Assembly (NCBI GenBank): GCA_037143195.1
Contig: JBAWZD010000002.1
Span: 3,206-67,205 of the forward strand
DNA length: 64,000 bases
From: a bacterium
GTDB taxonomy: Bacteria; Patescibacteriota; Minisyncoccia; Phycocordibacterales; UBA9973
Direction: 5' to 3'
Part shown: positions 1-64,000 of the stretch, piece by piece
Numbering within the stretch: position 1 is the stretch's first letter
Layout of the letters: each line of letters begins with the position of its first letter
Translations under genes and position numbers: made by a program
The notes under the pieces: model-generated
Told to the model about the DNA's origin: nothing
The model's input: the letters and a program-made list of their open reading frames with translations, nothing else
Database searches by the model: none

Positions 1-1265
1 TTTGTGAGCGGGAAATATTCCATTGCGAGGGTCTCGTTGTATCCATGCGGAGACATATCCCCCGGGAAAAATGTTCCATACGTTCCGTCAGCAATCATTG
101 ACGCAACAATTTTTTGTTTGAGTACGTCGTACTCTTCTTTTGTATATGCTTTGTTTAAAATAGAATACTTTGCTTGATTCAAACGAATGCACCCAAAACA
201 CGCAGTCGAATTGTAACAACTGTCAGAATATTCACATTCGTTTGAATACATAACGTAGATAGAATGTTTTGATTTGCTCGTCTGAAGAATCCCCATCATG
301 TCATAACACAATTCTGGTTTGTAGTAGACATTGTTGCAGTCCTGACAATCAATCGGCTGTTCGCTGTCTGCCATGTAGGAAGAATTCTTTGTGTCGGAGG
401 CATCAAAGAGACGCACGCCTTCGTGACAATTGAACATATAGTCCCCTGTCGCATTGTGACACTTGGTCGAAGTCGCATATTTTACGATTGATTGTGCCTT
501 CAATTTTGCATACTCTCGTTTGGCTTCTTCGATTGATTCATAACTACTCAAAATTTCAGCTTTTTTCTGTTCATATTCTTCCTTGGTACATTTCTGGTTG
601 AAGATCGAATAGTTCATGTGACGACCGTTCGTACAGAAAATACAATTTTGTGAATCACGCAAATCAAAACAAAAGAGCAAATCGGTCGAGCTCTGACACT
701 GTTCAGAATACAGACACTTGAAACATTGCCTGCAATCAATACATTCATAACAAAGTTCTGAATCATACACGAATGCACAATCACACACCTGCTTGCTCCG
801 CATGATGAGACGCGAATACATCGAGTCCTCGTTCTGCTCAGCTGCAAAAATGAGGTAGCAATCTTTGTTGTCGGCAGCGTTGTTTGTGTAATCACTGCGC
901 ACCGAATCAATCACGAGCAGCGCAATGCGTGGAACTCTAGATTGCAGTTCGCGGAATTGCTCGAGAAATGGTCGAGTCTCATCGAGGTCCATCGCATACT
1001 CGCGTGGGTCCCATTTGTCACTCCACCAACACGTGTGACAGTACACAGGAAAAGCAGTTCCGCTCGGATAGAGCGAAATACTGTCCTTTTGACACAAATC
1101 ACATACACGTTTGTAGAGCGTGCGTTCATTGCGATATGCGAGACGTCGCGCCATGCGACAGTCCGGACACAGTTTTGGAAGCGGAGCATTCACCTGCTCG
1201 TAAAACACCTGATCCTCAGGACGGATTACGAATTCTTTCGAGCACGTAGCGCAGGTTTTTGTCAT
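1..1265 (-). CDS. Cys-rich zinc-ribbon-repeat protein (partial, C-terminus beyond window start); paralog of 57086..58870
   Basis: Hand translation of the minus strand from the ATG at 1265..1263 gives MTKTCATCSKEFVIRPEDQVFYEQVNAPLPKLCPDCRMARRLAYRNERTLYKRVCDLCQKD...CYECIDCRQCFKC...MEYFPLT with no stop down to position 3. It is collinear with the 57086 protein (MDETKTCQNCSKQF...RRLAFRNERGLYKRKCDFSG...QEYFPLT). It is missing from the ORF track because no stop codon falls inside the window. The listed ORFs 296..478, 614..910 and 911..1189 are out-of-frame shadows. Confidence 0.6.
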   Translation of the reverse strand, partial: MTKTCATCSKEFVIRPEDQVFYEQVNAPLPKLCPDCRMARRLAYRNERTLYKRVCDLCQKDSISLYPSGTAFPVYCHTCWWSDKWDPREYAMDLDETRPFLEQFRELQSRVPRIALLVIDSVRSDYTNNAADNKDCYLIFAAEQNEDSMYSRLIMRSKQVCDCAFVYDSELCYECIDCRQCFKCLYSEQCQSSTDLLFCFDLRDSQNCIFCTNGRHMNYSIFNQKCTKEEYEQKKAEILSSYESIEEAKREYAKLKAQSIVKYATSTKCHNATGDYMFNCHEGVRLFDASDTKNSSYMADSEQPIDCQDCNNVYYKPELCYDMMGILQTSKSKHSIYVMYSNECEYSDSCYNSTACFGCIRLNQAKYSILNKAYTKEEYDVLKQKIVASMIADGTYGTFFPGDMSPHGYNETLAMEYFPLT

Positions 1266-1283
1266 ACTTTTCGAGTATACACC

Positions 1284-3692
1284 TTATTTCAACTCACCCC
1301 AATTGTCGCCTGCCGAGACATGCACTTCGAGTGGCACTGAGCGTCGGCCTTTGAGAAACTCCTTTGGGATTACATTTTTCATAGCATTCTCGACGAGGAC
1401 GGAAACTTTTGCGACATCGCTTTCTTTGACTTCGTACACGAGCTCGTCGTGGACTTGGAGGACGAGATGTGCGGAATCAATCAGATGCTCTGTGCGGAGC
1501 GCTTCATCTGCTGCGCGGATCGCAATCTTGATACAGTCGGCAGCCGTGCCTTGGAGCGGAGCGTTCCCTGCCTGACGCTCAGCACTCGCGCGAAGATATG
1601 GGAGCGGCGAACGGAGATCTTTGAAATTGCGTCTGCGTCCAAAAAGCGTTTCCGTATAATTGTGTTTCTTGGCAAACTCGACGACGCTGTCAGAATACTC
1701 ACGAATCTTTGGAAAACTTGCGAAATACGCATCGTGAAATTCCTGCGCTTCTTTGCGCGACGTGCCGAGATTTTGTTGGAGGGCAGTCACACCCATACCG
1801 TACAGAATGCCGAAGTTGATGACTTTGGCAGTGCGGCGCATGTCGTGTGTGACTTCATTTTCTGGTACATGAAAGACCCGACTCGCCACAGCCGAATGCA
1901 CGTCTTTGCCTGCTTCAAATGTGTCGATCAAATAGTCGTCACCCGACATGAGTGCGGCAACACGAAGTTCGATTTGTGAGTAATCAAATGCGACAAGTTT
2001 ATAGCCGTCCGCTGCGACAAACGCCTCGCGGATTTGCTTGGCGAGACCGTCGCTCCCTGGAATATTTTGCAGATTGGGATTTTGAGAATTGAATCGTCCG
2101 GTCGTCGTACCAGCTTGATTGAATGTGGCATGAATTCGTCCACCCTCATCTACCTGAGCCGGAAGCACATCAATATATGTGGAGAGCAATTTTGAGAGTT
2201 CACGATAGCGCAAAATCTCATCAATGATTGGGTGCATACCTTTCAATTTCTGAAGTTCACTTTCGCGTGTGGAGCGCGCACCACCTTCAGTCTTTTTGAG
2301 TTTGGTTCCTGTGCCTTCGCCAACTTTCAATTCATCAAAGAGGATTTCACCGAGCTGTTTGGGTGAATTGATATTAAAATCACGTCCAGCGAATGCTTTG
2401 ATACGTTTCTCGATACCATCGAGTTCGGTATGGCCAATCTCGGCGAGTTTTGCCATTTTTTTAACATCGAGCTTCACTCCATACTTCTCCATATTCTCGA
2501 TGACTGACATGATTGGAAGTTCAATATTTTCGTACACATATGTCAGCCCTTTGTCTCGGATATCTGCGAGGATTTTTGTTTCCGCTTCGGCGAGTTTTTT
2601 GGCTCCTCCGTAATACAAAATATCTTCTGGCGTCGGATTGTTGAGATCCGAATTCAGGAGCCACAATGCAAGACTGAGTTTTTTGAACTGTATCGGGTCA
2701 ATTGATTCCTTTTGTTCATTGACGCCAGTAGCACCGTCGGCGCCAGCATCACTCTTCGGACTCACCCCAAACAATGTGTGCACGCGAGGTGTAAGCGCGC
2801 GGAATTCGAGTTCACGAAACAGCGTCTCGACTTTTGCGAGATCGGCAGATTCTTGAAATGTTTTTTCTGGGACAACGAAATCAATCGGAGCATCTCGACG
2901 AATCGTCGCGAGCGTTTTTGAAAAGAGCGCCTCCTCTTCCCCGTTTTTCAAAAGTTCGACGATGCGTGGCTTCACGACCTTCGCGACTTCGGCTTCATCT
3001 TTCTGTAATTTTTTGTAGATTGATTCAATCGAGCCAAACTGCGTAATCAAATCTGTTGCGGTTTTTTCTCCAATGCCAGCGATACCAATAATATTGTCGG
3101 ATGGATCACCACGAAGTCCCTTATAGTCAGGCAACAATTTAGGACCAAACCCAAACCGCGCCTTCACGGCATCTTCGTCATACATGACAGTATCGTTGAG
3201 CCCTTTCTTGAGTGTAAAAACTTGAACCTTTGTGCTGTCGACAAGCTGAAGCGTATCCATATCGCCAGACGCAATCACGATTTCGATATTTTTGTCGGCC
3301 TGCATTTTCTCAACAATCGTCCCGAGAATGTCGTCAGCCTCAAAGCCCGGAGCATCGTACATCGGAATATTAAACGCTTCAAAAATTCGGCGGGAGCTAA
3401 TAATCTGAGCCACAAGTCCTTCATCAGCTTTCTGGCGAGTGCCTTTGTACGCTTCATACGCCTCATGACGAAATGTTTTCTGTGGGAGGTCGTAACAGGC
3501 AACGATATAGTCAGGTTTGAGATCAGTGGCAATCTTCATGAGCATGGCACTAATGCCATAGAGAGCGCCGGTGGGCTCACCTTTTGAGTTCGAGAAGTCA
3601 GGCATCGCGTGATATGCGCGGTGGATGATGGCGTGAGCGTCAAGGAGCACAAGGCGCTTTTTAGTGTTTTTGGATGCGGTTTTTGCGGACAT
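1284..3692 (-). CDS. polA: DNA polymerase I (5'-3' exonuclease + polymerase domains)
   Basis: The N-terminal 5'-nuclease motif is KRLVLLDAHAIIHRAYHAMP. Pol A family motifs RRTAKVINFGILYGMG and HVLQVHDELVYEV are present. The likely ATG start is at 3692 (MSAKTASK...); the ORF track extends to a TTG at 3719. Confidence 0.95.
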   Translation of the reverse strand: MSAKTASKNTKKRLVLLDAHAIIHRAYHAMPDFSNSKGEPTGALYGISAMLMKIATDLKPDYIVACYDLPQKTFRHEAYEAYKGTRQKADEGLVAQIISSRRIFEAFNIPMYDAPGFEADDILGTIVEKMQADKNIEIVIASGDMDTLQLVDSTKVQVFTLKKGLNDTVMYDEDAVKARFGFGPKLLPDYKGLRGDPSDNIIGIAGIGEKTATDLITQFGSIESIYKKLQKDEAEVAKVVKPRIVELLKNGEEEALFSKTLATIRRDAPIDFVVPEKTFQESADLAKVETLFRELEFRALTPRVHTLFGVSPKSDAGADGATGVNEQKESIDPIQFKKLSLALWLLNSDLNNPTPEDILYYGGAKKLAEAETKILADIRDKGLTYVYENIELPIMSVIENMEKYGVKLDVKKMAKLAEIGHTELDGIEKRIKAFAGRDFNINSPKQLGEILFDELKVGEGTGTKLKKTEGGARSTRESELQKLKGMHPIIDEILRYRELSKLLSTYIDVLPAQVDEGGRIHATFNQAGTTTGRFNSQNPNLQNIPGSDGLAKQIREAFVAADGYKLVAFDYSQIELRVAALMSGDDYLIDTFEAGKDVHSAVASRVFHVPENEVTHDMRRTAKVINFGILYGMGVTALQQNLGTSRKEAQEFHDAYFASFPKIREYSDSVVEFAKKHNYTETLFGRRRNFKDLRSPLPYLRASAERQAGNAPLQGTAADCIKIAIRAADEALRTEHLIDSAHLVLQVHDELVYEVKESDVAKVSVLVENAMKNVIPKEFLKGRRSVPLEVHVSAGDNWGELK

Positions 3693-3768
3693 GCCTGAAG
3701 TATACTCGGAGTCGCCCAAAAAGAGAAAAGGCTAATTCTAGTAGAGAGAATTAGCCTTAGTATTTTTT

Positions 3769-3969
3769 TTAGTGGTTGTATCCACTTTTATACTTTGACC
3801 CCTCATCATCGAGATAAATCTTTTTTGCGAGATATATCCACAGGAGGATGCTCGCCTTAACCTTGCCGCTACGGATGTCTTTCCCGTAGCGCCCAATGAT
3901 GCAAAAAATCAAAAGCCCCAAGAGAACCGCCCATTCGAGCGGTGCTTCTGGATCTAAAGAGAATCCCAT
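3769..3969 (-). CDS. small predicted membrane protein (hypothetical)
   Basis: A 66-76 aa ORF sits tightly between tsaE and polA on the same strand. It has one hydrophobic helix, AVLLGLLIFCIIG. No recognizable family. Confidence 0.3.
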   Translation of the reverse strand: MGFSLDPEAPLEWAVLLGLLIFCIIGRYGKDIRSGKVKASILLWIYLAKKIYLDDEGSKYKSGYNH

Positions 3970-4002
3970 TTGTTGTAATTCAAGCACAAAACGAATCACT
4001 AA

Positions 4003-4446
4003 TCAAAAAACAATGTGACGTTCATTCTCGTCGACATGTGACAATGCCACGTGGTGTACTTTTTGATGCATGAGTTCAGGAACTTTTTCGGGCCATTCGA
4101 TAATGATGAGATTGTTTGGATTCGCTGTTAGTTCAGCCCAACCGAGTCGTTCGAGCTCGCGCGATGATTCGAGACGATATGCATCGATGTGGATGAGCGC
4201 GGAAAATACTCCCCCACTTTTCAATTTTGGTATTTCATATTTTTTCATGATGACGAATGTCGGCGAGATGAGTTGATCTTTGATGCCGAGTTCGCGAGCG
4301 AGTGTTTGAGTGAGCGTGGTTTTGCCTGCGCCGAGGTCGCCGGAGAGCGCGACGATAGTCGCGCTCTCCTCACGACCACGCGAAAGAGCACCGAGTAATT
4401 CACGTGCCACAGTCGTAATTTCATCTTTTGAAAACGTTGTATTCAT
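4003..4446 (-). CDS. tsaE: tRNA threonylcarbamoyladenosine biosynthesis ATPase TsaE
   Basis: The P-loop is ALSGDLGAGKTTLTQTLARELGI, and the protein is about 148 aa. The ATG is at 4446..4444 (MNTTFSKDE). The N-terminal extension in the ORF track overlaps the upstream gene and is not coding. Confidence 0.85.
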   Translation of the reverse strand: MNTTFSKDEITTVARELLGALSRGREESATIVALSGDLGAGKTTLTQTLARELGIKDQLISPTFVIMKKYEIPKLKSGGVFSALIHIDAYRLESSRELERLGWAELTANPNNLIIIEWPEKVPELMHQKVHHVALSHVDENERHIVF

Positions 4447-4547
4447 TTGCTCCCGAAATACTAACACGGCGCGCTTCCTGTCGGAAGCGCGCCGTGTATA
4501 GTTTGGCATTATCGGATTTTGGACCCGAGTGAAAACAATCCTAAAGC

Positions 4548-7526
4548 TTAGTGAGGCAAATGATCGCCTTGGTAACCACCATTCTGCGGAGCCTGTTGCT
4601 GGCTTGGAGCCTGCGGTGCACCGTAGTACTGATGCACGACTGGCTGAGTAGCCATACGCTGTGCATTTGCACGGTGGTAGTAGTAGCGAGCAATGAGGAT
4701 CAAGAGAAGGATCAAACCGAGGAGCAAGACCCATCCGAGGAATGTTGTTGGGAAGAATCCTGCACCGAAGAATGCAAGGCCGGCAAGACCGACGCCATTC
4801 ATAACCGGAGTTCCAACATTGTTCAAGACATACGCGATCGCACTATCCTGCGCCTTCGAAGGAGCAGTAAATGCGAGCGTTGCTGTCGTAACAAGATTAT
4901 TGCCATTTGTTACGTTTGCATCAGCGACTGCCATGATAGTGATTGTTCCTTGTGCGTTTGGAGCAAGTGTTCCAAGAGCAGCTGCAACCGTATTATTGGT
5001 TGTGAGCATTCCCTGTGAAGCTTGCTTAAATGTTACGCCAGTTGGAAGGATCACGTTGAGCACTGCGTTCGAAAGTGTTGATTTCGAAATGTTCTGGTAC
5101 ATGACAGTGTAGGTAATCGCGTCGCCAGGAGCAACTGTCTGGAATTGATCAGTGATCGAAAGGGACACATATGATGAACCACCACCAGTTCCTGAAACAT
5201 ATTTCGTGACAACGACAGGGGTCGTATCGTTCAAATCTGGTGTTGTAAACGAGATGATTGAACCTGAGTACTGCATGCCTCCCGAGAGAGCGACGATGCG
5301 GTAGTAGTACGTCGTGTTTGGACTCGTTGTGATTGTGTCAAAGTAGTTTGTCGCAGTCACACTTGAGAGTGTCTGACCTGAAGTCTGACTTCCCAAAGCC
5401 TGTGATGTTCCGTATTCGAAGTGCACCGTTCCCGTTGCATATTGCTGTCCTGCAATCACGAGACCGTTCAAGCGGACTGAGTATGAAGCAACGTTTGTTG
5501 CAAGCGATGTGATCGCAGCGAACGATGTTGAGCCACCACCATTTGTTACAAACGAAAGTGTTGAACCGTAGTTTGTTCCGTACGAATTTGTTCCAACGAG
5601 CTGGAAGTAGTACGTCGTGTTTGGAAGAAGATTTGTGAGATATGCCGAGACAGCTCCTGATGTTGTCATCATTGACTGTGTCGGAGTCTGACTGTAGAGA
5701 TTGTACTGGTTCGTTCCGTAGAGGAAGTAATATGTTCCGTTCGTACATGAGTACGTCGAGTAGTAACAATTTGAACTGTTGTTTGAGATGTAGCCGTTCA
5801 ACGTAGCGCTTGTATTCGTTGTTGACGTTGCGCTGTTTGTTGTAACACTTGGAGAAGTGTTGGTCAGATTGTTGTACGAGTAGATTGTCGTTGTTTGGTT
5901 CAAATTGTTTGAGCCATAGGAACCATATCCGGTGAGGGTATATGTCGCAGAACTATTACTACCCCAGAGTGGAGCGGTTGTGATCGTTCCTGAGAGCTGT
6001 GAGGAAATAAATCCGTTTGGTCCCGAGACCGAAACTGAACTACATCCTGAGGTCCACCATGTGATCGTTGTCGTTGCACCATTTGAGACTTGCGGCTGTG
6101 TTGGTGTAATTGTCCCTGTACAGTAATTGTTGCTTGCTGTTGTGACAGTGATTTGCTGTGTTGGAGCAGTCATCGAACCATTTGAAGCAGTCATTGTGTA
6201 CTGGTTCAATCCATAGATTGCGCCAGTAACAGTTGAATATGACGAGACTTGTGAAGGGATTGACGTTGTGTAGTAAACGTTCGGTCCAGAAATCGAGACT
6301 GAAGTACAACCTTGTGTTGTCCAATAGAGTGTTGCTGTTGCTCCAGAAGAAACAGTTCCCGGTCCAGAAAAGTTTGTAATCTGACATGAAGCAACTGTTG
6401 GGATCGTGATTGAAACAGTCATTTGTACTGGTGTTCCATCAGCGCGGTATCCCTGTACAACGAAATTGTTCGAAGTATTCGTCAAAGCGCCAGTACTGAT
6501 AGAGCCAGATTGACCCCATCCGATAGTACCCTGTGGACCAGCGACCGTAACTCCGTTACAGCCAGAACTCGTCCAGCGCAACATTGTTGAACCGCCACTT
6601 GTGACAGTGTACTGATCAGCCGTCATGTTTACGGTACAGGTAGCATTATTTGTCACCGTCACAAACTGTGTTTGCGGAACAGCAGAAGTGTCTCCGTTCC
6701 CTCCGTTTATAGTAAATGTCGTGTTTTGTGTAAGCGGTCCACTCGACTGATTCCCGTTCAAAGCAGTTGAACTGAAGCCGTTTGTTCCTGTAACAGTGAC
6801 GTAGGTACACCCAACGCCGGAAGTCCAATTAAGCTGAGTTGCATTTCCACTCTGAACATTTGTTGGACTTGCAGTAAGACTCAAAGAACATGAAGGATTT
6901 GTTGTCTGACTCACGGTGAAGTTCACAAAAAGTCGTCCCTCGTGACACCATGCGTTTCGAACTGTTCCGGTTACAGGACAATCCATATACCCCGAAACAG
7001 ACCCGAGGTTCAAACCATTTCCAAAAAGTTCTGCACCGGTCTGACCATTTGGAAGTGGTGTTGTCATCATTCCTGTTGAGCCACCCTGATCTTTGTACCA
7101 AACAACTGATTGAAAGGTAAGATTCGATGGAACAGAAAAGCTTACGTTGCCAGTCGATGAGGCAGTCGCAGCATTTGATGCTGAGATAGAACCAGAGAAT
7201 GTCTGATTCGAAGTGTGCGTCGCTGTCTGTGGCGAAAGACGAATAACGACATTGTTTGCCGTGTCTGTGCCCGTATTGTGATAGTCAATGATTACATTGA
7301 CACTAGTATCTCCTGCACTTGAGACAGAAGTTGGATAACAGGTGTGTCCACTGTGTGAGGTCGACGGTGTTGCCACCATGACGACAGGACAGTCGGAACC
7401 AGCTCCCCCAATCGAGTTGTCGTTAAATGATGCAGCGCGCGCATTTGGCACGATCATCATAAAACCAACCACAGCGAGTGTAGCGAGCGTATACGAATAT
7501 ATTTTTTTCATACTAATTGAATTCAT
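4548..7526 (-). CDS. large cell-surface protein: signal peptide, 4 tandem Ig-like repeats, DUF11-like domain, C-terminal TM anchor and Q/P-rich tail
   Basis: The signal peptide is MKKIYSYTLATLAVVGFMMIVPNARA. Four divergent repeats of about 90 aa each begin C-x-(LTASPTNVQSGNATQLNWTSGVGC / TVNMTADQYTVTSGGSTMLRWTSSGC / QITNFSGPGTVSSGATATLYWTTQGC / TGTITPTQPQVSNGATTTITWWTSGC). The C-terminal hydrophobic segment is GLAGLAFFGAGFFPTTFLGWVLLLGLILLLILIA. The real start may be the inner ATG at 7511. Confidence 0.7.
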   Translation of the reverse strand: MNSISMKKIYSYTLATLAVVGFMMIVPNARAASFNDNSIGGAGSDCPVVMVATPSTSHSGHTCYPTSVSSAGDTSVNVIIDYHNTGTDTANNVVIRLSPQTATHTSNQTFSGSISASNAATASSTGNVSFSVPSNLTFQSVVWYKDQGGSTGMMTTPLPNGQTGAELFGNGLNLGSVSGYMDCPVTGTVRNAWCHEGRLFVNFTVSQTTNPSCSLSLTASPTNVQSGNATQLNWTSGVGCTYVTVTGTNGFSSTALNGNQSSGPLTQNTTFTINGGNGDTSAVPQTQFVTVTNNATCTVNMTADQYTVTSGGSTMLRWTSSGCNGVTVAGPQGTIGWGQSGSISTGALTNTSNNFVVQGYRADGTPVQMTVSITIPTVASCQITNFSGPGTVSSGATATLYWTTQGCTSVSISGPNVYYTTSIPSQVSSYSTVTGAIYGLNQYTMTASNGSMTAPTQQITVTTASNNYCTGTITPTQPQVSNGATTTITWWTSGCSSVSVSGPNGFISSQLSGTITTAPLWGSNSSATYTLTGYGSYGSNNLNQTTTIYSYNNLTNTSPSVTTNSATSTTNTSATLNGYISNNSSNCYYSTYSCTNGTYYFLYGTNQYNLYSQTPTQSMMTTSGAVSAYLTNLLPNTTYYFQLVGTNSYGTNYGSTLSFVTNGGGSTSFAAITSLATNVASYSVRLNGLVIAGQQYATGTVHFEYGTSQALGSQTSGQTLSSVTATNYFDTITTSPNTTYYYRIVALSGGMQYSGSIISFTTPDLNDTTPVVVTKYVSGTGGGSSYVSLSITDQFQTVAPGDAITYTVMYQNISKSTLSNAVLNVILPTGVTFKQASQGMLTTNNTVAAALGTLAPNAQGTITIMAVADANVTNGNNLVTTATLAFTAPSKAQDSAIAYVLNNVGTPVMNGVGLAGLAFFGAGFFPTTFLGWVLLLGLILLLILIARYYYHRANAQRMATQPVVHQYYGAPQAPSQQQAPQNGGYQGDHLPH

Positions 7527-7676
7527 GCTTCTAAAATCAAAACTAATAATCTTCTCGGTGTGTCATCTGACCGACGGCACCATCTCAATCTTTAACGTAT
7601 CCGTTCAAAACTGAGATTGTGCGACAAAGAGAATTGGATCCTCTTTGTCACATAAACATTTTTTAATTACCACTTT

Positions 7677-8438
7677 TTAATAACCACCGCCATTGGTGAT
7701 TCCGGAGCCACCGGCTCCATTGTTGTAGGTACCAAAATTATGGTACCCGTTTCCGACACCCCCACCATTCGTAATCGGGTATCGCACGTTGTGCGGTGCG
7801 GCCATACTGTGCCCACGGAAAGAATAATAGTTCCCATTGAAACGAGAATTATGATTCCTCGCAAGCGAGCCCATGTTGTGCACTTTCACTGCCCCACAAC
7901 TCAGAAATTCAATCACAAGAGATCCGATTGTCCCCACAGTATTGAGGACTGCATTGTAATTCTGCATGTGTCTGGTATGTTTATCCGACTGAATGCCGGA
8001 CTCCAACCATTGAATGTACTTATCCTCGGATATCGACCGAGTATTTCTGGGGACAAGCTCCGGATGGAGCTCCAGGAAGTTCGTTACGATAGCAACCGTG
8101 TCTGCCCAGTTACGAGCACCTACAAGAGCATCGATCTGAACTTTCTGTGATTTCACCTCTATTTTCATCTTGGCGAATTCCAACTCAAGGTCGCCCACCC
8201 TTTTGTCAAGGTCAGCGAAGTGCTCTTTGTCGTCTTTCTGCTGGGCTTCCAGCTTGTCGAGCCGTGCCAATATAATCTTGGTGGTCTTCGATAGGCCGCC
8301 ACTTTTTTTGTGGCACCCACACGCGCACGCCTTAGGCGGGCAATGGATCGTGCAGTGTTTGCATGTATCCTGAGCAAACGTCTTGTTTGCCCACATTCCT
8401 GCAATTACGAGCAGGAGAACTACTAGTATTCTTTTCAT
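7677..8438 (-). CDS. secreted protein: Cys/His cluster + coiled coil + Gly/Asn-rich tail (hypothetical)
   Basis: The signal peptide is MKRILVVLLLVIAGMWANKTFA, followed by CKHCTIHCPPKACACGCHKK. A coiled coil follows (LDKLEAQQKDDKEHFADLDKRVGDLELEFAKMKIEVKSQKVQIDAL). The C-terminus is NGGGVGNGYHNFGTYNNGAGGSGITNGGGY. The real ATG is at 8438; the longer ORF-track version overlaps pilB. Confidence 0.55.
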   Translation of the reverse strand: MKRILVVLLLVIAGMWANKTFAQDTCKHCTIHCPPKACACGCHKKSGGLSKTTKIILARLDKLEAQQKDDKEHFADLDKRVGDLELEFAKMKIEVKSQKVQIDALVGARNWADTVAIVTNFLELHPELVPRNTRSISEDKYIQWLESGIQSDKHTRHMQNYNAVLNTVGTIGSLVIEFLSCGAVKVHNMGSLARNHNSRFNGNYYSFRGHSMAAPHNVRYPITNGGGVGNGYHNFGTYNNGAGGSGITNGGGY

Positions 8439-8550
8439 AAATGAACATTTAGTTTTTTTACATTTGAATATATTATATATCATTTGTCTATAAAAGTCAA
8501 GGGCCTGTATCGCCTGAAGTTCCTTTGTGCGGTATACTATTTCTAGACCT

Positions 8551-10245
8551 ATGCCCCAAGACTTTGATGACAAAATCGACCGTAATATAGCGGAATTTCG
8601 CGCACAGGAAGAAGAGGCGCTCGCGAGCGTCCTTGCGACCTCAAAATACGACATTCCTTACGTCAATCTCTCAACGACGGCCGTCCAAAATGAGGCACTC
8701 CGCCTGGTTGCCGAAGAAGATGCTCGTCGAATCAAAGTCGCTCCATTCAAACTCTCTGGCAAAGAAGTTTCCGTCGCGATTCTCGACCCATCGAGTGACG
8801 ATGTGGTGACCTGCTTCGAAGAACTCGAACACAAAGGCTGGACTCCCCGCCCGTTTATGGCAAGTCATGCAAGTCTTGAACATGCGTGGGCTCGTTACAA
8901 AGAAATCTCTTTCGCCCAAGAATCTCGCCGTGGTGGTCTTGATGTCTCAAGCGCGACGCTTGAGGATCTCGCAAAAGAAATCAAAAATCTCGGCGATGTG
9001 AAGCGTATCGTCGACGAAATCACGACCGGCCACGAGACTCACGCGACGTCTCGACTGCTGGAGGTTATCCTCGCTGGAGCTATTTCGCTCCAATGTTCCG
9101 ACGTGCATATCGAGCCAGAAGAAAAGCAAGCTCGCGTGCGTTTTCGTCTCGACGGAGTTCTGCAAGATATTCTTTTTCTTGACCCAAAACTGTATCACCT
9201 CCTCAACTCACGCATCAAACTCATTGCCGGATTAAAGCTGACCATCGTCACCAAAGCGCAGGACGGACGTTTTAGTATCTTTGAAAACGGCGTCGAAATT
9301 TCGATGCGTACTTCGACGATTCCTGGCTCCTACGGCGAATCAATCGTGATGCGTATTCTCGACCCAAAATCGATTCAAGTTGATCTTGCGAACATGGGTA
9401 TTGAGCCAAAACTCTTCACCATCATCGATGCTGAAATCAAAAAACCAAACGGCCTCATTCTCATTACCGGTCCGACAGGAAGTGGAAAAACCACGACGCT
9501 GTATGCGTTTTTGCGCAAAATCTATAGTCCAGAAATCAAAATGATCACCATTGAAGATCCAGTGGAATATCACCTCGACGGCATCACGCAAACACAAGTT
9601 GAACCTGGATATACATTCCTCGATGGATTGCGCGCAGCACTTCGCCAAGACCCAGACGTGATAATGGTGGGAGAAATTCGTGACGGAGAAACAGCAAAAA
9701 TCGCAGTTGAATCTGCACTGACTGGACACATCGTGTTCTCAACACTGCACACCAACAATGCGGCCGGAGTCATCCCCCGCTTGATTGATCTTGATGTAAA
9801 TCCAAAAATTTTGGTCTCCGCACTTTCGCTCTCTATCGCTCAGCGTCTCGTGCGTAAACTCTGCACCGTATGTAAAGTCGAGCGCCCCGTAAAACCGGAA
9901 GAAGAAGCACTCCTCCGCAAACTTTTAAAACAAGCAGCAGACCAAAACAAAAATATCGGCGCGTATAATCTCACGGCCGACATGCCAATCAAACTCTTTA
10001 CCGCTCCCGGATGCGAAGCATGTCACAACACCGGATACAAAGGACGTATGGGTATTTTTGAAGCAATCAAAACAGACGAAGCAATTGAAAAAATAATCCC
10101 AACCAATCCAAGTGAGCGCGAAATCAAACGTGTCGCCGCCACCCAAGGGATCTTCAACATGCAAGAAGACGGCATGGTCAAAATCCTCTCCGGCATCACC
10201 TCTATCGAAGAAGTGCAAAGCGTCGTGGACTTAACGGAAGAATAA
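8551..10245 (+). CDS. pilB: type IV pilus / type II secretion assembly ATPase (GspE/PilB family)
   Basis: There is an N-terminal GSPII_E_N-like region. Walker A is ILITGPTGSGKTTTLYAFL. Other motifs are LRQDPDVIMVGEIRDGETAKIAVESALTGHIVFSTLHTNNAAG and the C-terminal tetra-Cys zinc site CTVCKV...CEACHNTGYKGR. A TATACT -10 lies at about 8531-8536, just before the ATG at 8551. Confidence 0.9.
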   Translation: MPQDFDDKIDRNIAEFRAQEEEALASVLATSKYDIPYVNLSTTAVQNEALRLVAEEDARRIKVAPFKLSGKEVSVAILDPSSDDVVTCFEELEHKGWTPRPFMASHASLEHAWARYKEISFAQESRRGGLDVSSATLEDLAKEIKNLGDVKRIVDEITTGHETHATSRLLEVILAGAISLQCSDVHIEPEEKQARVRFRLDGVLQDILFLDPKLYHLLNSRIKLIAGLKLTIVTKAQDGRFSIFENGVEISMRTSTIPGSYGESIVMRILDPKSIQVDLANMGIEPKLFTIIDAEIKKPNGLILITGPTGSGKTTTLYAFLRKIYSPEIKMITIEDPVEYHLDGITQTQVEPGYTFLDGLRAALRQDPDVIMVGEIRDGETAKIAVESALTGHIVFSTLHTNNAAGVIPRLIDLDVNPKILVSALSLSIAQRLVRKLCTVCKVERPVKPEEEALLRKLLKQAADQNKNIGAYNLTADMPIKLFTAPGCEACHNTGYKGRMGIFEAIKTDEAIEKIIPTNPSEREIKRVAATQGIFNMQEDGMVKILSGITSIEEVQSVVDLTEE

Positions 10246-10264
10246 TTTTTTGTTCAGTCGCGAA

Positions 10265-10379
10265 CAAAACCGAAAGACACTTCTTTGAAGAAGGCCTTTC
10301 GCAGGCGCTTGGCGCCGAGAAGCCCGCGAGCGAGCACGCGAGACGGGTTGCCTTTTCAAAGAAGCGTCTTTCGGTTTTG
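10265..10379. other. long imperfect hairpin (25-bp stem, ~65-nt GC-rich loop); candidate structured RNA/terminator
   Basis: The 5' arm caaaaccgaaagacacttctttgaa (10265-10289) pairs with ttcaaagaagcgtctttcggttttg (10355-10379). The single non-Watson-Crick position is A·C on the plus strand but G·U on the minus strand. The loop contains nested GC-rich hairpins (ggcgcttggcgcc). Confidence 0.4.
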
Positions 10380-10694
10380 CCCACGAGGCAACAAAAAAAG
10401 CATAAATCTCTAAATAATCCTTCAAACAGCTAGGTGTTAAAAGTAAGGAGACCGCGGAGGATGGCTGCAGCACTTCCGGAAACGAGCCCGGGAGCCAAAA
10501 CGTCCTTTACGAGATCCTATACGGCCCAAGAGCCTGATCACTTAGAGATTTATGCCTTCTTTAAAACGACAACCCATCTATCGTACTCCCTATCGCGCAT
10601 CGCGCAAAGGGAACAAATGGTATACTGTGTGTATACCCTGTGCAAAAGGTGGGTATTGATTCAATTACATGTAGTCTAGCATACGATGTTTTAA

Positions 10695-11711
10695 ATGTCA
10701 ACCCCCTATCCACACCCCATGAATGACCCAGAACAAAAAAAGGAATACGACTCATATCTCGATCACACACTCCGACCGAGCACTTTTAGTGATTACATCG
10801 GCCAAGAATCGATCAAAGAAAATCTCAAAATACTTTTGCAAGCAGCAAGTGAGCGCAACCATCCAGCAGAACATATTCTTTTTTATGGACCACCAGGACT
10901 CGGCAAAACAACACTCGCGCATTTGATCGCAAAAGAAACTGGTCGTTCACTCAAATCAACATCTGGTCCGGCGATTGAAAAAGTTGGAGACCTTGCATCA
11001 ATCCTCACCAACCTGCAACCAGGAGATATTTTGTTCGTGGACGAAATTCACCGCCTCAACAAAACGATTGAGGAAGTCCTCTACCCTGCAATGGAGAGTG
11101 GTGTGCTCGATATCATCATCGGCAAGGGTCCAAGTGCTCGTACGATCCAACTCGATCTTCCTGCATTCACTCTCATCGCAGCGACAACGCGCATCGCGCT
11201 CCTCTCTGCTCCACTGCGCTCACGTTTCTCAGGCGGAACATTTCGTCTTGAATTCTATACTGAAGAAGAAATCGCCAAAATCATTCGTCGCAGTGCAAAC
11301 GTACTCGGTGTAACAATCGACGATGAAGCGGTGATTGAAATTGCAAAACGTGCACGCTTCACTCCTCGCACTGCAAACTATTTCCTCAAGCGCTGTCGTG
11401 ACTATGCGCAGGTGCACAAAAAAGATCTCGACAAGAAAACTGTTTTTCTTGCACTTTCACTCCTCGGCATCGACGAGCAAGGACTTTCAGAAAGTGATCG
11501 CCAAGTCCTCACTGTCATCATCGAGAAATTTAATGGTGGACCAGTTGGCTTGAACACCATCGCCGCCGCAACAAGCGAAGAGGAAGCGACGATCGAAGAA
11601 GTCATCGAGCCATACCTCATTCAACGAGGACTGCTCGATCGCACAACACGCGGACGTATTGCCACAAAGAAAGCGTACGAACATCTTGGGTTTGAATATC
11701 CGGAGCAGTAG
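10695..11711 (+). CDS. ruvB: Holliday junction branch migration ATPase RuvB
   Basis: The AAA+ Walker A is LFYGPPGLGKTTLAHLIAKE. The region FVDEIHRLNKTIEEVLYPAMES and the winged-helix C-terminus fit RuvB. Confidence 0.95.
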   Translation: MSTPYPHPMNDPEQKKEYDSYLDHTLRPSTFSDYIGQESIKENLKILLQAASERNHPAEHILFYGPPGLGKTTLAHLIAKETGRSLKSTSGPAIEKVGDLASILTNLQPGDILFVDEIHRLNKTIEEVLYPAMESGVLDIIIGKGPSARTIQLDLPAFTLIAATTRIALLSAPLRSRFSGGTFRLEFYTEEEIAKIIRRSANVLGVTIDDEAVIEIAKRARFTPRTANYFLKRCRDYAQVHKKDLDKKTVFLALSLLGIDEQGLSESDRQVLTVIIEKFNGGPVGLNTIAAATSEEEATIEEVIEPYLIQRGLLDRTTRGRIATKKAYEHLGFEYPEQ

Positions 11712-11719
11712 ATATCAAA

Positions 11720-11743
11720 AACCGGACCTTACAGGGTCCGGTT
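11720..11743 (-). terminator. stem-loop with U-tract on minus strand only
   Basis: aaccggacc-ttacag-ggtccggtt is a 9-bp stem. On the minus strand it is followed by uuuuugauauc. On the plus strand (after ruvB) no U-run follows, so ruvB-yebC-ruvC read-through is likely. Confidence 0.35.
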
Positions 11744-11940
11744 ACATTACATAGTGGCCCGCCGACTGAGTGCTTCCAAAAATTGAAAGCTAAAAAGTAT
11801 GAACCTCGCGGTTCTGGGTGGAAGATGATGGATATTTTCCATCATCAAATAACAAATCAAAGTTATCAATTTATTTTGGTTTTGGGGCCAATGATAGCGC
11901 ATCTTCCCTTCAGAATCAAAAAGCTGTATGCTGATTTTGT

Positions 11941-12465
11941 ATGTCAGGACACAATAAATGGTCACAAATTATGCGCCAAAAGGGCGCGAGCGACTCCAAG
12001 CGAGCTCAACAATTCGGCAAACTTTCGCGTATGATTTCGGCTCAAGTGAAGGTTGCAAAAGGCGACCGCAGCGCAGTGCTTGTACGCCAAGCAATCGAAA
12101 AGGCGCGTTCGGCTGATATGCCACTAGACACCATCGAGAGAGCTATCTCCAAGGCTACGGAGCAGAAAGACCTCGAAACCATCGTCTACGAGGCGTATGG
12201 CCCCGGTGGAGCGGGTCTCATCATCGAAGCACTCACCGAAAACCGCAACAAGGCGGCTCAGGAGATTCGCCACATCCTTTCGAAAAACGGTTTTGCTCTT
12301 GCGGGCATCGGCAGTGTCATGTGGGCGTTCCAAAAAATCGAGGGTGAACTTACTCCGACCATGACCGTTCCCCTCTCTGAAGCAGACACAAGTCTCTTGA
12401 TGAAACTCGTCGAGGAACTCGAGGCGAACGAAGAAGTCCAAGAAGTAATCACCAACGCAGAATAA
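11941..12465 (+). CDS. yebC: YebC/PmpR family probable transcriptional regulator
   Basis: The N-terminus MSGHNKWSQIMRQKGASDSKRAQQFGKL is the family signature. It sits in the classic position between ruvB and ruvC. Confidence 0.85.
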   Translation: MSGHNKWSQIMRQKGASDSKRAQQFGKLSRMISAQVKVAKGDRSAVLVRQAIEKARSADMPLDTIERAISKATEQKDLETIVYEAYGPGGAGLIIEALTENRNKAAQEIRHILSKNGFALAGIGSVMWAFQKIEGELTPTMTVPLSEADTSLLMKLVEELEANEEVQEVITNAE

Positions 12466-12469
12466 CTAT

Positions 12470-12943
12470 ATGCGCATTCTTGGTATAGACCCTGGAATTG
12501 AACGCGTCGGCATCGCCATTGTCGAGCGCGTGAATGGTAAAGAGACGCATCTTTACTCGGCGTGTTTCAAGACGTCATCAAAACTCGCGCACGCGGAACG
12601 TCTTGCACTCATTGGTGAAGAGCTTGAACGGGTGATCGCCGAATGGTCTCCGAATGGAGTCGCGATTGAAAAATTGTATTTTGAGACAAATACAAAAACG
12701 GCTATGAGTGTGGCGGAGGCTCGTGGGGTGATGTTGTATTCGGGAGCGCGAGCGAAGCTCGCGCTCTATGAGTACACTCCGCTCCAAATCAAAGTCGCAG
12801 TCACCGGCTACGGCAAAAGCGACAAACACGCCATCATGGACATGGTCCCTCGACTCATAAAACTCCCCAACCGACCTATGATTGACGACGAAGTAGACGC
12901 GATTGCGATCGCACTCACCTGTTTCGCGTACGAAAAAATATAG
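12470..12943 (+). CDS. ruvC: Holliday junction resolvase RuvC
   Basis: MRILGIDPGIERVGIAIVE is the RNase H-fold N-terminus with a catalytic Asp. The protein is about 157 aa. Confidence 0.9.
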   Translation: MRILGIDPGIERVGIAIVERVNGKETHLYSACFKTSSKLAHAERLALIGEELERVIAEWSPNGVAIEKLYFETNTKTAMSVAEARGVMLYSGARAKLALYEYTPLQIKVAVTGYGKSDKHAIMDMVPRLIKLPNRPMIDDEVDAIAIALTCFAYEKI

Positions 12944-13044
12944 TTTTCCCCAACTCTCCTCGCAAAAAGGTTGCGAAGAAAAACTGCTTTTGATACAAAT
13001 GGATGCGTACAAGGTCGTTCGTAATAATAGTATTCATATAGTAT

Positions 13045-13227
13045 ATGCAATTTGAAGAAGATGAAGTTCGCCAGTCAGATGAAGATCCAGAATTCACGGG
13101 CACCGCGACAGACGACAGTGTAGACGATGAATTCATTGACGACGATGACATTCCAGTCGACGAGGAAGGAGAACTCCTCGACGAAGATGAGGACGAGGAA
13201 GACGACGAAGTCGCAGCAGACCTCTAG
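13045..13227 (+). CDS. 60-aa extremely acidic protein (hypothetical; DNA-mimic-like composition)
   Basis: The sequence is MQFEEDEVRQSDEDPEFTGTATDDSVDDEFIDDDDIPVDEEGELLDEDEDEEDDEVAADL, which is over 50 percent Asp/Glu. A clean intrinsic terminator follows directly. Confidence 0.4.
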   Translation: MQFEEDEVRQSDEDPEFTGTATDDSVDDEFIDDDDIPVDEEGELLDEDEDEEDDEVAADL

Positions 13228-13243
13228 TTTCCTTCGCAAAAAG

Positions 13244-13280
13244 AAAATGCCCAAGCGTACGCTTGGGCATTTTCTGTATT
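13244..13280. terminator. bidirectional rho-independent terminator between convergent genes
   Basis: The hairpin is aaaatgcccaagc-gtac-gcttgggcatttt, flanked by an A-run and a T-run. It serves the + acidic ORF and the - tyrS. Confidence 0.6.
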
Positions 13281-13288
13281 CGTTCTTA

Positions 13289-14677
13289 TTACTCGTAACG
13301 GAAGAATCTCATTTTACCAACACGGTATGTTCCTTTTTCTGGAGATGCTCCCACATCAGTCACTTTTTGGTCATTCTCAAGATGTGTGACCGCTCCTGCT
13401 TCGACAAGTCGACGTGCCTCCGTCTTTGAACTTGCCACCTCGGCACGCATCATCAAATCAATGATAGTCGCATACTCCCCTGTGACAACGGAAACATCTT
13501 CAGGGATTTTCTTTTCCGAAAATGTTTCTACCCAAGAATTCTCCGCAGTCTTTACGATCGCCTCTCCGTGGTATATTGCGACAATCTCACGGGCAAGTCG
13601 CATTTTGATATCACGTGGATTCGTCTTGCCATCGGTAAGCACTTGAGCAATCTCCTTGACCTCATCAAGCGGAGTGTATGTTGTGAGTTCGAAGTATCGA
13701 GGAATGAGCGTGTCAGGGAGCGACATGATTTTGCCGTACATATCGTTTGGCTCATCTGCGATACTGACATAGTTGTCGAGCGACTTGCTCATCTTCTCTT
13801 TCCCATCGAGCCCCTCGAGGATATCCATACTCATCACCGCTTGTTCTTTCTGCTTGTTCATCTTCATGACATCGCGGCCCATGAGCATGTTGAATGTCTG
13901 ATCTGTTCCCCCAATCTCAAGATCACACGACCCGTAGATATTTGCGAGTAGCGATGAATCGATCCCCTGAAGAACTGGATACAACATTTCGTGCATGTGA
14001 AGTTCCGCGCCACTTTGGATACGATCCTGAAACATATCACGCTCAATGAGTCGCGCATGGGTAATATGACGCAGTGTTCCCAAGATTCGCATGAATGACA
14101 CAGAGTGGATCTCTTTTGTATGGAGCATCGTCTTTTGCATGCGAGTACTGTCAAACAATACCGCCTTGCCCACAAACGATCGTGGGTCGAGCGTGTACTC
14201 CATCTTCTTGCCTTCAACCTCAACATTCATTGAGACCTTCGTATCAGGACTTGGCTCGATATCAGTCACATCCAAAAACCAATCTGAATTACAAATCCAA
14301 GAAAACACTTTTGGGTCGGTCGAAAGAATCTTTCCTACTTGATCAAGGTACGTCTGCATATTCGCTCGAATCTCGGCTTGGCTTATTTCCGGACGAGTTT
14401 TCGATTTTCCTGTCGGGTCACCGATGAGTGAGGTGTAGTCTCCAATCAAAAAGATCACCTTACAGCCAATATCTTGAAACGCGCGGAGTTTGCGCAAAAT
14501 AACAGCGTGGCCAAGGTGGATATCTGGTCGCGTAGGGTCAATACCAAGCTTTATCACAATATCACCCGCATGTTCACCGCGAGCTTTTTGTGCGACTTTC
14601 TCACGAAACGTATTTTCTGGGTCGATAAGCGTCGCAATCCCGCGAGAAAAAAGTTCATCAAGATTCACTGTATTCAT
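13289..14677 (-). CDS. tyrS: tyrosyl-tRNA synthetase (class I, with C-terminal S4 domain)
   Basis: The HIGH-type motif is PDIHLGHAVILRKL and the KMSKS motif is KMSKSLDNYVSI. The C-terminal S4-like region is ARRLVEAGAVTHLENDQKV. The ATG is at 14677 (MNTVNLDELF). Confidence 0.8.
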   Translation of the reverse strand: MNTVNLDELFSRGIATLIDPENTFREKVAQKARGEHAGDIVIKLGIDPTRPDIHLGHAVILRKLRAFQDIGCKVIFLIGDYTSLIGDPTGKSKTRPEISQAEIRANMQTYLDQVGKILSTDPKVFSWICNSDWFLDVTDIEPSPDTKVSMNVEVEGKKMEYTLDPRSFVGKAVLFDSTRMQKTMLHTKEIHSVSFMRILGTLRHITHARLIERDMFQDRIQSGAELHMHEMLYPVLQGIDSSLLANIYGSCDLEIGGTDQTFNMLMGRDVMKMNKQKEQAVMSMDILEGLDGKEKMSKSLDNYVSIADEPNDMYGKIMSLPDTLIPRYFELTTYTPLDEVKEIAQVLTDGKTNPRDIKMRLAREIVAIYHGEAIVKTAENSWVETFSEKKIPEDVSVVTGEYATIIDLMMRAEVASSKTEARRLVEAGAVTHLENDQKVTDVGASPEKGTYRVGKMRFFRYE

Positions 14678-14737
14678 ACGATGCACTTTACCACAAAAGG
14701 TTTTTTTTGTCCTCGGGCGCGTGATATGATTGTTTCC

Positions 14738-17254
14738 ATGAATAACCAAACAAAAACTCACCATATTCTCCGTAATATCGGATTCGCGTTTCTCGGAACT
14801 TGCGCACTGCTCAGTGGAATTCTGCTTGTTTGGATTAGTCTTATCAAGCTCCCTGATTTCAGTTCGTTTGATAGCCGAAAAGTAACCAACTCAACCAAAA
14901 TTTACGATCGTACTGGCACAATTGTCTTATATGACCTTGGCCAAAACGCTCACCGAACATCAATCCCCTACACTGAGATGGGGACAAGTATAAAAAATGC
15001 GACAGTCGCAATCGAAGACTCGAACTTCTATCAAAATTTTGGAATCGAACCAAAGGCGATGATCCGCGCGCTCATTGCTGACATCACCCACGCGGGTGCG
15101 GTGCAAGGTGGATCAACAATCACCCAACAAGTCATCAAAAAGAGTCTCCTCTCTGACGACAAAACGATTGTCCGAAAATTAAAAGAAGTCGTTCTTGCGC
15201 TCAAGCTTGAGCATGAATACACCAAAGACCAAATCCTTGGTGCGTATCTTAACGAAATTCCATATGGCGGAAATGTCTACGGTATCCAAGAAGCGTCTCA
15301 ATCATTCTTCGGTAAGAACCCAAGTGATCTTACACTCGCAGAGTCTGCCTACCTCGCCGCAATTCCAAACGCACCAACACACTATTCTCCGTACGGTTCA
15401 CACAAAAACGATCTTGATACACGAAAAAATTTCGTGCTTACTCGAGAACGTGACCTTGGGTTTATTACTGACACACAATTCACTCAAGCAAAAAACGAAC
15501 AAGTAGTATTTAAACCACAACAATCGAATGGAATTAAAGCTCCTCATTTTGTGTTTTTCATCAAGGATTATCTTGAACAGAAATACGGAGCAGACATGGT
15601 TGAATCCGGAGGACTGAAAGTCATCAGCACGCTTGATTACGATCTACAACAATCTGCTGAGAAGGCAGTCACTGAATATACACTTGGTGACAAGAAACAA
15701 ATCGACAAAGAAAATGCTGGACTTGTTGCAATAGACCCAAAGACAGGACAAGTGCTCGCAATGGTTGGCTCACGAAATTATTTTGATACAGAAATCGATG
15801 GTAATTTTAATGTCACCACAGCGCAACGCCAACCAGGATCTTCGTTTAAACCATTTATGTATGCAACAGCATTCGAAGGTGGATACACCGCTGAAACATC
15901 ACTCTTTGATGTTCCAACTGAATTTAACGCAAAATGTGATCCTTACGGGAAACCATACCCAGGTGTAACTCAAGACCAATGTTACATGCCACAAAACTAC
16001 GACCAGAAATACCATGGCCCAATGACTATTCGTGAGGCACTCGCTCGATCCATGAACGTGCCTGCAGTCAAAATGCTCTATATTGTGGGAGTTCAAAATG
16101 CAATCAAAACTGCCCAAGATATGGGAATCACAACACTCGCTGATTCGTCTCGATATGGTCTCGCGCTTGTGCTTGGAGGAGGTGAAGTAAAACTTCTTGA
16201 GATGGTGAGTGCGTATAGTGATTTTGCAGCCGAAGGTGTGCGTCATCCATATGCGAGTGTATTATCGGTCCAAGACAAAAACGGAAACACACTAGAATCA
16301 TGGCAGGATAATCCAGTCACCGTCCTTCCAAAAGATGTCACCCTCACCATGAGTGATATTCTTTCTGACAACACTGCTCGCACACCTACATTCGGGCCAA
16401 ACTCCTCACTCTATTTCCCAGACAGACAAGTCGCAGTAAAGACTGGAACAACAAATGATTACAAAGATTCATGGGCAATTGGATATACTCCATCACTCAC
16501 CGCTGGTGTGTGGGTTGGTAAAAACGATAATACGTCGATGCCAGTTGTTGTGACCGCGTCCCCTGTCTGGCACGCATTCATGCAAGAAGCACTCAAAAAA
16601 TACCCAAACGAAACGTTTGATAAACCCGCTATAAATCCAAACTATAATTCCCTTCCGCCAGTACTTCGTGGTTATTGGCAGGGAGGAAAAAGTTTTGTTG
16701 TTGACTCTGTGTCAGGAAAACTCGCAACAGATAAAACACCGCTCTCAACTCAAAAAGAATACGTAATCACTGACGTCCATGACATTTTACATTGGGTAAA
16801 TAAAACAAATCCAGCAAGTGGTGCTCCAACAAACCCAGAAAACGATCCTCTTTATAATAATTTTGAAACAGCTGTTCAAAATTGGTGGGCTCAAAATTAT
16901 ACAAAATACCCAATCGTTTCAGACACTCAAAAACCAACAGGGTATGATGATGTTCACACAACTAAAAATACACCGAGTATTATTATTGGTAGTCCAAAAA
17001 TGTCACAGCAGTTTAAACAAGATGATGTAGTCCCTGTTATTGTTAGTGAGACAGGTCAGTACCAACTCCAAAAAATTGATGTCTTTTTAAACAACTCTTT
17101 TGTTGGTTCAACAAAAAATGGTAATCCGCTTTTCACTTTCACCCCAAGCCAAGTCACCGGAGTACTTGTTGGAGAAAACAAACTTACCGTCACAGGTACT
17201 GATACCGCTGGTAATACAGTAACCGTGAGCGAACCAATTCAGATCACTGACTAA
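14738..17254 (+). CDS. class A penicillin-binding protein (PBP1A-type glycosyltransferase/transpeptidase)
   Basis: There is an N-terminal TM (ILRNIGFAFLGTCALLSGILLVWISL). GT51 motifs are AIEDSNFYQNFGIEPKAMIRAL and GGSTITQQVIKK. Transpeptidase motifs are SSFKPF (SxxK) and KTGTT. An extra Ig-like domain lies at the C-terminus. Confidence 0.9.
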   Translation: MNNQTKTHHILRNIGFAFLGTCALLSGILLVWISLIKLPDFSSFDSRKVTNSTKIYDRTGTIVLYDLGQNAHRTSIPYTEMGTSIKNATVAIEDSNFYQNFGIEPKAMIRALIADITHAGAVQGGSTITQQVIKKSLLSDDKTIVRKLKEVVLALKLEHEYTKDQILGAYLNEIPYGGNVYGIQEASQSFFGKNPSDLTLAESAYLAAIPNAPTHYSPYGSHKNDLDTRKNFVLTRERDLGFITDTQFTQAKNEQVVFKPQQSNGIKAPHFVFFIKDYLEQKYGADMVESGGLKVISTLDYDLQQSAEKAVTEYTLGDKKQIDKENAGLVAIDPKTGQVLAMVGSRNYFDTEIDGNFNVTTAQRQPGSSFKPFMYATAFEGGYTAETSLFDVPTEFNAKCDPYGKPYPGVTQDQCYMPQNYDQKYHGPMTIREALARSMNVPAVKMLYIVGVQNAIKTAQDMGITTLADSSRYGLALVLGGGEVKLLEMVSAYSDFAAEGVRHPYASVLSVQDKNGNTLESWQDNPVTVLPKDVTLTMSDILSDNTARTPTFGPNSSLYFPDRQVAVKTGTTNDYKDSWAIGYTPSLTAGVWVGKNDNTSMPVVVTASPVWHAFMQEALKKYPNETFDKPAINPNYNSLPPVLRGYWQGGKSFVVDSVSGKLATDKTPLSTQKEYVITDVHDILHWVNKTNPASGAPTNPENDPLYNNFETAVQNWWAQNYTKYPIVSDTQKPTGYDDVHTTKNTPSIIIGSPKMSQQFKQDDVVPVIVSETGQYQLQKIDVFLNNSFVGSTKNGNPLFTFTPSQVTGVLVGENKLTVTGTDTAGNTVTVSEPIQITD

Positions 17255-17508
17255 CCAACTCGGGTGATGTGTTTTGTGAGAGGACTCTCTTTGAGTGCGA
17301 GGAGTATTTTTTGTTGTTTTAAAAAAACTTCATTCTTTTGGAGTGCACTCATTTTAATTTGAACACTTGTTCCTTTTATAGATATCTTTGAGAGATCAGA
17401 AATAGTGATTGAATTCTTTTTAAGCACTAAAAGAACAGTATTCTTTGCATCATCACTTGATTGGGCAAGCTTCGCAAACCTCTCAAGAAAATCACCAATT
17501 CTCTTCAT
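17251..17508 (-). CDS. DUF721 (DciA-like) small protein downstream of dnaN
   Basis: The protein is 85 aa. IKGTSVQIKMSALQKNEVFLKQQKILLAL matches the DUF721 core pattern (..G.L.v.v.s..w..EL.f.k..il..l). It sits where such genes usually follow dnaN. Confidence 0.45.
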   Translation of the reverse strand: MKRIGDFLERFAKLAQSSDDAKNTVLLVLKKNSITISDLSKISIKGTSVQIKMSALQKNEVFLKQQKILLALKESPLTKHITRVG

Positions 17509-17514
17509 GAAATA

Positions 17515-18612
17515 TTATCGATTCATCGGCATAAGGAGGTAGGTAAACGAAGAATCAGATACACCCCGAATCACCAACGCCTTATTCCCTCCGTTTAACC
17601 CAATAGTAATACTATCTTGAGGGATCATAGATAAACACTCAATCAAATATCGTTGGTTGATTGAAATAGACACATCATCACCAGAAAGTGCTGCATTAAT
17701 CAGTCCTGAATACTCACCAACATCGCTATTTTTTGCAACACATTCAAACCTCTTTTTTGAAGGAGAAATCGAAAAAATAATTTGATTAAATTTATCGGAA
17801 AAAATATTCGCAGCTTTTAATGTATTAAGAAGATCTTGTTTTAACACAACAACTTCAGTTAAAAAATCTTTAGGGATAATCTGTTTGTAGTCAGGAAAAC
17901 TCCCTGAAACAATACGTGATGTTATATATACACCGGCGGTTGTTATCGCAACCTGATTCTCGTTAATAGTAAGTGTTATTTCGCTATCAAGTGGTTCAAG
18001 GATACGCGCCATCTCAATAATATTCTTGTAGGGGATTATGATTGCAGGAAATTCAACTTGTTTTTTGATTATTTCTTTTTTCTCCGCAAGTCGAAATGAA
18101 TCGGTCGCGACAAAGTAAAGAGTATTCTTATCAACAGTTAAGTACACACTCGCGATTTCGGGTTTAATATCAGAACTTGCTGCTGCAAAATATGTACTCT
18201 TGATACCTCGAATGAATTCATTTTTAGGAATCACAACTTCAACACCAGAAATAGTAGGGAGAGTTGGAAAATCTTCGTATGAGTGTGTTTTGATTGTTGT
18301 TTTATTGTTCCCCGCAACAACGTGGAGTGTTGTGTCGTTTTGTGAAAGGCGAACTTTTTCATTTTTGGGAAGTGTATTTAAGAAACTTGAAAGCGTTTTA
18401 CCATCGAGTGCTACGACTCCATCAGCCTCTGCTTTTACAGAGAGTTCAAATTCAACACCAAGACTTAAGTTGGTTGCTCGAATCTTTACTGTTTTGTTTG
18501 AAACAAGAATCAAGACTGTACTTAGTATTGGGAGTGATGCATTTCGTGCTGTCACACGATCCGCGTTCTCAATCGCGTTTACTAGTTTCTCAACAGTGGT
18601 TTCGAATATCAT
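17515..18612 (-). CDS. dnaN: DNA polymerase III beta sliding clamp
   Basis: The N-terminus is MIFETTVEKLVNAIENADRVTARNASLPILSTVLI, with three-domain length and organization. It lies immediately downstream of dnaA. Confidence 0.9.
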   Translation of the reverse strand: MIFETTVEKLVNAIENADRVTARNASLPILSTVLILVSNKTVKIRATNLSLGVEFELSVKAEADGVVALDGKTLSSFLNTLPKNEKVRLSQNDTTLHVVAGNNKTTIKTHSYEDFPTLPTISGVEVVIPKNEFIRGIKSTYFAAASSDIKPEIASVYLTVDKNTLYFVATDSFRLAEKKEIIKKQVEFPAIIIPYKNIIEMARILEPLDSEITLTINENQVAITTAGVYITSRIVSGSFPDYKQIIPKDFLTEVVVLKQDLLNTLKAANIFSDKFNQIIFSISPSKKRFECVAKNSDVGEYSGLINAALSGDDVSISINQRYLIECLSMIPQDSITIGLNGGNKALVIRGVSDSSFTYLLMPMNR

Positions 18613-18814
18613 ATATATAATAAATACTATTACTACTAACAGTGTGGATATGTGTATAAAGTATTTAAAACCTTATTCATCAATCCATAATCCCCTTCCC
18701 GACTGTGAATTTCTTCTGTGAATAAATCCACTTACCAACATCCCTTCTTTTTCCCCCTCTTTTTATTACCAGTTATTCAGTTTCTTTCCACACAATCCCA
18801 GTCGTTTTCCACAC
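18613..18814. promoter_or_regulatory. candidate oriC segment (dnaA-dnaN intergenic): AT-rich region with several DnaA-box-like 9-mers
   Basis: tgtggatat (rc ATATCCACA) lies at about 18643 and ctgtgaataa (rc TTATTCACAG) at about 18716. TTTCCACAC is at about 18785 and TTTTCCACA at about 18803. The AT-rich stretch atatatataataaatactattactac lies at the 5' end. Confidence 0.5.
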
Positions 18815-20176
18815 CTATTTAAACAATGCTCGTATCTGCTCCACTTCTTGAGCTACCAACATATCATTCTTCATATCGTTTTTAATCTTTAAACACGAGT
18901 GGATTACTGTTGTGTGGTCTTTTCCCCCAAGCTTTTGACCAATCAATGGGTACGACACATTGAAATCCTCTCGAAGAATATACATAACAATCTGACGAAC
19001 CTTCACAATCTCTTTTCGGCGGGTCTTTTCATAGATTGAACCCTCTTCAATACTATAGAAATCAGCGATTGTTTTGACAACCTCTTTTACTGAAGCAGTT
19101 TTCTTTTGTTTTATACTATTTTTAAGAAGATTTTTGGTTTCAAGGAGTGTTGGGAAGCGTCCTTTGAGTTGGGTTTGGAGCACGATAGCATTCAAACTAC
19201 CCTCAAGCTCTCGGACATTACCAACTATAACGCTCGCTATATACTCTACAAGCTCGTCAGGGAGGTTTATTCCTGAATCATGCATCTTTGCCTTAAGAAT
19301 AGCTAAACGCGACTCATATTCAGGCTCAGTGATATCCACAATCATTCCCTGTGCGAAGCGAGATCGCATACGATCTTCAAGTCCAGGGATGAAATTAGGG
19401 TGTTTATCGGACGAAAAGACGATTTGTTTCCCGTTTTCATAAAAACTATTAAACAAATGGAAGAGTTCCTCTTGGGTTTTCTCTGCTTTTCCAACTAATT
19501 GCACGTCGTCGATGATAATCGCATCGTATTTGCGATATTTTTCCTTAAAAAGGTTACCCGCTCCCCTATTTGCGGAGACAGAATTGATGTAATCAATCGT
19601 AAATTTCTCTTGCGTGATGTAATAAACCTTTTTGTCAGGGTGTTTTTCTTTGATTGCGTTTCCAACAGATTGAATCAGGTGGGTTTTTCCAAGACCCGAT
19701 GAACCATAGATAAACAAAGGGTTGTATTGTTTTCCAGGGCGAGCTACAGCTGCTTGAGTAGCTGCATATGCGAGTTCATTGAATGGTCCAACAATAAATG
19801 AATCGAATGTATAGCGAGGATTTAGGTTGTCGTCTTTATTTATGTAGAGATCTTTGAGTGGAAGCTCTGGATTCATTGCGAAATCAGGCTTTAGGTGGGT
19901 CATCACTTCTACCTTTTGGTTCTTCGCATCAGTCTTTATCACCATGTATTCCACACTGCGAGTATGTTCCCATGCGTTTCGAAGTACACGCATAATGAGT
20001 TTATGGAATTTGTTCGAAAGCCAATCCTTTACGAATTCATTTGGGACTCCAACGAATACAGTACCTGAATCCTCTTTAACGATTGAGGTGTTTTTAAACC
20101 AAGTACTAAAGTTTGCCTTCGATACTTCTACTTCGATCTCGACGAGGCAGTGATTCCATAACTCTTTTGTATCCAT
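18815..20176 (-). CDS. dnaA: chromosomal replication initiator DnaA
   Basis: AAA+ Walker A is GSSGLGKTHLIQSVGNAIKE. The C-terminal DNA-binding domain contains VKEVVKTIADFYSIEEGSIYEKTRRKEIVKVRQIVMYILRE. Confidence 0.95.
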   Translation of the reverse strand: MDTKELWNHCLVEIEVEVSKANFSTWFKNTSIVKEDSGTVFVGVPNEFVKDWLSNKFHKLIMRVLRNAWEHTRSVEYMVIKTDAKNQKVEVMTHLKPDFAMNPELPLKDLYINKDDNLNPRYTFDSFIVGPFNELAYAATQAAVARPGKQYNPLFIYGSSGLGKTHLIQSVGNAIKEKHPDKKVYYITQEKFTIDYINSVSANRGAGNLFKEKYRKYDAIIIDDVQLVGKAEKTQEELFHLFNSFYENGKQIVFSSDKHPNFIPGLEDRMRSRFAQGMIVDITEPEYESRLAILKAKMHDSGINLPDELVEYIASVIVGNVRELEGSLNAIVLQTQLKGRFPTLLETKNLLKNSIKQKKTASVKEVVKTIADFYSIEEGSIYEKTRRKEIVKVRQIVMYILREDFNVSYPLIGQKLGGKDHTTVIHSCLKIKNDMKNDMLVAQEVEQIRALFK

Positions 20177-20203
20177 AATTCAGATTATATATGTACTCGC
20201 GTG

Positions 20204-20212
20204 TGTGGATAA
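20204..20212. promoter_or_regulatory. perfect DnaA box (TTATCCACA, reverse orientation) upstream of dnaA / rpmH promoter region
   Basis: tgtggataa = rc TTATCCACA lies in the 163-bp dnaA-rpmH divergent intergenic region. Confidence 0.5.
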
Positions 20213-20339
20213 TAAATAAAACTGCATATCTCTGTTGAAAACCTGTGGAGAACCATCATACCATGAATCAACCCCGCCCCGCGCACAGATTTCGAAATTG
20301 TTGTTGCAAAATCAATCTTTTATGTTATATTGGCTCAGT

Positions 20340-20474
20340 ATGTCATTCACCTACCAGCCAAAGAAGCGCAAGCGCGCAAAGACCCACGGTTTCCTCGTCC
20401 GCTCAAAGAGCACATCTGGACGTAAGATTCTCGCCAAGAGACGTCAAAAAGGTCGCGCTAAGCTCGCTGTCTAA
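20340..20474 (+). CDS. rpmH: 50S ribosomal protein L34
   Basis: [44 protein letters not shown] matches the L34 consensus. It is embedded in the longer listed ORF 20235..20474. Confidence 0.9.
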
Positions 20475-20483
20475 ATTAAACCT

Positions 20484-20825
20484 ATGCTTCCGAAGCGTTC
20501 TCGCCTATCGAAGCAAACTATAGAAAAGCAGTTGATAAGAGCCCGAAGGATAAAAACTTCGCGGTTTCTTGTTATGTATGACAAAAAGGTTGGAGTAAAC
20601 GCCCCACAGGTATCATTTTCGGTCTCAAAAAAGGTTGCAAACACTGCGGTTTTACGGAACCGCCTACGTCGACGAGGATATTCGGCCGTAGAGGCACTTA
20701 TCCCCGACTTATCCCCAAGTTCCCTTATTTTGGTGTCATATCTCACCCCCGATACACAGACGCCAATCAAGGATTTAACTTTGGAAATTAAGGGTATTTT
20801 TGAAAAAGCCGGTCTTTTACGGTAA
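20484..20825 (+). CDS. rnpA: ribonuclease P protein component
   Basis: Position right after rpmH, a basic 113-aa protein, and the RNR-like motif (RNRLRRRG) support rnpA. Confidence 0.85.
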   Translation: MLPKRSRLSKQTIEKQLIRARRIKTSRFLVMYDKKVGVNAPQVSFSVSKKVANTAVLRNRLRRRGYSAVEALIPDLSPSSLILVSYLTPDTQTPIKDLTLEIKGIFEKAGLLR

Positions 20826-20828
20826 GCA

Positions 20829-21077
20829 ATGAAAAAAATCCTTATTTTTCTTATATTGGGGTATCAAAAGGTACTTTCACCTGATACTGGCTTCATCCCT
20901 ACCCTGTTTGGACGCAATAAACCAACCTGTATTTACTATCCGACCTGTTCCGAGTATGCCAAGGAGGCAATTATGGAGTATGGGGCCTTCAAAGGCGGCC
21001 GGATGGCGCTCGCTCGTATCGGAAGATGTACCCCATTTCATTCCCCAGGGGTTGATCCTGTACCCAAAAAGTCGTAA
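20829..21077 (+). CDS. yidD: membrane protein insertion efficiency factor YidD
   Basis: YYPTCSEYAKEAIMEYGAFKGGRMALARIGRCTPFHSPGVDP is the family signature. Confidence 0.85.
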   Translation: MKKILIFLILGYQKVLSPDTGFIPTLFGRNKPTCIYYPTCSEYAKEAIMEYGAFKGGRMALARIGRCTPFHSPGVDPVPKKS

Positions 21078-21115
21078 CGCTTTCATTTCAGGTGTGGCTA
21101 GGATAGAATAGCACC

Positions 21116-21835
21116 ATGCATACACTTTGGACTGCGATCTTCTATCGCCCTCTCTATAACGTTCTCTTGTTCTTTATTTCGGTTATCCCCCATGGCGATG
21201 TTGGTGTCGCTGTTATTGTGCTGACATTGCTCGTAAAGTTTATTCTCTTCCCGCTGACACAGAAATCAATCTACTCACAGCTTGAAATGAAGGCGCTTGA
21301 GCCTGAGATTGCGAAGATCAAGGAGACTGTTACCGACAAAGCAGAACAAAGTAAGCGAACCTATGCGCTCTACAAGGAAAAGAAGGTAAACCCATTCTCG
21401 AGTTGCCTTCTTGTGCTTATTCAGCTCCCTGTTATCATCGCGCTCTACTGGGTGTTTTTGAAGGGGCTTGGTACGGGAACAGTTCCTGCCTACTCATTCC
21501 TCCATGCTCCGGACGTGTTTAATATGAAGTTCCTTGGATTCTTTGATATCGCAAAGAGTAGTATCGTGCTCGCCGTTGTTGCTGGTATTACTCAGTATAT
21601 TCAAGGATATTTGGCCAAAGGCCGACAGGGTAAGCCCTCAGGAAGTGGTATGAGCAATCAGTTTGCCGAGACAATGCAGACCCAAATGTTGTATGTCCTT
21701 CCCGTGATGATTGTAATCATCGCATATCGCGTATCTGCTGCTGTTGCGCTTTATTGGATTACGAGTAATATCTTTACTATAGGTCAGGAGCTTTATACGA
21801 GAAACAAGATGAAAAAGGCAGGATTAATTGCCTAA
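21116..21835 (+). CDS. yidC: membrane protein insertase YidC/Oxa1 (short, monoderm-type)
   Basis: A TM core carries the conserved FPLTQKSIYSQLEMKALEPEIAKIKE... region. It is 239 aa and sits in the rnpA-yidD-yidC-jag context. Confidence 0.85.
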   Translation: MHTLWTAIFYRPLYNVLLFFISVIPHGDVGVAVIVLTLLVKFILFPLTQKSIYSQLEMKALEPEIAKIKETVTDKAEQSKRTYALYKEKKVNPFSSCLLVLIQLPVIIALYWVFLKGLGTGTVPAYSFLHAPDVFNMKFLGFFDIAKSSIVLAVVAGITQYIQGYLAKGRQGKPSGSGMSNQFAETMQTQMLYVLPVMIVIIAYRVSAAVALYWITSNIFTIGQELYTRNKMKKAGLIA

Positions 21836-21844
21836 TCTTCTCGG

Positions 21845-21875
21845 AAAAGCCCGCTATCGCGGGCTTTTCTTTTCT
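21845..21875 (+). terminator. rho-independent terminator after yidC
   Basis: The hairpin is aaaagcccgc-tatc-gcgggctttt, followed by cttttctc. Confidence 0.6.
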
Positions 21876-21885
21876 CAAAAATCAT

Positions 21886-22356
21886 ATGAACAACGAAAAG
21901 ATACATACACACATTAAAGGACTGCTCGAGAAAATCGGCTATGTCGAGAAGGATGTTGAGGTTTCGTATGATGAGAAGACGAATACCTATTGGTTTGCAA
22001 TCACCTCCCCGCACACACGTCTCCTTTTCAACCGCGATGGAGAGGCGCTGCAAGCCCTCAATCACGTTGCGACGAAGCTTGTGGAGCAACTGTTCCGTGA
22101 AGAGCAAACTCGCCCCCGAGTCGTTGTCGACGCAAACGGCCATGAGAAGAAAAAGATCGACAATCTCCGAGCTGTCGCGCACATGATGGCTGAGCGTGCG
22201 CGATATTTTAAATCGAGCATTGAGGTCGAGCCGATGGCTCCCCACGAACGTCGCATTGTGCACGAGTTCTTGTCTGAGATGTCCGATATTACGACGGAAT
22301 CGAAAGGAGAAGGCAAGAATCGTCACGTGGTCATCAAATATACAGGTGGAATGTAA
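21886..22356 (+). CDS. jag: Jag/KhpB RNA-binding protein (KH + R3H domains)
   Basis: The R3H motif region is EVEPMAPHERRIVHEFLSEMSDITTESKGEGKNRHVVI. Its position after yidC also fits. Confidence 0.8.
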   Translation: MNNEKIHTHIKGLLEKIGYVEKDVEVSYDEKTNTYWFAITSPHTRLLFNRDGEALQALNHVATKLVEQLFREEQTRPRVVVDANGHEKKKIDNLRAVAHMMAERARYFKSSIEVEPMAPHERRIVHEFLSEMSDITTESKGEGKNRHVVIKYTGGM

Positions 22357-22358
22357 AC

Positions 22359-22393
22359 AAAAAACCTCTTGGAATTCCAAGAGGTTTTTTGTT
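22359..22393. terminator. bidirectional intrinsic terminator
   Basis: aaaaaacctcttgg-aatt-ccaagaggtttttt is flanked by an A-run and a T-run. It lies between convergent jag (+) and the 22396 gene (-). Confidence 0.6.
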
Positions 22394-22395
22394 TG

Positions 22396-23733
22396 CTAAT
22401 TTATTGTAGGAGAAGGTGACGCTTGCCTCGAAGTGTCGTTCGGTGGTGTGAGGTTGAACGACCAGAGTGAGTCGTCGTTCTTGTTTGTGAAGAAAAGATA
22501 CCCCTCTTTCTGGTCAATTGCGAGGTTTGTAACATCGAGATTGTTTCCTTCCCCGTCGTCGAGAAGAGTCGTTCGGCCACTTTGCGGATTTATTTTCCAA
22601 AGAGAATCATTGAAGTGCGCAAGACCCTGATACCAATCATCCGGATATGTACCCGACGGTACGTCGGTGCTTGAGCCGCAGTAGATGGCAGTGCTTGTGC
22701 TATTCCAAACGCATTTTTCAGGAAGAGTAGAAAGCCCGGTATTAAATTCGAGTCCGTCCGATAGATGTTTTACGTAAAGGACAAGCGAATTGTTTTTTGA
22801 AACACTGTAAAGGACATTCTTTCCGTCGGGACTAATCTTTGTGGTGAGCCCATTAACGTCGCCAACAATTTTGCTAAATACTCCGTTTTTTAAGACAAAG
22901 TAAGCATTTCCCGCGACGTTTGCAGATGCCTTTGTTGTTACAATCGGATTTGTTGATGACCAATCAAGAAGCCATTCTGAGAACGGGCTTGAGAATAGTT
23001 GCGCCTTGGATGATCCGTCGGCTTTCATTGTCATTCCTGCCACGCCGGAGGTTGTCGGAAGGAGGAAGAAGAAGTTTTTTGAATCAAACGAGGGTACGAT
23101 TTCAGAAATATTGTCGGGAAGAAAATCTCCTCGGGTCGTACCGCTCGTCGTTGCATCAATTGCTGGGGTTATTTGGCCAAGGAACGAAGAGATTGTTTGA
23201 TTGTCGCTTCCAGCATATCGAAGAACGACCGCTGCGCCATTGTTCCCAAATACCGCCTCGACAGTATGGGCAATGATTGTCCCCGACTGCTTGATGAGCC
23301 CTTCTTTGTTTGCATTGATATCATAAATATATCCTGTTCCCTTTTCTGCGAACCGAATGACAGGGAGAGGCGCTGGCGCAAATTTTTGAGCTCCTGTGGG
23401 GTCGTTGATGTCAACAGTAGCAACAGGTTTTGTTACTACGGGCGGAAGAACGATGAGTCCCGCAGTGAGCTTTGTTGAAAGTTGAATAAGACGAGGGGCC
23501 GGTTTTGCTTGGTCTGTGTTTGAGGGTTCAGTATTTGTGTTTCCTGTTCCTACATTTGTGCTTCCTGTAGAGGCTGGCGTTGTCGTTTTGCTTGGTCCAA
23601 ACGGAAACAACGATCCGATGGATGTTGTCGGTGACCCAGGAGTAGACGATTTACTTTGAAGCGAAAAATAGAACCAAACTCCGAGAAGGAGTAAGAGTAA
23701 TGCGATGATAACAAGAAGTGTTCGTCGAGACAT
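22396..23733 (-). CDS. membrane-anchored protein with S/T/P-rich linker and PD40/TolB-like beta-propeller region (last gene of T4SS-like cluster)
   Basis: The N-terminal TM is MSRRTLLVIIALLLLLLGVWFYFSL. A low-complexity TTPASTGSTNVGTGNTNTEPS linker follows. Beta-rich repeats include ISPDGKNVLYSVSKNNSLVLYVK. Confidence 0.5.
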   Translation of the reverse strand: MSRRTLLVIIALLLLLLGVWFYFSLQSKSSTPGSPTTSIGSLFPFGPSKTTTPASTGSTNVGTGNTNTEPSNTDQAKPAPRLIQLSTKLTAGLIVLPPVVTKPVATVDINDPTGAQKFAPAPLPVIRFAEKGTGYIYDINANKEGLIKQSGTIIAHTVEAVFGNNGAAVVLRYAGSDNQTISSFLGQITPAIDATTSGTTRGDFLPDNISEIVPSFDSKNFFFLLPTTSGVAGMTMKADGSSKAQLFSSPFSEWLLDWSSTNPIVTTKASANVAGNAYFVLKNGVFSKIVGDVNGLTTKISPDGKNVLYSVSKNNSLVLYVKHLSDGLEFNTGLSTLPEKCVWNSTSTAIYCGSSTDVPSGTYPDDWYQGLAHFNDSLWKINPQSGRTTLLDDGEGNNLDVTNLAIDQKEGYLFFTNKNDDSLWSFNLTPPNDTSRQASPSPTIN

Positions 23734-23766
23734 TCGTATCTTTATTGTACCACGGAGGAATGAGCC

Positions 23767-25611
23767 CTACCACCCGCAGTGTACGTGGTTTTCGTGTTGG
23801 CTGTTTGTTCGGTACCCCGTTACTGGACAAGCGATAAAACTATTTTGTCCTTTTCCAAGCCCATTGCAGGGACCAAATATTTGTCGAGGATTTGCTCCGG
23901 CCGCTCTGCAGATGTCCATAATTTTTTTGGCTGTTGTTGTGCTATATGAAAACGAAGCTCCTCCGATATCAAACGCGAGACCTCGGTAGTGAGCTGATCC
24001 CTTTGTGTGTTGTCCGCCTAACAGTTCTGTGACATTAACTGAGCCAACATTATTTGCAACAACAAGGAGTCCTGCGAGCATTCTTGAATCAAGACTCGCC
24101 TGTATTTGCCCGCCTTGTCTGGAGGGGCTTGTCCACGCGGCGACTCCATTCGCTGTGTCGGTTATGTTTTGGATAACACTCGATTTCGCGTCTTGTGATC
24201 CCCATGCGGGACTCAAGGTGATATTTCGATTTTGAAGAATTTGTTTTGCAAGATCTTGGGCTGACCCCGTAGGCAAGGTTACTGTCATGTTAGATGGGCT
24301 ATCACCGGGGACACTAAGGCCTGAGTCGTCGCTCTCGAGTCCTTCTTCTCCTAAATCTATTTCTGCCTGCGGAGCCGAAACAGTAATATTCACCAAGTTA
24401 GGGTTAATGGTATTGAGTATGAGATATGAAGAGAGTGCAAGCACTACTCCCCCAAGAGCACCAATGATACGAGTCTTTGCCCCCTCCTTCTCTCCAACTT
24501 GTACACTCGACATATATTCAATACCACCAACGACAACCATGAAGACAGCAAATACCATGATGAGACCCATGATGAGCTTAATCATTCCTTTGAGGTAATC
24601 ACCAACACCAGTAGAGACATTTAGCTTCCCTGTTGGATCAATCTTACCCTGAGCATCCACAATGGGAAGTGGTGCAAGCATACAGTAGGTGTTGTTCTGT
24701 CCGTCTGTGGAACAACCGTAGGCGTTTGGGCCGAAGCCGGCGGTCGTACTTGTTCCACTTGTTGAGACGCTTGGGACGGTGAAGTCTTTGAAGGAGGTAA
24801 AAAACAAATCATTAAATTTGAGAGCAAAAACATACTGTCCTCCAGGGAGGAGTCCTGTAAGTGTTATTTTAAACGAGTGGGGATTGTTTGACGCGTCGAG
24901 TGCTGCTTGGTCAGGAATCTTTGTCTGCCATGAAATCGCTTGAGCATACGTGCCAGCCGATGAAGTCTGTGACTTTACGCCACTGTACCAAACTTTCACA
25001 TCGTTCCACTGACCGTTGTTTTTTATTTGATCAAGCGCTTCTTGGTTGAGGTCCCCCGTGATTGTTACTCCGTCAGCTGTCGGTGTTGTTACAAGATTTG
25101 TGACATCGGGGCCAGATTTTCCGAGCGGAACATCCATGATGTTAAAATACTCAATGTTCGTGAGGGGCCAGCTGTCACGTGTAAGCGCGCTCTGCAAGAA
25201 AATCTCATCTCCAAAAGTGCCGTAATCGGTGAATTGGGGAATCGTACACGTAAAGTTTGGGTCTGTGTCAGAGGAACTATCTTTGACACACTTTTTTCGA
25301 TACAAGAAAACTCCGTTGATGACGCCTGTTGCATGGGTTTCAAGATATGCTTGGTTGATACTTGGGTCTGTTATGAGAACATAGGCAAGTTCGACTTGGC
25401 GTGAAAGAGGAGCAAGGGAATAATAGTCAATGAGTGCCGGACCATCCAGCTTGACGTGCATTGTTCTTGAAAGCACTCCGTCTGTGCGCGCGGTTTCAGT
25501 CTGTCCAATGAAAGCTCTTCCTCCCCCGACGGTGTCTGCTCTAGTCGTTGGTGTGTTAAATAAAAAGGCAGACAAGAAAAGTGCACTAACAATGAGAATT
25601 TTTTTGTACAT
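23767..25611 (-). CDS. secreted multidomain protein: conserved N-domain + pilin-like TM hairpin + C-terminal peptidase M15-like (D-Ala-D-Ala carboxypeptidase/LAS) domain
   Basis: The signal peptide is MYKKILIVSALFLSAFLFNTPTTRA. The TM hairpin is GMIKLIMGLIMVFAVFMVVVGGIEYMSSVQVGEKEGAKTRIIGALGGVVLALSSYLIL. The C-terminus has the M15-type zinc motifs GSAHYRGLAFDI (SxHxxGxAxD) and ENHVHCGW. It is paralogous to 26659..28539 over the N-domain and TM segment. Confidence 0.65.
   Translation of the reverse strand: MYKKILIVSALFLSAFLFNTPTTRADTVGGGRAFIGQTETARTDGVLSRTMHVKLDGPALIDYYSLAPLSRQVELAYVLITDPSINQAYLETHATGVINGVFLYRKKCVKDSSSDTDPNFTCTIPQFTDYGTFGDEIFLQSALTRDSWPLTNIEYFNIMDVPLGKSGPDVTNLVTTPTADGVTITGDLNQEALDQIKNNGQWNDVKVWYSGVKSQTSSAGTYAQAISWQTKIPDQAALDASNNPHSFKITLTGLLPGGQYVFALKFNDLFFTSFKDFTVPSVSTSGTSTTAGFGPNAYGCSTDGQNNTYCMLAPLPIVDAQGKIDPTGKLNVSTGVGDYLKGMIKLIMGLIMVFAVFMVVVGGIEYMSSVQVGEKEGAKTRIIGALGGVVLALSSYLILNTINPNLVNITVSAPQAEIDLGEEGLESDDSGLSVPGDSPSNMTVTLPTGSAQDLAKQILQNRNITLSPAWGSQDAKSSVIQNITDTANGVAAWTSPSRQGGQIQASLDSRMLAGLLVVANNVGSVNVTELLGGQHTKGSAHYRGLAFDIGGASFSYSTTTAKKIMDICRAAGANPRQIFGPCNGLGKGQNSFIACPVTGYRTNSQHENHVHCGW
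24365..24743. repeat. 379-bp direct repeat copy 1 (identical to 27266..27644)
   Basis: By eye the nucleotide sequence is identical to copy 2 at offset +2901. It encodes the 126-aa segment AGFGPNAYGCSTDGQNNTYC...NITVSAPQA shared by the two hydrolase paralogs. The shadow ORFs 24287..24598 and 27308..27499 are identical. Confidence 0.8.
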
Positions 25612-25612
25612 A

Positions 25613-26608
25613 TTACTGCAAGTGAAGCGTTAGACTCGACTGGAGTTCTTGAAAAAGTTTTGTCGTGTTCAACATTGAAACATTCACGAGGGCGTCTCCT
25701 TTGTCGGAGTTACTTCTGTGGAGAAAGAGAGTGTTTGGGTTCGCTGGTGAGTTGAGTGTGTTCCCATTCAGCGACCACGTGTATGAAATCTGGCTTGAGG
25801 TTGGGTTGCCTGGGGAAAAAAAGTATGGAAACACGACGAGCGAGACATCACTATCCTTTACGGTGTAATCATCGGTAAGAGCATGATTGTAAAGCGTTCC
25901 GTAGAGAGGGCTCCCTGCGTACCACACAAGTTTTGGGTCAGACGGATCAAGCGCAATATCATTTGAAGCAGCGACTGTCCCGTCTCGTCCTGAGATATCT
26001 AATCCGATATGTCTGGTTGGATTTACATAGTCCATCGCAGTAGAAAATACATTTTTACCAAAACCAGAGTGTGCATCGTCCGGATTGTATTCGTCGCGCC
26101 ATTCATACAAGAAACCGCTCGTCGGAATGAGCGATCCTGCACCATCAAGCACTTGTGGAATTGCAACGAACTTCACTTTTGATTCAGAGGTGACCAGTGC
26201 TTTACCTCGATAAAATGGGGGCACGACTGAATCAGTTGCTTGCCAAAGGATGTCTACAGAGGAAGGAACGACGGTAATTGTTTGAACGATAGGAAGACTG
26301 CCAACGGGCGTGATTGTTACGGTTACAACTGTTGGGCTCCCAAGTTTTTTTGTTGTGATTGTGTATTTGTTGTATCCAATCCCGCCAACAGTTTTGCCTC
26401 CATCGACAGTCCAATCAATCTCGGCTGTTTGAAGTGAGAATGAATACGTGTTTACTGTCAGTGTTACTTGTTGATTTGGCCCAGGGCTTGTTGGGAAAAG
26501 GCTGACCGAGACACTCGCGCCCCCAAGTGCCTGAGCGTTCGTGATGTTTGCAAAAGAAACGACACATAGAACGATGAGAACAAAGATGGTGCATGCTCGA
26601 CGAATCAT
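25613..26608 (-). CDS. secreted beta-rich (Ig-like) hypothetical protein
   Basis: The signal peptide is MIRRACTIFVLIVLCVVSFANITNAQA, and the composition is T/S/V-rich beta-sandwich-like. It lies between the two hydrolase paralogs. Confidence 0.5.
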   Translation of the reverse strand: MIRRACTIFVLIVLCVVSFANITNAQALGGASVSVSLFPTSPGPNQQVTLTVNTYSFSLQTAEIDWTVDGGKTVGGIGYNKYTITTKKLGSPTVVTVTITPVGSLPIVQTITVVPSSVDILWQATDSVVPPFYRGKALVTSESKVKFVAIPQVLDGAGSLIPTSGFLYEWRDEYNPDDAHSGFGKNVFSTAMDYVNPTRHIGLDISGRDGTVAASNDIALDPSDPKLVWYAGSPLYGTLYNHALTDDYTVKDSDVSLVVFPYFFSPGNPTSSQISYTWSLNGNTLNSPANPNTLFLHRSNSDKGDALVNVSMLNTTKLFQELQSSLTLHLQ

Positions 26609-26658
26609 CTTTCAATTATACGACAGGAGCGCCGAGAACAAAAGGAATTATGTACGAT

Positions 26659-28539
26659 TTAACAACCCCACCCTTCCGATGTGAGTTTGTTGTAGTTGTT
26701 GAGGACGGTGTCTACGTATCGCTTTGTTTGACGGTAGCTCCCTGGGCGCGGTGTCCAGTTTACATAACACTCCCACAGCGTCGTTCCGGGGCAACTTGCG
26801 CTCGCTTTGTTTGCTTTTGGGCCACCGTTGTATGCCGCGGCGAGGTTTTTGAGAGAAGAAGCATCACAAATATTGCTTGCCGGTGCGTTATTGCAGGCCG
26901 TTGTTTTGAGAGTTTCAACATATTTTGCTGCTGCGTCTGCTGCCACGGACGGGTTTGACCATTGTGATTGATCAGTATATCCGAGTCCTCTCCATGTTGC
27001 TGGCATCATTTGCATTAATCCGTATGCCCCTACCGAGCTTGTTGCGGTAGGATTTCCATTCGATTCTCGATACATGATTGCTTTGAGGAATGTGCACGAA
27101 ACATTGTGTTTCGTTGCTGCTGCCGCGAGCACACTATTGTAATCAGTATTGTTTGACTTCACGTCCGTCGTTCCGGTTGGAGCGGATCCGCTTCCTGCCG
27201 TTTCTGGTGGCAGCGGCTGTCCAATATCTGCTGTCGGAGTGTAGTCATCATCCATTTTTATCACCGCCTGCGGAGCCGAAACAGTAATATTCACCAAGTT
27301 AGGGTTAATGGTATTGAGTATGAGATATGAAGAGAGTGCAAGCACTACTCCCCCAAGAGCACCAATGATACGAGTCTTTGCCCCCTCCTTCTCTCCAACT
27401 TGTACACTCGACATATATTCAATACCACCAACGACAACCATGAAGACAGCAAATACCATGATGAGACCCATGATGAGCTTAATCATTCCTTTGAGGTAAT
27501 CACCAACACCAGTAGAGACATTTAGCTTCCCTGTTGGATCAATCTTACCCTGAGCATCCACAATGGGAAGTGGTGCAAGCATACAGTAGGTGTTGTTCTG
27601 TCCGTCTGTGGAACAACCGTAGGCGTTTGGGCCGAAGCCGGCGGGGGTTGTGCTGGCAGCCACATCACTTGGGATGAGGAGGTCTTTATAGGAAGTAAAA
27701 AAAATATAATCGTTTGTGTTTCCTGGTCCGTATTCAAGAGCAAAAATATATGATCCATTTGGTTTCAGGCCCGTGAGTGACACTTTGAAAGACTGAGGGT
27801 TGTTGGTTGAATCAAGGCCGGCCTGGTCAGGTATCTTGCTTTGCCAATTGACAATTTTTGCGTATGTTCCTGCTTGTGATGTTGTTTTTTCTACTTCCGA
27901 ATAAAAAAACTTAAGATCATTCCACTGACCCTCTTTTTTTAATTCGTCGAGAGCCGCCTGGTTAAAATCTCCTGAAATGGTCGCTCCTTCTGTTGTTGGT
28001 GTAACTACGAGGTTTGTAATATCTGGACCAGATTTTCCATAGGGAACATCCATAACGTTAAAGTACTCAATGTTTGTGAGTGGCCAGCTGTCCCTTGTAA
28101 GAGGTTGTTGAATGAATATCTCATCAGCGAATGTTCCATAATTACCAATTTTGAGTGTAGTGCATGTGAAGTTCGGGTCGTCTTTAGCGGAGGTGTCATG
28201 CGTGCACTCTTTTCGATATACGAAAACCCCGTTGATGATTCCAAGAGCATGTGTTGTCAAGTAATCTTGATTGATTGACGGATCAGTAACTTGCGTGTAT
28301 GCAAGTTCAACTTGCACCCCTACTGAATGGTACAGGGTAAGTGCTTCAGGGTTTAATTTAACGTGAATTGTTCGAACGAGTTCTCCGTTTGTGCGAGAAA
28401 AATCGGTGCCTTCGATCGAAGCAGCTTCTTTCCCCGTTGCGAAGTCCGCATACGCTGGCTTCGTTGGTGCGAGGAAAGCAATAAGAAAGGCAATCGCTAA
28501 AAGTGCTAGTTGGGAGAAAACTTTTTTCGTGAATCGCAT
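26659..28539 (-). CDS. secreted multidomain protein: conserved N-domain + pilin-like TM hairpin + C-terminal lytic transglycosylase (SLT, VirB1-like) domain
   Basis: The same N-domain and the identical TM segment as 23767..25611 are present. The C-terminus has the SLT motif LKAIMYRESNGNPTATSSVGAYGLMQMMPATW. Confidence 0.7.
   Translation of the reverse strand: MRFTKKVFSQLALLAIAFLIAFLAPTKPAYADFATGKEAASIEGTDFSRTNGELVRTIHVKLNPEALTLYHSVGVQVELAYTQVTDPSINQDYLTTHALGIINGVFVYRKECTHDTSAKDDPNFTCTTLKIGNYGTFADEIFIQQPLTRDSWPLTNIEYFNVMDVPYGKSGPDITNLVVTPTTEGATISGDFNQAALDELKKEGQWNDLKFFYSEVEKTTSQAGTYAKIVNWQSKIPDQAGLDSTNNPQSFKVSLTGLKPNGSYIFALEYGPGNTNDYIFFTSYKDLLIPSDVAASTTPAGFGPNAYGCSTDGQNNTYCMLAPLPIVDAQGKIDPTGKLNVSTGVGDYLKGMIKLIMGLIMVFAVFMVVVGGIEYMSSVQVGEKEGAKTRIIGALGGVVLALSSYLILNTINPNLVNITVSAPQAVIKMDDDYTPTADIGQPLPPETAGSGSAPTGTTDVKSNNTDYNSVLAAAATKHNVSCTFLKAIMYRESNGNPTATSSVGAYGLMQMMPATWRGLGYTDQSQWSNPSVAADAAAKYVETLKTTACNNAPASNICDASSLKNLAAAYNGGPKANKASASCPGTTLWECYVNWTPRPGSYRQTKRYVDTVLNNYNKLTSEGWGC
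27266..27644. repeat. 379-bp direct repeat copy 2 (identical to 24365..24743)
   Basis: See copy 1. The sequence from gcctgcggagccgaaacagtaatattcaccaagttagg to gccgaagccggcgg is identical in both copies. Confidence 0.8.
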
Positions 28540-28552
28540 GTACTAAATAGTA

Positions 28553-30397
28553 CTACCCTTTTACTGCTTGGGCTAGGTCTGAACGTGATTTTTGAAGTGC
28601 GAGAATTTGTGAAGGGTCACTCGTAATGAGCTGGTCTTCTGTGTACGAGGCAATAATTTTGATGGCAACGTGCTTAAGGCCTGCGAAGAATATGCCCTCT
28701 CCTTTGTTACATTCAAGCAAAAGATATTTTTCTTCATCGGTGAGGTTGAATGTTTTTTGGAGTGTATCAACAGTTGACGGTGACTGCTTGAGGAGGAGTT
28801 GCAGTGAGGAGTTTGTAACAATCGGCACTCCGTAGGGGCTCTTCATAAAGTCGCCCACGTCTTGAGTGATTGTTGCAAGACCAAGGAAGTATTTACGTCC
28901 ACGTTTTGCAATCGAGAAAAGGAACGAAGCAGTATCTTCGGACTTCATCATCCACCACGCCTCATCCACGACAAGCAGGCGTTTCTTGATGTTTTTGCGA
29001 ACCTCGTTCCAGATGAAGTGCGTCACGATGTACATTGCTGCTGGCTTGAGATCGTCTTCCATGTCTCGCACTGAAAAGACAACGAATTTCTTGTTGATGT
29101 CGACGTTTGATGGCTGGTTGATGAATCCTGCCCATGAACCGTGCGTATATTTTGAAAGGCGTGAGACAAGTGACTCTGTTCCTTCCATTCCGGTGAGCAC
29201 CATTTCAAAGTCAGAGAGGAGTGGTGGCTCGACTTGTGAAAAATCAGATTCAGGTGTGATGTCTTTGATAGCGTACGTTTCCATGATTGCACGGTCGATA
29301 ACAGAATCTTCTTCTGGGGTGAGTCCTCCAAGCATGATACGGAAGAGTCCAACGAGATTGATGACGTTTCCGCGGAGAATATCGTTTGCAGTCTCCCCTT
29401 CGCCTGGGAGTGGAAGATCAAACGGGTTGATGTGTGAGCCAGAGTTGAGGGAGATATTGAAATAGCGTCCACCGAGTGCTTCAGCGAGGCGTTCATATTC
29501 ACGTTCTGGATCGATAACGATGACTTCGGTATCAAACATGAGTGTTCGGATGATCTCGAGTTTTGTCGCGTATGATTTTCCGGCTCCAGATGTCGCGAAA
29601 ATGATTGAGTTGTAGTTGTCGAGACTGAAGCGGTCGAAAATAATGAGTGAAGAATTGTGGCGGTTCACTCCATAGAGGATTCCTTTGTCTGCTGTCAGGT
29701 CAAATGAGACGAATGGAAAAAAGCTCGAAAGAGGTTCCGAGTTGAGCTTTTGGTATATCTGAAGGTGGTCGTCCTCGAGCGGAAGGACACTCTTAAAGCC
29801 GTCGTCTTGCTGGAAAAGTGCGGGCTTAAAATAAATCAGCTTTGATTCGAGCATCGACTTGATTTCGTTCTCTACCTTGTAGAGTTCAGTGTCGTTGTCT
29901 GCGTATATTGTTAGATAGAGACCAACATCAAACATTTTTTCCTGTGCTTGAGTAAGGCGGTCACGCAAGTCCTCAAGGTTGCGGTTGGCCATATCGAGCT
30001 GTGGGTCACGGACAAGACCTCTCGCCTCTCGAGTCATGATCTGACTTTGTACTTCAGCAACTTTCTTTTGGAAGTCTCGAAGAATCTGCGCGGTGTCTGC
30101 TGGGTGAATCGTAATCGAAATATCAAAAACTTTGTCGAGGTTGATGACTGGAGAGAGCCAATTGTCTGTAAGCGTGGAAGGATATGAAATGACGAAATAG
30201 GTTCGAGCTGTCTTGTCTCCAAGATTGATTGCTTTCGGTTCAATCTTAAGCGCCGAGGGAGCAATGATATCTTTGAGTTCAAGAGACGCCGCTTCGTAGA
30301 TTTCTTCAGGAAGTACCGGCATAGCATTCGCTTGGATTTTTCCATCACGAGCTGTGTCAGTAGTATTCTTTTTTTTGAAAAGGCCAAAGAAATCCAT
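28553..30397 (-). CDS. virB4: type IV secretion/conjugation ATPase VirB4 (TrbE/CagE family), ATPase portion
   Basis: Walker A is IIFATSGAGKSYATKLEII. Walker B is LLVVDEAWWMM (the VirB4-typical DEAW). GLATITQDVGDF is also present. The ATG is at 30397 (MDFFGLFKKK). Confidence 0.85.
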   Translation of the reverse strand: MDFFGLFKKKNTTDTARDGKIQANAMPVLPEEIYEAASLELKDIIAPSALKIEPKAINLGDKTARTYFVISYPSTLTDNWLSPVINLDKVFDISITIHPADTAQILRDFQKKVAEVQSQIMTREARGLVRDPQLDMANRNLEDLRDRLTQAQEKMFDVGLYLTIYADNDTELYKVENEIKSMLESKLIYFKPALFQQDDGFKSVLPLEDDHLQIYQKLNSEPLSSFFPFVSFDLTADKGILYGVNRHNSSLIIFDRFSLDNYNSIIFATSGAGKSYATKLEIIRTLMFDTEVIVIDPEREYERLAEALGGRYFNISLNSGSHINPFDLPLPGEGETANDILRGNVINLVGLFRIMLGGLTPEEDSVIDRAIMETYAIKDITPESDFSQVEPPLLSDFEMVLTGMEGTESLVSRLSKYTHGSWAGFINQPSNVDINKKFVVFSVRDMEDDLKPAAMYIVTHFIWNEVRKNIKKRLLVVDEAWWMMKSEDTASFLFSIAKRGRKYFLGLATITQDVGDFMKSPYGVPIVTNSSLQLLLKQSPSTVDTLQKTFNLTDEEKYLLLECNKGEGIFFAGLKHVAIKIIASYTEDQLITSDPSQILALQKSRSDLAQAVKG

Positions 30398-30401
30398 ATG
30401 A

Positions 30402-31067
30402 TTATTGTTGTACTGTGTCCCCCATTCCAAGTTTGATAGCCGGTTGTATATCTCCTGGATTAAATGTCTTATAAAAAAGTTCAATTACCGCTTCTGTCTC
30501 AAGTCTCTCTGTTCTTGCACCACACGATTCAAGACCACCAGAAATAACATTTACACGTTCGTCGAGCTGAGATCGCTTCTCCTCGAAGTTGATGTCTTCT
30601 GTTTTTTGCTTCGACGAACCCTCTGATTTCTTGTTTCCAAGGAGGCCTCCAAGAAAACCGCTACTTGTGGAAAGTGTTGCTTCGTCGTACGGGACGATAA
30701 CATAGAAATATTTTCGCATGATTGCAACCTGCTCGGTAAATTCGCGAATGAAACTAATATACCCTGCAGTTTGTAGCTTCAGTAGTGGCTCACGTTGATC
30801 TTTCATTTTTGAATCGAGGGTGAGGAGGTAAGGACGAATGTCGAGCCTGCGTGACTGCACGACAATTTGGATTGGAAAATCAAGTGAGTTCAAAAATGAT
30901 TGAAATTGATTGATTGTTGCGATTTGTTCCTGAGCTGATTTCAGGGAAAGGTTGACTGACGAGACTGCAACAATCGCTCGTAAGCCACCGTCTTTTAAAA
31001 CGATGACCCCTTCTCGCACCTGTTTAATCGGTACGAATTCTTGCGTTGCTTTTGCAGAGATTGCCAC
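30402..31067 (-). CDS. VirB4 N-terminal-domain-like protein (separate ORF, different frame, 4 nt upstream of virB4)
   Basis: VPIKQVREGVIVLKDGGLRAIVAVSSVNLSLKSAQEQIATINQFQSFLNSL matches the N-terminal pattern of conjugative VirB4/TraE ATPases (..v.tkDGsl..iiel.g.n..lks.eE.e.l...f..fl..l). The ORF has a GTG start. The combined length with 28553..30397 approximates a full-length VirB4. Confidence 0.45.
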   Translation of the reverse strand: MAISAKATQEFVPIKQVREGVIVLKDGGLRAIVAVSSVNLSLKSAQEQIATINQFQSFLNSLDFPIQIVVQSRRLDIRPYLLTLDSKMKDQREPLLKLQTAGYISFIREFTEQVAIMRKYFYVIVPYDEATLSTSSGFLGGLLGNKKSEGSSKQKTEDINFEEKRSQLDERVNVISGGLESCGARTERLETEAVIELFYKTFNPGDIQPAIKLGMGDTVQQ

Positions 31068-31109
31068 GAAATCATTATATCACCACTACTAGAAAACAAA
31101 GAACGCTTT

Positions 31110-31517
31110 TTATTTTGAATCAAGAACATCGAGGCCCCACGCAATATCATGAATTTTTGATTCTGAGATTTTTGGGAGGTATTGCTCACGGGCGGCGTGC
31201 ACCTCGTCTTGCTTGAGAGGTTCGTTTTTTTTCTGGGTGTTTTCATGCTTCCAAACATACAGTTTGTCATTGAGCGCGTACGTAAACGCTGATTCAACAA
31301 TATTGATAAATGGTTTTTCGTTTATTTTTACAAAAGCCAAAGCAATGGCAATCGCAACAAACGGAAGCGCTGCCAAAATACCAAAAAAACCCGGAACGAG
31401 TTTGTATGCAAGGAAAGCGAGCCCTCCGCCCCCAACAAGATAAATAAACTGACGAAATGTCAGTGGTCCAAATATTTTGTCTTCAACGTCGATGAATTGG
31501 GGAACGTTATATTTCAT
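31110..31517 (-). CDS. PrgI/VirB3-like small membrane protein
   Basis: The protein is 135 aa. LTFRQFIYLVGGGGLAFLAYKLVPGFFGILAALPFVAIAIALAF gives two TM helices, and the LT.RQ..gGG motif is typical of the PrgI family. It lies immediately upstream of the VirB4 ORFs. Confidence 0.5.
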   Translation of the reverse strand: MKYNVPQFIDVEDKIFGPLTFRQFIYLVGGGGLAFLAYKLVPGFFGILAALPFVAIAIALAFVKINEKPFINIVESAFTYALNDKLYVWKHENTQKKNEPLKQDEVHAAREQYLPKISESKIHDIAWGLDVLDSK

Positions 31518-31538
31518 GGGTATAGTATACCGCAGTGA

Positions 31539-32408
31539 TTAATTGAGAGGTTCTCGATACGGATCGGCGCTTGGCTTTGTGACGGGCATGGTCGCTGAAC
31601 TGTTTGGGGCGATTGGTTTAATGATTGAATAGTCTGTTACTTTTGAGGCGCTCATTGTAGGAGCCACAGCTGAAACGATTTTTGGGACAGCAGCTTCGGG
31701 GGCTTTTGCAGGTGGAATGTACGGAGTCTGTGCTATCGGAGCAGGAGGGGTTTGTTTTACTACTGTTGGTGTGTCGTGAATAACCACCCCTGTGCTCTCG
31801 AGAACAGTCTTTTCAGTTGCGGTGAGTCCTTGTTGTATTGGGGCAGCACTCGGAGGGGTAACTCGAATAGGAGCAGACACTACCACTGGCGTTGGTGCTG
31901 GTTGAGGTGGTACTGCCTGAGAAGGAGTAACTGGCGTTTGTTCGGGTACGGACACGCTATCCTTGATGTAATCAAGCGCCTCTTTTTTGTTGGTATAGAG
32001 TGATTCGATTGACGATCTGATTGGATTAAAAATCTGAGTGTTGATTTCTCGGACAATTACATCAATCTCCCCGTCATTTTTTTTGAGCTGGATTTGAACT
32101 TCATCACGAAAGTCTGCAGGCTTTGTCATCCCAAGAAGCACCATCATTGTTTCAAGTTCAATGATTCCAAGTTCGTCGTAGGTCAATTTGAGATCTTTGG
32201 CAATTGTAAAAAGTTTCATTGGATACGCATCATCCATGATCACTTTTTTTATTTCTTCGGGAAGAAGTTCATATCGAGATGCAATTTCTTTTTTTACATC
32301 GTCGAACGGGTCAGTTTCTCCGTCGCTTGGAGCTGTTTTTGCGTCCGTCATAGCCCCTGAAGTACTCGAGGAAACAACGGGAATTTTTTTCATCAAATCG
32401 TCTGCCAT
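31539..32408 (-). CDS. hypothetical protein with Pro-rich C-terminal half
   Basis: The protein is 289 aa. The C-terminal half is Pro-rich, e.g. TPVTPSQAVPPQPAPTPVVVSAPIRVTPPSAAPIQQ. No recognized domain. It lies within the T4SS-like cluster. Confidence 0.4.
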   Translation of the reverse strand: MADDLMKKIPVVSSSTSGAMTDAKTAPSDGETDPFDDVKKEIASRYELLPEEIKKVIMDDAYPMKLFTIAKDLKLTYDELGIIELETMMVLLGMTKPADFRDEVQIQLKKNDGEIDVIVREINTQIFNPIRSSIESLYTNKKEALDYIKDSVSVPEQTPVTPSQAVPPQPAPTPVVVSAPIRVTPPSAAPIQQGLTATEKTVLESTGVVIHDTPTVVKQTPPAPIAQTPYIPPAKAPEAAVPKIVSAVAPTMSASKVTDYSIIKPIAPNSSATMPVTKPSADPYREPLN

Positions 32409-32450
32409 ATAGATATAGTATAGTACGGCACGAACAAGAACGCTACTTTT

Positions 32451-35270
32451 TTAGTGGTGATCACCTGCGTGTCCACCTCCATGTCCTCCACCGTGAGCAT
32501 CGTGTCCACCTCCATGTCCTCCACCATCGCCACCACTGAGACTCTTGAGGAAATCAAGGATTCCTTTGCCTGGTGATTTGTACTTCGTATGAAATGTATG
32601 TATTTGATGGCTGAGGTCTGCAGCCACATTGATGGCTCGGCCTTCCATGCGTGCCTCAGTAAATCGTGCTGAAAACATAGGCTCTTGTTTTTGGGTTACA
32701 GGCAAGATCTTTGTGGCGTTGATGAAAACATCACGGAGTCGTTCGGTCATTCCGCCGCTAATGGCGTCAGCGATTCCCTCTCCGATACCTTTCACGACGT
32801 TGTTTTTGATATTCCTGACGAAGTTACCACCGAAAGCGCCTTTTACATCGTTGCGCCATGAACGAAGTGCGTCAGCGTTTTGCTTGCCTTGAACATTGTT
32901 GAAATCAAGGTGCCCCATTTGCGAGAGCTGACCATAATTGTCGTATGTTTGGCCATGTACCATGTATGGAGATTGGACCATTTGTTGGTGCATGAATGAC
33001 TTCGCGCGGTCTGTCTTTGCGCGCTCGAGAGCCTTTTTGAGATCGGTAAGACTCTGACTTTCTGTTCTAATTGCAGCACTTCGCACGTCCATCTCAGAGA
33101 CAGGGTCTCCGTTTGCTTTTTTCCTCTTTCCGACATCGTTACTCGTCCAAGTATTTTTACTTGTTCCAATATCGTTCTTTGTAACAGGCTTACCATTGCT
33201 CTTTAGTTTAGGAGGTTTGCCTGTGCTTGGATCACCTTCATCTCCTGGTTGCCAAGTGCCTTCGGAATCATCCCCCATGTTGTTGTCTTTTAATTTCTTT
33301 TCGAGCCTTAAAACATCAGCTCTCGCTTTTTTCCAAGCTGCCGATTTTTTGTCCGCTATTCCATTCGCGATACTGTTTGCCACTCGTAACTCGGCATTGA
33401 TTGCTTCAGCATTTTTGTCTCGAGCGGCGATGGTATTTTCAAGTTCAGTTATCTGTCCATGGTCAGCTTCAAGACTGTCGGTAAACGCGCGGAGTTTCGC
33501 TGCTTTGCGGGCGACGGCACCGTTGTATCCCCCAGCGGTATTTGCCGTCGAGAGACTACCAAAACTCTCCATGTTCATGCCAGTTGCACTCGAAAACGCA
33601 TTCCCAATGCCAGATTGACGGAAGTCGTACGAACTCGATGCGCTTTTCTGCCAGCGAGCGAGTTTGCGAGCCGACTCACGTTGGAGAGACTGAAATTCCG
33701 CGCTTTCTGCCAGCTCGGCGTAATCTAATTTTTCGAGATTCTTATATTCCGCAGAACCGGGCTTGTACTTGCTCAAAAGCACCTCTCGAGTTTTTGAATT
33801 GACGCGTCCAGCTGCGAGGTCGCGAGCTTCTTCCGTATCTCGGCTTTTGGCGTATGCGCCGAGCGTGCGACTGAGCAAGCCCGCACCCATTCCTGAGATA
33901 GCTCCGAGTGCTGTTCCTCCGAGCATTGCTGCACCTTTGAATACCATTGAGCCTATTTCTCCGGAAGCTTTCTTCACATAGGTCGTTGCTTTCAAAAGCA
34001 TCACGATGAAGAACATGAATGAGAGGAACATGATCGCAAGTGTTGCAAACGTCGCGCGATCGGAGGCTGTTGCCATGAGCGTTGAGGCTGCGAAGGAACT
34101 TCGGGTCATCAAGGCGATGAGATACAGGAAAAAGAAATAGATTGGTCCAGAGAACGCGAGTGTAAAGAGTGATTTCCACCAATCACTCCAGCCAAACCCT
34201 TCAATGTGCTGAGCTGACGGCATGATATATGATACGAATGCGAACGGCGCAAAAATAATCGCAATCCAGAGCCCGATGAGTCTTCCAAGGAAGGAGATTG
34301 CCGCAATAAAGAACGAATATGCTACAACGCAAAACATCGCTCCTGCGAGTATGAGAATACTGATGAGTACAGAATCAGGAACTTGGTTTTCTGAACCGGT
34401 CGTCGTGATGAAATATCCAAGTATTCCACCAACCGTACAGCCGATTGCGTTCCCGATGACAGGGACCACTGTTCCAGCGATGGCTCCCGTTATACAACCT
34501 GCCATCACGTGAGTGTTGTTACTCCTTGTGGGTTTTTCGAGGTTCTTCCAGAAATCCTCGTCGTTGAGCTGTTGTGGCTGGAATGCGGTTACAAGTGCGG
34601 CACTAATATCTTTTGGTGGGACTACGCCTGTTGGAATGTTGGCGGCATTTGGTGTTATCGGGCCATTCTTGTTCGTGATGGTGATTTGGTTATAGAAAAC
34701 AAGCGCGAGCGCATTCGACGTGTCGATCACCGCTTCCGTAATGAAGAAACTGAAGTTGACAATGAGCGCGATGAAGATGACAGAGGCGATCATCTTTTTT
34801 GGGTTTGCATGTCCGATTTCTATGTCGAGCACGAGAGAGAGCGCTGCCAAGAGCAACACAAGAATAAAGAAAATATTTCCGAAGTCTCGAGTAACTCTCC
34901 AGCCGTCGGCAATGAATGAAGATGAACTGTAGAGCGAACTCGAAAGCGTCAGTGAGGCAAGTGAGTCGAACGCCATCGCCGAAAACATCATCAGCCATCC
35001 ACCAACTTTGAATGGAATGAAATAGAGTACCCACTCGAGACACCCAGCAAGAGAACTATTGTCGCCGGAGGCGCCCACCCCACACTTGAAGTTTGAGGTG
35101 ATATCATATTCGTTTTTGACTGAAGGCGCTGCGCCTGCCGGCGTGTTTTGAGCGAACGCCGTTTGGGTGCTAACAGCGACTGTTCTATCTGCAGAAAGTG
35201 AAAGTGTTACCGGCAGAAAAATACCTGCACAGACGGCAACAGTAAGTATGGCGAGTACGATACGCTTCAT
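32451..35270 (-). CDS. VirB6/TrbL-like polytopic membrane protein with coiled-coil region and His/Gly-rich C-terminal tail
   Basis: A signal peptide is followed by at least 8 hydrophobic helices (residues ~70-480). The coiled-coil region includes HGQITELENTIAARDKNAEAINAELRVANS. The tail is GGDGGGHGGGHDAHGGGHGGGHAGDHH, encoded by a 24-bp tandem repeat at about 32455-32530. Confidence 0.45.
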   Translation of the reverse strand: MKRIVLAILTVAVCAGIFLPVTLSLSADRTVAVSTQTAFAQNTPAGAAPSVKNEYDITSNFKCGVGASGDNSSLAGCLEWVLYFIPFKVGGWLMMFSAMAFDSLASLTLSSSLYSSSSFIADGWRVTRDFGNIFFILVLLLAALSLVLDIEIGHANPKKMIASVIFIALIVNFSFFITEAVIDTSNALALVFYNQITITNKNGPITPNAANIPTGVVPPKDISAALVTAFQPQQLNDEDFWKNLEKPTRSNNTHVMAGCITGAIAGTVVPVIGNAIGCTVGGILGYFITTTGSENQVPDSVLISILILAGAMFCVVAYSFFIAAISFLGRLIGLWIAIIFAPFAFVSYIMPSAQHIEGFGWSDWWKSLFTLAFSGPIYFFFLYLIALMTRSSFAASTLMATASDRATFATLAIMFLSFMFFIVMLLKATTYVKKASGEIGSMVFKGAAMLGGTALGAISGMGAGLLSRTLGAYAKSRDTEEARDLAAGRVNSKTREVLLSKYKPGSAEYKNLEKLDYAELAESAEFQSLQRESARKLARWQKSASSSYDFRQSGIGNAFSSATGMNMESFGSLSTANTAGGYNGAVARKAAKLRAFTDSLEADHGQITELENTIAARDKNAEAINAELRVANSIANGIADKKSAAWKKARADVLRLEKKLKDNNMGDDSEGTWQPGDEGDPSTGKPPKLKSNGKPVTKNDIGTSKNTWTSNDVGKRKKANGDPVSEMDVRSAAIRTESQSLTDLKKALERAKTDRAKSFMHQQMVQSPYMVHGQTYDNYGQLSQMGHLDFNNVQGKQNADALRSWRNDVKGAFGGNFVRNIKNNVVKGIGEGIADAISGGMTERLRDVFINATKILPVTQKQEPMFSARFTEARMEGRAINVAADLSHQIHTFHTKYKSPGKGILDFLKSLSGGDGGGHGGGHDAHGGGHGGGHAGDHH

Positions 35271-35275
35271 ACCTA

Positions 35276-38200
35276 CTAGTATATCCCAATTATGTGCTCA
35301 AGACCTACTAATGCGTTGTTGATTGGCTGGATATTGATAGTTGAGACGTCGTGATTACGGATCAATTTGTTGTAATCCAATTTTACAGAGCCGACCGATT
35401 CGCTTGGTCCACTGAATCCTGGGGCATCAACCATCGGGCCTCCCCAGAAATTTGCGAAGAAGAAGGCTTGGTTTTTCTGGTCAGCTGGGTAATCTTGTTC
35501 ACCATCGTTCGGAAACGGATTCTTTCCAAAGAGTTTGATTCCATTGCCTTGTGCATAGTGCCAATCAGGCAAAAACGACTGTTGTGGTGGGAGTACTTTT
35601 AGTAATGCTTGAGGCAGATTTTCTATTGTCCCATCATTCGATGTGTAGAAAGAGAACGCGACACGATTTGTTGGTCCTCCGTCAGTGATGAAGCGAGGAA
35701 CAGTTCCATCCGGAGCGACGGCTGTTCGCTTGATGCAGTCTGCGAGCATTCCAGTTGCTGACTTCCTCATTCCGTCAATCGTTCCATCAGGGTCCTTTAT
35801 CGAACCGATTGCAAAATTCTTGTTGCTTATTTGGTCAAAGACGGCCTCTTCTTGTTTAAGATCATCCGGTCCATGAATATATGGTGCGATTTGTTGGAAC
35901 GAATTGCTAATTCTAAGGATTTCCGCTTCGTAGTCACTGAGACCTGATTGGCTAGATAGGCCTTTAAGGACTTGAAGGTCAGCATTGTAATCTCGAACTC
36001 CGTTCGTTTGAGTTGTAGTTGAATTGCTTTGGGTGGCGACTCCATTCACCGAAAGAATCGCGTTATTGAGCGACGTATTTATTTTTTCACTCACTGCATA
36101 GTTTGGAATAGTTGGAAGAGTGTTCCCTGCTGGGTCAAGAACCTGAACAGTACGAGTCACTTGGCTGGCTGAAATTCCGGCACTGTTTTTTACGTCATAA
36201 GTAACCGTGTATATACCCGGTGTCGTTGTGTCGACGTTTTGAATTGTGACGATACTATTTGTAATATTGCCATCTTTGTATGGGTCGTTTGCTGTTGCGC
36301 CAGGATCTACAAACTTCGTCCCCACAGCGATAGACATCGTTTGATTACCGAGGAGATTGATGGTTGGTATGAGATCAAGTTTACCGTTGACACCAGGGAA
36401 ACCTTTTTCGTTTGGAAGGTCTCGAACTCGGAGAAGGAGGTGGTAGAGTTGGGCGACTGTTGTAGCGCTCGTATCTTTGAGGACTTGGTTTTGAGACATT
36501 GAGTCTCTGTCACTTTGAATATTTGCGAACTCAGCAGTGTCGGCGGCTACTAGGTCTGGGATATCATTGTTAAAACCTTGATAACCACCATTCTCGATTT
36601 TTGCACGAGTATAACTTGATGTTGATAGGTCAGGAATGTCGGAAATTGTTTTTGGCGTCGCTCCAACGTCGTAGGTTGTTGGGGTATAAGGAACCGTTGG
36701 CTTGCTACCATCTTTTGGAAATTCGTGATCAGAAATGTCTTGCGAAATTACTGTGTCGCGGTATGTCGGAGCGTAAGTCATCAACATGGCTTTTTTGTAG
36801 CGCGAAGCAAGGGTTGTAACGATGCGCGATGAATGGTCGTGACCATTTAGGTCGGCACGGCCATCACCGTTTTGTTCAAATTCAACACCCATGATTGCAT
36901 TCATGAATGGGCCATAGATACTTTCCGCTTCGCGGTTTGTATCTGTTCCAATTGCATGGAGGATTGCTCCTACGACAAGGCCAACTACTGCTCCGATTGC
37001 TGTTCCAATCACTGGAGCTGTAGCGGTCCCCACTCCAGCTCCGAGTGCCACTGACGTAGCGACTACTCCCACAGTTAGCCCAATCACAGAACCAGCACTT
37101 TGCCCGTACGTTGTGAGGACCTTTTTGAGGTCGCTTTGGCTTGCGCTTGCAAGGAAGAGTGCGGGGTTTGCTACGAAATTTTGAGCATTTGTTTCAATTT
37201 CATTTTGCCAGCCTGGGTGTGGTCCTGGAATACAGTAATCAAGACTGTATATATTGGTAATAAGGCTGTGTTGAGCAGCGATTTCTTTTGCAAGAATTTG
37301 CTGGTATCCCTCTGGCAATGAGAGGTCGCCAACGCAAGGGTCTCCCGCGTTGTTGTATTCTTGGTCTGGTGTCGTACATCCAGGCACTGAAGATGAAGTG
37401 TCGGTTTGATTGTATTCGTAGCGAATAACTGAGGGGATATCTGTAAATACATTGAAGTTCGTGCCTGCATTCGCCCATGTTCCATTCGCTGTTACGCCAT
37501 TGTTTACGGTGACTGATGTTGTGATCGGGACACCAGGATTATTCTTTGTGAAATTACTATTTGATTGCGCGTTTGTTGAGTTTGAAAGTGATGAAAGTCC
37601 TTTGTTGATAAGTTGATTGGCGAGTGCGTTAAAAATCGCCGTTATATCAGTGCTCAAATCTTGGCCATTGATAAGCTGGTTTGAAGGGATGTTGATGGTT
37701 TGAGTTAGAGCATTTGCTACAACACTACCTGGTGTCTGAACTTTCCACTGATTACAAACCTTGCTAGCATTTACCGCTGCGTAAGCGTTATCGGCTGCGA
37801 GCAGGGCTGCGCTTGCAGCAGCACTCTGGTTGTCAGCAATATCAAGTGCTGCCTGAGCGCTTTTGATTGCCGCAGCATCTCCCGACTTTTGTGCGGCTGC
37901 GAGTGCGTCTGCTGCGAGTGCGTCTGCTTTGTTTGCTGCATCTGCTGCATCTGCTGCCGCTGCATCTGCCGCTTTGCTACTATCTGTGTCAGCGTCTGGG
38001 TTATATTTTGGATCGACACATGTTTTTATATCAAGAAAGCCCCCTGAGCGTTGCAAGGTATCTTTGATATCTTGCATTGGTGAGTAGGCTGTTTGAGCTA
38101 GACGCTTGGTTATCTCTTGAGTTGCACTCATACGGAATCCGAGCGGGTCGTTTCCGATATCAAACTGAGAGTTGAATGCAGACCATCCCCCATTCGTGAA

Positions 38201-38977
38201 ATTTACTGCAAAATCTTTGTCTGTTAGACCTGGGTATCTTTGAGCAATAACGGCGTTTAAGCTGTACTTTGAGCTTTTTTCAAACCCAGTTTGAAGTTCT
38301 TTTGCGAGGTGTAATACGAAATCTCGTCCAAACGGGTAATTTTTGTTATCAAAGGCAAATGTTGCATTGAAGTCTCTCAAAGCTTTGTCGCCAAGATTTT
38401 TAAGAATTGCCCCAGTGTTTGTACTATAGAGAGGACTTCCATTGAATCCATGGTTAATCCAGTTTACTGTTGCGAGTGTCAGTTGACGAAGAATAACCCC
38501 TGCCGCAGCCTTTTCCATTGCGTTTGTACAGGTTGTTTTCGTTACCTGCGCCTCAGTGTTTGTGGCAATATTTTGAAGCGCCTGGTTTGTTTTATCTGTA
38601 GAACTAAGATGAACGAGTTGGTCAGCCGGTGCTCCACTACCACCTGCTTCTTTCGCTGCAGCCGCTGCCGCAGTAGCGGCTGCTTGTTTTGCTGTATCTT
38701 CTGCTGCTGGTACAAGCAAATTTCGGATTCCGTTTTGAATTTTTGTTTTGTTACAGGCAATGGCTGCGGCTGCAACTGCCCCGACTGAGTCTTGAACGAT
38801 ACTTCCGAGCGATATTCCCGCTTGGCCTGTCGTTAATGTGCTACTCGAGGTCGAAACATTTCCACCTGCCGTGACCGTCGGAGCTGCAAAAACACTCGCA
38901 GGGATTGCCGCGCATGTTATTGCGAATATGAGTAAAATAGTTACAAACTTTCGAACGTCGAGCGCCGTAGATGTCAT
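35276..38977 (-). CDS. giant (1234 aa) surface protein: signal peptide, Ala-rich repeat region, glycine-zipper TM hairpin, Ig-like (DUF5011-type) domain
   Basis: The signal peptide is MTSTALDVRKFVTILLIFAITCAAIPASVFA. The Ala-rich repeat is AAAADAADAANKADALAADALAAAQKSGDAAAIKSAQAALDIA. The TM hairpin is LTVGVVATSVALGAGVGTATAPVIGTAIGAVVGLVVGAILHAIG. The Ig-like region is TPGIYTVTYDVKNSAGISASQVTRTVQV. Confidence 0.6.
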   Translation of the reverse strand: MTSTALDVRKFVTILLIFAITCAAIPASVFAAPTVTAGGNVSTSSSTLTTGQAGISLGSIVQDSVGAVAAAAIACNKTKIQNGIRNLLVPAAEDTAKQAAATAAAAAAKEAGGSGAPADQLVHLSSTDKTNQALQNIATNTEAQVTKTTCTNAMEKAAAGVILRQLTLATVNWINHGFNGSPLYSTNTGAILKNLGDKALRDFNATFAFDNKNYPFGRDFVLHLAKELQTGFEKSSKYSLNAVIAQRYPGLTDKDFAVNFTNGGWSAFNSQFDIGNDPLGFRMSATQEITKRLAQTAYSPMQDIKDTLQRSGGFLDIKTCVDPKYNPDADTDSSKAADAAAADAADAANKADALAADALAAAQKSGDAAAIKSAQAALDIADNQSAAASAALLAADNAYAAVNASKVCNQWKVQTPGSVVANALTQTINIPSNQLINGQDLSTDITAIFNALANQLINKGLSSLSNSTNAQSNSNFTKNNPGVPITTSVTVNNGVTANGTWANAGTNFNVFTDIPSVIRYEYNQTDTSSSVPGCTTPDQEYNNAGDPCVGDLSLPEGYQQILAKEIAAQHSLITNIYSLDYCIPGPHPGWQNEIETNAQNFVANPALFLASASQSDLKKVLTTYGQSAGSVIGLTVGVVATSVALGAGVGTATAPVIGTAIGAVVGLVVGAILHAIGTDTNREAESIYGPFMNAIMGVEFEQNGDGRADLNGHDHSSRIVTTLASRYKKAMLMTYAPTYRDTVISQDISDHEFPKDGSKPTVPYTPTTYDVGATPKTISDIPDLSTSSYTRAKIENGGYQGFNNDIPDLVAADTAEFANIQSDRDSMSQNQVLKDTSATTVAQLYHLLLRVRDLPNEKGFPGVNGKLDLIPTINLLGNQTMSIAVGTKFVDPGATANDPYKDGNITNSIVTIQNVDTTTPGIYTVTYDVKNSAGISASQVTRTVQVLDPAGNTLPTIPNYAVSEKINTSLNNAILSVNGVATQSNSTTTQTNGVRDYNADLQVLKGLSSQSGLSDYEAEILRISNSFQQIAPYIHGPDDLKQEEAVFDQISNKNFAIGSIKDPDGTIDGMRKSATGMLADCIKRTAVAPDGTVPRFITDGGPTNRVAFSFYTSNDGTIENLPQALLKVLPPQQSFLPDWHYAQGNGIKLFGKNPFPNDGEQDYPADQKNQAFFFANFWGGPMVDAPGFSGPSESVGSVKLDYNKLIRNHDVSTINIQPINNALVGLEHIIGIY

Positions 38978-39046
38978 CAAAGACTAGTATACTCCGGAGC
39001 CCTTGTTTATAAAAGCTTTCTGTGGAAACGTGGCGATGTTTTTTGC

Positions 39047-39952
39047 TTAGTTTGCGAAATAACTCGAAATTGTTGCCGTTGCTCTGTCAGCTTCGTCGCT
39101 TGCTTTTACGTAATCGTCGAGCGAGACCATTCCGTGGATCGTGTCAGTGTAGAGGTTTTCAATGTGGATAAGCGTTTGTCCCATTTCAGCGGTTGAGTTT
39201 GCAAGGGCGAGAGCACTTTGAGAAATCTCAATTGGTGTTTTGAGGGCAACCATTTTTTTAGCAAGGCTAATATATGCTTCAGCAATCGGCTGAAGCAATT
39301 TGAGTGAGCCTGAATTGTTTTGGTTGAGCGAGTCTGAAATGATATTGAGTTCTGAGCCTAAATCAACGTTGTTGTATTCCGAGATTAGATTTTTTAGGGC
39401 GTTTTGATATGCGGTTTTTTCTTTCTGGGTACCCGTGCTTACAACCGTAAGATCGCTCATCGAATACGTGACCGGATTTGCATGCTTATTGTCGACATCG
39501 TTTCCGATTGTCTGGGCGACTTTCGTGAGCGCGTCCGGAGTTAGGTTTCCTGATTGGCGAAGCGCGAGCACTGTGGACATAAATTCACGAGTAAATATAT
39601 CTGTCGGAGTTGGCAAATTGCTGTCGTCTGTCTTTATAGCATTTTGGGCCTTTTTTGATTCAATAATTTTCTTATTGGCCGCTCCGTCTCCTTTTGGGTC
39701 AAGTCCCCAGAGAGATTCCTCCCAGTCGGGGATCCCGTTATTGTTTGAATCTTGCGAAATCGCTTGATTGAGTGTTCCTGAATAACTCACAAGATTGAAT
39801 TCACCCGGATTTTTGTTAAAAGATGATTTTGAACCAAAATAACTTGTTGCTATAAAAATTGCCAGAATAACAACGATACAAGTCCCAATGATGATTGAAA
39901 ATTTTTTGCTGGGAAGATATTTGCCCCATTCGAGAACCTTTTCGAGTTGCAT
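39047..39952 (-). CDS. N-terminally membrane-anchored extracellular protein (hypothetical; first gene of cluster)
   Basis: The TM helix is FSIIIGTCIVVILAIFIATSYF. A Ca-binding-like DWEESLWGLDPKGDG segment follows. No family assignment. Confidence 0.45.
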   Translation of the reverse strand: MQLEKVLEWGKYLPSKKFSIIIGTCIVVILAIFIATSYFGSKSSFNKNPGEFNLVSYSGTLNQAISQDSNNNGIPDWEESLWGLDPKGDGAANKKIIESKKAQNAIKTDDSNLPTPTDIFTREFMSTVLALRQSGNLTPDALTKVAQTIGNDVDNKHANPVTYSMSDLTVVSTGTQKEKTAYQNALKNLISEYNNVDLGSELNIISDSLNQNNSGSLKLLQPIAEAYISLAKKMVALKTPIEISQSALALANSTAEMGQTLIHIENLYTDTIHGMVSLDDYVKASDEADRATATISSYFAN

Positions 39953-39970
39953 ATTAAAGAGTATAGCACT

Positions 39971-40789
39971 TCATCTTTCAGTCAGGAAAGTTTTGGCGAG
40001 CACAACCCACGTTGAGAGCTGGAGGTCCTCTGCGCGCGTGTTTGGTGAAAGGTCGAGTGCAAGGAACGATTTTTGAATCTGAGCTTTTTCGGCAACTGCT
40101 TCGAGGTTACGAGCGAGGAGTTTTCGTTTGTGAGCAAAGCCTGCGCGAACAACTTTGAAAAAAAGATGAATGGCTTCCGTTTCAGGTACGTCCCAATGTG
40201 TAAATGCATGTTGGGATATGTCGTACACTGCGAGCACTGCAGAATCTACTTTTGGGGCAGGACGAAATGCGCTTGCGGGAACTTTTGCGGTGAGTTTTGG
40301 TGTACCGAATGCTTTTACCGAAATTGAAAGAATACTTTCTTTGTTGTCACGAGCGACGATGCGCGTCGCGACTTCTTTTTGGATGAGCACCACCATGCAT
40401 GAGGGTGAGCACTTCTCTGACAGGAATTTTTCAAAGATTGCACCAGTAATATAGTATGGGATATTGGCGACGAGTTTGTACTCCCCTTTTTTGAGTCCGT
40501 GTTTCTCTGGGTCGAAATCCAGAATATCTGCTTCGATGAGTGTGAGTTGTTTGGATTTGATTTGCTCCGCAAATCGCTCTTCGAGAATTGGGATGAGATC
40601 GCGGTCTTTCTCGACGGCGACGACGTGTGCGTTTGTGGCGAGGAGGGCGTCCGTGAGGACGCCCTCCCCTGGGCCAATCTCAAGCACGGTATCACCCGCG
40701 ACGACATTCCCTGCACTCACAATCGCATAAATCGCCGACTTGCTTCGGAGAAAATGTTGTCCAAGAGATTTTTTTGCGCGATGTACCAT
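39971..40789 (-). CDS. rsmA: 16S rRNA (adenine1518/1519-N6)-dimethyltransferase RsmA/KsgA
   Basis: KKSLGQHFLRSKSAIYAIVSAGNVVAGDTVLEIGPGEGVLTDALL is the SAM-binding motif I. The NIPY motif is ANIPYYI. Confidence 0.9.
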   Translation of the reverse strand: MVHRAKKSLGQHFLRSKSAIYAIVSAGNVVAGDTVLEIGPGEGVLTDALLATNAHVVAVEKDRDLIPILEERFAEQIKSKQLTLIEADILDFDPEKHGLKKGEYKLVANIPYYITGAIFEKFLSEKCSPSCMVVLIQKEVATRIVARDNKESILSISVKAFGTPKLTAKVPASAFRPAPKVDSAVLAVYDISQHAFTHWDVPETEAIHLFFKVVRAGFAHKRKLLARNLEAVAEKAQIQKSFLALDLSPNTRAEDLQLSTWVVLAKTFLTER

Positions 40790-40821
40790 ACGGCTACTCT
40801 AGCATACTGCGCGCCCCTTCT

Positions 40822-42756
40822 CTACTCAAAGAATATGGAAGGCAACGACTGCGGAATATCAGAATGGAGTTGAACGAGCTCGTGTGGAATATCAAACAAG
40901 AATTGCGACGGCGTCGAGATGTTGCGTGACCCAAAAATCATGCGACTTTGCGCGTGTGTGAGATAGACGCGCTCTTTTGCTCGAGTGAGCGCGACATAAA
41001 AGAGTCGGCGCTCTTCTTCGGCATCTTCGATTTTTGCTGAGCGCGAAGCGCGTTCATGAGGGAAGAGTCCTTCCTCAAGACCAACGATAAAAACAACACG
41101 AAATTCAAGACCTTTGGAAGCATGCACCGTCAGCAAACGCACTCCTTCTGGTGAGTCACGAAGCGCATCTGAATCACTACGGAGCGCGGCGTCTTCGAGG
41201 AACTTCATCACACCGTCACCAAGTGGAAGTGTGTCGTATATCGAGGCAAGCGTTGCAAGTTCACCAACGTTTTCAATTCGTTCGATCCCCTGCTCTCCTT
41301 CACTTTCATATTCTTCGCGGAGGCCCGAGAGATCGAGTACTTTGCGCACGAGAGCAGATGGATATTCTGTGTCACTCGCCACTTTGATGAGGTCCAAAAT
41401 ATGCTCGTAATTTGCGAGCGATGCTTTTGCTCGTGGCGAAAGCGAGTCACGCATTCCAGCAAATAATTTTGCAACGGAACTATCGCCAATGCCACGAGTC
41501 GGCTTATTGATTGTGCGCTTCATGTCGGCAAGGCTGTCGCGATTCATAGCTGCGCGGATGTAAGAAATGATATCTTTCACTTCAGCACGTTCAAAGAATT
41601 GTGTACCGATGACGCGGTATGGAACATCTGAAAAAAGAAACGCCTCTTCAAGCACGCGTGATTGGAAGTTTGCACGAAAGAGTACGGCGATTTCCTCTGG
41701 TGGAATCCCCTCTGCTATAAGTTGCTGACATTCGCGTGCAATAAATGCAGCTTCATCTGTTTCACTAAATCCCTCGTAGCGTACGAGCTTCTCCCCCGTG
41801 CCGAGTTCGGTAAACAAATTTTTTGGGAGACGTACCGTATTTTTGATTATGACAGCATTCGCGGCCTCGAGAATACGGGAAGTAGATCGATAATTTTGTT
41901 CAAGGAATACCGTATGTGCACCAGGAAAATCTTTTTCGAAGTGAAGCATGTTTTTAATTTTTGCTCCACGCCACGAATAAATATTTTGGTCAGTATCTCC
42001 GACCACACAAATATTTTTCTTTTCACCGGCGAGCAGTTTCACCATACGATATTCCATTTCGTTTGTATCTTGGTATTCATCCACATGTATGTACTGCCAT
42101 TTGTGTTGATACTCCGCACGGATAGTCGGTTCTTTTTCGAGTAGACGAACAGCCTTCACAATGAGATCATCGAAGTCGACGGCTTTTGATTTCTTAAGTT
42201 TCTCTTCGTAGCTTCGCCAGATACGCACCGCATCACTCTCCGCTTGGCTTGCGATTTTGTCCGCCATGGATTCCGGGGTATCTCCGGCCATTTTCGATGT
42301 CGAGATGATGTGCTTCACTCGCTTTGGGTCGAGGAGTTTTGGATCAATACCAAATTCACGCATGCTTTCTTTGATCAAACCCTTGGCGTCATCTTCGTCA
42401 AAAATACTGAAATACTTTGTTAGGCCAAAATAGCCCGCGTGGTCACGAATGATGGAACCTCCGAGACGGTGAAAAGTCGTGACTGTCGGTGCTCCGTCGA
42501 TACGATGCTTTAGTATCGCCTTTTCAACACGCTCGCGCATTTCACCCGAAGCCTTGTTTGTGAACGTCACCGCAAGAATACGCTCAGGGGCGATTCCTCC
42601 GAGAATAATGTGCACGATGCGTTCAGTGAGGGTTTTGGTCTTGCCTGCTCCCGCCCCCGCAACAATCAAGAGAGGTCCTTCTGTATGAAGAACGGCTTCC
42701 CGTTGGGCAGGGTTCAAGTGGGAAAGATCGTTTGAGTCGTTTTTTTTCGTATCCAT
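40822..42756 (-). CDS. pcrA: ATP-dependent DNA helicase PcrA/UvrD family
   Basis: Motif I is LLIVAGAGAGKTKTLTERI. VDEYQDTN and the C-terminal helicase motifs (TVHASKGLEFRVVFIVGLEEG) are present. The ATG is at 42756. Confidence 0.9.
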   Translation of the reverse strand: MDTKKNDSNDLSHLNPAQREAVLHTEGPLLIVAGAGAGKTKTLTERIVHIILGGIAPERILAVTFTNKASGEMRERVEKAILKHRIDGAPTVTTFHRLGGSIIRDHAGYFGLTKYFSIFDEDDAKGLIKESMREFGIDPKLLDPKRVKHIISTSKMAGDTPESMADKIASQAESDAVRIWRSYEEKLKKSKAVDFDDLIVKAVRLLEKEPTIRAEYQHKWQYIHVDEYQDTNEMEYRMVKLLAGEKKNICVVGDTDQNIYSWRGAKIKNMLHFEKDFPGAHTVFLEQNYRSTSRILEAANAVIIKNTVRLPKNLFTELGTGEKLVRYEGFSETDEAAFIARECQQLIAEGIPPEEIAVLFRANFQSRVLEEAFLFSDVPYRVIGTQFFERAEVKDIISYIRAAMNRDSLADMKRTINKPTRGIGDSSVAKLFAGMRDSLSPRAKASLANYEHILDLIKVASDTEYPSALVRKVLDLSGLREEYESEGEQGIERIENVGELATLASIYDTLPLGDGVMKFLEDAALRSDSDALRDSPEGVRLLTVHASKGLEFRVVFIVGLEEGLFPHERASRSAKIEDAEEERRLFYVALTRAKERVYLTHAQSRMIFGSRNISTPSQFLFDIPHELVQLHSDIPQSLPSIFFE

Positions 42757-42797
42757 GAGTGGACACACTATACCTTTTTTCTCACCACTTTGTCTCC

Positions 42798-45620
42798 TTA
42801 GTGATAGAGGTATACTTCAAACTTTTCCTTCTCTTTTTTGGTTTTGCGAAGAAATGTCCGCTTTTTAGGCGTCTGCACTCCCTTTGCAGTAGTTTGGTTT
42901 GAAGACTGGCCGCGCTTCACGGTTCGATTTTTTGCTTTTGGAGTATTCTTTTTGAATTCACGAATCTCTGTTTTTTTACTCAGTGTCGCTATCTCGCGGG
43001 TTGGGCGAGTTGGATAATCACGAGTCCAAACGTTTTGTTGACGAGCTACACCTGTTGTGTGGTCTTCAACATAGCGGAGTTTTTCTGTTACGAGTTCTGT
43101 GTTTCGAACGAAGTCGATCATTGATTGGATTTCCTTCTTGATTGTTTCAGGTTGAGCATTTATCAACGCATAGTTTTGGCCACGGTTCAGGTCAAACTTC
43201 TGAACGGTTCCGTCGGGGTTGATTGTGGTATTAATTGAATAGTTTGTGTATTCTCTGCTACCATTTGATCCACAAACCAGAGCAAGCATATCTTTGTCCT
43301 TATTGCTGAGTGCTTCGTATTGGCTAATGTCAGCTCCATTGATACGAAGATTTTTTCCGTTACGCGTATCTTCGATCGAAACTTGGAAACGTCCAAACAG
43401 CGCCTCGTTTGCTCGAGAGCGTTTTTGCGGAGCAGCTGCGAGCATGTTGTTTCCCGCTACAAGGTATTCTGTTCCAGTGGTGTCATTCCACAACGTGATG
43501 GTGTATGGGTCGTGATTGTTTCCGAATCGACTATGCTCTACATATATCTCGAGTGCTGCAGGACAAGATTCGAGTGCCTCAACGATAGACAGGTCCATAC
43601 GTTCCCAAAGCATGTGATGAAATACGAGACCCGTGCGTGTAGTGATTGTTTCAGGATCCTTCATTTTAAATTCTCGACTACCGTTTCCCCACTGTGCTTC
43701 TGTAGGAGTTTCAATTGGAGTGAGGTTGTATCCTGGCGTAGCGTGCATTCTATTCCAGTTCCAGCCGTATGAAGTGTCTTCAATTGCTGCTGTTGTTGTC
43801 ACCGTATCAATCGAAATTTCTGGTTGACGGAATGCTGAGATTGATTGTTGTGGATAGCTGGTGATACCACTCGTCTCAATGATTGTGTCCATAGCAGGCA
43901 CCACGTTTGTTGAAAAAGTCGTGTCAGGTGTCGCTTCTATTCGTGTATTCTTTTTTACCTCTGGATCAACGGTTTGCTTTTTGGGCATTGGGGTATACAC
44001 AATCTTTTGTTCATTGCGGATAGCTGCCGTATCAAGCGACTCCCCGTTTTCATCCATGTAGGCAACCTTTATTTTCCCAGCACTTTCTTGCTTTTGTTTG
44101 GTAGATGATTCAGACGCTTTTGTATATGCAGGTGCACTATATACACCCATTGGCATTGGAGCGATTGCTGATGATTCCGGTCTATTCGGTGATTGATCTG
44201 GCGACACTGGTGCTGTCGGAAGTGGCGCATACTCAGGAGTAGTGCGCACTGTTTCGGTTTGAGTGATTGGTGTTGTGAAGATTGACTCGGTATCAATTTT
44301 TCGTTCGCCAAGCATTTCTTGTCGTGCAGAATCTCTGACTTCGCGAAGTGGCGCGAAGTCAATTTTTTTCATCGGGGATTGTGCTCGATTCGATGGCGAG
44401 ATGGTTGCTTGTGTCGCTTCTGCTGGAGTAGTGTGGGTCGTTTCAATCGAATGTTTTTGTTTGTAAACATGGTGATTTTTGTGCTCAGTATTTTTTGGGG
44501 TCACATTTTCTGCGATCACCGCATTCGATGACGGCGCGGCAGCTTCTGTTTTTGCCAAAGTAGTTTCTCTTGGTTGGCTCTGGTCAGCTGTTTTTATCGG
44601 AGTGCTTGTTGCTGCAAGTGTAAATAGTCCCGTCGTGACATACTTACGGAGCTTTCCTTTGATGCGGTCAAAGAAAGATTGTTTTGCTACTGAAAAATCT
44701 TTCTCGTCTTTTCCTTGCGTTGCTTCGATTGGGAGTGGCACGGTTTCAGGTTTTTCACCTTTGTCTTCGAGAAATTGTGCGAGTTTACCAAGGAGTTGAG
44801 GGTCGCGGTCTTCTGGTTTTAGTCGAGCGAAACTACTCAGGGCTTCAGCTTTTATTTTTTGAAGGGAGGGAAGAAGTTCTCGCGCGATTTCTGTTCCGCC
44901 AGAATTTTTAATAAAATGCTCAACTTCAAAATAGTGCTCGACTGCTCTTCCAAGTGCTACCGCGATTTGGGTTTTTTCTTTTTCGTACTGTTCTTGTTCT
45001 TTCTCCTTTTTACTTTTTATACCAAAAAGCTTTTTAAAAAAACCACGCTGGTCCTTTGACTGTTTGTACTCGGTGTCATTTTTTTGCTCGCTTGTCTGCG
45101 GTATTATCTCTCCTTCTTTTGGTTCTTCGGTTTGAATAGCGTCAAATTCAGCAGGTACGATAAGGTCTCGGATATGGTTTTCCTCGAGGCCGTATTTTTT
45201 TGCGATACCGCGTGCCCGATGTTCAAACTCGTAAAATTTATTTCGGCTCGCGGGTTCTCCGTACAGGGCATCAAGTTCATGGATTGATTTGAGTTCTCGG
45301 AGTTTATCGAGCTCGATCATCCCCTCCTTTTTGAGGTCCTCGGGTGTTTTTTCCTGCAATCGAGCAAAGACCTCGGCAGGTTTCTCGAGGTTGTTTTTCT
45401 CAGCAATTTCTATTATTTGATTTTCAATATGGGCAAGATTCGATTTTAGGTGCTCTCGGCCGTATGGGTCGGGATTGCGAAGTATGGCCAGTCGCGTGTT
45501 CTTGTACTGGTTTTCGAGGTATGACATTTCTGTCTGCGCTTGCTGTAGCGCTTTCTCTTCTTTGTTTGGTCGCTTTTGCTCGTTTGAACGAGGACCGCTA
45601 TCTCGATTAAGTGAATCCAT
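42798..45620 (-). CDS. large (940 aa) cytoplasmic low-complexity hypothetical protein, co-directional with pcrA
   Basis: There is no signal peptide. Coiled-coil and Lys/Glu-rich N-terminal regions are present. The central region is Thr/Pro-rich. The C-terminus is Lys-rich (KKRTFLRKTKKEKEKFEVYLYH). No confident domain was found. Confidence 0.45.
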   Translation of the reverse strand: MDSLNRDSGPRSNEQKRPNKEEKALQQAQTEMSYLENQYKNTRLAILRNPDPYGREHLKSNLAHIENQIIEIAEKNNLEKPAEVFARLQEKTPEDLKKEGMIELDKLRELKSIHELDALYGEPASRNKFYEFEHRARGIAKKYGLEENHIRDLIVPAEFDAIQTEEPKEGEIIPQTSEQKNDTEYKQSKDQRGFFKKLFGIKSKKEKEQEQYEKEKTQIAVALGRAVEHYFEVEHFIKNSGGTEIARELLPSLQKIKAEALSSFARLKPEDRDPQLLGKLAQFLEDKGEKPETVPLPIEATQGKDEKDFSVAKQSFFDRIKGKLRKYVTTGLFTLAATSTPIKTADQSQPRETTLAKTEAAAPSSNAVIAENVTPKNTEHKNHHVYKQKHSIETTHTTPAEATQATISPSNRAQSPMKKIDFAPLREVRDSARQEMLGERKIDTESIFTTPITQTETVRTTPEYAPLPTAPVSPDQSPNRPESSAIAPMPMGVYSAPAYTKASESSTKQKQESAGKIKVAYMDENGESLDTAAIRNEQKIVYTPMPKKQTVDPEVKKNTRIEATPDTTFSTNVVPAMDTIIETSGITSYPQQSISAFRQPEISIDTVTTTAAIEDTSYGWNWNRMHATPGYNLTPIETPTEAQWGNGSREFKMKDPETITTRTGLVFHHMLWERMDLSIVEALESCPAALEIYVEHSRFGNNHDPYTITLWNDTTGTEYLVAGNNMLAAAPQKRSRANEALFGRFQVSIEDTRNGKNLRINGADISQYEALSNKDKDMLALVCGSNGSREYTNYSINTTINPDGTVQKFDLNRGQNYALINAQPETIKKEIQSMIDFVRNTELVTEKLRYVEDHTTGVARQQNVWTRDYPTRPTREIATLSKKTEIREFKKNTPKAKNRTVKRGQSSNQTTAKGVQTPKKRTFLRKTKKEKEKFEVYLYH

Positions 45621-45967
45621 GGGTATAGTATTTATTTGAACACAAAGATATACAAAGTGTCAATAGTATGCTCTTTTATAAAAAGCGTGTTGACTCCTCT
45701 TCCCCCTATGTTAGCATTTTAGAGCAACGTACTATATATAGTATAGTACGCTCGCTTCCGAAAGGCTATTGTTCATAAACCCTTATTTCATAAGGAAATA
45801 TGAACCTCCCGAATGATTGTAACGGCGTTCTCAGTCTTGTGGTTAACCAACTCGGCTAGCTCAAGATTAGAGGCCCACTCGTAAAAGCTATTACACACAA
45901 CCAAAAAGGATTTCTACCTTCTAAAATAAAGGTTTTAGAGGTAGAAGGACATAGTTTGTTCACGCGG

Positions 45968-47137
45968 ATGAGTATTCCGCTCGTCGTTGCAAGCTTCGTT
46001 GCAACAACGCTAGTACTCCCCCTCACGGCCTCTGCGAGTGTCTTTTCAGTGCTTGGGGCGCGATCGGTTCAAGCTGATACGGAGGGTATAGATTCGAATG
46101 TGCCGTTGAGCCCTCAATCTATGTCTGTCGTTAGCGCTTCGAATATCGGTCCGAATACTCTTTCGATGGGTAGTTCAAAGGCGGTTGATACGAGCACTTT
46201 GGTGAATGACAACGCTCTGACGCCTGATATGGGTCCTGTTGGTAACCCGAGTGACGTTGCCGATCTGCAGGATGCTGTGGGTTCAATTAGTTTTTATACC
46301 GTCCGAGCGGGCGACACGGCTAGCTCTGTTGCAACACTTTTTAATATTACAAAGGGTACGTTGCTCTCAGCCAATGGTCTGCAATCAGGTCAAGCATTGA
46401 AGCCAGGACAGGTTCTGGTCATTTTGCCGGTATCAGGGACCCAGTATCTCGTGAAGGCGGGAGATACGATTGCCGGAATCGTGAAAAAAAATAAAATCGA
46501 ACAGCAGGGTGATTTTCTCTTTTATAACAACCTTACGACAGATGCCGACCTTATTGCGGGCGATACGCTGATTATCCCCGATTCAAATTTTGACGGTACG
46601 GCTGATACTGTCGCGGTCAAAAAAACAACCAAGGTATCGACCAAGACAAAAGCTGGAACGGTTGACCTTCGAAACGATCCAAACGCTGCTCCGATCAATG
46701 TTCACCCAATTCATCTTTATTCAAAACCTGATCTTGGGAACGCAATTCATCGACCAGTTGCTGCTGCTTTGAGTACGATTTCTCAAATGGCACACGGATT
46801 TAATGGTGACGCAGTGGACATCGCGGCGCACGATGGAACACCAGTCATGGCCGCACTCGACGGAACAGTGCTTCTTGCTCGTGATGTTGGGTACAACGAC
46901 GGGTACGGCGAATATGTAATCATCATGTCGAATGTCGGCGGTTTTCCGGTTGAAACAATTTACGCGCACCAGCAACAATTGTATGTCCATGCTGGTATGC
47001 AGGTTTCGCAAGGTCAAATGATCGGACGAGTTGGACACAGTGGTCACGCGACAGGACCACACCTTCACTTTGAAGTACGTGGCGGATTAAATCCATGGAC
47101 GCTTGAAAAGAATCGTTACTCAGATATTCCACAATAA
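45968..47137 (+). CDS. secreted LysM-LysM-M23 peptidase (peptidoglycan endopeptidase)
   Basis: The signal peptide is MSIPLVVASFVATTLVLPLTASA. The two LysM motifs are YTVRAGDTASSVATLFNITKGTLLSANGL and YLVKAGDTIAGIVKKNKI. The M23 motifs are HDGTPVMAALDGTV and GHSGHATGPHLHFEV. Confidence 0.85.
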   Translation: MSIPLVVASFVATTLVLPLTASASVFSVLGARSVQADTEGIDSNVPLSPQSMSVVSASNIGPNTLSMGSSKAVDTSTLVNDNALTPDMGPVGNPSDVADLQDAVGSISFYTVRAGDTASSVATLFNITKGTLLSANGLQSGQALKPGQVLVILPVSGTQYLVKAGDTIAGIVKKNKIEQQGDFLFYNNLTTDADLIAGDTLIIPDSNFDGTADTVAVKKTTKVSTKTKAGTVDLRNDPNAAPINVHPIHLYSKPDLGNAIHRPVAAALSTISQMAHGFNGDAVDIAAHDGTPVMAALDGTVLLARDVGYNDGYGEYVIIMSNVGGFPVETIYAHQQQLYVHAGMQVSQGQMIGRVGHSGHATGPHLHFEVRGGLNPWTLEKNRYSDIPQ

Positions 47138-47144
47138 GTATTTG

Positions 47145-48695
47145 TTAGTCGAAGTGTGGACGATAGCTGATCGCTTCAAGAATATGTTTTGGCAAAATCA
47201 ATTCAGATTCATCAATATCTGCAATTGTTCTCGCGACGCGCATGACACGATGGTATGCGCGTATTGATAGCTGAAGACGGTCGGCACTTTCTTTGAGGAG
47301 TTGTTTTGAATCATCGGAAAGATTTGCGATGTTCATGATTTCTTTTCCGGAAAGAATCCCGTTTTCTTTTTCAATCATGTTGTGTGCCCGGGCGCGGGCG
47401 TACGCCCGCGCCCGGGCCTTTTTTATTTGTTCACAAAGTAGTTTTGATTCACCACGTACGGGAGTATTGTGCAACTGATCGTATTCAATGTGTCCAACAA
47501 AAAGCGCGATATCGATTCGATCCAAAATCGGACCTGATAATTTTCGTTTATATTTTTGCAAATCATTTGCCGTGCATGTGCATGTTTTTATTTTTGAACC
47601 TTTCCATCCGCACGGACATGGATTCATCGCGCCAACAAAAATAAATTCTGCGGGGAATACAGCAGTTCCTTTTTGTCGTGAAATAGTCACCGAATGTTCT
47701 TCGAGTGGTTGGCGCAAACCTTCAATCACACGTCGATCGATTTCAGGAAATTCGTCCAAAAATAAAACGCCTTTGTGTGCGAGCGTTATTTCTCCGGGCT
47801 TCAAATGTGGTCCTCCACCAATAATTGATACGTATGACGATGTGTGATGTGGCGCACGAAATGGCGGGTGCGTTATGAATTTTGTTTTCATTGAAGTGCT
47901 TGCAATTGATTGTATCTGAGTAACGGTGAGTGCTTCGTCGTGTGAAAGCGGCGGGAGAATTCCTGCGAGTGCTCGCGCGAGCATCGTCTTTCCTGTTCCG
48001 GGTGGTCCGTGAAGTATGACGGCGTGTTTGCCGACCGCTGCAATGTGAAGTCCTCGCTTGGCACTTTCTTGTCCAACGATTTCGTCGAAACTCAGTTGAC
48101 TATTTTCTCTGTCGGGACTCAATTGGCGTGCATGGATTCTTTTAATTTTTGTATCTTCACAATGTTCGAAGTCGATATCATTCCTAAAGTGGCTAACAAG
48201 CTGTCGTAGTGTCGCGACCGGATAGATTGAAATTGATGCAACCATACTTACCTCCTCTGCGTTTTCAGTCGGCACAAACAATGATTGAAATTCTAATTGA
48301 GCAGCATGTATCGCGATCGGAAGTGCTCCTCGGACTGGTCGGACTGATCCATCTAATCCAAGTTCACCAAGAAAAAGTGAGGTGCTGAGATCTGTCGTTA
48401 TGATGCCTTCAGTGACAAGAAAACCAATGGCAATCGACAGGTCGAAATGAGCGCCTTCTTTTTTGTGGTCGGCGGGTGAAAGCGACACGACCGTTTTTTG
48501 ATTCTTTGTTTTGGGAGATTCGAAACATGCGTTTTTGAGTGCTGAGCTCACGCGGTCACGTGCCTCTTCGACTGATCGGTCGCCAAGCCCAACGATGGCA
48601 AAGTTGTTGAGACCTTTAGATGTGTCGACTTCGACCGTTACAATCTGTCCTTGAAGAAGCTCCGTTTGTGCTGAATATACTCGTGCAAAAGCCAT
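47145..48695 (-). CDS. comM: Mg-chelatase-like AAA+ protein YifB/ComM (competence-associated helicase)
   Basis: There is an N-terminal Lon-like domain. Walker A is ILHGPPGTGKTMLARALAGILPPLS. The HTSSYVSIIGGG motif and the C-terminal Mg_chelatase-C region (SIRAYHRVMRVARTIADID) are present. Confidence 0.9.
   Translation of the reverse strand: MAFARVYSAQTELLQGQIVTVEVDTSKGLNNFAIVGLGDRSVEEARDRVSSALKNACFESPKTKNQKTVVSLSPADHKKEGAHFDLSIAIGFLVTEGIITTDLSTSLFLGELGLDGSVRPVRGALPIAIHAAQLEFQSLFVPTENAEEVSMVASISIYPVATLRQLVSHFRNDIDFEHCEDTKIKRIHARQLSPDRENSQLSFDEIVGQESAKRGLHIAAVGKHAVILHGPPGTGKTMLARALAGILPPLSHDEALTVTQIQSIASTSMKTKFITHPPFRAPHHTSSYVSIIGGGPHLKPGEITLAHKGVLFLDEFPEIDRRVIEGLRQPLEEHSVTISRQKGTAVFPAEFIFVGAMNPCPCGWKGSKIKTCTCTANDLQKYKRKLSGPILDRIDIALFVGHIEYDQLHNTPVRGESKLLCEQIKKARARAYARARAHNMIEKENGILSGKEIMNIANLSDDSKQLLKESADRLQLSIRAYHRVMRVARTIADIDESELILPKHILEAISYRPHFD
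47386..47417. repeat. perfect 32-bp GC-rich palindrome inside comM coding sequence
   Basis: gcccgggcgcgggcgtacgcccgcgcccgggc equals its own reverse complement. It encodes ARARAYARARA in frame. It is strongly GC-rich relative to its surroundings. Confidence 0.8.
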
Positions 48696-48828
48696 ACCAG
48701 AATAGTTTCACACAACGCAAGTCAAGAAAAAGTAAAGAAAAGTTAAACGAAATCTAAACTAGTTATGAAACTTTTCTAAACTCTGATTCAGTGGTTGTCC
48801 CCACTCGGTGGCATGCTATAGTATTGTC

Positions 48829-49173
48829 ATGAATACAGACTACAAAGCAAAATTACTTGAAGAACAGAAGACACTGGTCGCAGAATTGTCTCGCCTTGGA
48901 AAGAAGGACGGAGCGATGTGGGAAGCGACGGCACAAGGTGGAAGTGAGATTGAAGCCGATCCAAATACATCGGCGAGTCGGTTTGAGGAGTTCGAAGAAA
49001 ACAGTGCAGTCATTGTCCCCCTTGAAGAACGTTTGAAGCAGGTCGTTGCTGCGCTTTCAAAAGTTGAGACTGGAAAATATGGCAAATGTCGTGTGTGTAA
49101 CAATCCGATCGAAGAAGAGCGTCTTGCTGTGAACCCTGCGGCTGAGACTTGTATGACTCATATCGAGAATTAA
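48829..49173 (+). CDS. DksA/TraR-family C4-type zinc-finger-like protein
   Basis: There is a coiled-coil N-terminal half. The C-terminus is GKCRVCNNPIEEERLAVNPAAETCMTHIE, where only 3 Cys are evident. The listed ORF starts at a GTG at 48808; the ATG is at 48829. Confidence 0.45.
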   Translation: MNTDYKAKLLEEQKTLVAELSRLGKKDGAMWEATAQGGSEIEADPNTSASRFEEFEENSAVIVPLEERLKQVVAALSKVETGKYGKCRVCNNPIEEERLAVNPAAETCMTHIEN

Positions 49174-49180
49174 GTTCCAT

Positions 49181-49222
49181 GAAACAGAAAAACCCCCGAG
49201 AAATCGGGGGTTTTTCTGTTTC
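49181..49222. terminator. long stem-loop terminator between convergent genes
   Basis: gaaacagaaaaacccccg-agaaat-cgggggtttttctgtttc is an 18-bp stem. Confidence 0.55.
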
Positions 49223-49235
49223 ATGATGATTTCGT

Positions 49236-50135
49236 TTAGTGGAAACGGCTGACTACTTCAGTCATGATTGTTGTGTCTTTTGCGAAAAGGACAGTATTGG
49301 TATCAAGGAATGTGTAGTAAAAGAGGGGCTTTTGGTTTACATCAAGGACAGCTCGCGCTTCCCTGTTTTCGATTAATGTATCTTGGAACGGGAGACTTTC
49401 GAGTTGAGCTGTGGTAAACGTACTTTGGTCGAGGGCGAACAGTGCTTTCATGTCATTAAACAAGTATGGTTCCCATGACAGCATACCCGAAAGAAGGTAA
49501 TCATGAGCTGTTCCATGGATGACGAGAAACAGACTTCCGTGGTCTGAAAAAACACTTCCCACCATGTAGTCAGGAAGGAGTGATTGGAGAAAGCTTGTTG
49601 GGGCATGAGTTCCAATCAGAGAGAGAAAAGCACTTGCCGGTACTCGAGTATTTGGGTTTGCTGTCCCGTCGTTTGAGAGAATAATATTGTCTACTTGCCC
49701 CGATTGAATTTTGGGGTTAACTGCGATGTGCTGTATTTTCGCAACGACATCCTGAGTTTGAATCCCTGAAACTGAAATGATATCAGCATTCTCGCTTGTG
49801 ATGAGTGACGAGGGTATTGTTGGTTGTGTTACCGTTGGAGCGACGATGGCAGCTTTCTTGTTTGAGTAAATGAGGGAAAAAAGAATTATCGCGCTAATTA
49901 CAACTATGAATCCCCCGACTACAAATAGCATATTTGAGCGTGAACGTATCGACATGTCTTCGACTTCTTGTTTGTGTTTTTCTTCTTCTTCGATCGCAAC
50001 TCGAACAACTGATCCTCCGTGTTCACGTACGGCTTCTGCGAGGTCTGAACTGAATGTTCGGATTGGTGCTATATGGCCATTGTGAGAGGACGTGTAATTT
50101 TCATCCATGATTGGTTTTTTTTCGGTCGGTTCCAT
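49236..50135 (-). CDS. hypothetical single-pass membrane protein
   Basis: A cytoplasmic acidic N-terminus (EEEEKHKQEVED) is followed by the TM helix MLFVVGGFIVVISAIILFSLIY and an extracytoplasmic beta-rich domain. The start is uncertain: GTG at 50162, ATG at 50135 or at 50108. Confidence 0.4.
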   Translation of the reverse strand: MEPTEKKPIMDENYTSSHNGHIAPIRTFSSDLAEAVREHGGSVVRVAIEEEEKHKQEVEDMSIRSRSNMLFVVGGFIVVISAIILFSLIYSNKKAAIVAPTVTQPTIPSSLITSENADIISVSGIQTQDVVAKIQHIAVNPKIQSGQVDNIILSNDGTANPNTRVPASAFLSLIGTHAPTSFLQSLLPDYMVGSVFSDHGSLFLVIHGTAHDYLLSGMLSWEPYLFNDMKALFALDQSTFTTAQLESLPFQDTLIENREARAVLDVNQKPLFYYTFLDTNTVLFAKDTTIMTEVVSRFH

Positions 50136-50171
50136 ATGTGACAATAATAGCACGGCGAGCACTGAGACGAA

Positions 50172-50206
50172 AAAAGCCCGCGCCGTTGGCGCGGGCTTTT
50201 TAGCGT
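50172..50206 (-). terminator. rho-independent terminator of pnp
   Basis: aaaagcccgcgcc-gttg-gcgcgggctttt; on the minus strand it is followed by uuuuuucgu. Confidence 0.65.
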
Positions 50207-52360
50207 TTACACTTTTGGAACCTCAACAGGCTTCGGAAAGAAATCAGGTTTGATTGCCTTGATCGAAAGTGAGATACGTCCACGCTCAGCATCGACGGCG
50301 ACAACTTTGACTGGAACTTTCATTCCCTCTTTTACAAGATCAGTAACTTTGTTTACGCGCCACGGAGCAAGTTCTGAAATATGAACGAGTCCGTCAGTCG
50401 TTGAACTTATTTTCACAATCGCACCAACTTCAATTATTTTTACAACTTCACCTTCCATCGTTTCTCCAACTTTATATTCGTGGGTCATTTCCTGAACGAT
50501 GACGAGGGCTTTGTCGGCTGCTCCATTTTTTCCGGTGACATACACAGTTCCGTCATCTTCGATTGTAATTTCTGCGCCCGTTTTTTCGCGAATAGCGTTG
50601 ATTGTTTTTCCGCCACTTCCAATCACTCCACCAATTTGGTCGGGACGAATTTTTGTAACCAAAATTTTTGGAGCACTTGGGGAGATGTCACTTCTTGGAG
50701 CACTAATTTCTTTTTCAATAACATCAAGAATTTCGAGTCGTGCTTTGCGAGCTTGGGTCATCGCTTCTTTCAAAGCTTGTACTGGTACTCCACCAACTTT
50801 GATATCGAGTTGAATCGCAGTGATGCCTTCGCGAGTTCCCGCAACTTTGAAATCCATATCACCGTAGTGATCTTCTGGTCCTTGAATGTCAGTCAAGATT
50901 TTGTACTCACTCTGATTTCCTACATTTAAAATGAGACCCATCGCGATTCCGGCAACCGGTCGAAGAATCGGTACTCCACCATCCATAAGTGCAAGTGATG
51001 ATGCACAGATAGATGCTTGTGATGTTGATCCATTTGAAGCCATTGATTCAGACACGATGCGAATCGTGTACGGGAATGTCATCTTGTCGGGAATGATTGG
51101 TACGAGCGCTTTCTCAGCAAGAAATCCGTGCCCCATTTCACGACGATTGATTCCGCCGACACGGCCAGTCTCTCCTGCAGAATATGGTGGAAAATTGTAG
51201 TGATGCGTGAAGCGCTTCGTTCCGCGAATCTCCATGCCTTCGATGACCGTTGCGTCTTCTGGTCCACCAAGTGTGAGTACAGAGAGCACGTGTGTTTCTC
51301 CGCGGTAGAAAATTCCCGTGCCGTGAAGAACGGTTGAGAAATTACCTGCTTGTGCAAAGAGTGGACGGACTTGGTCGAAGGCACGTCCATCAGCGCGACG
51401 GTTTTCTTTGAGCGCCTTCTCATGTACGAGATCGTCGAGTGCTGATTCGAGATAATCCTTCGCCATTGAAATCGTCTCTTCGTTTTCAGCAAATTTTTCT
51501 GCAATGAGTGCGTTCCACTCGTCTTCAAGTTCGTGAAATCGCGCCTTCCCCATTTCAGGCTTGTCTCCTGCATTCAAAAAAATGGCATCTGTTTTTTTGC
51601 CAACAGTCTCGTTGAAAAGCGCGATGACTTCAGCTGGCATTGCGGGCGCAGGCATATTCATTTTTTGTTTGCCAATCTCTGAAACGATACTTTTCTGCCA
51701 TGCTTCGAGCGTCGCGATTGCAGGCATTGCCATATCGAGTGCTCCGCCCATTTTGGCTTCGTCGTATTCATACGACATTGCTTCGATCATCACGACGTTG
51801 CCATCTTTGCCACACACAGTGAGATCAAGTTCGTAATTCGACTCACCCGTGTTTGGAATGTATTGATCAAGACCAATCGATCCACCAGTTTTGTTGCGAC
51901 CAACGTGCACTGCACCAACGGGGCCACCCCATGGAATATCAGATGTGGCGAGTGCGAGCGAGGCAGCGTTGACTCCAAGTACCCCTGGGTCAGCTTGTCC
52001 GACGGCGAGTACGGTCACGATGACTTGCACAGCATTTTTGATGTGATGTGCGAAGAGTGGACGAATCGTGCGGTCGATAATACGCGCGGAGAGGATAGCC
52101 TCATCACTTGGGCGACCTTCGCGTTTGTTGTACTGACCTCCAAGAATGAGACCTGAGGCATAAAACTTCTCCATGTACTCGACAGTGAGATTGAAGAACC
52201 CACGATTGTCTTTCCCGTCTTTTGAAATACACGCAGTGGCAAGAACGATTGTTCCATCACATTTCAAAATGACGGATCCATTGGCCTGATCGACGAGGTC
52301 TGAAAAAACAGCGGTAATAGTTTTACCACCGACGACGACTGAATATTCTTTCGAATGCAT
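50207..52360 (-). CDS. pnp: polynucleotide phosphorylase
   Basis: Two RNase PH domains are present (GPEDHYGDMDFKVAGT), followed by KH and S1 (GEVVKIIEVGAIVKI...GLVHISEL). The protein is 717 aa. Confidence 0.95.
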   Translation of the reverse strand: MHSKEYSVVVGGKTITAVFSDLVDQANGSVILKCDGTIVLATACISKDGKDNRGFFNLTVEYMEKFYASGLILGGQYNKREGRPSDEAILSARIIDRTIRPLFAHHIKNAVQVIVTVLAVGQADPGVLGVNAASLALATSDIPWGGPVGAVHVGRNKTGGSIGLDQYIPNTGESNYELDLTVCGKDGNVVMIEAMSYEYDEAKMGGALDMAMPAIATLEAWQKSIVSEIGKQKMNMPAPAMPAEVIALFNETVGKKTDAIFLNAGDKPEMGKARFHELEDEWNALIAEKFAENEETISMAKDYLESALDDLVHEKALKENRRADGRAFDQVRPLFAQAGNFSTVLHGTGIFYRGETHVLSVLTLGGPEDATVIEGMEIRGTKRFTHHYNFPPYSAGETGRVGGINRREMGHGFLAEKALVPIIPDKMTFPYTIRIVSESMASNGSTSQASICASSLALMDGGVPILRPVAGIAMGLILNVGNQSEYKILTDIQGPEDHYGDMDFKVAGTREGITAIQLDIKVGGVPVQALKEAMTQARKARLEILDVIEKEISAPRSDISPSAPKILVTKIRPDQIGGVIGSGGKTINAIREKTGAEITIEDDGTVYVTGKNGAADKALVIVQEMTHEYKVGETMEGEVVKIIEVGAIVKISSTTDGLVHISELAPWRVNKVTDLVKEGMKVPVKVVAVDAERGRISLSIKAIKPDFFPKPVEVPKV

Positions 52361-52503
52361 ACTATATATAGGTGCCAGTACCGAGACCGTAAAATTGCCA
52401 ATTATGCATGCAATTCTATACGTCTCGGGGCTCGCAATTAATGATTAATACTCCAAATGCGATTCTACTCTTTTGTGGCAAAAAGAAAAGTCCGTTTGTG
52501 TGC

Positions 52504-52629
52504 GGAAGGAACCCTCCTTTTTGCAGTCGAGGACTGACCGAGCGAGCGGTTCGGGAGCGTAGTGCATACACCACAAAAATCAATTACGCGAGCAAGATTT
52601 CGCAGACAAGAAAAGGAGGCGTTACTTCC
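52504..52629. repeat. structured element copy A: ~88-nt conserved core closed by an 18-bp stem; homologous to, and inverted relative to, 53593..53750
   Basis: The core gcagtcgaggactgaccgagcgagcggttcgggagcgtagtgcatacaccacaaaaatcaattacgcgagcaagatttcgcagacaag (52523-52610) is about 90 percent identical to the reverse complement of 53629-53715. The closing arms are ggaaggaaccctcctttt and aaaaggaggcgttacttcc. The flanks also show weaker homology to copy B. Confidence 0.6.
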
Positions 52630-52643
52630 GTACACAGGGTTAC

Positions 52644-53165
52644 TTATCTTCGTCCACCACTGCGCATGAGGTATTTGTTTGGATTTTCGGAGAGATCGAG
52701 GAAATCGTCACAGACCTCTTTGAGTTTCATTGAGGAGGATTTTCCGAATGCGACGACTTCGACTTGCGTTCCACCATTCATCTGAAGATATTCGACGAGT
52801 GGAATGAAGTCTCCATCCCCTGAGGCAATGATAACAGTATCGACTTTGTGTGCCATCTTGATTGCATCAACGGCCAGACCGACGTCCCAGTCAGCTTTTT
52901 TCGCTCCACTTGAAAACACCTGAAGATCTTTAGTCTTGGTTTCGATACCGATTTTGGTGAGTGCATCAAAGAATGCTTTTTCATCCCCTGCCTCACTTGT
53001 GATGACGTACGCGATTGCGCGGATGAGTTTGCGACCGGCAAGTGCGTCTTTCAAAACTCCGGCGAAATTAACATATGATTTATACAGATTGCGGGCACTA
53101 TGATACAAATTCTGCGTGTCGATAAAAATGGCGACGCGCTGGTCTGGGTGTTTTACGATACTCAT
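52644..53165 (-). CDS. NYN-domain (LabA/PIN-like) putative nuclease, inserted between rpsO and pnp
   Basis: VAIFIDTQNLYHSARNL...VDTVIIASGDGDFIPLVEYLQMNGGTQVEVVAFGKSSS is the NYN (PF01936) pattern. The protein is 173 aa. Confidence 0.7.
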   Translation of the reverse strand: MSIVKHPDQRVAIFIDTQNLYHSARNLYKSYVNFAGVLKDALAGRKLIRAIAYVITSEAGDEKAFFDALTKIGIETKTKDLQVFSSGAKKADWDVGLAVDAIKMAHKVDTVIIASGDGDFIPLVEYLQMNGGTQVEVVAFGKSSSMKLKEVCDDFLDLSENPNKYLMRSGGRR

Positions 53166-53283
53166 ACAAAATACTTCCTGCTTATTATTAAAAAATACAA
53201 ACGACTTTTAAAAAGGTGAACGTGCTTAGTGTAACACAAAAAATGAGCACCCAAACAAAAATCCGGCGCGAGCCGGATTTTTG

Positions 53284-53547
53284 TTACTTAAGTTCGAGTT
53301 TCTTTACGACAGTTTCGTAACGAGACTTGTTCTTTCGTTCGAGGTATTTAAGGTGTGTTCGGCGATCTGCAACCATCTTGAGGAGGCCACGGCGGGAATG
53401 ATTATCCTTTTTGTGTTCCTTGAGGTGTTTTGCAAGTTCGTCAATGCGTGTGGACAAAATCGCGACCTGAACCTCTGGTGAACCAGTGTCCTTATCGTGA
53501 ATTTGGTGCTTTTTGACGACCGCCTGCTTCTTTTTTGTCTTTAACAT
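53284..53547 (-). CDS. rpsO: 30S ribosomal protein S15
   Basis: [73 protein letters not shown] fits S15. The ATG is at 53547; the ORF track is extended upstream. Confidence 0.9.
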
Positions 53548-53592
53548 AGCTAGGGCAATAGTAGCATAGATTCTAAAATGATGCAAGTACCC

Positions 53593-53750
53593 CTCGTGTG
53601 GGGCGCGCAAGCAGGCATGTTCCCTGCCTTGTCTGCGAAATCTTGCTCGCGTAATTGATTTTTGTGGTATACACGCTACGCTTCCGAACCGCTCGCTCGG
53701 TCAGTCCTCGACTGCGGCAGGGAAATACCTGCTTGCACACCCCACACGAG
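53593..53750. repeat. structured element copy B: same core (inverted) closed by a 35-bp imperfect stem, in rpsO 5' region, adjacent to xerC promoter
   Basis: The arm ctcgtgtggggcgcgcaagcaggcatgttccctgcc (53593-53628) pairs with ggcagggaaatacctgcttgcacaccccacacgag (53716-53750). The interior 87 nt is the reverse complement of the copy A core. It is GC-rich relative to the genome. Confidence 0.6.
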
Positions 53751-53795
53751 TGAGACTTATTATTTTGCGACATATGTTTGGTATACTATATATAC

Positions 53796-54746
53796 ATGAG
53801 TAACGAGATTGAACGACTGAAACGAGAATTTCTCGAATACATGGAGATCGAACGAGGTTCAAGCCTCAAGACTGTTGGTAATTACGACCGATATCTTACT
53901 CGTCTGATTACTTTTTCGAAACTTACTTCTCCAAAAGATATTACCGATGACGCTCTCCGTGAATTTCGTCTCCACCTCAATCGCTCCCCTGGTGTTGCAG
54001 TCAAAGGACAGTCGCGTAGCACGATGAAAAAAAATAGCCAAAACTATCATCTCATCGCCACACGCAGATTTTTGAAATATCTCATGAAGCGCGGAATTAC
54101 TGCGCTCTCCCCTGACCGCATCGAGCTCGCAAAAGTTGGAGGGAGACAGCTCGACCTCATGTCGAGTACAGAGTTGAAACGTTTGCTCGATGCCCCGCTC
54201 CAAGAAACGGATTCCCAAAAGAATGTTTCTGCGCTTCGTGACAAGGCGATACTAGAACTATTTTTTTCGACGGGACTTCGTCTTGCGGAATTGTGCTCAC
54301 TCAATCGCGATCTTGATTTGTCAAAAGACGAATTCTCAATTCGTGGAAAGGGAGAAAAGGTACGTGTCGTTTTTTTGTCTGAGAGCGCAAAGAGTGCGAT
54401 CAAGGCATATCTCGCCTTGCGCAAAGATATGGATGAACCAATGTTCGTACAGTTTTCTCGAAACAAGAGTGCGTCTGAAGGAAATCGCAATGAATCCGCG
54501 CGGCTAACGCCGCGCTCCATCGAGCGCCTCGTCAAAAAATATTCCATCATCGCTGGTATCTCACGCAAAGTCACTCCGCACATCTTGCGTCACAGTTTTG
54601 CGACCGATCTTCTCGAAAATGGTGCAGACATTCGCAGTGTCCAAGTGATGCTTGGTCATGCGAACATTCAGACGACACAAATATATACGCACGTGACCGA
54701 CAAACAACTCAAGGAGATTCACAAGAAATTCCACAGCAATAAGTAG
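53796..54746 (+). CDS. xerC: tyrosine site-specific recombinase XerC/XerD family
   Basis: The N-terminal SAM-like domain is LEYMEIERGSSLKTVGNYDRYL. The catalytic region is HILRHSFATDLLENGADIRSVQVMLGHANIQTTQIYTHV (RHRY motif). The ATG is at 53796; the listed ORF starts at a TTG at 53778. Confidence 0.85.
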   Translation: MSNEIERLKREFLEYMEIERGSSLKTVGNYDRYLTRLITFSKLTSPKDITDDALREFRLHLNRSPGVAVKGQSRSTMKKNSQNYHLIATRRFLKYLMKRGITALSPDRIELAKVGGRQLDLMSSTELKRLLDAPLQETDSQKNVSALRDKAILELFFSTGLRLAELCSLNRDLDLSKDEFSIRGKGEKVRVVFLSESAKSAIKAYLALRKDMDEPMFVQFSRNKSASEGNRNESARLTPRSIERLVKKYSIIAGISRKVTPHILRHSFATDLLENGADIRSVQVMLGHANIQTTQIYTHVTDKQLKEIHKKFHSNK

Positions 54747-54768
54747 CGAGGTGTAGTAAACTAGAAGC

Positions 54769-55416
54769 ATGGATTATCAGGATCAGAATACGTACTTCGC
54801 ACGCGCATACCGCACCGGTACCGATCACTGGACGCATATCCCATTTACGCGTCGTGCACACGAAATAACAGAACATATTCCAAAGGGCTCATTGATTCTT
54901 GATTTGGGTACAGGACGAGGCAAGATTATGTTTGACCTCGCGAGTCTCGGTTATCGTGTGATTGGTTTGGAAAATAATCCAGAACTCGTTGCTCGGGGCA
55001 ATAACGCAATCTTGCTTCGAGGGCAAGAAAAAGAGCTTCGTTTCTTCGAAGGTGACGCACTCGATATTCCCCTTGCGAATGATAGTTTCGACGGGCTCAT
55101 CGACATGGGACTTCTGCATCACATTTCTCCTGAAGATTATATGAAGTATGTGGATGAAACAACGCGCGTTTTAAAAACAGGCGGATATTTTTTCCTTGCA
55201 GTGCTATCAAAAAATACCCCTGCGTTTTACTCATGGCGCCCTGTCGCGGACACAAAAAGTGATTATGAATTTGAAGGAGTAAAATATCATTTCTTTTCCG
55301 ATGAGGAATTGAAAGGTCTTTTTGAAAAGAATTTTGAAATTGTCGATTTCGCGCACGATTTGCCGTACGGACCAAAAGATGCAATATATAGTGTATTGCT
55401 TCTCAAAAAACGATGA
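54769..55416 (+). CDS. class I SAM-dependent methyltransferase
   Basis: Motif I is LILDLGTGRGKIMFDLASLGYRVIGLE. Motifs ALDIPLANDSFDGLIDMGLLHHI and VLKTGGYFFLAV are present. A 4-bp overlap (ATGA) couples it to xth. Confidence 0.75.
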   Translation: MDYQDQNTYFARAYRTGTDHWTHIPFTRRAHEITEHIPKGSLILDLGTGRGKIMFDLASLGYRVIGLENNPELVARGNNAILLRGQEKELRFFEGDALDIPLANDSFDGLIDMGLLHHISPEDYMKYVDETTRVLKTGGYFFLAVLSKNTPAFYSWRPVADTKSDYEFEGVKYHFFSDEELKGLFEKNFEIVDFAHDLPYGPKDAIYSVLLLKKR

Positions 55417-56180
55417 AAATACTTTCTTGGAATACAAACGGACTTCGCGCTACATTGCGGGACAATCTCTTTTTTCCTCTGTTTGAAAAAGAACAACCAG
55501 ATATTCTTGCCCTTCAAGAGACGAAGTGTGACCCATCGCAACTACCAATCGAGGCCGTGAATGTGAGCGGGTATCATTCATATTTTGCAGTTTCAACATA
55601 CAAAAAGGGTTATAGTGGTGTCGCTGTATATACAAAAGAAGAGCCACTCAAAGTAGAGTACGGTCTCGGTATCCCTCGCTTCGACGAACAAGGTCGCACG
55701 CTCGTACTTCATTTTAAAGATTTCGTTTTTATCAATTGTTATTTTCCGAACGGCGGAGGGGCTCCAGAAAAATTACAGTATAAACTCGATTTTTATGATG
55801 CATTTTTGAGTTTTACGCAGGAGCTCGCAAAGAAAATGCCCGTGCTTGTGACGGGTGATGTGAATGTTGCACATGAAGAGATTGATCTCGCTCGACCAAA
55901 AGAAAATAGCACGCACGTCGGCTTCTTGCCGGTCGAGCGCGCATGGCTCGACGAATTCCTTGCTCAAGGATTCACGGATGTCTTTCGTCACTTCTACCCG
56001 ACCAAAACGGATGCGTATACATATTGGGATCAATTCACCCATGCGCGCGAACGCAACGTCGGTTGGCGTATCGACTACTTTCTCGCCTCTCAAAAACTTA
56101 TGCCCCGCGTGCAATCAACCAGCATTCTGTCCGATTGGTACGGCTCCGACCACTGTCCGATAGCAATCGTCTTAAAATAA
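55413..56180 (+). CDS. xth: exodeoxyribonuclease III (AP endonuclease)
   Basis: MKILSWNTNGLRA is the N-terminus. Other motifs are LQETK, WRIDYFLAS and GSDHCPIAI. Confidence 0.9.
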   Translation: MKILSWNTNGLRATLRDNLFFPLFEKEQPDILALQETKCDPSQLPIEAVNVSGYHSYFAVSTYKKGYSGVAVYTKEEPLKVEYGLGIPRFDEQGRTLVLHFKDFVFINCYFPNGGGAPEKLQYKLDFYDAFLSFTQELAKKMPVLVTGDVNVAHEEIDLARPKENSTHVGFLPVERAWLDEFLAQGFTDVFRHFYPTKTDAYTYWDQFTHARERNVGWRIDYFLASQKLMPRVQSTSILSDWYGSDHCPIAIVLK

Positions 56181-56182
56181 GA

Positions 56183-56950
56183 TTATTCTTTTTGTGTTTT
56201 CCAGAGTGTACGAAATACTTCGCGCATATTATGTGCAAGTACTGCATCTCTGATTTCAACGAGATAAAATGGTCGCTCCGATGTTTGAATCATCGTAATA
56301 TAATCCCCCGTTATCCAGAGTGTGCCGGTGAACTCATTGTCACCGTTCCAAAATCGAATTTGTCTTCGGTCTATATTTTGCGCGATCATATGTTTTTCAA
56401 TCGTTGAATCGTTTGAAAAAAGTTTTAAGTCGATTTCTTTGGGTGCGTGTTTCCAATACCAGACAATCCATTTTTTGTAGTGTTCAACAAACGTGTGGTC
56501 TTGAAATCCCCACCATGTTGTTTCATTCGTTGCCGTGAGACTCTCGTTCCATCTCGGCACTGCTTCCTTGAGATATGATTCAAGTTCTTCCTCGTCAATG
56601 TATCGGATTTTGGGAATTGAAAATGTTTTCGAACCTGGAATATTCTTGAGTGCCTCCTTCAATGAGAGAATTGTTTCCTCTTTTTTTACAAATGTCTCGC
56701 GTTCTCGTGCAATCAGTCGATCAAGCTCACTTCCCTCCCGTGGTATCCAATACGTAATTTTTTCTCCTGTACTTTCGTGGATGAGCCCCATTTTCTTCAA
56801 TTCACTACAAACACTATATACCGTTGTGCGGTTGATATGCGTGAGTCGGCTCGCGCGGGCAGTAGAAATTTTGCCCGCTTCAACGATCACTCGGTATATT
56901 TTGCTTTCCTTGTCATTGAGCTCGAGTTTCTTGAGAAGTTCATCAAACAT
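56183..56950 (-). CDS. TrmB-family transcriptional regulator (wHTH + C-terminal domain)
   Basis: The N-terminal wHTH is ESKIYRVIVEAGKISTARASRLTHINRTTVYSVCSELKKMGLIHE. It is divergent from the Cys-rich protein gene. The ATG is at 56950. Confidence 0.6.
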   Translation of the reverse strand: MFDELLKKLELNDKESKIYRVIVEAGKISTARASRLTHINRTTVYSVCSELKKMGLIHESTGEKITYWIPREGSELDRLIARERETFVKKEETILSLKEALKNIPGSKTFSIPKIRYIDEEELESYLKEAVPRWNESLTATNETTWWGFQDHTFVEHYKKWIVWYWKHAPKEIDLKLFSNDSTIEKHMIAQNIDRRQIRFWNGDNEFTGTLWITGDYITMIQTSERPFYLVEIRDAVLAHNMREVFRTLWKTQKE

Positions 56951-57046
56951 ACTCAAAGTGTAGCTTTTGTCGAAAATTTGTCAACACATTATATATTTAT
57001 TTTGTAAGCATATATATTACTCCGTATGGAATTTGTTGCGAATAGT

Positions 57047-57076
57047 TTGACGTATTGAGTATAAATTCAGTATAAT
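57047..57076 (+). promoter_or_regulatory. sigma70-like promoter for the Cys-rich protein gene
   Basis: TTGACG (57047-57052), an 18-bp spacer, then TATAAT (57071-57076). The ATG at 57086 implies a very short leader. Confidence 0.45.
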
Positions 57077-57085
57077 GGTATCACT

Positions 57086-58870
57086 ATGGATGAAACAAAG
57101 ACGTGCCAGAATTGTTCGAAGCAGTTTATTGTTGATTCAGCCGACCACTCTTTTTATGAAAAAATGAAGGTTCCCTCGCCCACGTTTTGCGCTTTGTGTC
57201 GCGCGCAGCGTCGTCTCGCATTCCGCAATGAACGAGGATTGTATAAACGTAAGTGTGACTTTTCTGGCAAAGATATATTTTCAATGTACGCATCGGACTC
57301 CCCTGTCAAAGTGTATGAACGTGATGTTTGGCTTTCGGACCAATGGGACGCACTTGATTATGGCCGTGATATCGATTGGTCTCGTCCTTTTCTTGCTCAG
57401 ATCCGCGAGCTTATGCTAGAAGTTCCGTTTAAATCGAACAATGTCATTCGTGGATCAAAGAGTGATTATTCGAACAATGCGACTGATCCGAAAAATTGCT
57501 ACCTCGTATTTAATACGACGAGTCCAGAAGATTCAATGTACGCAAATGGTGTGAACTATATTCGCGATTGTGTCGACGTCTCGCACATTTCTCGTTCAGA
57601 AACATGCTATGAAAGTTTTTGGTTACAGTCGTGTTACCGCACGCACTATTCGTCGCAGTGTGCCGATTCGTCTGACCTTTGGTTTAGCCGTGACTGCCAA
57701 GGGTGTATGAATTGTTTTGGATGCGTGAATCTTCGTAAGCAGAATTATTGTTTCTTCAACGAACAACTCTCAAAAGAAGAATACGAGCAAAAAGTCAGAG
57801 AATACCAATTGCATACTCGTGATGGACTACTTCGCGCAAAGAGCGATGCGACAGAATTTTGGAGCAAATTCCCTCTCAAGGAACATCAGGGACTCAAGAA
57901 TACTGACTGCTCTGGATCATACGTGACGAATTCAAAAAATTGTCGCGATTGTTTCCTTGTTCGCGAAGGAGAAAACCTCCGCTACTGTCAGTACCAACAA
58001 GAAACTCCAGGGACAAAAGATTGTTATGATTATAGCAACTGGGGTGACAGTGCTGAATTATTATACGAAGCGGCAAGCTGCGGGTCAGGAGTACAAAATT
58101 GTAAATTTGTGTGGCAAAACATGGAAAATACTCATGACACAGAATATTGTTTGGCCTGCACACAAGGATGTGCAGATTTGTTTGGTTGTGTTGGTTTACG
58201 CAAAAAGCAATATTGTATTTTGAACAAACAATATACCAAAGAAGAATATGAAGCACTCGTGCCCAGAATTCGTGAACACATGATGACGATGCCGTATCTC
58301 GATGCAAAGGGACGTATTTATAAGTATGGAGAATTCTTTCCAAATGAATTCAGTCCATGGGCGTACAATGAAACAGTTGCTCAAGAATATTTTCCACTTA
58401 CCAAAGAGCAAGCACTTGCCGAGGGATATCGATGGCGCGAGGCAGAAGATCGCGGGTATGTTCCAACACTCACCATTTTAAATATTCCGAACGATATTAC
58501 AGAGACCCCTGATACAGTTACAAAGGAAATCATCGAATGTGCACACAAAGGTACTTGCAATCAAAACTGCACGAAAGCATTCCGCGTTATTCCCGACGAG
58601 CTGGCCTTCTATCGCAAGATAGGAGTACCTGTTCCAACTCTCTGCCCTGCATGTCGAACGATGGAGCGTCTCAAAATGCGTCTACCAATGAGTCTCTATA
58701 AGCGAAAGTGTTCCTGCGCCGGCACTCATTCAGACAACGGCATCTATGAAAACTCCATAGCGCATAGCCACGGAGGTGTTTCATGTGAAAACCAGTTTGA
58801 GACAGGGTATGAACCGGAATTAGGAGATATTGTCTATTGTGAGTCGTGTTACCAACAGGAATCTGCCTAG
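57086..58870 (+). CDS. Cys-rich protein with homologous N- and C-terminal zinc-ribbon modules and Cx2Cx2Cx2C clusters (uncharacterized family)
   Basis: The N-terminal module is CQNCSKQF..FYEKMKVPSPTFCALCRAQRRLAFRNERGLYKRKC. The C-terminal module is CTKAFRVIPDELAFYRKIGVPVPTLCPACRTMERLKMRLPMSLYKRKC. The middle contains CQGCMNCFGC and many CxxC pairs. A paralog lies at 1..1265. Confidence 0.6.
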   Translation: MDETKTCQNCSKQFIVDSADHSFYEKMKVPSPTFCALCRAQRRLAFRNERGLYKRKCDFSGKDIFSMYASDSPVKVYERDVWLSDQWDALDYGRDIDWSRPFLAQIRELMLEVPFKSNNVIRGSKSDYSNNATDPKNCYLVFNTTSPEDSMYANGVNYIRDCVDVSHISRSETCYESFWLQSCYRTHYSSQCADSSDLWFSRDCQGCMNCFGCVNLRKQNYCFFNEQLSKEEYEQKVREYQLHTRDGLLRAKSDATEFWSKFPLKEHQGLKNTDCSGSYVTNSKNCRDCFLVREGENLRYCQYQQETPGTKDCYDYSNWGDSAELLYEAASCGSGVQNCKFVWQNMENTHDTEYCLACTQGCADLFGCVGLRKKQYCILNKQYTKEEYEALVPRIREHMMTMPYLDAKGRIYKYGEFFPNEFSPWAYNETVAQEYFPLTKEQALAEGYRWREAEDRGYVPTLTILNIPNDITETPDTVTKEIIECAHKGTCNQNCTKAFRVIPDELAFYRKIGVPVPTLCPACRTMERLKMRLPMSLYKRKCSCAGTHSDNGIYENSIAHSHGGVSCENQFETGYEPELGDIVYCESCYQQESA

Positions 58871-58871
58871 A

Positions 58872-60398
58872 TTACTTCGTTACGCCATGTTTCGCGTGTA
58901 ACTTGGCGACTTCCTCTTCCTCGAGCTCTTCCTTGGCCTCTTTGGCTTTTTCGCCGAGCGATCGGAGGTCGCTATCGGACAAAAGGTCCAATTCCCCTAC
59001 TCTTTTATCAAGATATTCGCGATTGTTCTTCTTGGGTTCATCCAAAACCTCCTCAAGGAGGGCGTGAAGCATCCAGCCCATGCGAGGTCCCGGTTTCATG
59101 TGTAACTCACTCATGAGCGTATTTCCGTCTATAGCCAGCTGTCCAACAGAGATTGGGTCACGGAGGACCTCTTCGATCATAGCGTGATACTTACGGAGTC
59201 TATATGGAGCCTCCTTTTTTTTCATGCCCACACGGTCACATTCGCGGATTTCCATAAGGGTCCAGATGTTCTCCTTCCCTACCTTGGCGACGACTCGGCG
59301 CACGGCACTGAGTGAAATGGTCTCGGTGTCTGAGAAGAACATATGCTGGCGGACAAGCTTTACCACCAAATCCGTTGTTTTCTTTGGGAATTTCATGCGC
59401 TCAAAGATCTTTTGAGTCATTCTGGCCCCGACAACCTCGTGTCCGTAAAAGGTGTACTTCCCCTTCCCTCCTGCCTTCGTCCCGTCCCATCGACGGGTTC
59501 GAGGTTTGCCAATGTCATGAAACAAGGCCGCAAGGCGTACTTCCAGAGTCCAACCCTTCTCGGCTGCGTGCTGCAAAGCATGCAAAAGGTGCTCGTACAC
59601 ATCGTATATATGCTCCCCCTTCTGCTCGCACTTAATTCCCTCCTCAAGCTCAGGGACAAAAAGCTTTAAAAGACCGAGCTTTTGAAGCATTCCAACTCCG
59701 ACAGCCGGCTCAGGTGAAAGGATAATCTTCTCGAATTCATCTCGGATGCGCTCCGACGAGACCATTTTGAGCTTTTCTGCGTTGCCTGCTATGGCCAAAA
59801 GTGTTTCATGTGAAATGGAAAAGCCGAGTTGCACGGAGAATCGCACCGCTCGTAACATACGGAGAGCATCTTCAGTCAGGCGTTCAACAGGATCTCCTAC
59901 CGTTCGGATGACTTTGTCCTTTAAATCAGACTGTCCTTTATACAAATCGATCAGGTTTTCACGTGAAATGCTATATGCCATAGCGTTTATTGTGAAATCA
60001 CGGCGCATAAGGTCGTCCTCGATACGTCTACTGAATTTTACCTCATCTGGATGGCGGGAGTCACTATATGTTGACTCAGTGCGGTACGGGGTCACTTCAA
60101 CGGTGTGTGTTTCTTCTGAAGTTACATGTGTAACCTCAGTAATTGTTTCACGTGAAACAATTACTGCAACTGTCCCGAATTTGTTCTCGTATACAGTCTT
60201 TTCAAACAGAGGCATGATTTCCTCGGGCGTTGCATTTGTAGTTACATCCCAGTCCTTTGGTTCACGCGAAATTAGAAGGTCGCGTACGCAACCTCCGACA
60301 ATATATGCTTCGTAACCTGCCTTTTCGAGAGTCTCTGTTACATGTGTAACATAGGAGGGGATTAGGCTCCTTTGGATTAATTCAGTTGTGTGTTTCAT
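58872..60398 (-). CDS. cca: CCA-adding tRNA nucleotidyltransferase with HD domain
   Basis: The polymerase-beta head is LEKAGYEAYIVGGCVRDLL...DWDVTT...RRDFTINAMAY. The HD motif is LAALFHDIGK. The ATG at 60398 lies 14 nt downstream of the tRNA-Arg 3' end; the listed GTG start would overlap the tRNA. Confidence 0.85.
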   Translation of the reverse strand: MKHTTELIQRSLIPSYVTHVTETLEKAGYEAYIVGGCVRDLLISREPKDWDVTTNATPEEIMPLFEKTVYENKFGTVAVIVSRETITEVTHVTSEETHTVEVTPYRTESTYSDSRHPDEVKFSRRIEDDLMRRDFTINAMAYSISRENLIDLYKGQSDLKDKVIRTVGDPVERLTEDALRMLRAVRFSVQLGFSISHETLLAIAGNAEKLKMVSSERIRDEFEKIILSPEPAVGVGMLQKLGLLKLFVPELEEGIKCEQKGEHIYDVYEHLLHALQHAAEKGWTLEVRLAALFHDIGKPRTRRWDGTKAGGKGKYTFYGHEVVGARMTQKIFERMKFPKKTTDLVVKLVRQHMFFSDTETISLSAVRRVVAKVGKENIWTLMEIRECDRVGMKKKEAPYRLRKYHAMIEEVLRDPISVGQLAIDGNTLMSELHMKPGPRMGWMLHALLEEVLDEPKKNNREYLDKRVGELDLLSDSDLRSLGEKAKEAKEELEEEEVAKLHAKHGVTK

Positions 60399-60411
60399 TT
60401 GAAACGTTTTG

Positions 60412-60483
60412 TGCACCTGCCAGGATTCGAACCTGGAATAACGGTTTCGAAGACCGTTGTGATATCCATTTCACTACGGGTGC
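60412..60483 (-). tRNA. tRNA-Arg (anticodon UCG), CCA not encoded
   Basis: GCACCCG-UA-GUGA-AAUGGAUA-UCAC-A-ACGGU-CUUCGAA-ACCGU-UAUU-CCAGG-UUCGAAU-CCUGG-CAGGUGC-A gives a canonical cloverleaf with a canonical T-loop. There is one acceptor mismatch (C6·A67). Confidence 0.7.
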
Positions 60484-60508
60484 AGAAATTAATTAATAAT
60501 TCTTTGCG

Positions 60509-60537
60509 ATTATACGCTATTTTCGTCAATGTGCCAA
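60509..60537 (-). promoter_or_regulatory. sigma70-like promoter for tRNA-Arg/cca (minus strand)
   Basis: On the minus strand, TTGGCA, a 17-bp spacer and TATAAT lie about 25 nt upstream of the tRNA 5' end. Confidence 0.4.
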
Positions 60538-60569
60538 ATATTCTTTGAGAAATAAGGGTAGATATATAA

Positions 60570-60598
60570 TTGCAAAATTTAGACAAAAAGGGTAGAAT
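60570..60598 (+). promoter_or_regulatory. sigma70-like promoter for tRNA-Gly(GCC)
   Basis: TTGCAA, a 17-bp spacer and TAGAAT lie about 16 nt upstream of the tRNA start. Confidence 0.4.
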
Positions 60599-60614
60599 TG
60601 CTCGGTAGATTTTT

Positions 60615-60685
60615 GCGGCCATGGTTTAGTGGTAGAACACGTCCTTGCCAAGGATGAGACGGGAGTCCGATTCTCCCTGGCCGCA
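60615..60685 (+). tRNA. tRNA-Gly (anticodon GCC), CCA not encoded
   Basis: The acceptor stem GCGGCCA/UGGCCGC is 7 bp. The anticodon arm is CGUCC-UUGCCAA-GGAUG. The T-arm is GGGAG-UCCGAUU-CUCCC, which has the unusual C55. The discriminator is A. Confidence 0.7.
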
Positions 60686-60890
60686 CAAAGAATTTGTATT
60701 GGAACTATTTTGGTTTGAAAAAGACACAGTTTCATTCTATCGGAACAATTGTGCAAAACTGTGGATAAAGGTGGGGACTGTGTGCATAAAGGACACTTTT
60801 GCAAAGTGTCAGTATAAAAAATACGTTGATAAATAAGGATTTTATAAAGTACAGACTTTATAAACACCAATGTGAATAAGTCACACATAT

Positions 60891-61289
60891 ATGCCGAAGG
60901 TCTTTACATCAAAGTCACAAAGGACGGGGGAGTTTGGAGAGCAAATTGCTGTCCGATACTTGCAACGTAAGGGTTTTGTCGTTATTGAACGCAATTACAC
61001 GCGACCGTGTGGTGAAATCGATATTATTGCCCAATTTGGGGGTATCCGTCACTTTGTCGAGGTCAAAGCAATGACGGGAGCTCTCTCAAGCGTACAGTCA
61101 CGCGAAGGTATTTACCGTCCTGAAGACGGCATGCATTTTGAGAAGGTCCGAAGATTGCGTCGGACAGTAGCATCTTACCTCTCTGAAGGACACTGGAAGG
61201 GGGAATGGCAGTTTGATCTCGTTACTATTTGGCTGAATCCAACCACTCGGCAAGCGCAAGTGAAACACCTCGATAACATTATTTTATAA
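60891..61289 (+). CDS. yraN: YraN/UPF0102 family endonuclease
   Basis: GEFGEQIAVRYLQRKGFVVIERNYTRPCGEIDIIAQFGGIRHFVEVKA is the family signature. Confidence 0.8.
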   Translation: MPKVFTSKSQRTGEFGEQIAVRYLQRKGFVVIERNYTRPCGEIDIIAQFGGIRHFVEVKAMTGALSSVQSREGIYRPEDGMHFEKVRRLRRTVASYLSEGHWKGEWQFDLVTIWLNPTTRQAQVKHLDNIIL

Positions 61290-61339
61290 GCAAAAAAATT
61301 GTATTTCTTTCAAAGTACTGCTATAGTGTCTCGGTGCTA

Positions 61340-61410
61340 CGGGGCGTAGTATATCGGTAGTATGCGTGTTTTGGGAACACGAGGGCCGAGTTCGATTCTC
61401 GGCGCCCCGA
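61340..61410 (+). tRNA. tRNA-Pro (anticodon UGG), CCA not encoded
   Basis: The acceptor CGGGGCG/CGCCCCG has the Pro-specific C1:G72. The anticodon arm is CGUGU-UUUGGGA-ACACG. The T-loop is UUCGAUU. The discriminator is A. Confidence 0.7.
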
Positions 61411-61438
61411 CACTCTTTTGCTCAATTCTGAGTAAATA

Positions 61439-61470
61439 CAAAAATACCAAGCAATTGCTTGGTATTTTTG
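61439..61470. terminator. bidirectional terminator between convergent tRNAs
   Basis: caaaaataccaagc-aatt-gcttggtatttttg. Confidence 0.5.
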
Positions 61471-61480
61471 TATTTCGCTG

Positions 61481-61551
61481 TGCGGGATAGGAGAGTCGAA
61501 CTCCTCACCACAGTTTGGAAAACTGTTGTTTTACCGATAAACTAATCCCGC
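61481..61551 (-). tRNA. tRNA-Gly (anticodon UCC), CCA not encoded
   Basis: GCGGGAU-UA-GUUU-AUCGGUA-AAAC-A-ACAGU-UUUCCAA-ACUGU-GGUG-AGGAG-UUCGACU-CUCCU-AUCCCGC-A. Anticodon loop positions 34-36 are UCC. Confidence 0.7.
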
Positions 61552-61701
61552 GCTTCCGCTTAGCGGTTGCGGAGAGAAATCTTCTTTCCAGCTACCTTCT
61601 TTGCGTGCTTCTTGTGTGCCTGCTTTTTCTTTTTGTTCATACCTGTAAGAGATTAGCAAAATATAGACAAATAGTCGAGCCCCTATGCTACTATTGTGTA
61701 T

Positions 61702-62115
61702 ATGAATACGAAATTAAGCCTAGGGATACTTGTTTCGCTCTTGGTTGTAGCGGGAGTACTTACCTATAGAAATCGTGAAATTATTGTAAAAAATGCGCCC
61801 GTTGTTTCAATTTTAGAATCAGGAAATGGTAAAGTTGAAGCACTCGCAGTTGGTCAAAAATTTACTTTGACACTACCGAATCCAGGGGACGGCGGGTATC
61901 AGTTTGATAACCCGGAGTATGATACTTCTCTCGTCCACCTCGACAATCACACGCATCTTGCTCCTCAGGCGAACGCCCCACTTGGTAATTTTGGCACTGA
62001 TATCTGGGAATTTACTTCACTCGCTAAGGGTTCGACAGATCTTACTATATCTGCGAGTCGTTCGTGGAATGGCGAGAAGGGAAACACCTTCAAGACCTCA
62101 ATCTTCATCAGGTAG
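61702..62115 (+). CDS. secreted chagasin-family peptidase inhibitor (I42)
   Basis: The signal/anchor is MNTKLSLGILVSLLVVAGVLTY. NPGDGGYQF matches the chagasin NPTTGY(S/E)W motif. The following GNFGTDIWEFTSLAKGSTDLTISASRSW matches the second conserved loop. Confidence 0.65.
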   Translation: MNTKLSLGILVSLLVVAGVLTYRNREIIVKNAPVVSILESGNGKVEALAVGQKFTLTLPNPGDGGYQFDNPEYDTSLVHLDNHTHLAPQANAPLGNFGTDIWEFTSLAKGSTDLTISASRSWNGEKGNTFKTSIFIR

Positions 62116-62144
62116 TCACAGGCATGTATATCACAAAATTGGCA

Positions 62145-62183
62145 ACAAAAAAGCCCGGCTGATAGGCAACCGGACTTTTTTGA
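62145..62183. terminator. probable bidirectional terminator between chagasin-like gene and hup
   Basis: aaaaaagcccgg-ctgataggcaa-ccggacttttttg is a 7-bp stem with one mismatch, flanked by an A-run and a T-run. Confidence 0.35.
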
Positions 62184-62207
62184 TTTTTGGAGTCGCTCCG
62201 AGTTAAT

Positions 62208-62480
62208 TTACTTAACTGCGTCCTTGAGCGCCTTGGCTGCGCGGAACTTTGGTACTTTCATCGCTGCTACCTTGACCTGCTCTCCAGTTTTTGGATTGCG
62301 AGCCATTCGAGCTGCGCGCTGTTTGACTGAGAAGATTCCGAGACCTGCGATTGAAACTTCACCGCCCTTTTTGAGGGTGCCGGTGATCGCTTCGATCATT
62401 CCGTCTACGACTTCCTCAGCCTGTACCTTTGTACCGCCAATCTTTCCATGAACCCAGTCAACAAGTGCTGCTTTATTCAT
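62208..62480 (-). CDS. hup: DNA-binding protein HU
   Basis: MNKAALVDWVHGKIGGTKVQAEEVVDGMIEAITGTLKKGGEVSIAGLGIFSVKQRAARMARNPKTGEQVKVAAMKVPKFRAAKALKDAV fits HU. The ATG is at 62480. Confidence 0.9.
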   Translation of the reverse strand: MNKAALVDWVHGKIGGTKVQAEEVVDGMIEAITGTLKKGGEVSIAGLGIFSVKQRAARMARNPKTGEQVKVAAMKVPKFRAAKALKDAVK

Positions 62481-62717
62481 ATGATTGACTTGTACACGCA
62501 TGGGCGAGCCCACACGGGCACAAAGCTAAGTCGACTTTGCTAGTAATACTCTCTGAGCTTTAAGCAAAGTGCTTAAAACTATGGGTATTATAGCCTCTAT
62601 AACGATTTTGACCATAGTTTACAAGGGTCATACGGCATTTTGCGTGAATTAGCCTTATTTTGCAATGGATTTTACAAAAATATGAATTTGTGTTAGTTTG
62701 AGTTTAACCAAAATTTC

Positions 62718-63335
62718 ATGATGATGAAAAAGATTCTTTGTTTTTGCTGCGTGCTTATGTATAGCTCGCAAATTTTTGCGCAACTCCGCGCTTTGCCGGA
62801 GGTTTACAATTTTTTTAACAAGGGAGGCGGAGGAACTTTGGTTTCTGACGTCTTTCTGTACGTTCCCGTAAGAGAGAAACCATCGCGTTTCTCTGTGGGT
62901 ATTTATGTCTATGGCGAGCGTGCCATAGATGACGTACCGTTCTATCAATCTATGGTAGGACCAACCTATGTATTCGTGGAGAAGAAAAATCTCCACTGGG
63001 AACTTGGTTTCCTTGCCGGGATTGAATCCGGCAAAGAAATGTGGCGCGTTAGCCCTTGGACGCTGGTTTCAGCGTTCAAAGATCGAATTTCAATGCTTGC
63101 TGTATACGAGACCGGAGCCTCTGGCCCCGGGTATCGTGTACAGGCTTATTCCGTCCTCAACAAAATTGAGGCGAAGAATAAGCTGATGGCAGGGTGGGTC
63201 CTGTACGGACCATTGACCGGCCCCTCGGTTCAATTTAAGAGGAAAAAATTCGCGATATTCATCGCTCCATACGTGTTCAGTATAGAGCAAAAGAATATTG
63301 CGTCACTCGTCACCGGAATCAGTGGTGACTTGTGA
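62718..63335 (+). CDS. secreted beta-rich hypothetical protein
   Basis: The signal peptide is MMMKKILCFCCVLMYSSQIFAQ. Alternating hydrophobic beta-strand-like segments follow. No family assignment. Confidence 0.4.
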   Translation: MMMKKILCFCCVLMYSSQIFAQLRALPEVYNFFNKGGGGTLVSDVFLYVPVREKPSRFSVGIYVYGERAIDDVPFYQSMVGPTYVFVEKKNLHWELGFLAGIESGKEMWRVSPWTLVSAFKDRISMLAVYETGASGPGYRVQAYSVLNKIEAKNKLMAGWVLYGPLTGPSVQFKRKKFAIFIAPYVFSIEQKNIASLVTGISGDL

Positions 63336-63385
63336 AAAATGAAGATGAATGTCGTCGAAACCCGCTATACAAATGGCGGGTTTCT

Positions 63386-64000
63386 TCAATTTTGGATTGA
63401 TTTCCAAATGATTTCAAACATTTCTTTGTGGAGCGAGACGATACTTTTGTTCTCAATGACGACTGTCATGTACGGCGGAGTGAGTTCGAGTGTGATTAAT
63501 TTTTCAGGAAGCAGGACTGTATCGACGTTGAGAGCGTTCGTCGTTGGCAGAATTTTGATCTCTTCATTGAAATTGCGCTCGAGTTTTTTGTGTTCGCGCG
63601 CGAGCGGAGAGTCTTGAAACAGCATACGCGTCTTGATTGGAAGCTTTGCACGTTCTTCGATATATGAGAGGGCGAAATTGGGATCGAGGTTGTACCACTT
63701 TTCTTGATTGGTGATGACGAGATAGTCTTCGTGCGGGCGGATTTCCTTGAGTGTATCTCGGTAGATGTCCTGCATTACTGACAGTCCCGTGTAATACTTG
63801 ATGACACTTTCGCCACCTTTGAGATTGTAGAGTGCTTGGAATTCGGGCAGGATTTTTGAAAATGCATTTTTGCGACGCTCGAGCATGATTTCGAGGCGCT
63901 CTGGATTTTCGGCTACATAGAATTGCTTGAGGCCTTTGAGCTCCACACGCATGAGGCCTTTTTCTTTGAGTGAATCAATGATGCCATAGATAGTCGTTCG
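63386..64000 (-). CDS. TrmB-family regulator paralog (partial; N-terminus beyond window end)
   Basis: The reading frame stays open to position 64000 (…TTIYGIIDSLKEKGLMRVELKG…), so the HTH portion lies outside the window. The C-terminal domain organization resembles that of 56183..56950. Confidence 0.45.
   Translation of the reverse strand, partial: RTTIYGIIDSLKEKGLMRVELKGLKQFYVAENPERLEIMLERRKNAFSKILPEFQALYNLKGGESVIKYYTGLSVMQDIYRDTLKEIRPHEDYLVITNQEKWYNLDPNFALSYIEERAKLPIKTRMLFQDSPLAREHKKLERNFNEEIKILPTTNALNVDTVLLPEKLITLELTPPYMTVVIENKSIVSLHKEMFEIIWKSIQN

Follow-up and report, generated by a model that had tools for sequence, protein, structure and literature searches.

Homologous hairpin modules with a conserved core at two intergenic sites of the xerC-rpsO-NYN-pnp array in three lineages of Patescibacteria

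The window analyzed here, a stretch of 64,000 nucleotides from a genome of Patescibacteria, contains two non-coding elements, A and B, placed on either side of rpsO and an NYN-domain gene. Comparison of contigs shows that the common ancestor of three related Patescibacteria lineages acquired a hairpin module in two intergenic regions of an already existing xerC-rpsO-NYN-pnp array. Our preferred explanation, held tentatively and at a little under even probability, is that A and B are paralogous copies of this lineage-specific module and that it probably acts as RNA. The element is previously undescribed; no account of such an element was found in the literature.

The genes and the terminator around the elements are as follows:

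50207-52360, minus strand: PNPase gene (pnp), assigned by Pfam
52644-53165, minus strand: NYN-domain gene (Pfam PF01936, E = 1.8e-35)
53254-53285: bidirectional terminator in the gap between rpsO and NYN, with 14-nt arms (100% complementary) and a 4-nt loop; context, outside the element
53284-53547, minus strand: rpsO, ribosomal protein S15 (Pfam PF00312, E = 8e-32), its start set by alignment with relatives
53796-54746, plus strand: Xer-type tyrosine recombinase gene (xerC; Pfam PF00589), whose adjacency is ancestral

Relatives that lack the element keep the gene order xerC(-)-rpsO-NYN(-pnp), with spacers down to 12-32 nt, and compact empty sites were also seen in relatives whose NYN is 86-97% identical. 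No remnants of the element were found at the empty sites of the relatives, where local alignments were no better than those of shuffled sequences. As the element-free relatives retain xerC(-)-rpsO-NYN-pnp, the element did not deliver the NYN gene, as had been suggested in the initial annotation of this DNA, and the adjacency of the recombinase is older than the element.

The two modules consist of the following parts:

52495-52638, plus strand: element A, whole hairpin module, the core-sense strand being antisense to NYN and pnp (CM R1, 125.8 bits)
52495-52522, plus strand: 5' arm of the closing helix of A, which pairs with 52610-52638
52523-52610, plus strand: core of A, made up of three small hairpins plus an A-rich linker
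52610-52638, plus strand: 3' arm of the closing helix of A, in which one C bulges out 9-10 bp from the core
53584-53759, minus strand: element B, whole hairpin module, the core-sense strand running in the same direction as rpsO (CM R1, 138.9 bits)
53716-53759, minus strand: 5' arm of the closing helix of B (minus-strand reading)
53628-53715, minus strand: core of B
53584-53629, minus strand: 3' arm of the closing helix of B, in which one C bulges out 9 bp from the core

The pair of homologous, mutually inverted elements reported in the initial annotation is real: a repeat search of the window gave inverted repeat arms at 52523-52617 and 53621-53715 (95 nt, 92% complementary), the 88-nt cores are 94.3% identical by BLAST and lie on opposite strands, and a 32-mer of the core occurs in the window exactly twice against an expectation of zero. 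The whole elements are about 150-180 nt long, each core being enclosed in a long helix of its own. Element A folds at -61.1 kcal/mol on the plus strand (z = -6.1, about 26 pairs) and at -51.4 on the minus strand; element B folds at -99.9 kcal/mol on the minus strand (z = -10.5, about 43 pairs) and at -82.8 on the plus strand. Thus, the closing stems are indeed long, and the lengths first given for them, 18 and 35 bp, have to be extended. In the alignment of the closing-helix arms there are 27 Watson-Crick, three G.U and no A.C pairs in A, and 44, four and one, respectively, in B. Between A and B the stems share no sequence relationship, but each is self-complementary.

No coding region explains the elements, as had been stated at the outset, since no frame is open in all homologs: in the frame that both window copies keep open, contigs L004 and L011 have stop codons, L004 in turn has an open frame that is interrupted by a stop in the window, and the third frame has TGA in all of them; Pfam was blank on the two window ORFs that cross the cores. 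A target search of the window for complements of the linker AAAATCAATTACG yielded matches at chance level only. The elements have no sequence similarity to the long hairpins at 10246-10562, and GC skew was uninformative about the replication terminus or origin at the 64-kb scale.

Two further features bear on the relation of the elements to transcription:

53558-53586, minus strand: putative rpsO promoter TTGCAT-N17-TACTAT, downstream of B (TTGCAT at 53586-53581, TACTAT at 53563-53558)
52480-52489, minus strand: U-tract UUUUCUUUUU (gene direction) after hairpin A, read from the sequence

The promoter motif is also present in four element-free relatives (L012, L014, L017, and L026), and the outer end of the 3' arm of B overlaps the putative -35 hexamer. 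Element B is thus probably upstream of the rpsO promoter and not in the rpsO leader, where it had been placed initially; the location given for A, between NYN and pnp, stands. Hairpin A begins at the stop codon of NYN, and UUUUCUUUUU comes after it, so that a G+C-rich hairpin, a U-tract, and a gene upstream, the components of an intrinsic terminator, are all found here. In the element-free contig L016, a plain terminator hairpin (15 bp, 7-nt loop) precedes an identical T-tract. A and its U-tract have the geometry of an intrinsic terminator of the NYN transcript, with an 88-nt structured loop, far beyond the usual 3-8 nt.

Matches to the core and to CM R1 were confined to three related lineages (W, X, and Y). 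The search of Rfam proposed earlier gave no family for A or B: with Rfam 15 at the gathering score the whole window yielded four tRNAs only, nothing lay over A or B at E <= 5 in a search of 52300-53900, and B alone, with lax filters, had no match at E <= 10. The count of copies, also proposed, ended at two in the window; CM R1 revealed no others there or in 34 loci, and a scan of GTDB found a single positive genome with one 23-mer match (one stretch). There were no matches in IMG/VR for the 23-mer and 18-mer patterns and none in JGI metagenomes for a 20-mer of the core; an 18-mer of conserved block 2 had 21 matches in JGI metagenomes, all due to chance, with the rest of the core absent. Comparison with phages and plasmids by blastn gave nothing. 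One contig of the same strain was retrieved; it matches the window exactly and breaks off within the B core. Look-ups with pnp and rpsO gave no more.

Among lineages W, X, and Y, four-fold sites are 49-54% identical in xerC and 56-65% in NYN. In the core, 35 nt are invariant across the lineages and about 40 more are nearly so: block 1 (AGTCGAGGACTGACCGAGCGAGCGGTTCGG) is the same in all six sequences, block 2 has only one or two changes, and the middle, which is the part where a -10 hexamer could lie, is variable. Orthologous arms are only about 60% alike around this conserved center. As judged by these alignments, the core is shown to be under strong purifying selection. A 0.5-kb island next to B (53107-53595) has 95-100% identity between lineages; it indicates inter-lineage gene flow, and so some of the core conservation could result from recent exchange. 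For the core as a whole, the diverged middle and the diverged arms argue against recent exchange.

The closing stems are paired in 93% of cells, and double changes were observed at 18 of the 28 pairs, a number matched by none of 500 shuffles and compared with 4-6 in slid controls; the covariation-like pattern described in the initial annotation is therefore upheld. The alignment shows that the helix stays paired as its sequence drifts. Template switching could maintain this complementarity of the arms in a purely mechanical way, with no selection involved. The internal hairpins are free of variation and hence carry no covariation evidence; G.U pairs are present in the invariant hairpins, and the sole change in hairpin 3 is from C-G to U.G. 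All five distinct elements have a single-base bulge in the 3' arm, 9-10 bp away from the core, and it moves with the core on flipping; across the aligned copies, the spacing between this bulge and the core is thus shown to be maintained. Besides the G.U pairs of the hairpins and the bulge, two more signs favor the core-sense strand. It has the better fold in five of the six elements. Among stem wobbles of the unique elements, read on this strand, there are 15 G.U against five A.C, a modest excess among elements that are not independent, with the opposite trend in X_B, the lineage X copy at site B.

Several of these observations would also be expected of a selfish non-autonomous palindromic mobile element (MITE/PATE/REPIN-like) that entered at B and then moved by about 1.1 kb to land in the terminator hairpin loop at A, its core being recognized by a transposase or nuclease whose gene lies elsewhere in the genome. 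Its presence is lineage-specific, the sites are compact in relatives, the second copy sits where L016 has a plain terminator hairpin, the A copy of lineage X (X_A) has B-type inner arms within different outer arms, and the core is a frequent breakpoint of assemblies, as repeats are. The terminator position in L016 and the nested arms of X_A suggest the copying of a hairpin unit at least 130 nt long. However, the 64 kb contain just two copies, and the sole positive GTDB genome has one 23-mer match. Their terminal inverted repeats are wholly different, the opposite of what is found in a MITE. Neither a target-site duplication nor a common target motif was seen at the core boundaries against the empty sites of L012, L014, L016, L017, and L026, and the bases adjoining the core differ in every copy. 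No transposase gene was called in about 12.5 kb around the element in L001. Moreover, the copies occupy the same orthologous sites in three lineages with synonymous sites near saturation, hence there is no sign of ongoing movement, and a selfish element that does not move would not hold 35 nt invariant. We regard such an origin, and with it the MITE-like element of the initial annotation, as unlikely, though not negligibly so.

The orientation of the modules differs among genomes. The cores of A and B are inverted relative to each other in the window and direct in lineage X (L001, no N gaps). At site B, the window, L001, and L003 have one orientation, and L004 and L011, two independent assemblies, the opposite one. 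At site A, where the comparison covers the window and lineage X (lineage Y contigs end after NYN), the orientation in the window differs from that in L001, L005, L006, L007, and L009. These contigs show each module inverted in place in some lineages, the inverted unit, as aligned, comprising the core and at least the inner 10 bp or so of both arms. Lineage X has one orientation at site A in five independent samples, and two independent assemblies of lineage Y agree at site B. As contigs within one lineage agree, the flips look fixed between lineages rather than phase-variable. A and B within one genome share the same variable middle, and, as mentioned above, the inner arms of X_A are of the B type; the two copies in a genome are thereby shown, on this comparison, to have been homogenized with each other.

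An inverton, recombinase-dependent or recombinase-independent, in which flipping of the core toggles a promoter or terminator for rpsO, xerC or pnp within a population, would explain why both orientations exist at both sites among close lineages; in addition, inverted repeats bracket the core and promoters are immediately adjacent. Yet a consensus scan limited to the sigma-70 type found no promoter inside 52523-52610 or 53628-53715 on either strand, and the possible -10 position falls in the variable part of the core. The single orientation per lineage described above also speaks against toggling, and the inverted repeats are not conserved, unlike invertase sites. We therefore consider an inverton very improbable.

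The initial annotation had also proposed that A and B pair with each other over about 90 nt in a long minus-strand transcript and form an RNase III site, or else that they are inverted sites at which the Xer recombinase turns the 1.1-kb segment between them. The window itself agrees with this, its cores being inverted and 92-94% complementary. In lineage X, however, the cores are direct repeats, so that neither A:B pairing nor inversion is possible there, and, since each element flips independently, pairing between the copies is not conserved. A terminator separates rpsO from NYN. As for inversion, the orientation of rpsO-NYN is constant in all contigs that cover the segment and a flanking gene, the position of the recombinase predates the element, and the stems, as candidate sites, are not conserved in sequence. 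The sole rearranged contig (L002) has a tandem duplication of rpsO-NYN joined via direct cores, which points to unequal recombination or an assembly artifact, not to inversion. We find both long-range proposals scarcely credible.

Finally, the module could be a site at the DNA level, namely, a folded hairpin or duplex for a recombinase or DNA-binding protein (analogous to attC, the CTX attP hairpin, or pdif), and the neighboring Xer could then explain the flips. The tyrosine recombinase gene is divergent from B and adjacent to it; the stem varies in sequence but keeps its pairing and one extrahelical base, as in attC; flips are tolerated, as would be expected for an orientation-independent DNA site; and the G.T wobble, the least destabilizing mismatch in DNA hairpins, counts in the same direction. 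On the other hand, the recombinase scores as XerD/XerC (about 227 bits) or XerA (212) in NCBIfam and not as an integron integrase (TIGR02249, 122 bits with a cut-off of 265), and it adjoins rpsO in many element-free relatives. When read by eye, the arms have no GTTRRRY or RYYYAAC boxes and no dif-like 11-6-11 palindrome; none of the five distinct elements has R''/R' boxes (RYYYAAC ... GTTRRRY) in its outer arms. The conserved blocks of the core contain inverted repeats of 5-3-5 and 6-5-6, and, judged by the general dif/pdif pattern (about 28 bp, with 11-bp arms and a 6-8-bp spacer), no such site is visible in them. The terminal loop of attC is variable and that of the module is conserved, and the flanked rpsO-NYN segment is ancestral, not a cassette. 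A DNA-level site thus has, in our opinion, little probability.

Returning to the module as a structured RNA, we envisage its active form as a transcript of the core-sense strand, in which the long helix would be a double-stranded RNA stem and the invariant core a recognition platform for a trans-acting protein or RNase. At site A, where the pnp leader follows closely, the helix may in addition terminate the NYN message and form the hairpin at its 3' end. Inversion could proceed via recombination or replication template switching between the arms of the module itself, and not via the neighboring Xer, with gene conversion between A and B keeping the flipped copy intact. Template switching has been reported to produce multi-base compensatory changes and loop inversions (PMC8794818). 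Element A is antisense to the sole obvious transcription unit in the window. For this reason, and since B is probably upstream of the rpsO promoter, a role as RNA needs putative transcription of another kind, e.g., from divergent or bidirectional promoters. A bolder version, which we consider distinctly unlikely, is that the module represents a new class of structured RNA or folded-DNA site whose orientation sets its function: arm-internal flips, with no dedicated invertase, would switch the strand that yields the core RNA and so re-wire termination, processing or regulation of the genes for S15, the NYN nuclease, and PNPase, the core and the bulge docking one of these proteins.

The genomes of Patescibacteria are tiny and tightly packed; hence, the insertion and long conservation of two non-coding modules of about 150-180 nt needs a reason. 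The locus offers a natural example of three phenomena together: an invariant core on a paired helix that is rewritten, in-place inversion of about 110 nt between close lineages, and concerted evolution. If the core RNA is bound or cut by a neighboring protein of RNA metabolism, it would be a new class of regulatory RNA, of which, to our knowledge, very few are known in Patescibacteria. If the module is merely a tolerated palindromic insertion, it would show how hairpins are created, kept up and flipped by replication or recombination. It is also a caution that "covariation" in a stem can arise mechanically.

Among known systems, one with a similar location is the rpsO-pnp intergenic hairpin of E. 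coli in the pnp leader, a stem whose cleavage by RNase III starts the autoregulation of PNPase. Like it, A forms a long helix that separates the gene preceding pnp from the pnp leader, beside a terminator T-tract. However, the two have no sequence or Rfam relationship, cleavage of A by RNase III is only hypothetical, the loop of A holds a conserved 88-nt core in either orientation, and another copy of the module is found on the upstream side of rpsO.

Bacterial MITEs and palindromic repeats (Correia/NEMIS, ERIC, RUP, REP/REPIN, PATE) resemble the module as short non-coding, intergenic, lineage-specific hairpin insertions near promoters and terminators. In these families the terminal inverted repeats or REP arms are conserved and the copy number is high, whereas the module has just two copies, with wholly different arms around a conserved center, and neither showed a target duplication. 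In integron attC sites the stem sequence varies, pairing and an extrahelical base are conserved, and the terminal loop is variable. The module likewise keeps pairing and an extrahelical base and has a tyrosine recombinase gene divergently adjacent, but this recombinase is of the Xer type, in a position older than the element, there is no R/L box consensus, the terminal structure is conserved, and the flanked genes are core genes, not cassettes.

With invertons such as fimS and the promoters of Bacteroides PSA the module shares inverted repeats around a segment found in both orientations and a tyrosine recombinase next door; it differs from them in several ways: the invertible part yielded no promoter, conservation does not extend to the inverted repeats, each lineage seems to have settled on one orientation, and genomes without the element have the recombinase as well. 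As in hairpin-loop inversions and template-switch mutations of chloroplast spacers and RNA genes (PMC8794818), the loop, flanked by inverted repeats, occurs in both orientations among close relatives and the stems display multi-base compensatory replacement. Reported loop inversions mostly involve a few nucleotides (PMC8794818), whereas the inverted unit described here is about 110 nt or more and carries a strongly conserved, functional-looking core.

Two copies of a hairpin element, A and B, each consisting of an 88-nt core on a long closing helix, lie among genes assigned by Pfam, and the features of the region are as follows (helices and energies from folding).

50207-52360, minus strand: PNPase (pnp)
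52495-52638, plus strand: element A, own helix of ~26 pairs, -61.1 kcal/mol, z = -6.1
52644-53165, minus strand: NYN-domain protein
53254-53285: perfect bidirectional terminator in the rpsO/NYN gap
53284-53547, minus strand: S15 (rpsO)
53584-53759, minus strand: element B, own helix of ~43 pairs, -99.9 kcal/mol, z = -10.5
53796-54746, plus strand: tyrosine recombinase (xerC)

The arms of the inverted repeat (52523-52617 and 53621-53715) are 95 nt long and 92% complementary, the central 88 nt of A and B are 94% identical, and a 32-mer of the core has two exact occurrences in 64 kb, none being expected. The opposite strands fold less stably (-51.4 kcal/mol for A, -82.8 kcal/mol for B), and the arms of A have no sequence relationship to those of B. 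Thus the repeat search, folds and core identity bear out the paired inverted copies with self-complementary stems described in the initial annotation, and Pfam agrees with its four neighbouring genes. The Rfam search that it had proposed matched no family to the element, even for B alone with lax filters. Its statement that no coding region is involved also holds: a protein-coding reading was rejected, as the frame open through both window copies has stops in the homologues of two related loci (L004 and L011), none of the other frames is open across all copies, and Pfam found nothing in the two window ORFs crossing the cores. Elsewhere, at 10246-10562, two further long-stem, large-loop inverted repeats (44-nt arms, 84%, 65-nt loop; 27-nt arms, 85%, 116-nt loop) lie in a ~450-nt intergenic region (RNA fold z = -8.1); they match no Rfam family and do not resemble the A/B core in sequence.

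Relatives with an 86-97% identical NYN protein have the gene order methyltransferase-xerC(-)-rpsO-NYN, in many cases with pnp next. The element-free spacers are compact, those of L018 measuring 32 nt (xerC/rpsO) and 12 nt (NYN/pnp), and no core remnants were found in these empty sites; it follows that both elements were inserted into a gene arrangement that already existed. The NYN gene was therefore not delivered by the element, as had been suggested, and the adjacency of the recombinase to rpsO likewise predates the insertions. The recombinase scores as XerC/XerD/XerA and not as an integron integrase. A recombinase or other binding site acting at the DNA level is an improbable reading of A and B, given this ancestral adjacency, the lack of att- or dif-like boxes visible in the sequence and the fact that the conserved part is the loop. 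As to the NYN protein itself, it shows 100% identity between lineages that differ by 4-5% in XerC, has >8000 close homologues (in Nomurabacteria or Pacebacteria where named), and belongs to a widely conserved xerC-rpsO-NYN(-pnp) order (loci L001-L028), which suggests that this nuclease has a core role in RNA metabolism in Patescibacteria.

The T-tract and pnp leader that come after the hairpin at site A are also conserved where relatives lack the element, and one such relative (L016) has a plain terminator with a 15-bp stem and 7-nt loop ahead of that T-tract. The stop codon of NYN marks the start of element A, and UUUUCUUUUU comes after the element; hence A occupies the terminator position with terminator geometry, the core being in the loop. 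Other (near-)perfect palindromes flanked by A- and T-tracts (13235-13282, 22355-22394, 49178-49225 and 61434-61475) look like bidirectional intrinsic terminators, and four tRNA genes are located at 60412-61551. The stretch upstream of pnp (52372-52440, minus strand) contains a hairpin of two tiers, CCGAGAC...AAUUGC-loop-GCAAUU...GGUCUCGG. Hairpin and flanks alike are conserved in W and X, two of the lineages bearing the element, as well as in element-free L014 and L016. The hairpin matches no Rfam family and may serve pnp as a leader or regulatory structure, or may belong to a promoter region.

At site B, the divergent xerC and rpsO promoters each have a conserved upstream region, and the element takes up the interval from one to the other. 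Conservation alone places a likely rpsO promoter, TTGCAT-N17-TACTAT, at 53586-53558, so that B would lie upstream of it and not in the rpsO leader, where it had been put initially. The 12-mer ATACTATATATA (52359-52370 and 53783-53794) abuts the start codons of pnp (minus strand) and xerC (plus strand), and TACTAT lies 10 nt ahead of the rpsO ATG. The organism may thus make mRNAs that are leaderless or have very short leaders and that share a -10-like start context.

Element-bearing relatives were taken from contigs with an exactly identical NYN protein and one GTDB genome, and form three lineages: W (the window and the identical Logan contig L050), X (L001-L003 and L005-L010) and Y (L004 and L011). 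They are not close strains, since their XerC proteins are 95-96% identical, with only 84-85% identity in DNA. Identity at four-fold degenerate sites is 49-54% in xerC and 56-65% in NYN, so unconstrained sequence is expected to be largely randomised between them. The core's first ~35 nt (AGTCGAGGACTGACCGAGCGAGCGGTTCGG and a few more) are nevertheless identical in 6/6 sequences and its last ~40 nt differ at 1-2 positions, while the ~20 nt between these blocks are freely variable. Arms from different lineages are only ~60% alike, yet they stay complementary within each element: 93% of cells in the six-sequence alignment are paired, and both partners have changed in 18 of the 28 pairs of the closing helix, a count reached in 0/500 shuffles (4-6 with the partner strand slid as a control). 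The covariation-like pattern noted initially thus stands up to comparison across lineages. The three small internal hairpins are invariant except for one C-G to U.G change and therefore carry no covariation information. Substitutions inside the two conserved blocks occur only in gene-antisense copies, W at site A (block 1) and Y at site B (block 2), which hints that the gene-sense orientation may be the working one, the counts being too small to establish this.

A separate feature of these lineages is a ~0.5-kb island (53107-53595: rpsO promoter, rpsO, rpsO-NYN spacer and the first ~60 nt of NYN), 95-100% identical in W, X and Y, which stops exactly at B's outer edge. Four-fold identity in rpsO is 92-97%, versus ~50% in xerC and ~60% in NYN; against element-free relatives it is ~50%, so rpsO is not under general synonymous constraint. 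The island has the look of recent gene flow, or of a sweep.

The core-sense strand gives the better fold in 5/6 elements, arm wobbles on it are G.U in 15 cases vs A.C in 5 (unique elements), and the invariant hairpins include G.U pairs. Small as these numbers are, and with the X copy at site B running contrary, they point to a functional single-stranded form of this strand, most simply RNA.

The two copies of one genome have the same version of the variable middle, and the X copy at site A has B-type inner arms within unrelated outer arms; the copies thus exchange sequence, and a hairpin unit of 130 nt or more was probably copied into the other site to give the second copy. Distribution is narrow: a core 23-mer occurs in 1 of 185,579 GTDB species genomes, exact-pattern scans of JGI metagenomes and IMG/VR gave nothing genuine, blastn of B against phage and plasmid records gave no match, and a covariance model derived from the six sequences recovered only known copies in the window and 34 related loci. 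A selfish palindromic mobile element is an unlikely reading, as there are two fixed copies, without conserved termini or target duplication, and the core has stayed invariant long-term.

Orientation of the core relative to the flanking genes differs between lineages: at site B, W and X agree and Y is opposite (two independent assemblies); at site A, W and X are opposite (X in five independent samples). Key loci have no N gaps; L003 has one in B. On the 3' arm of the core-sense strand a single bulged base lies 9-10 bp from the core in 5/5 distinct elements, whose arm sequences differ, and it moves with the core in flipped copies, so what inverts is the core together with no less than the innermost ~10 bp of each arm. 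A phase-variable promoter switch is quite improbable, as a consensus scan for sigma-70-type promoters found none in the core and orientation looks fixed per lineage among the contigs. The copies, mutually inverted in the window, are direct repeats in X, which leaves no conserved role for A:B pairing into an RNase III-type site or for inversion of the 1.1-kb segment, whose orientation is constant in all contigs spanning it and a flanking gene; these long-range models of the initial annotation are very improbable. L002 (5619-7633) has two tandem rpsO-NYN units that meet in a hybrid A-left/B-right element, an outcome expected from direct repeats through unequal recombination or through the assembler, and possibly real recombination in X. 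Many contigs break inside the core (including the ends of L003, L006, L008, L010 and L050), through repeat-induced assembly breaks or possibly because the direct cores of X did recombine unequally.

We prefer, tentatively, to read A and B as a structured hairpin module that is specific to these lineages, present in two copies, subject to purifying selection and most likely acting as RNA. The long helix would form a double-stranded RNA stem, the invariant core would serve as a recognition platform, and at site A the helix would double as the NYN terminator hairpin. The best account of the flips is recombination, or template switching during replication, between the module's own arms. In RNA genes, template switching is documented as a source of inverted loops and of compensatory changes spanning several bases (PMC8794818), and it could also help to keep the arms complementary without selection.

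We regard the element as one of palindromic or structured type, intergenic and narrowly distributed, whose evolutionary behaviour is unusual and well documented. It resembles the E. coli rpsO-pnp RNase III hairpin in position and shape, bacterial MITEs and REP-type repeats in general look, attC sites in the variable stem with conserved pairing and an extrahelical base, and invertons and small hairpin inversions in flip-flop behaviour, but departs from each of these families in their testable defining features.
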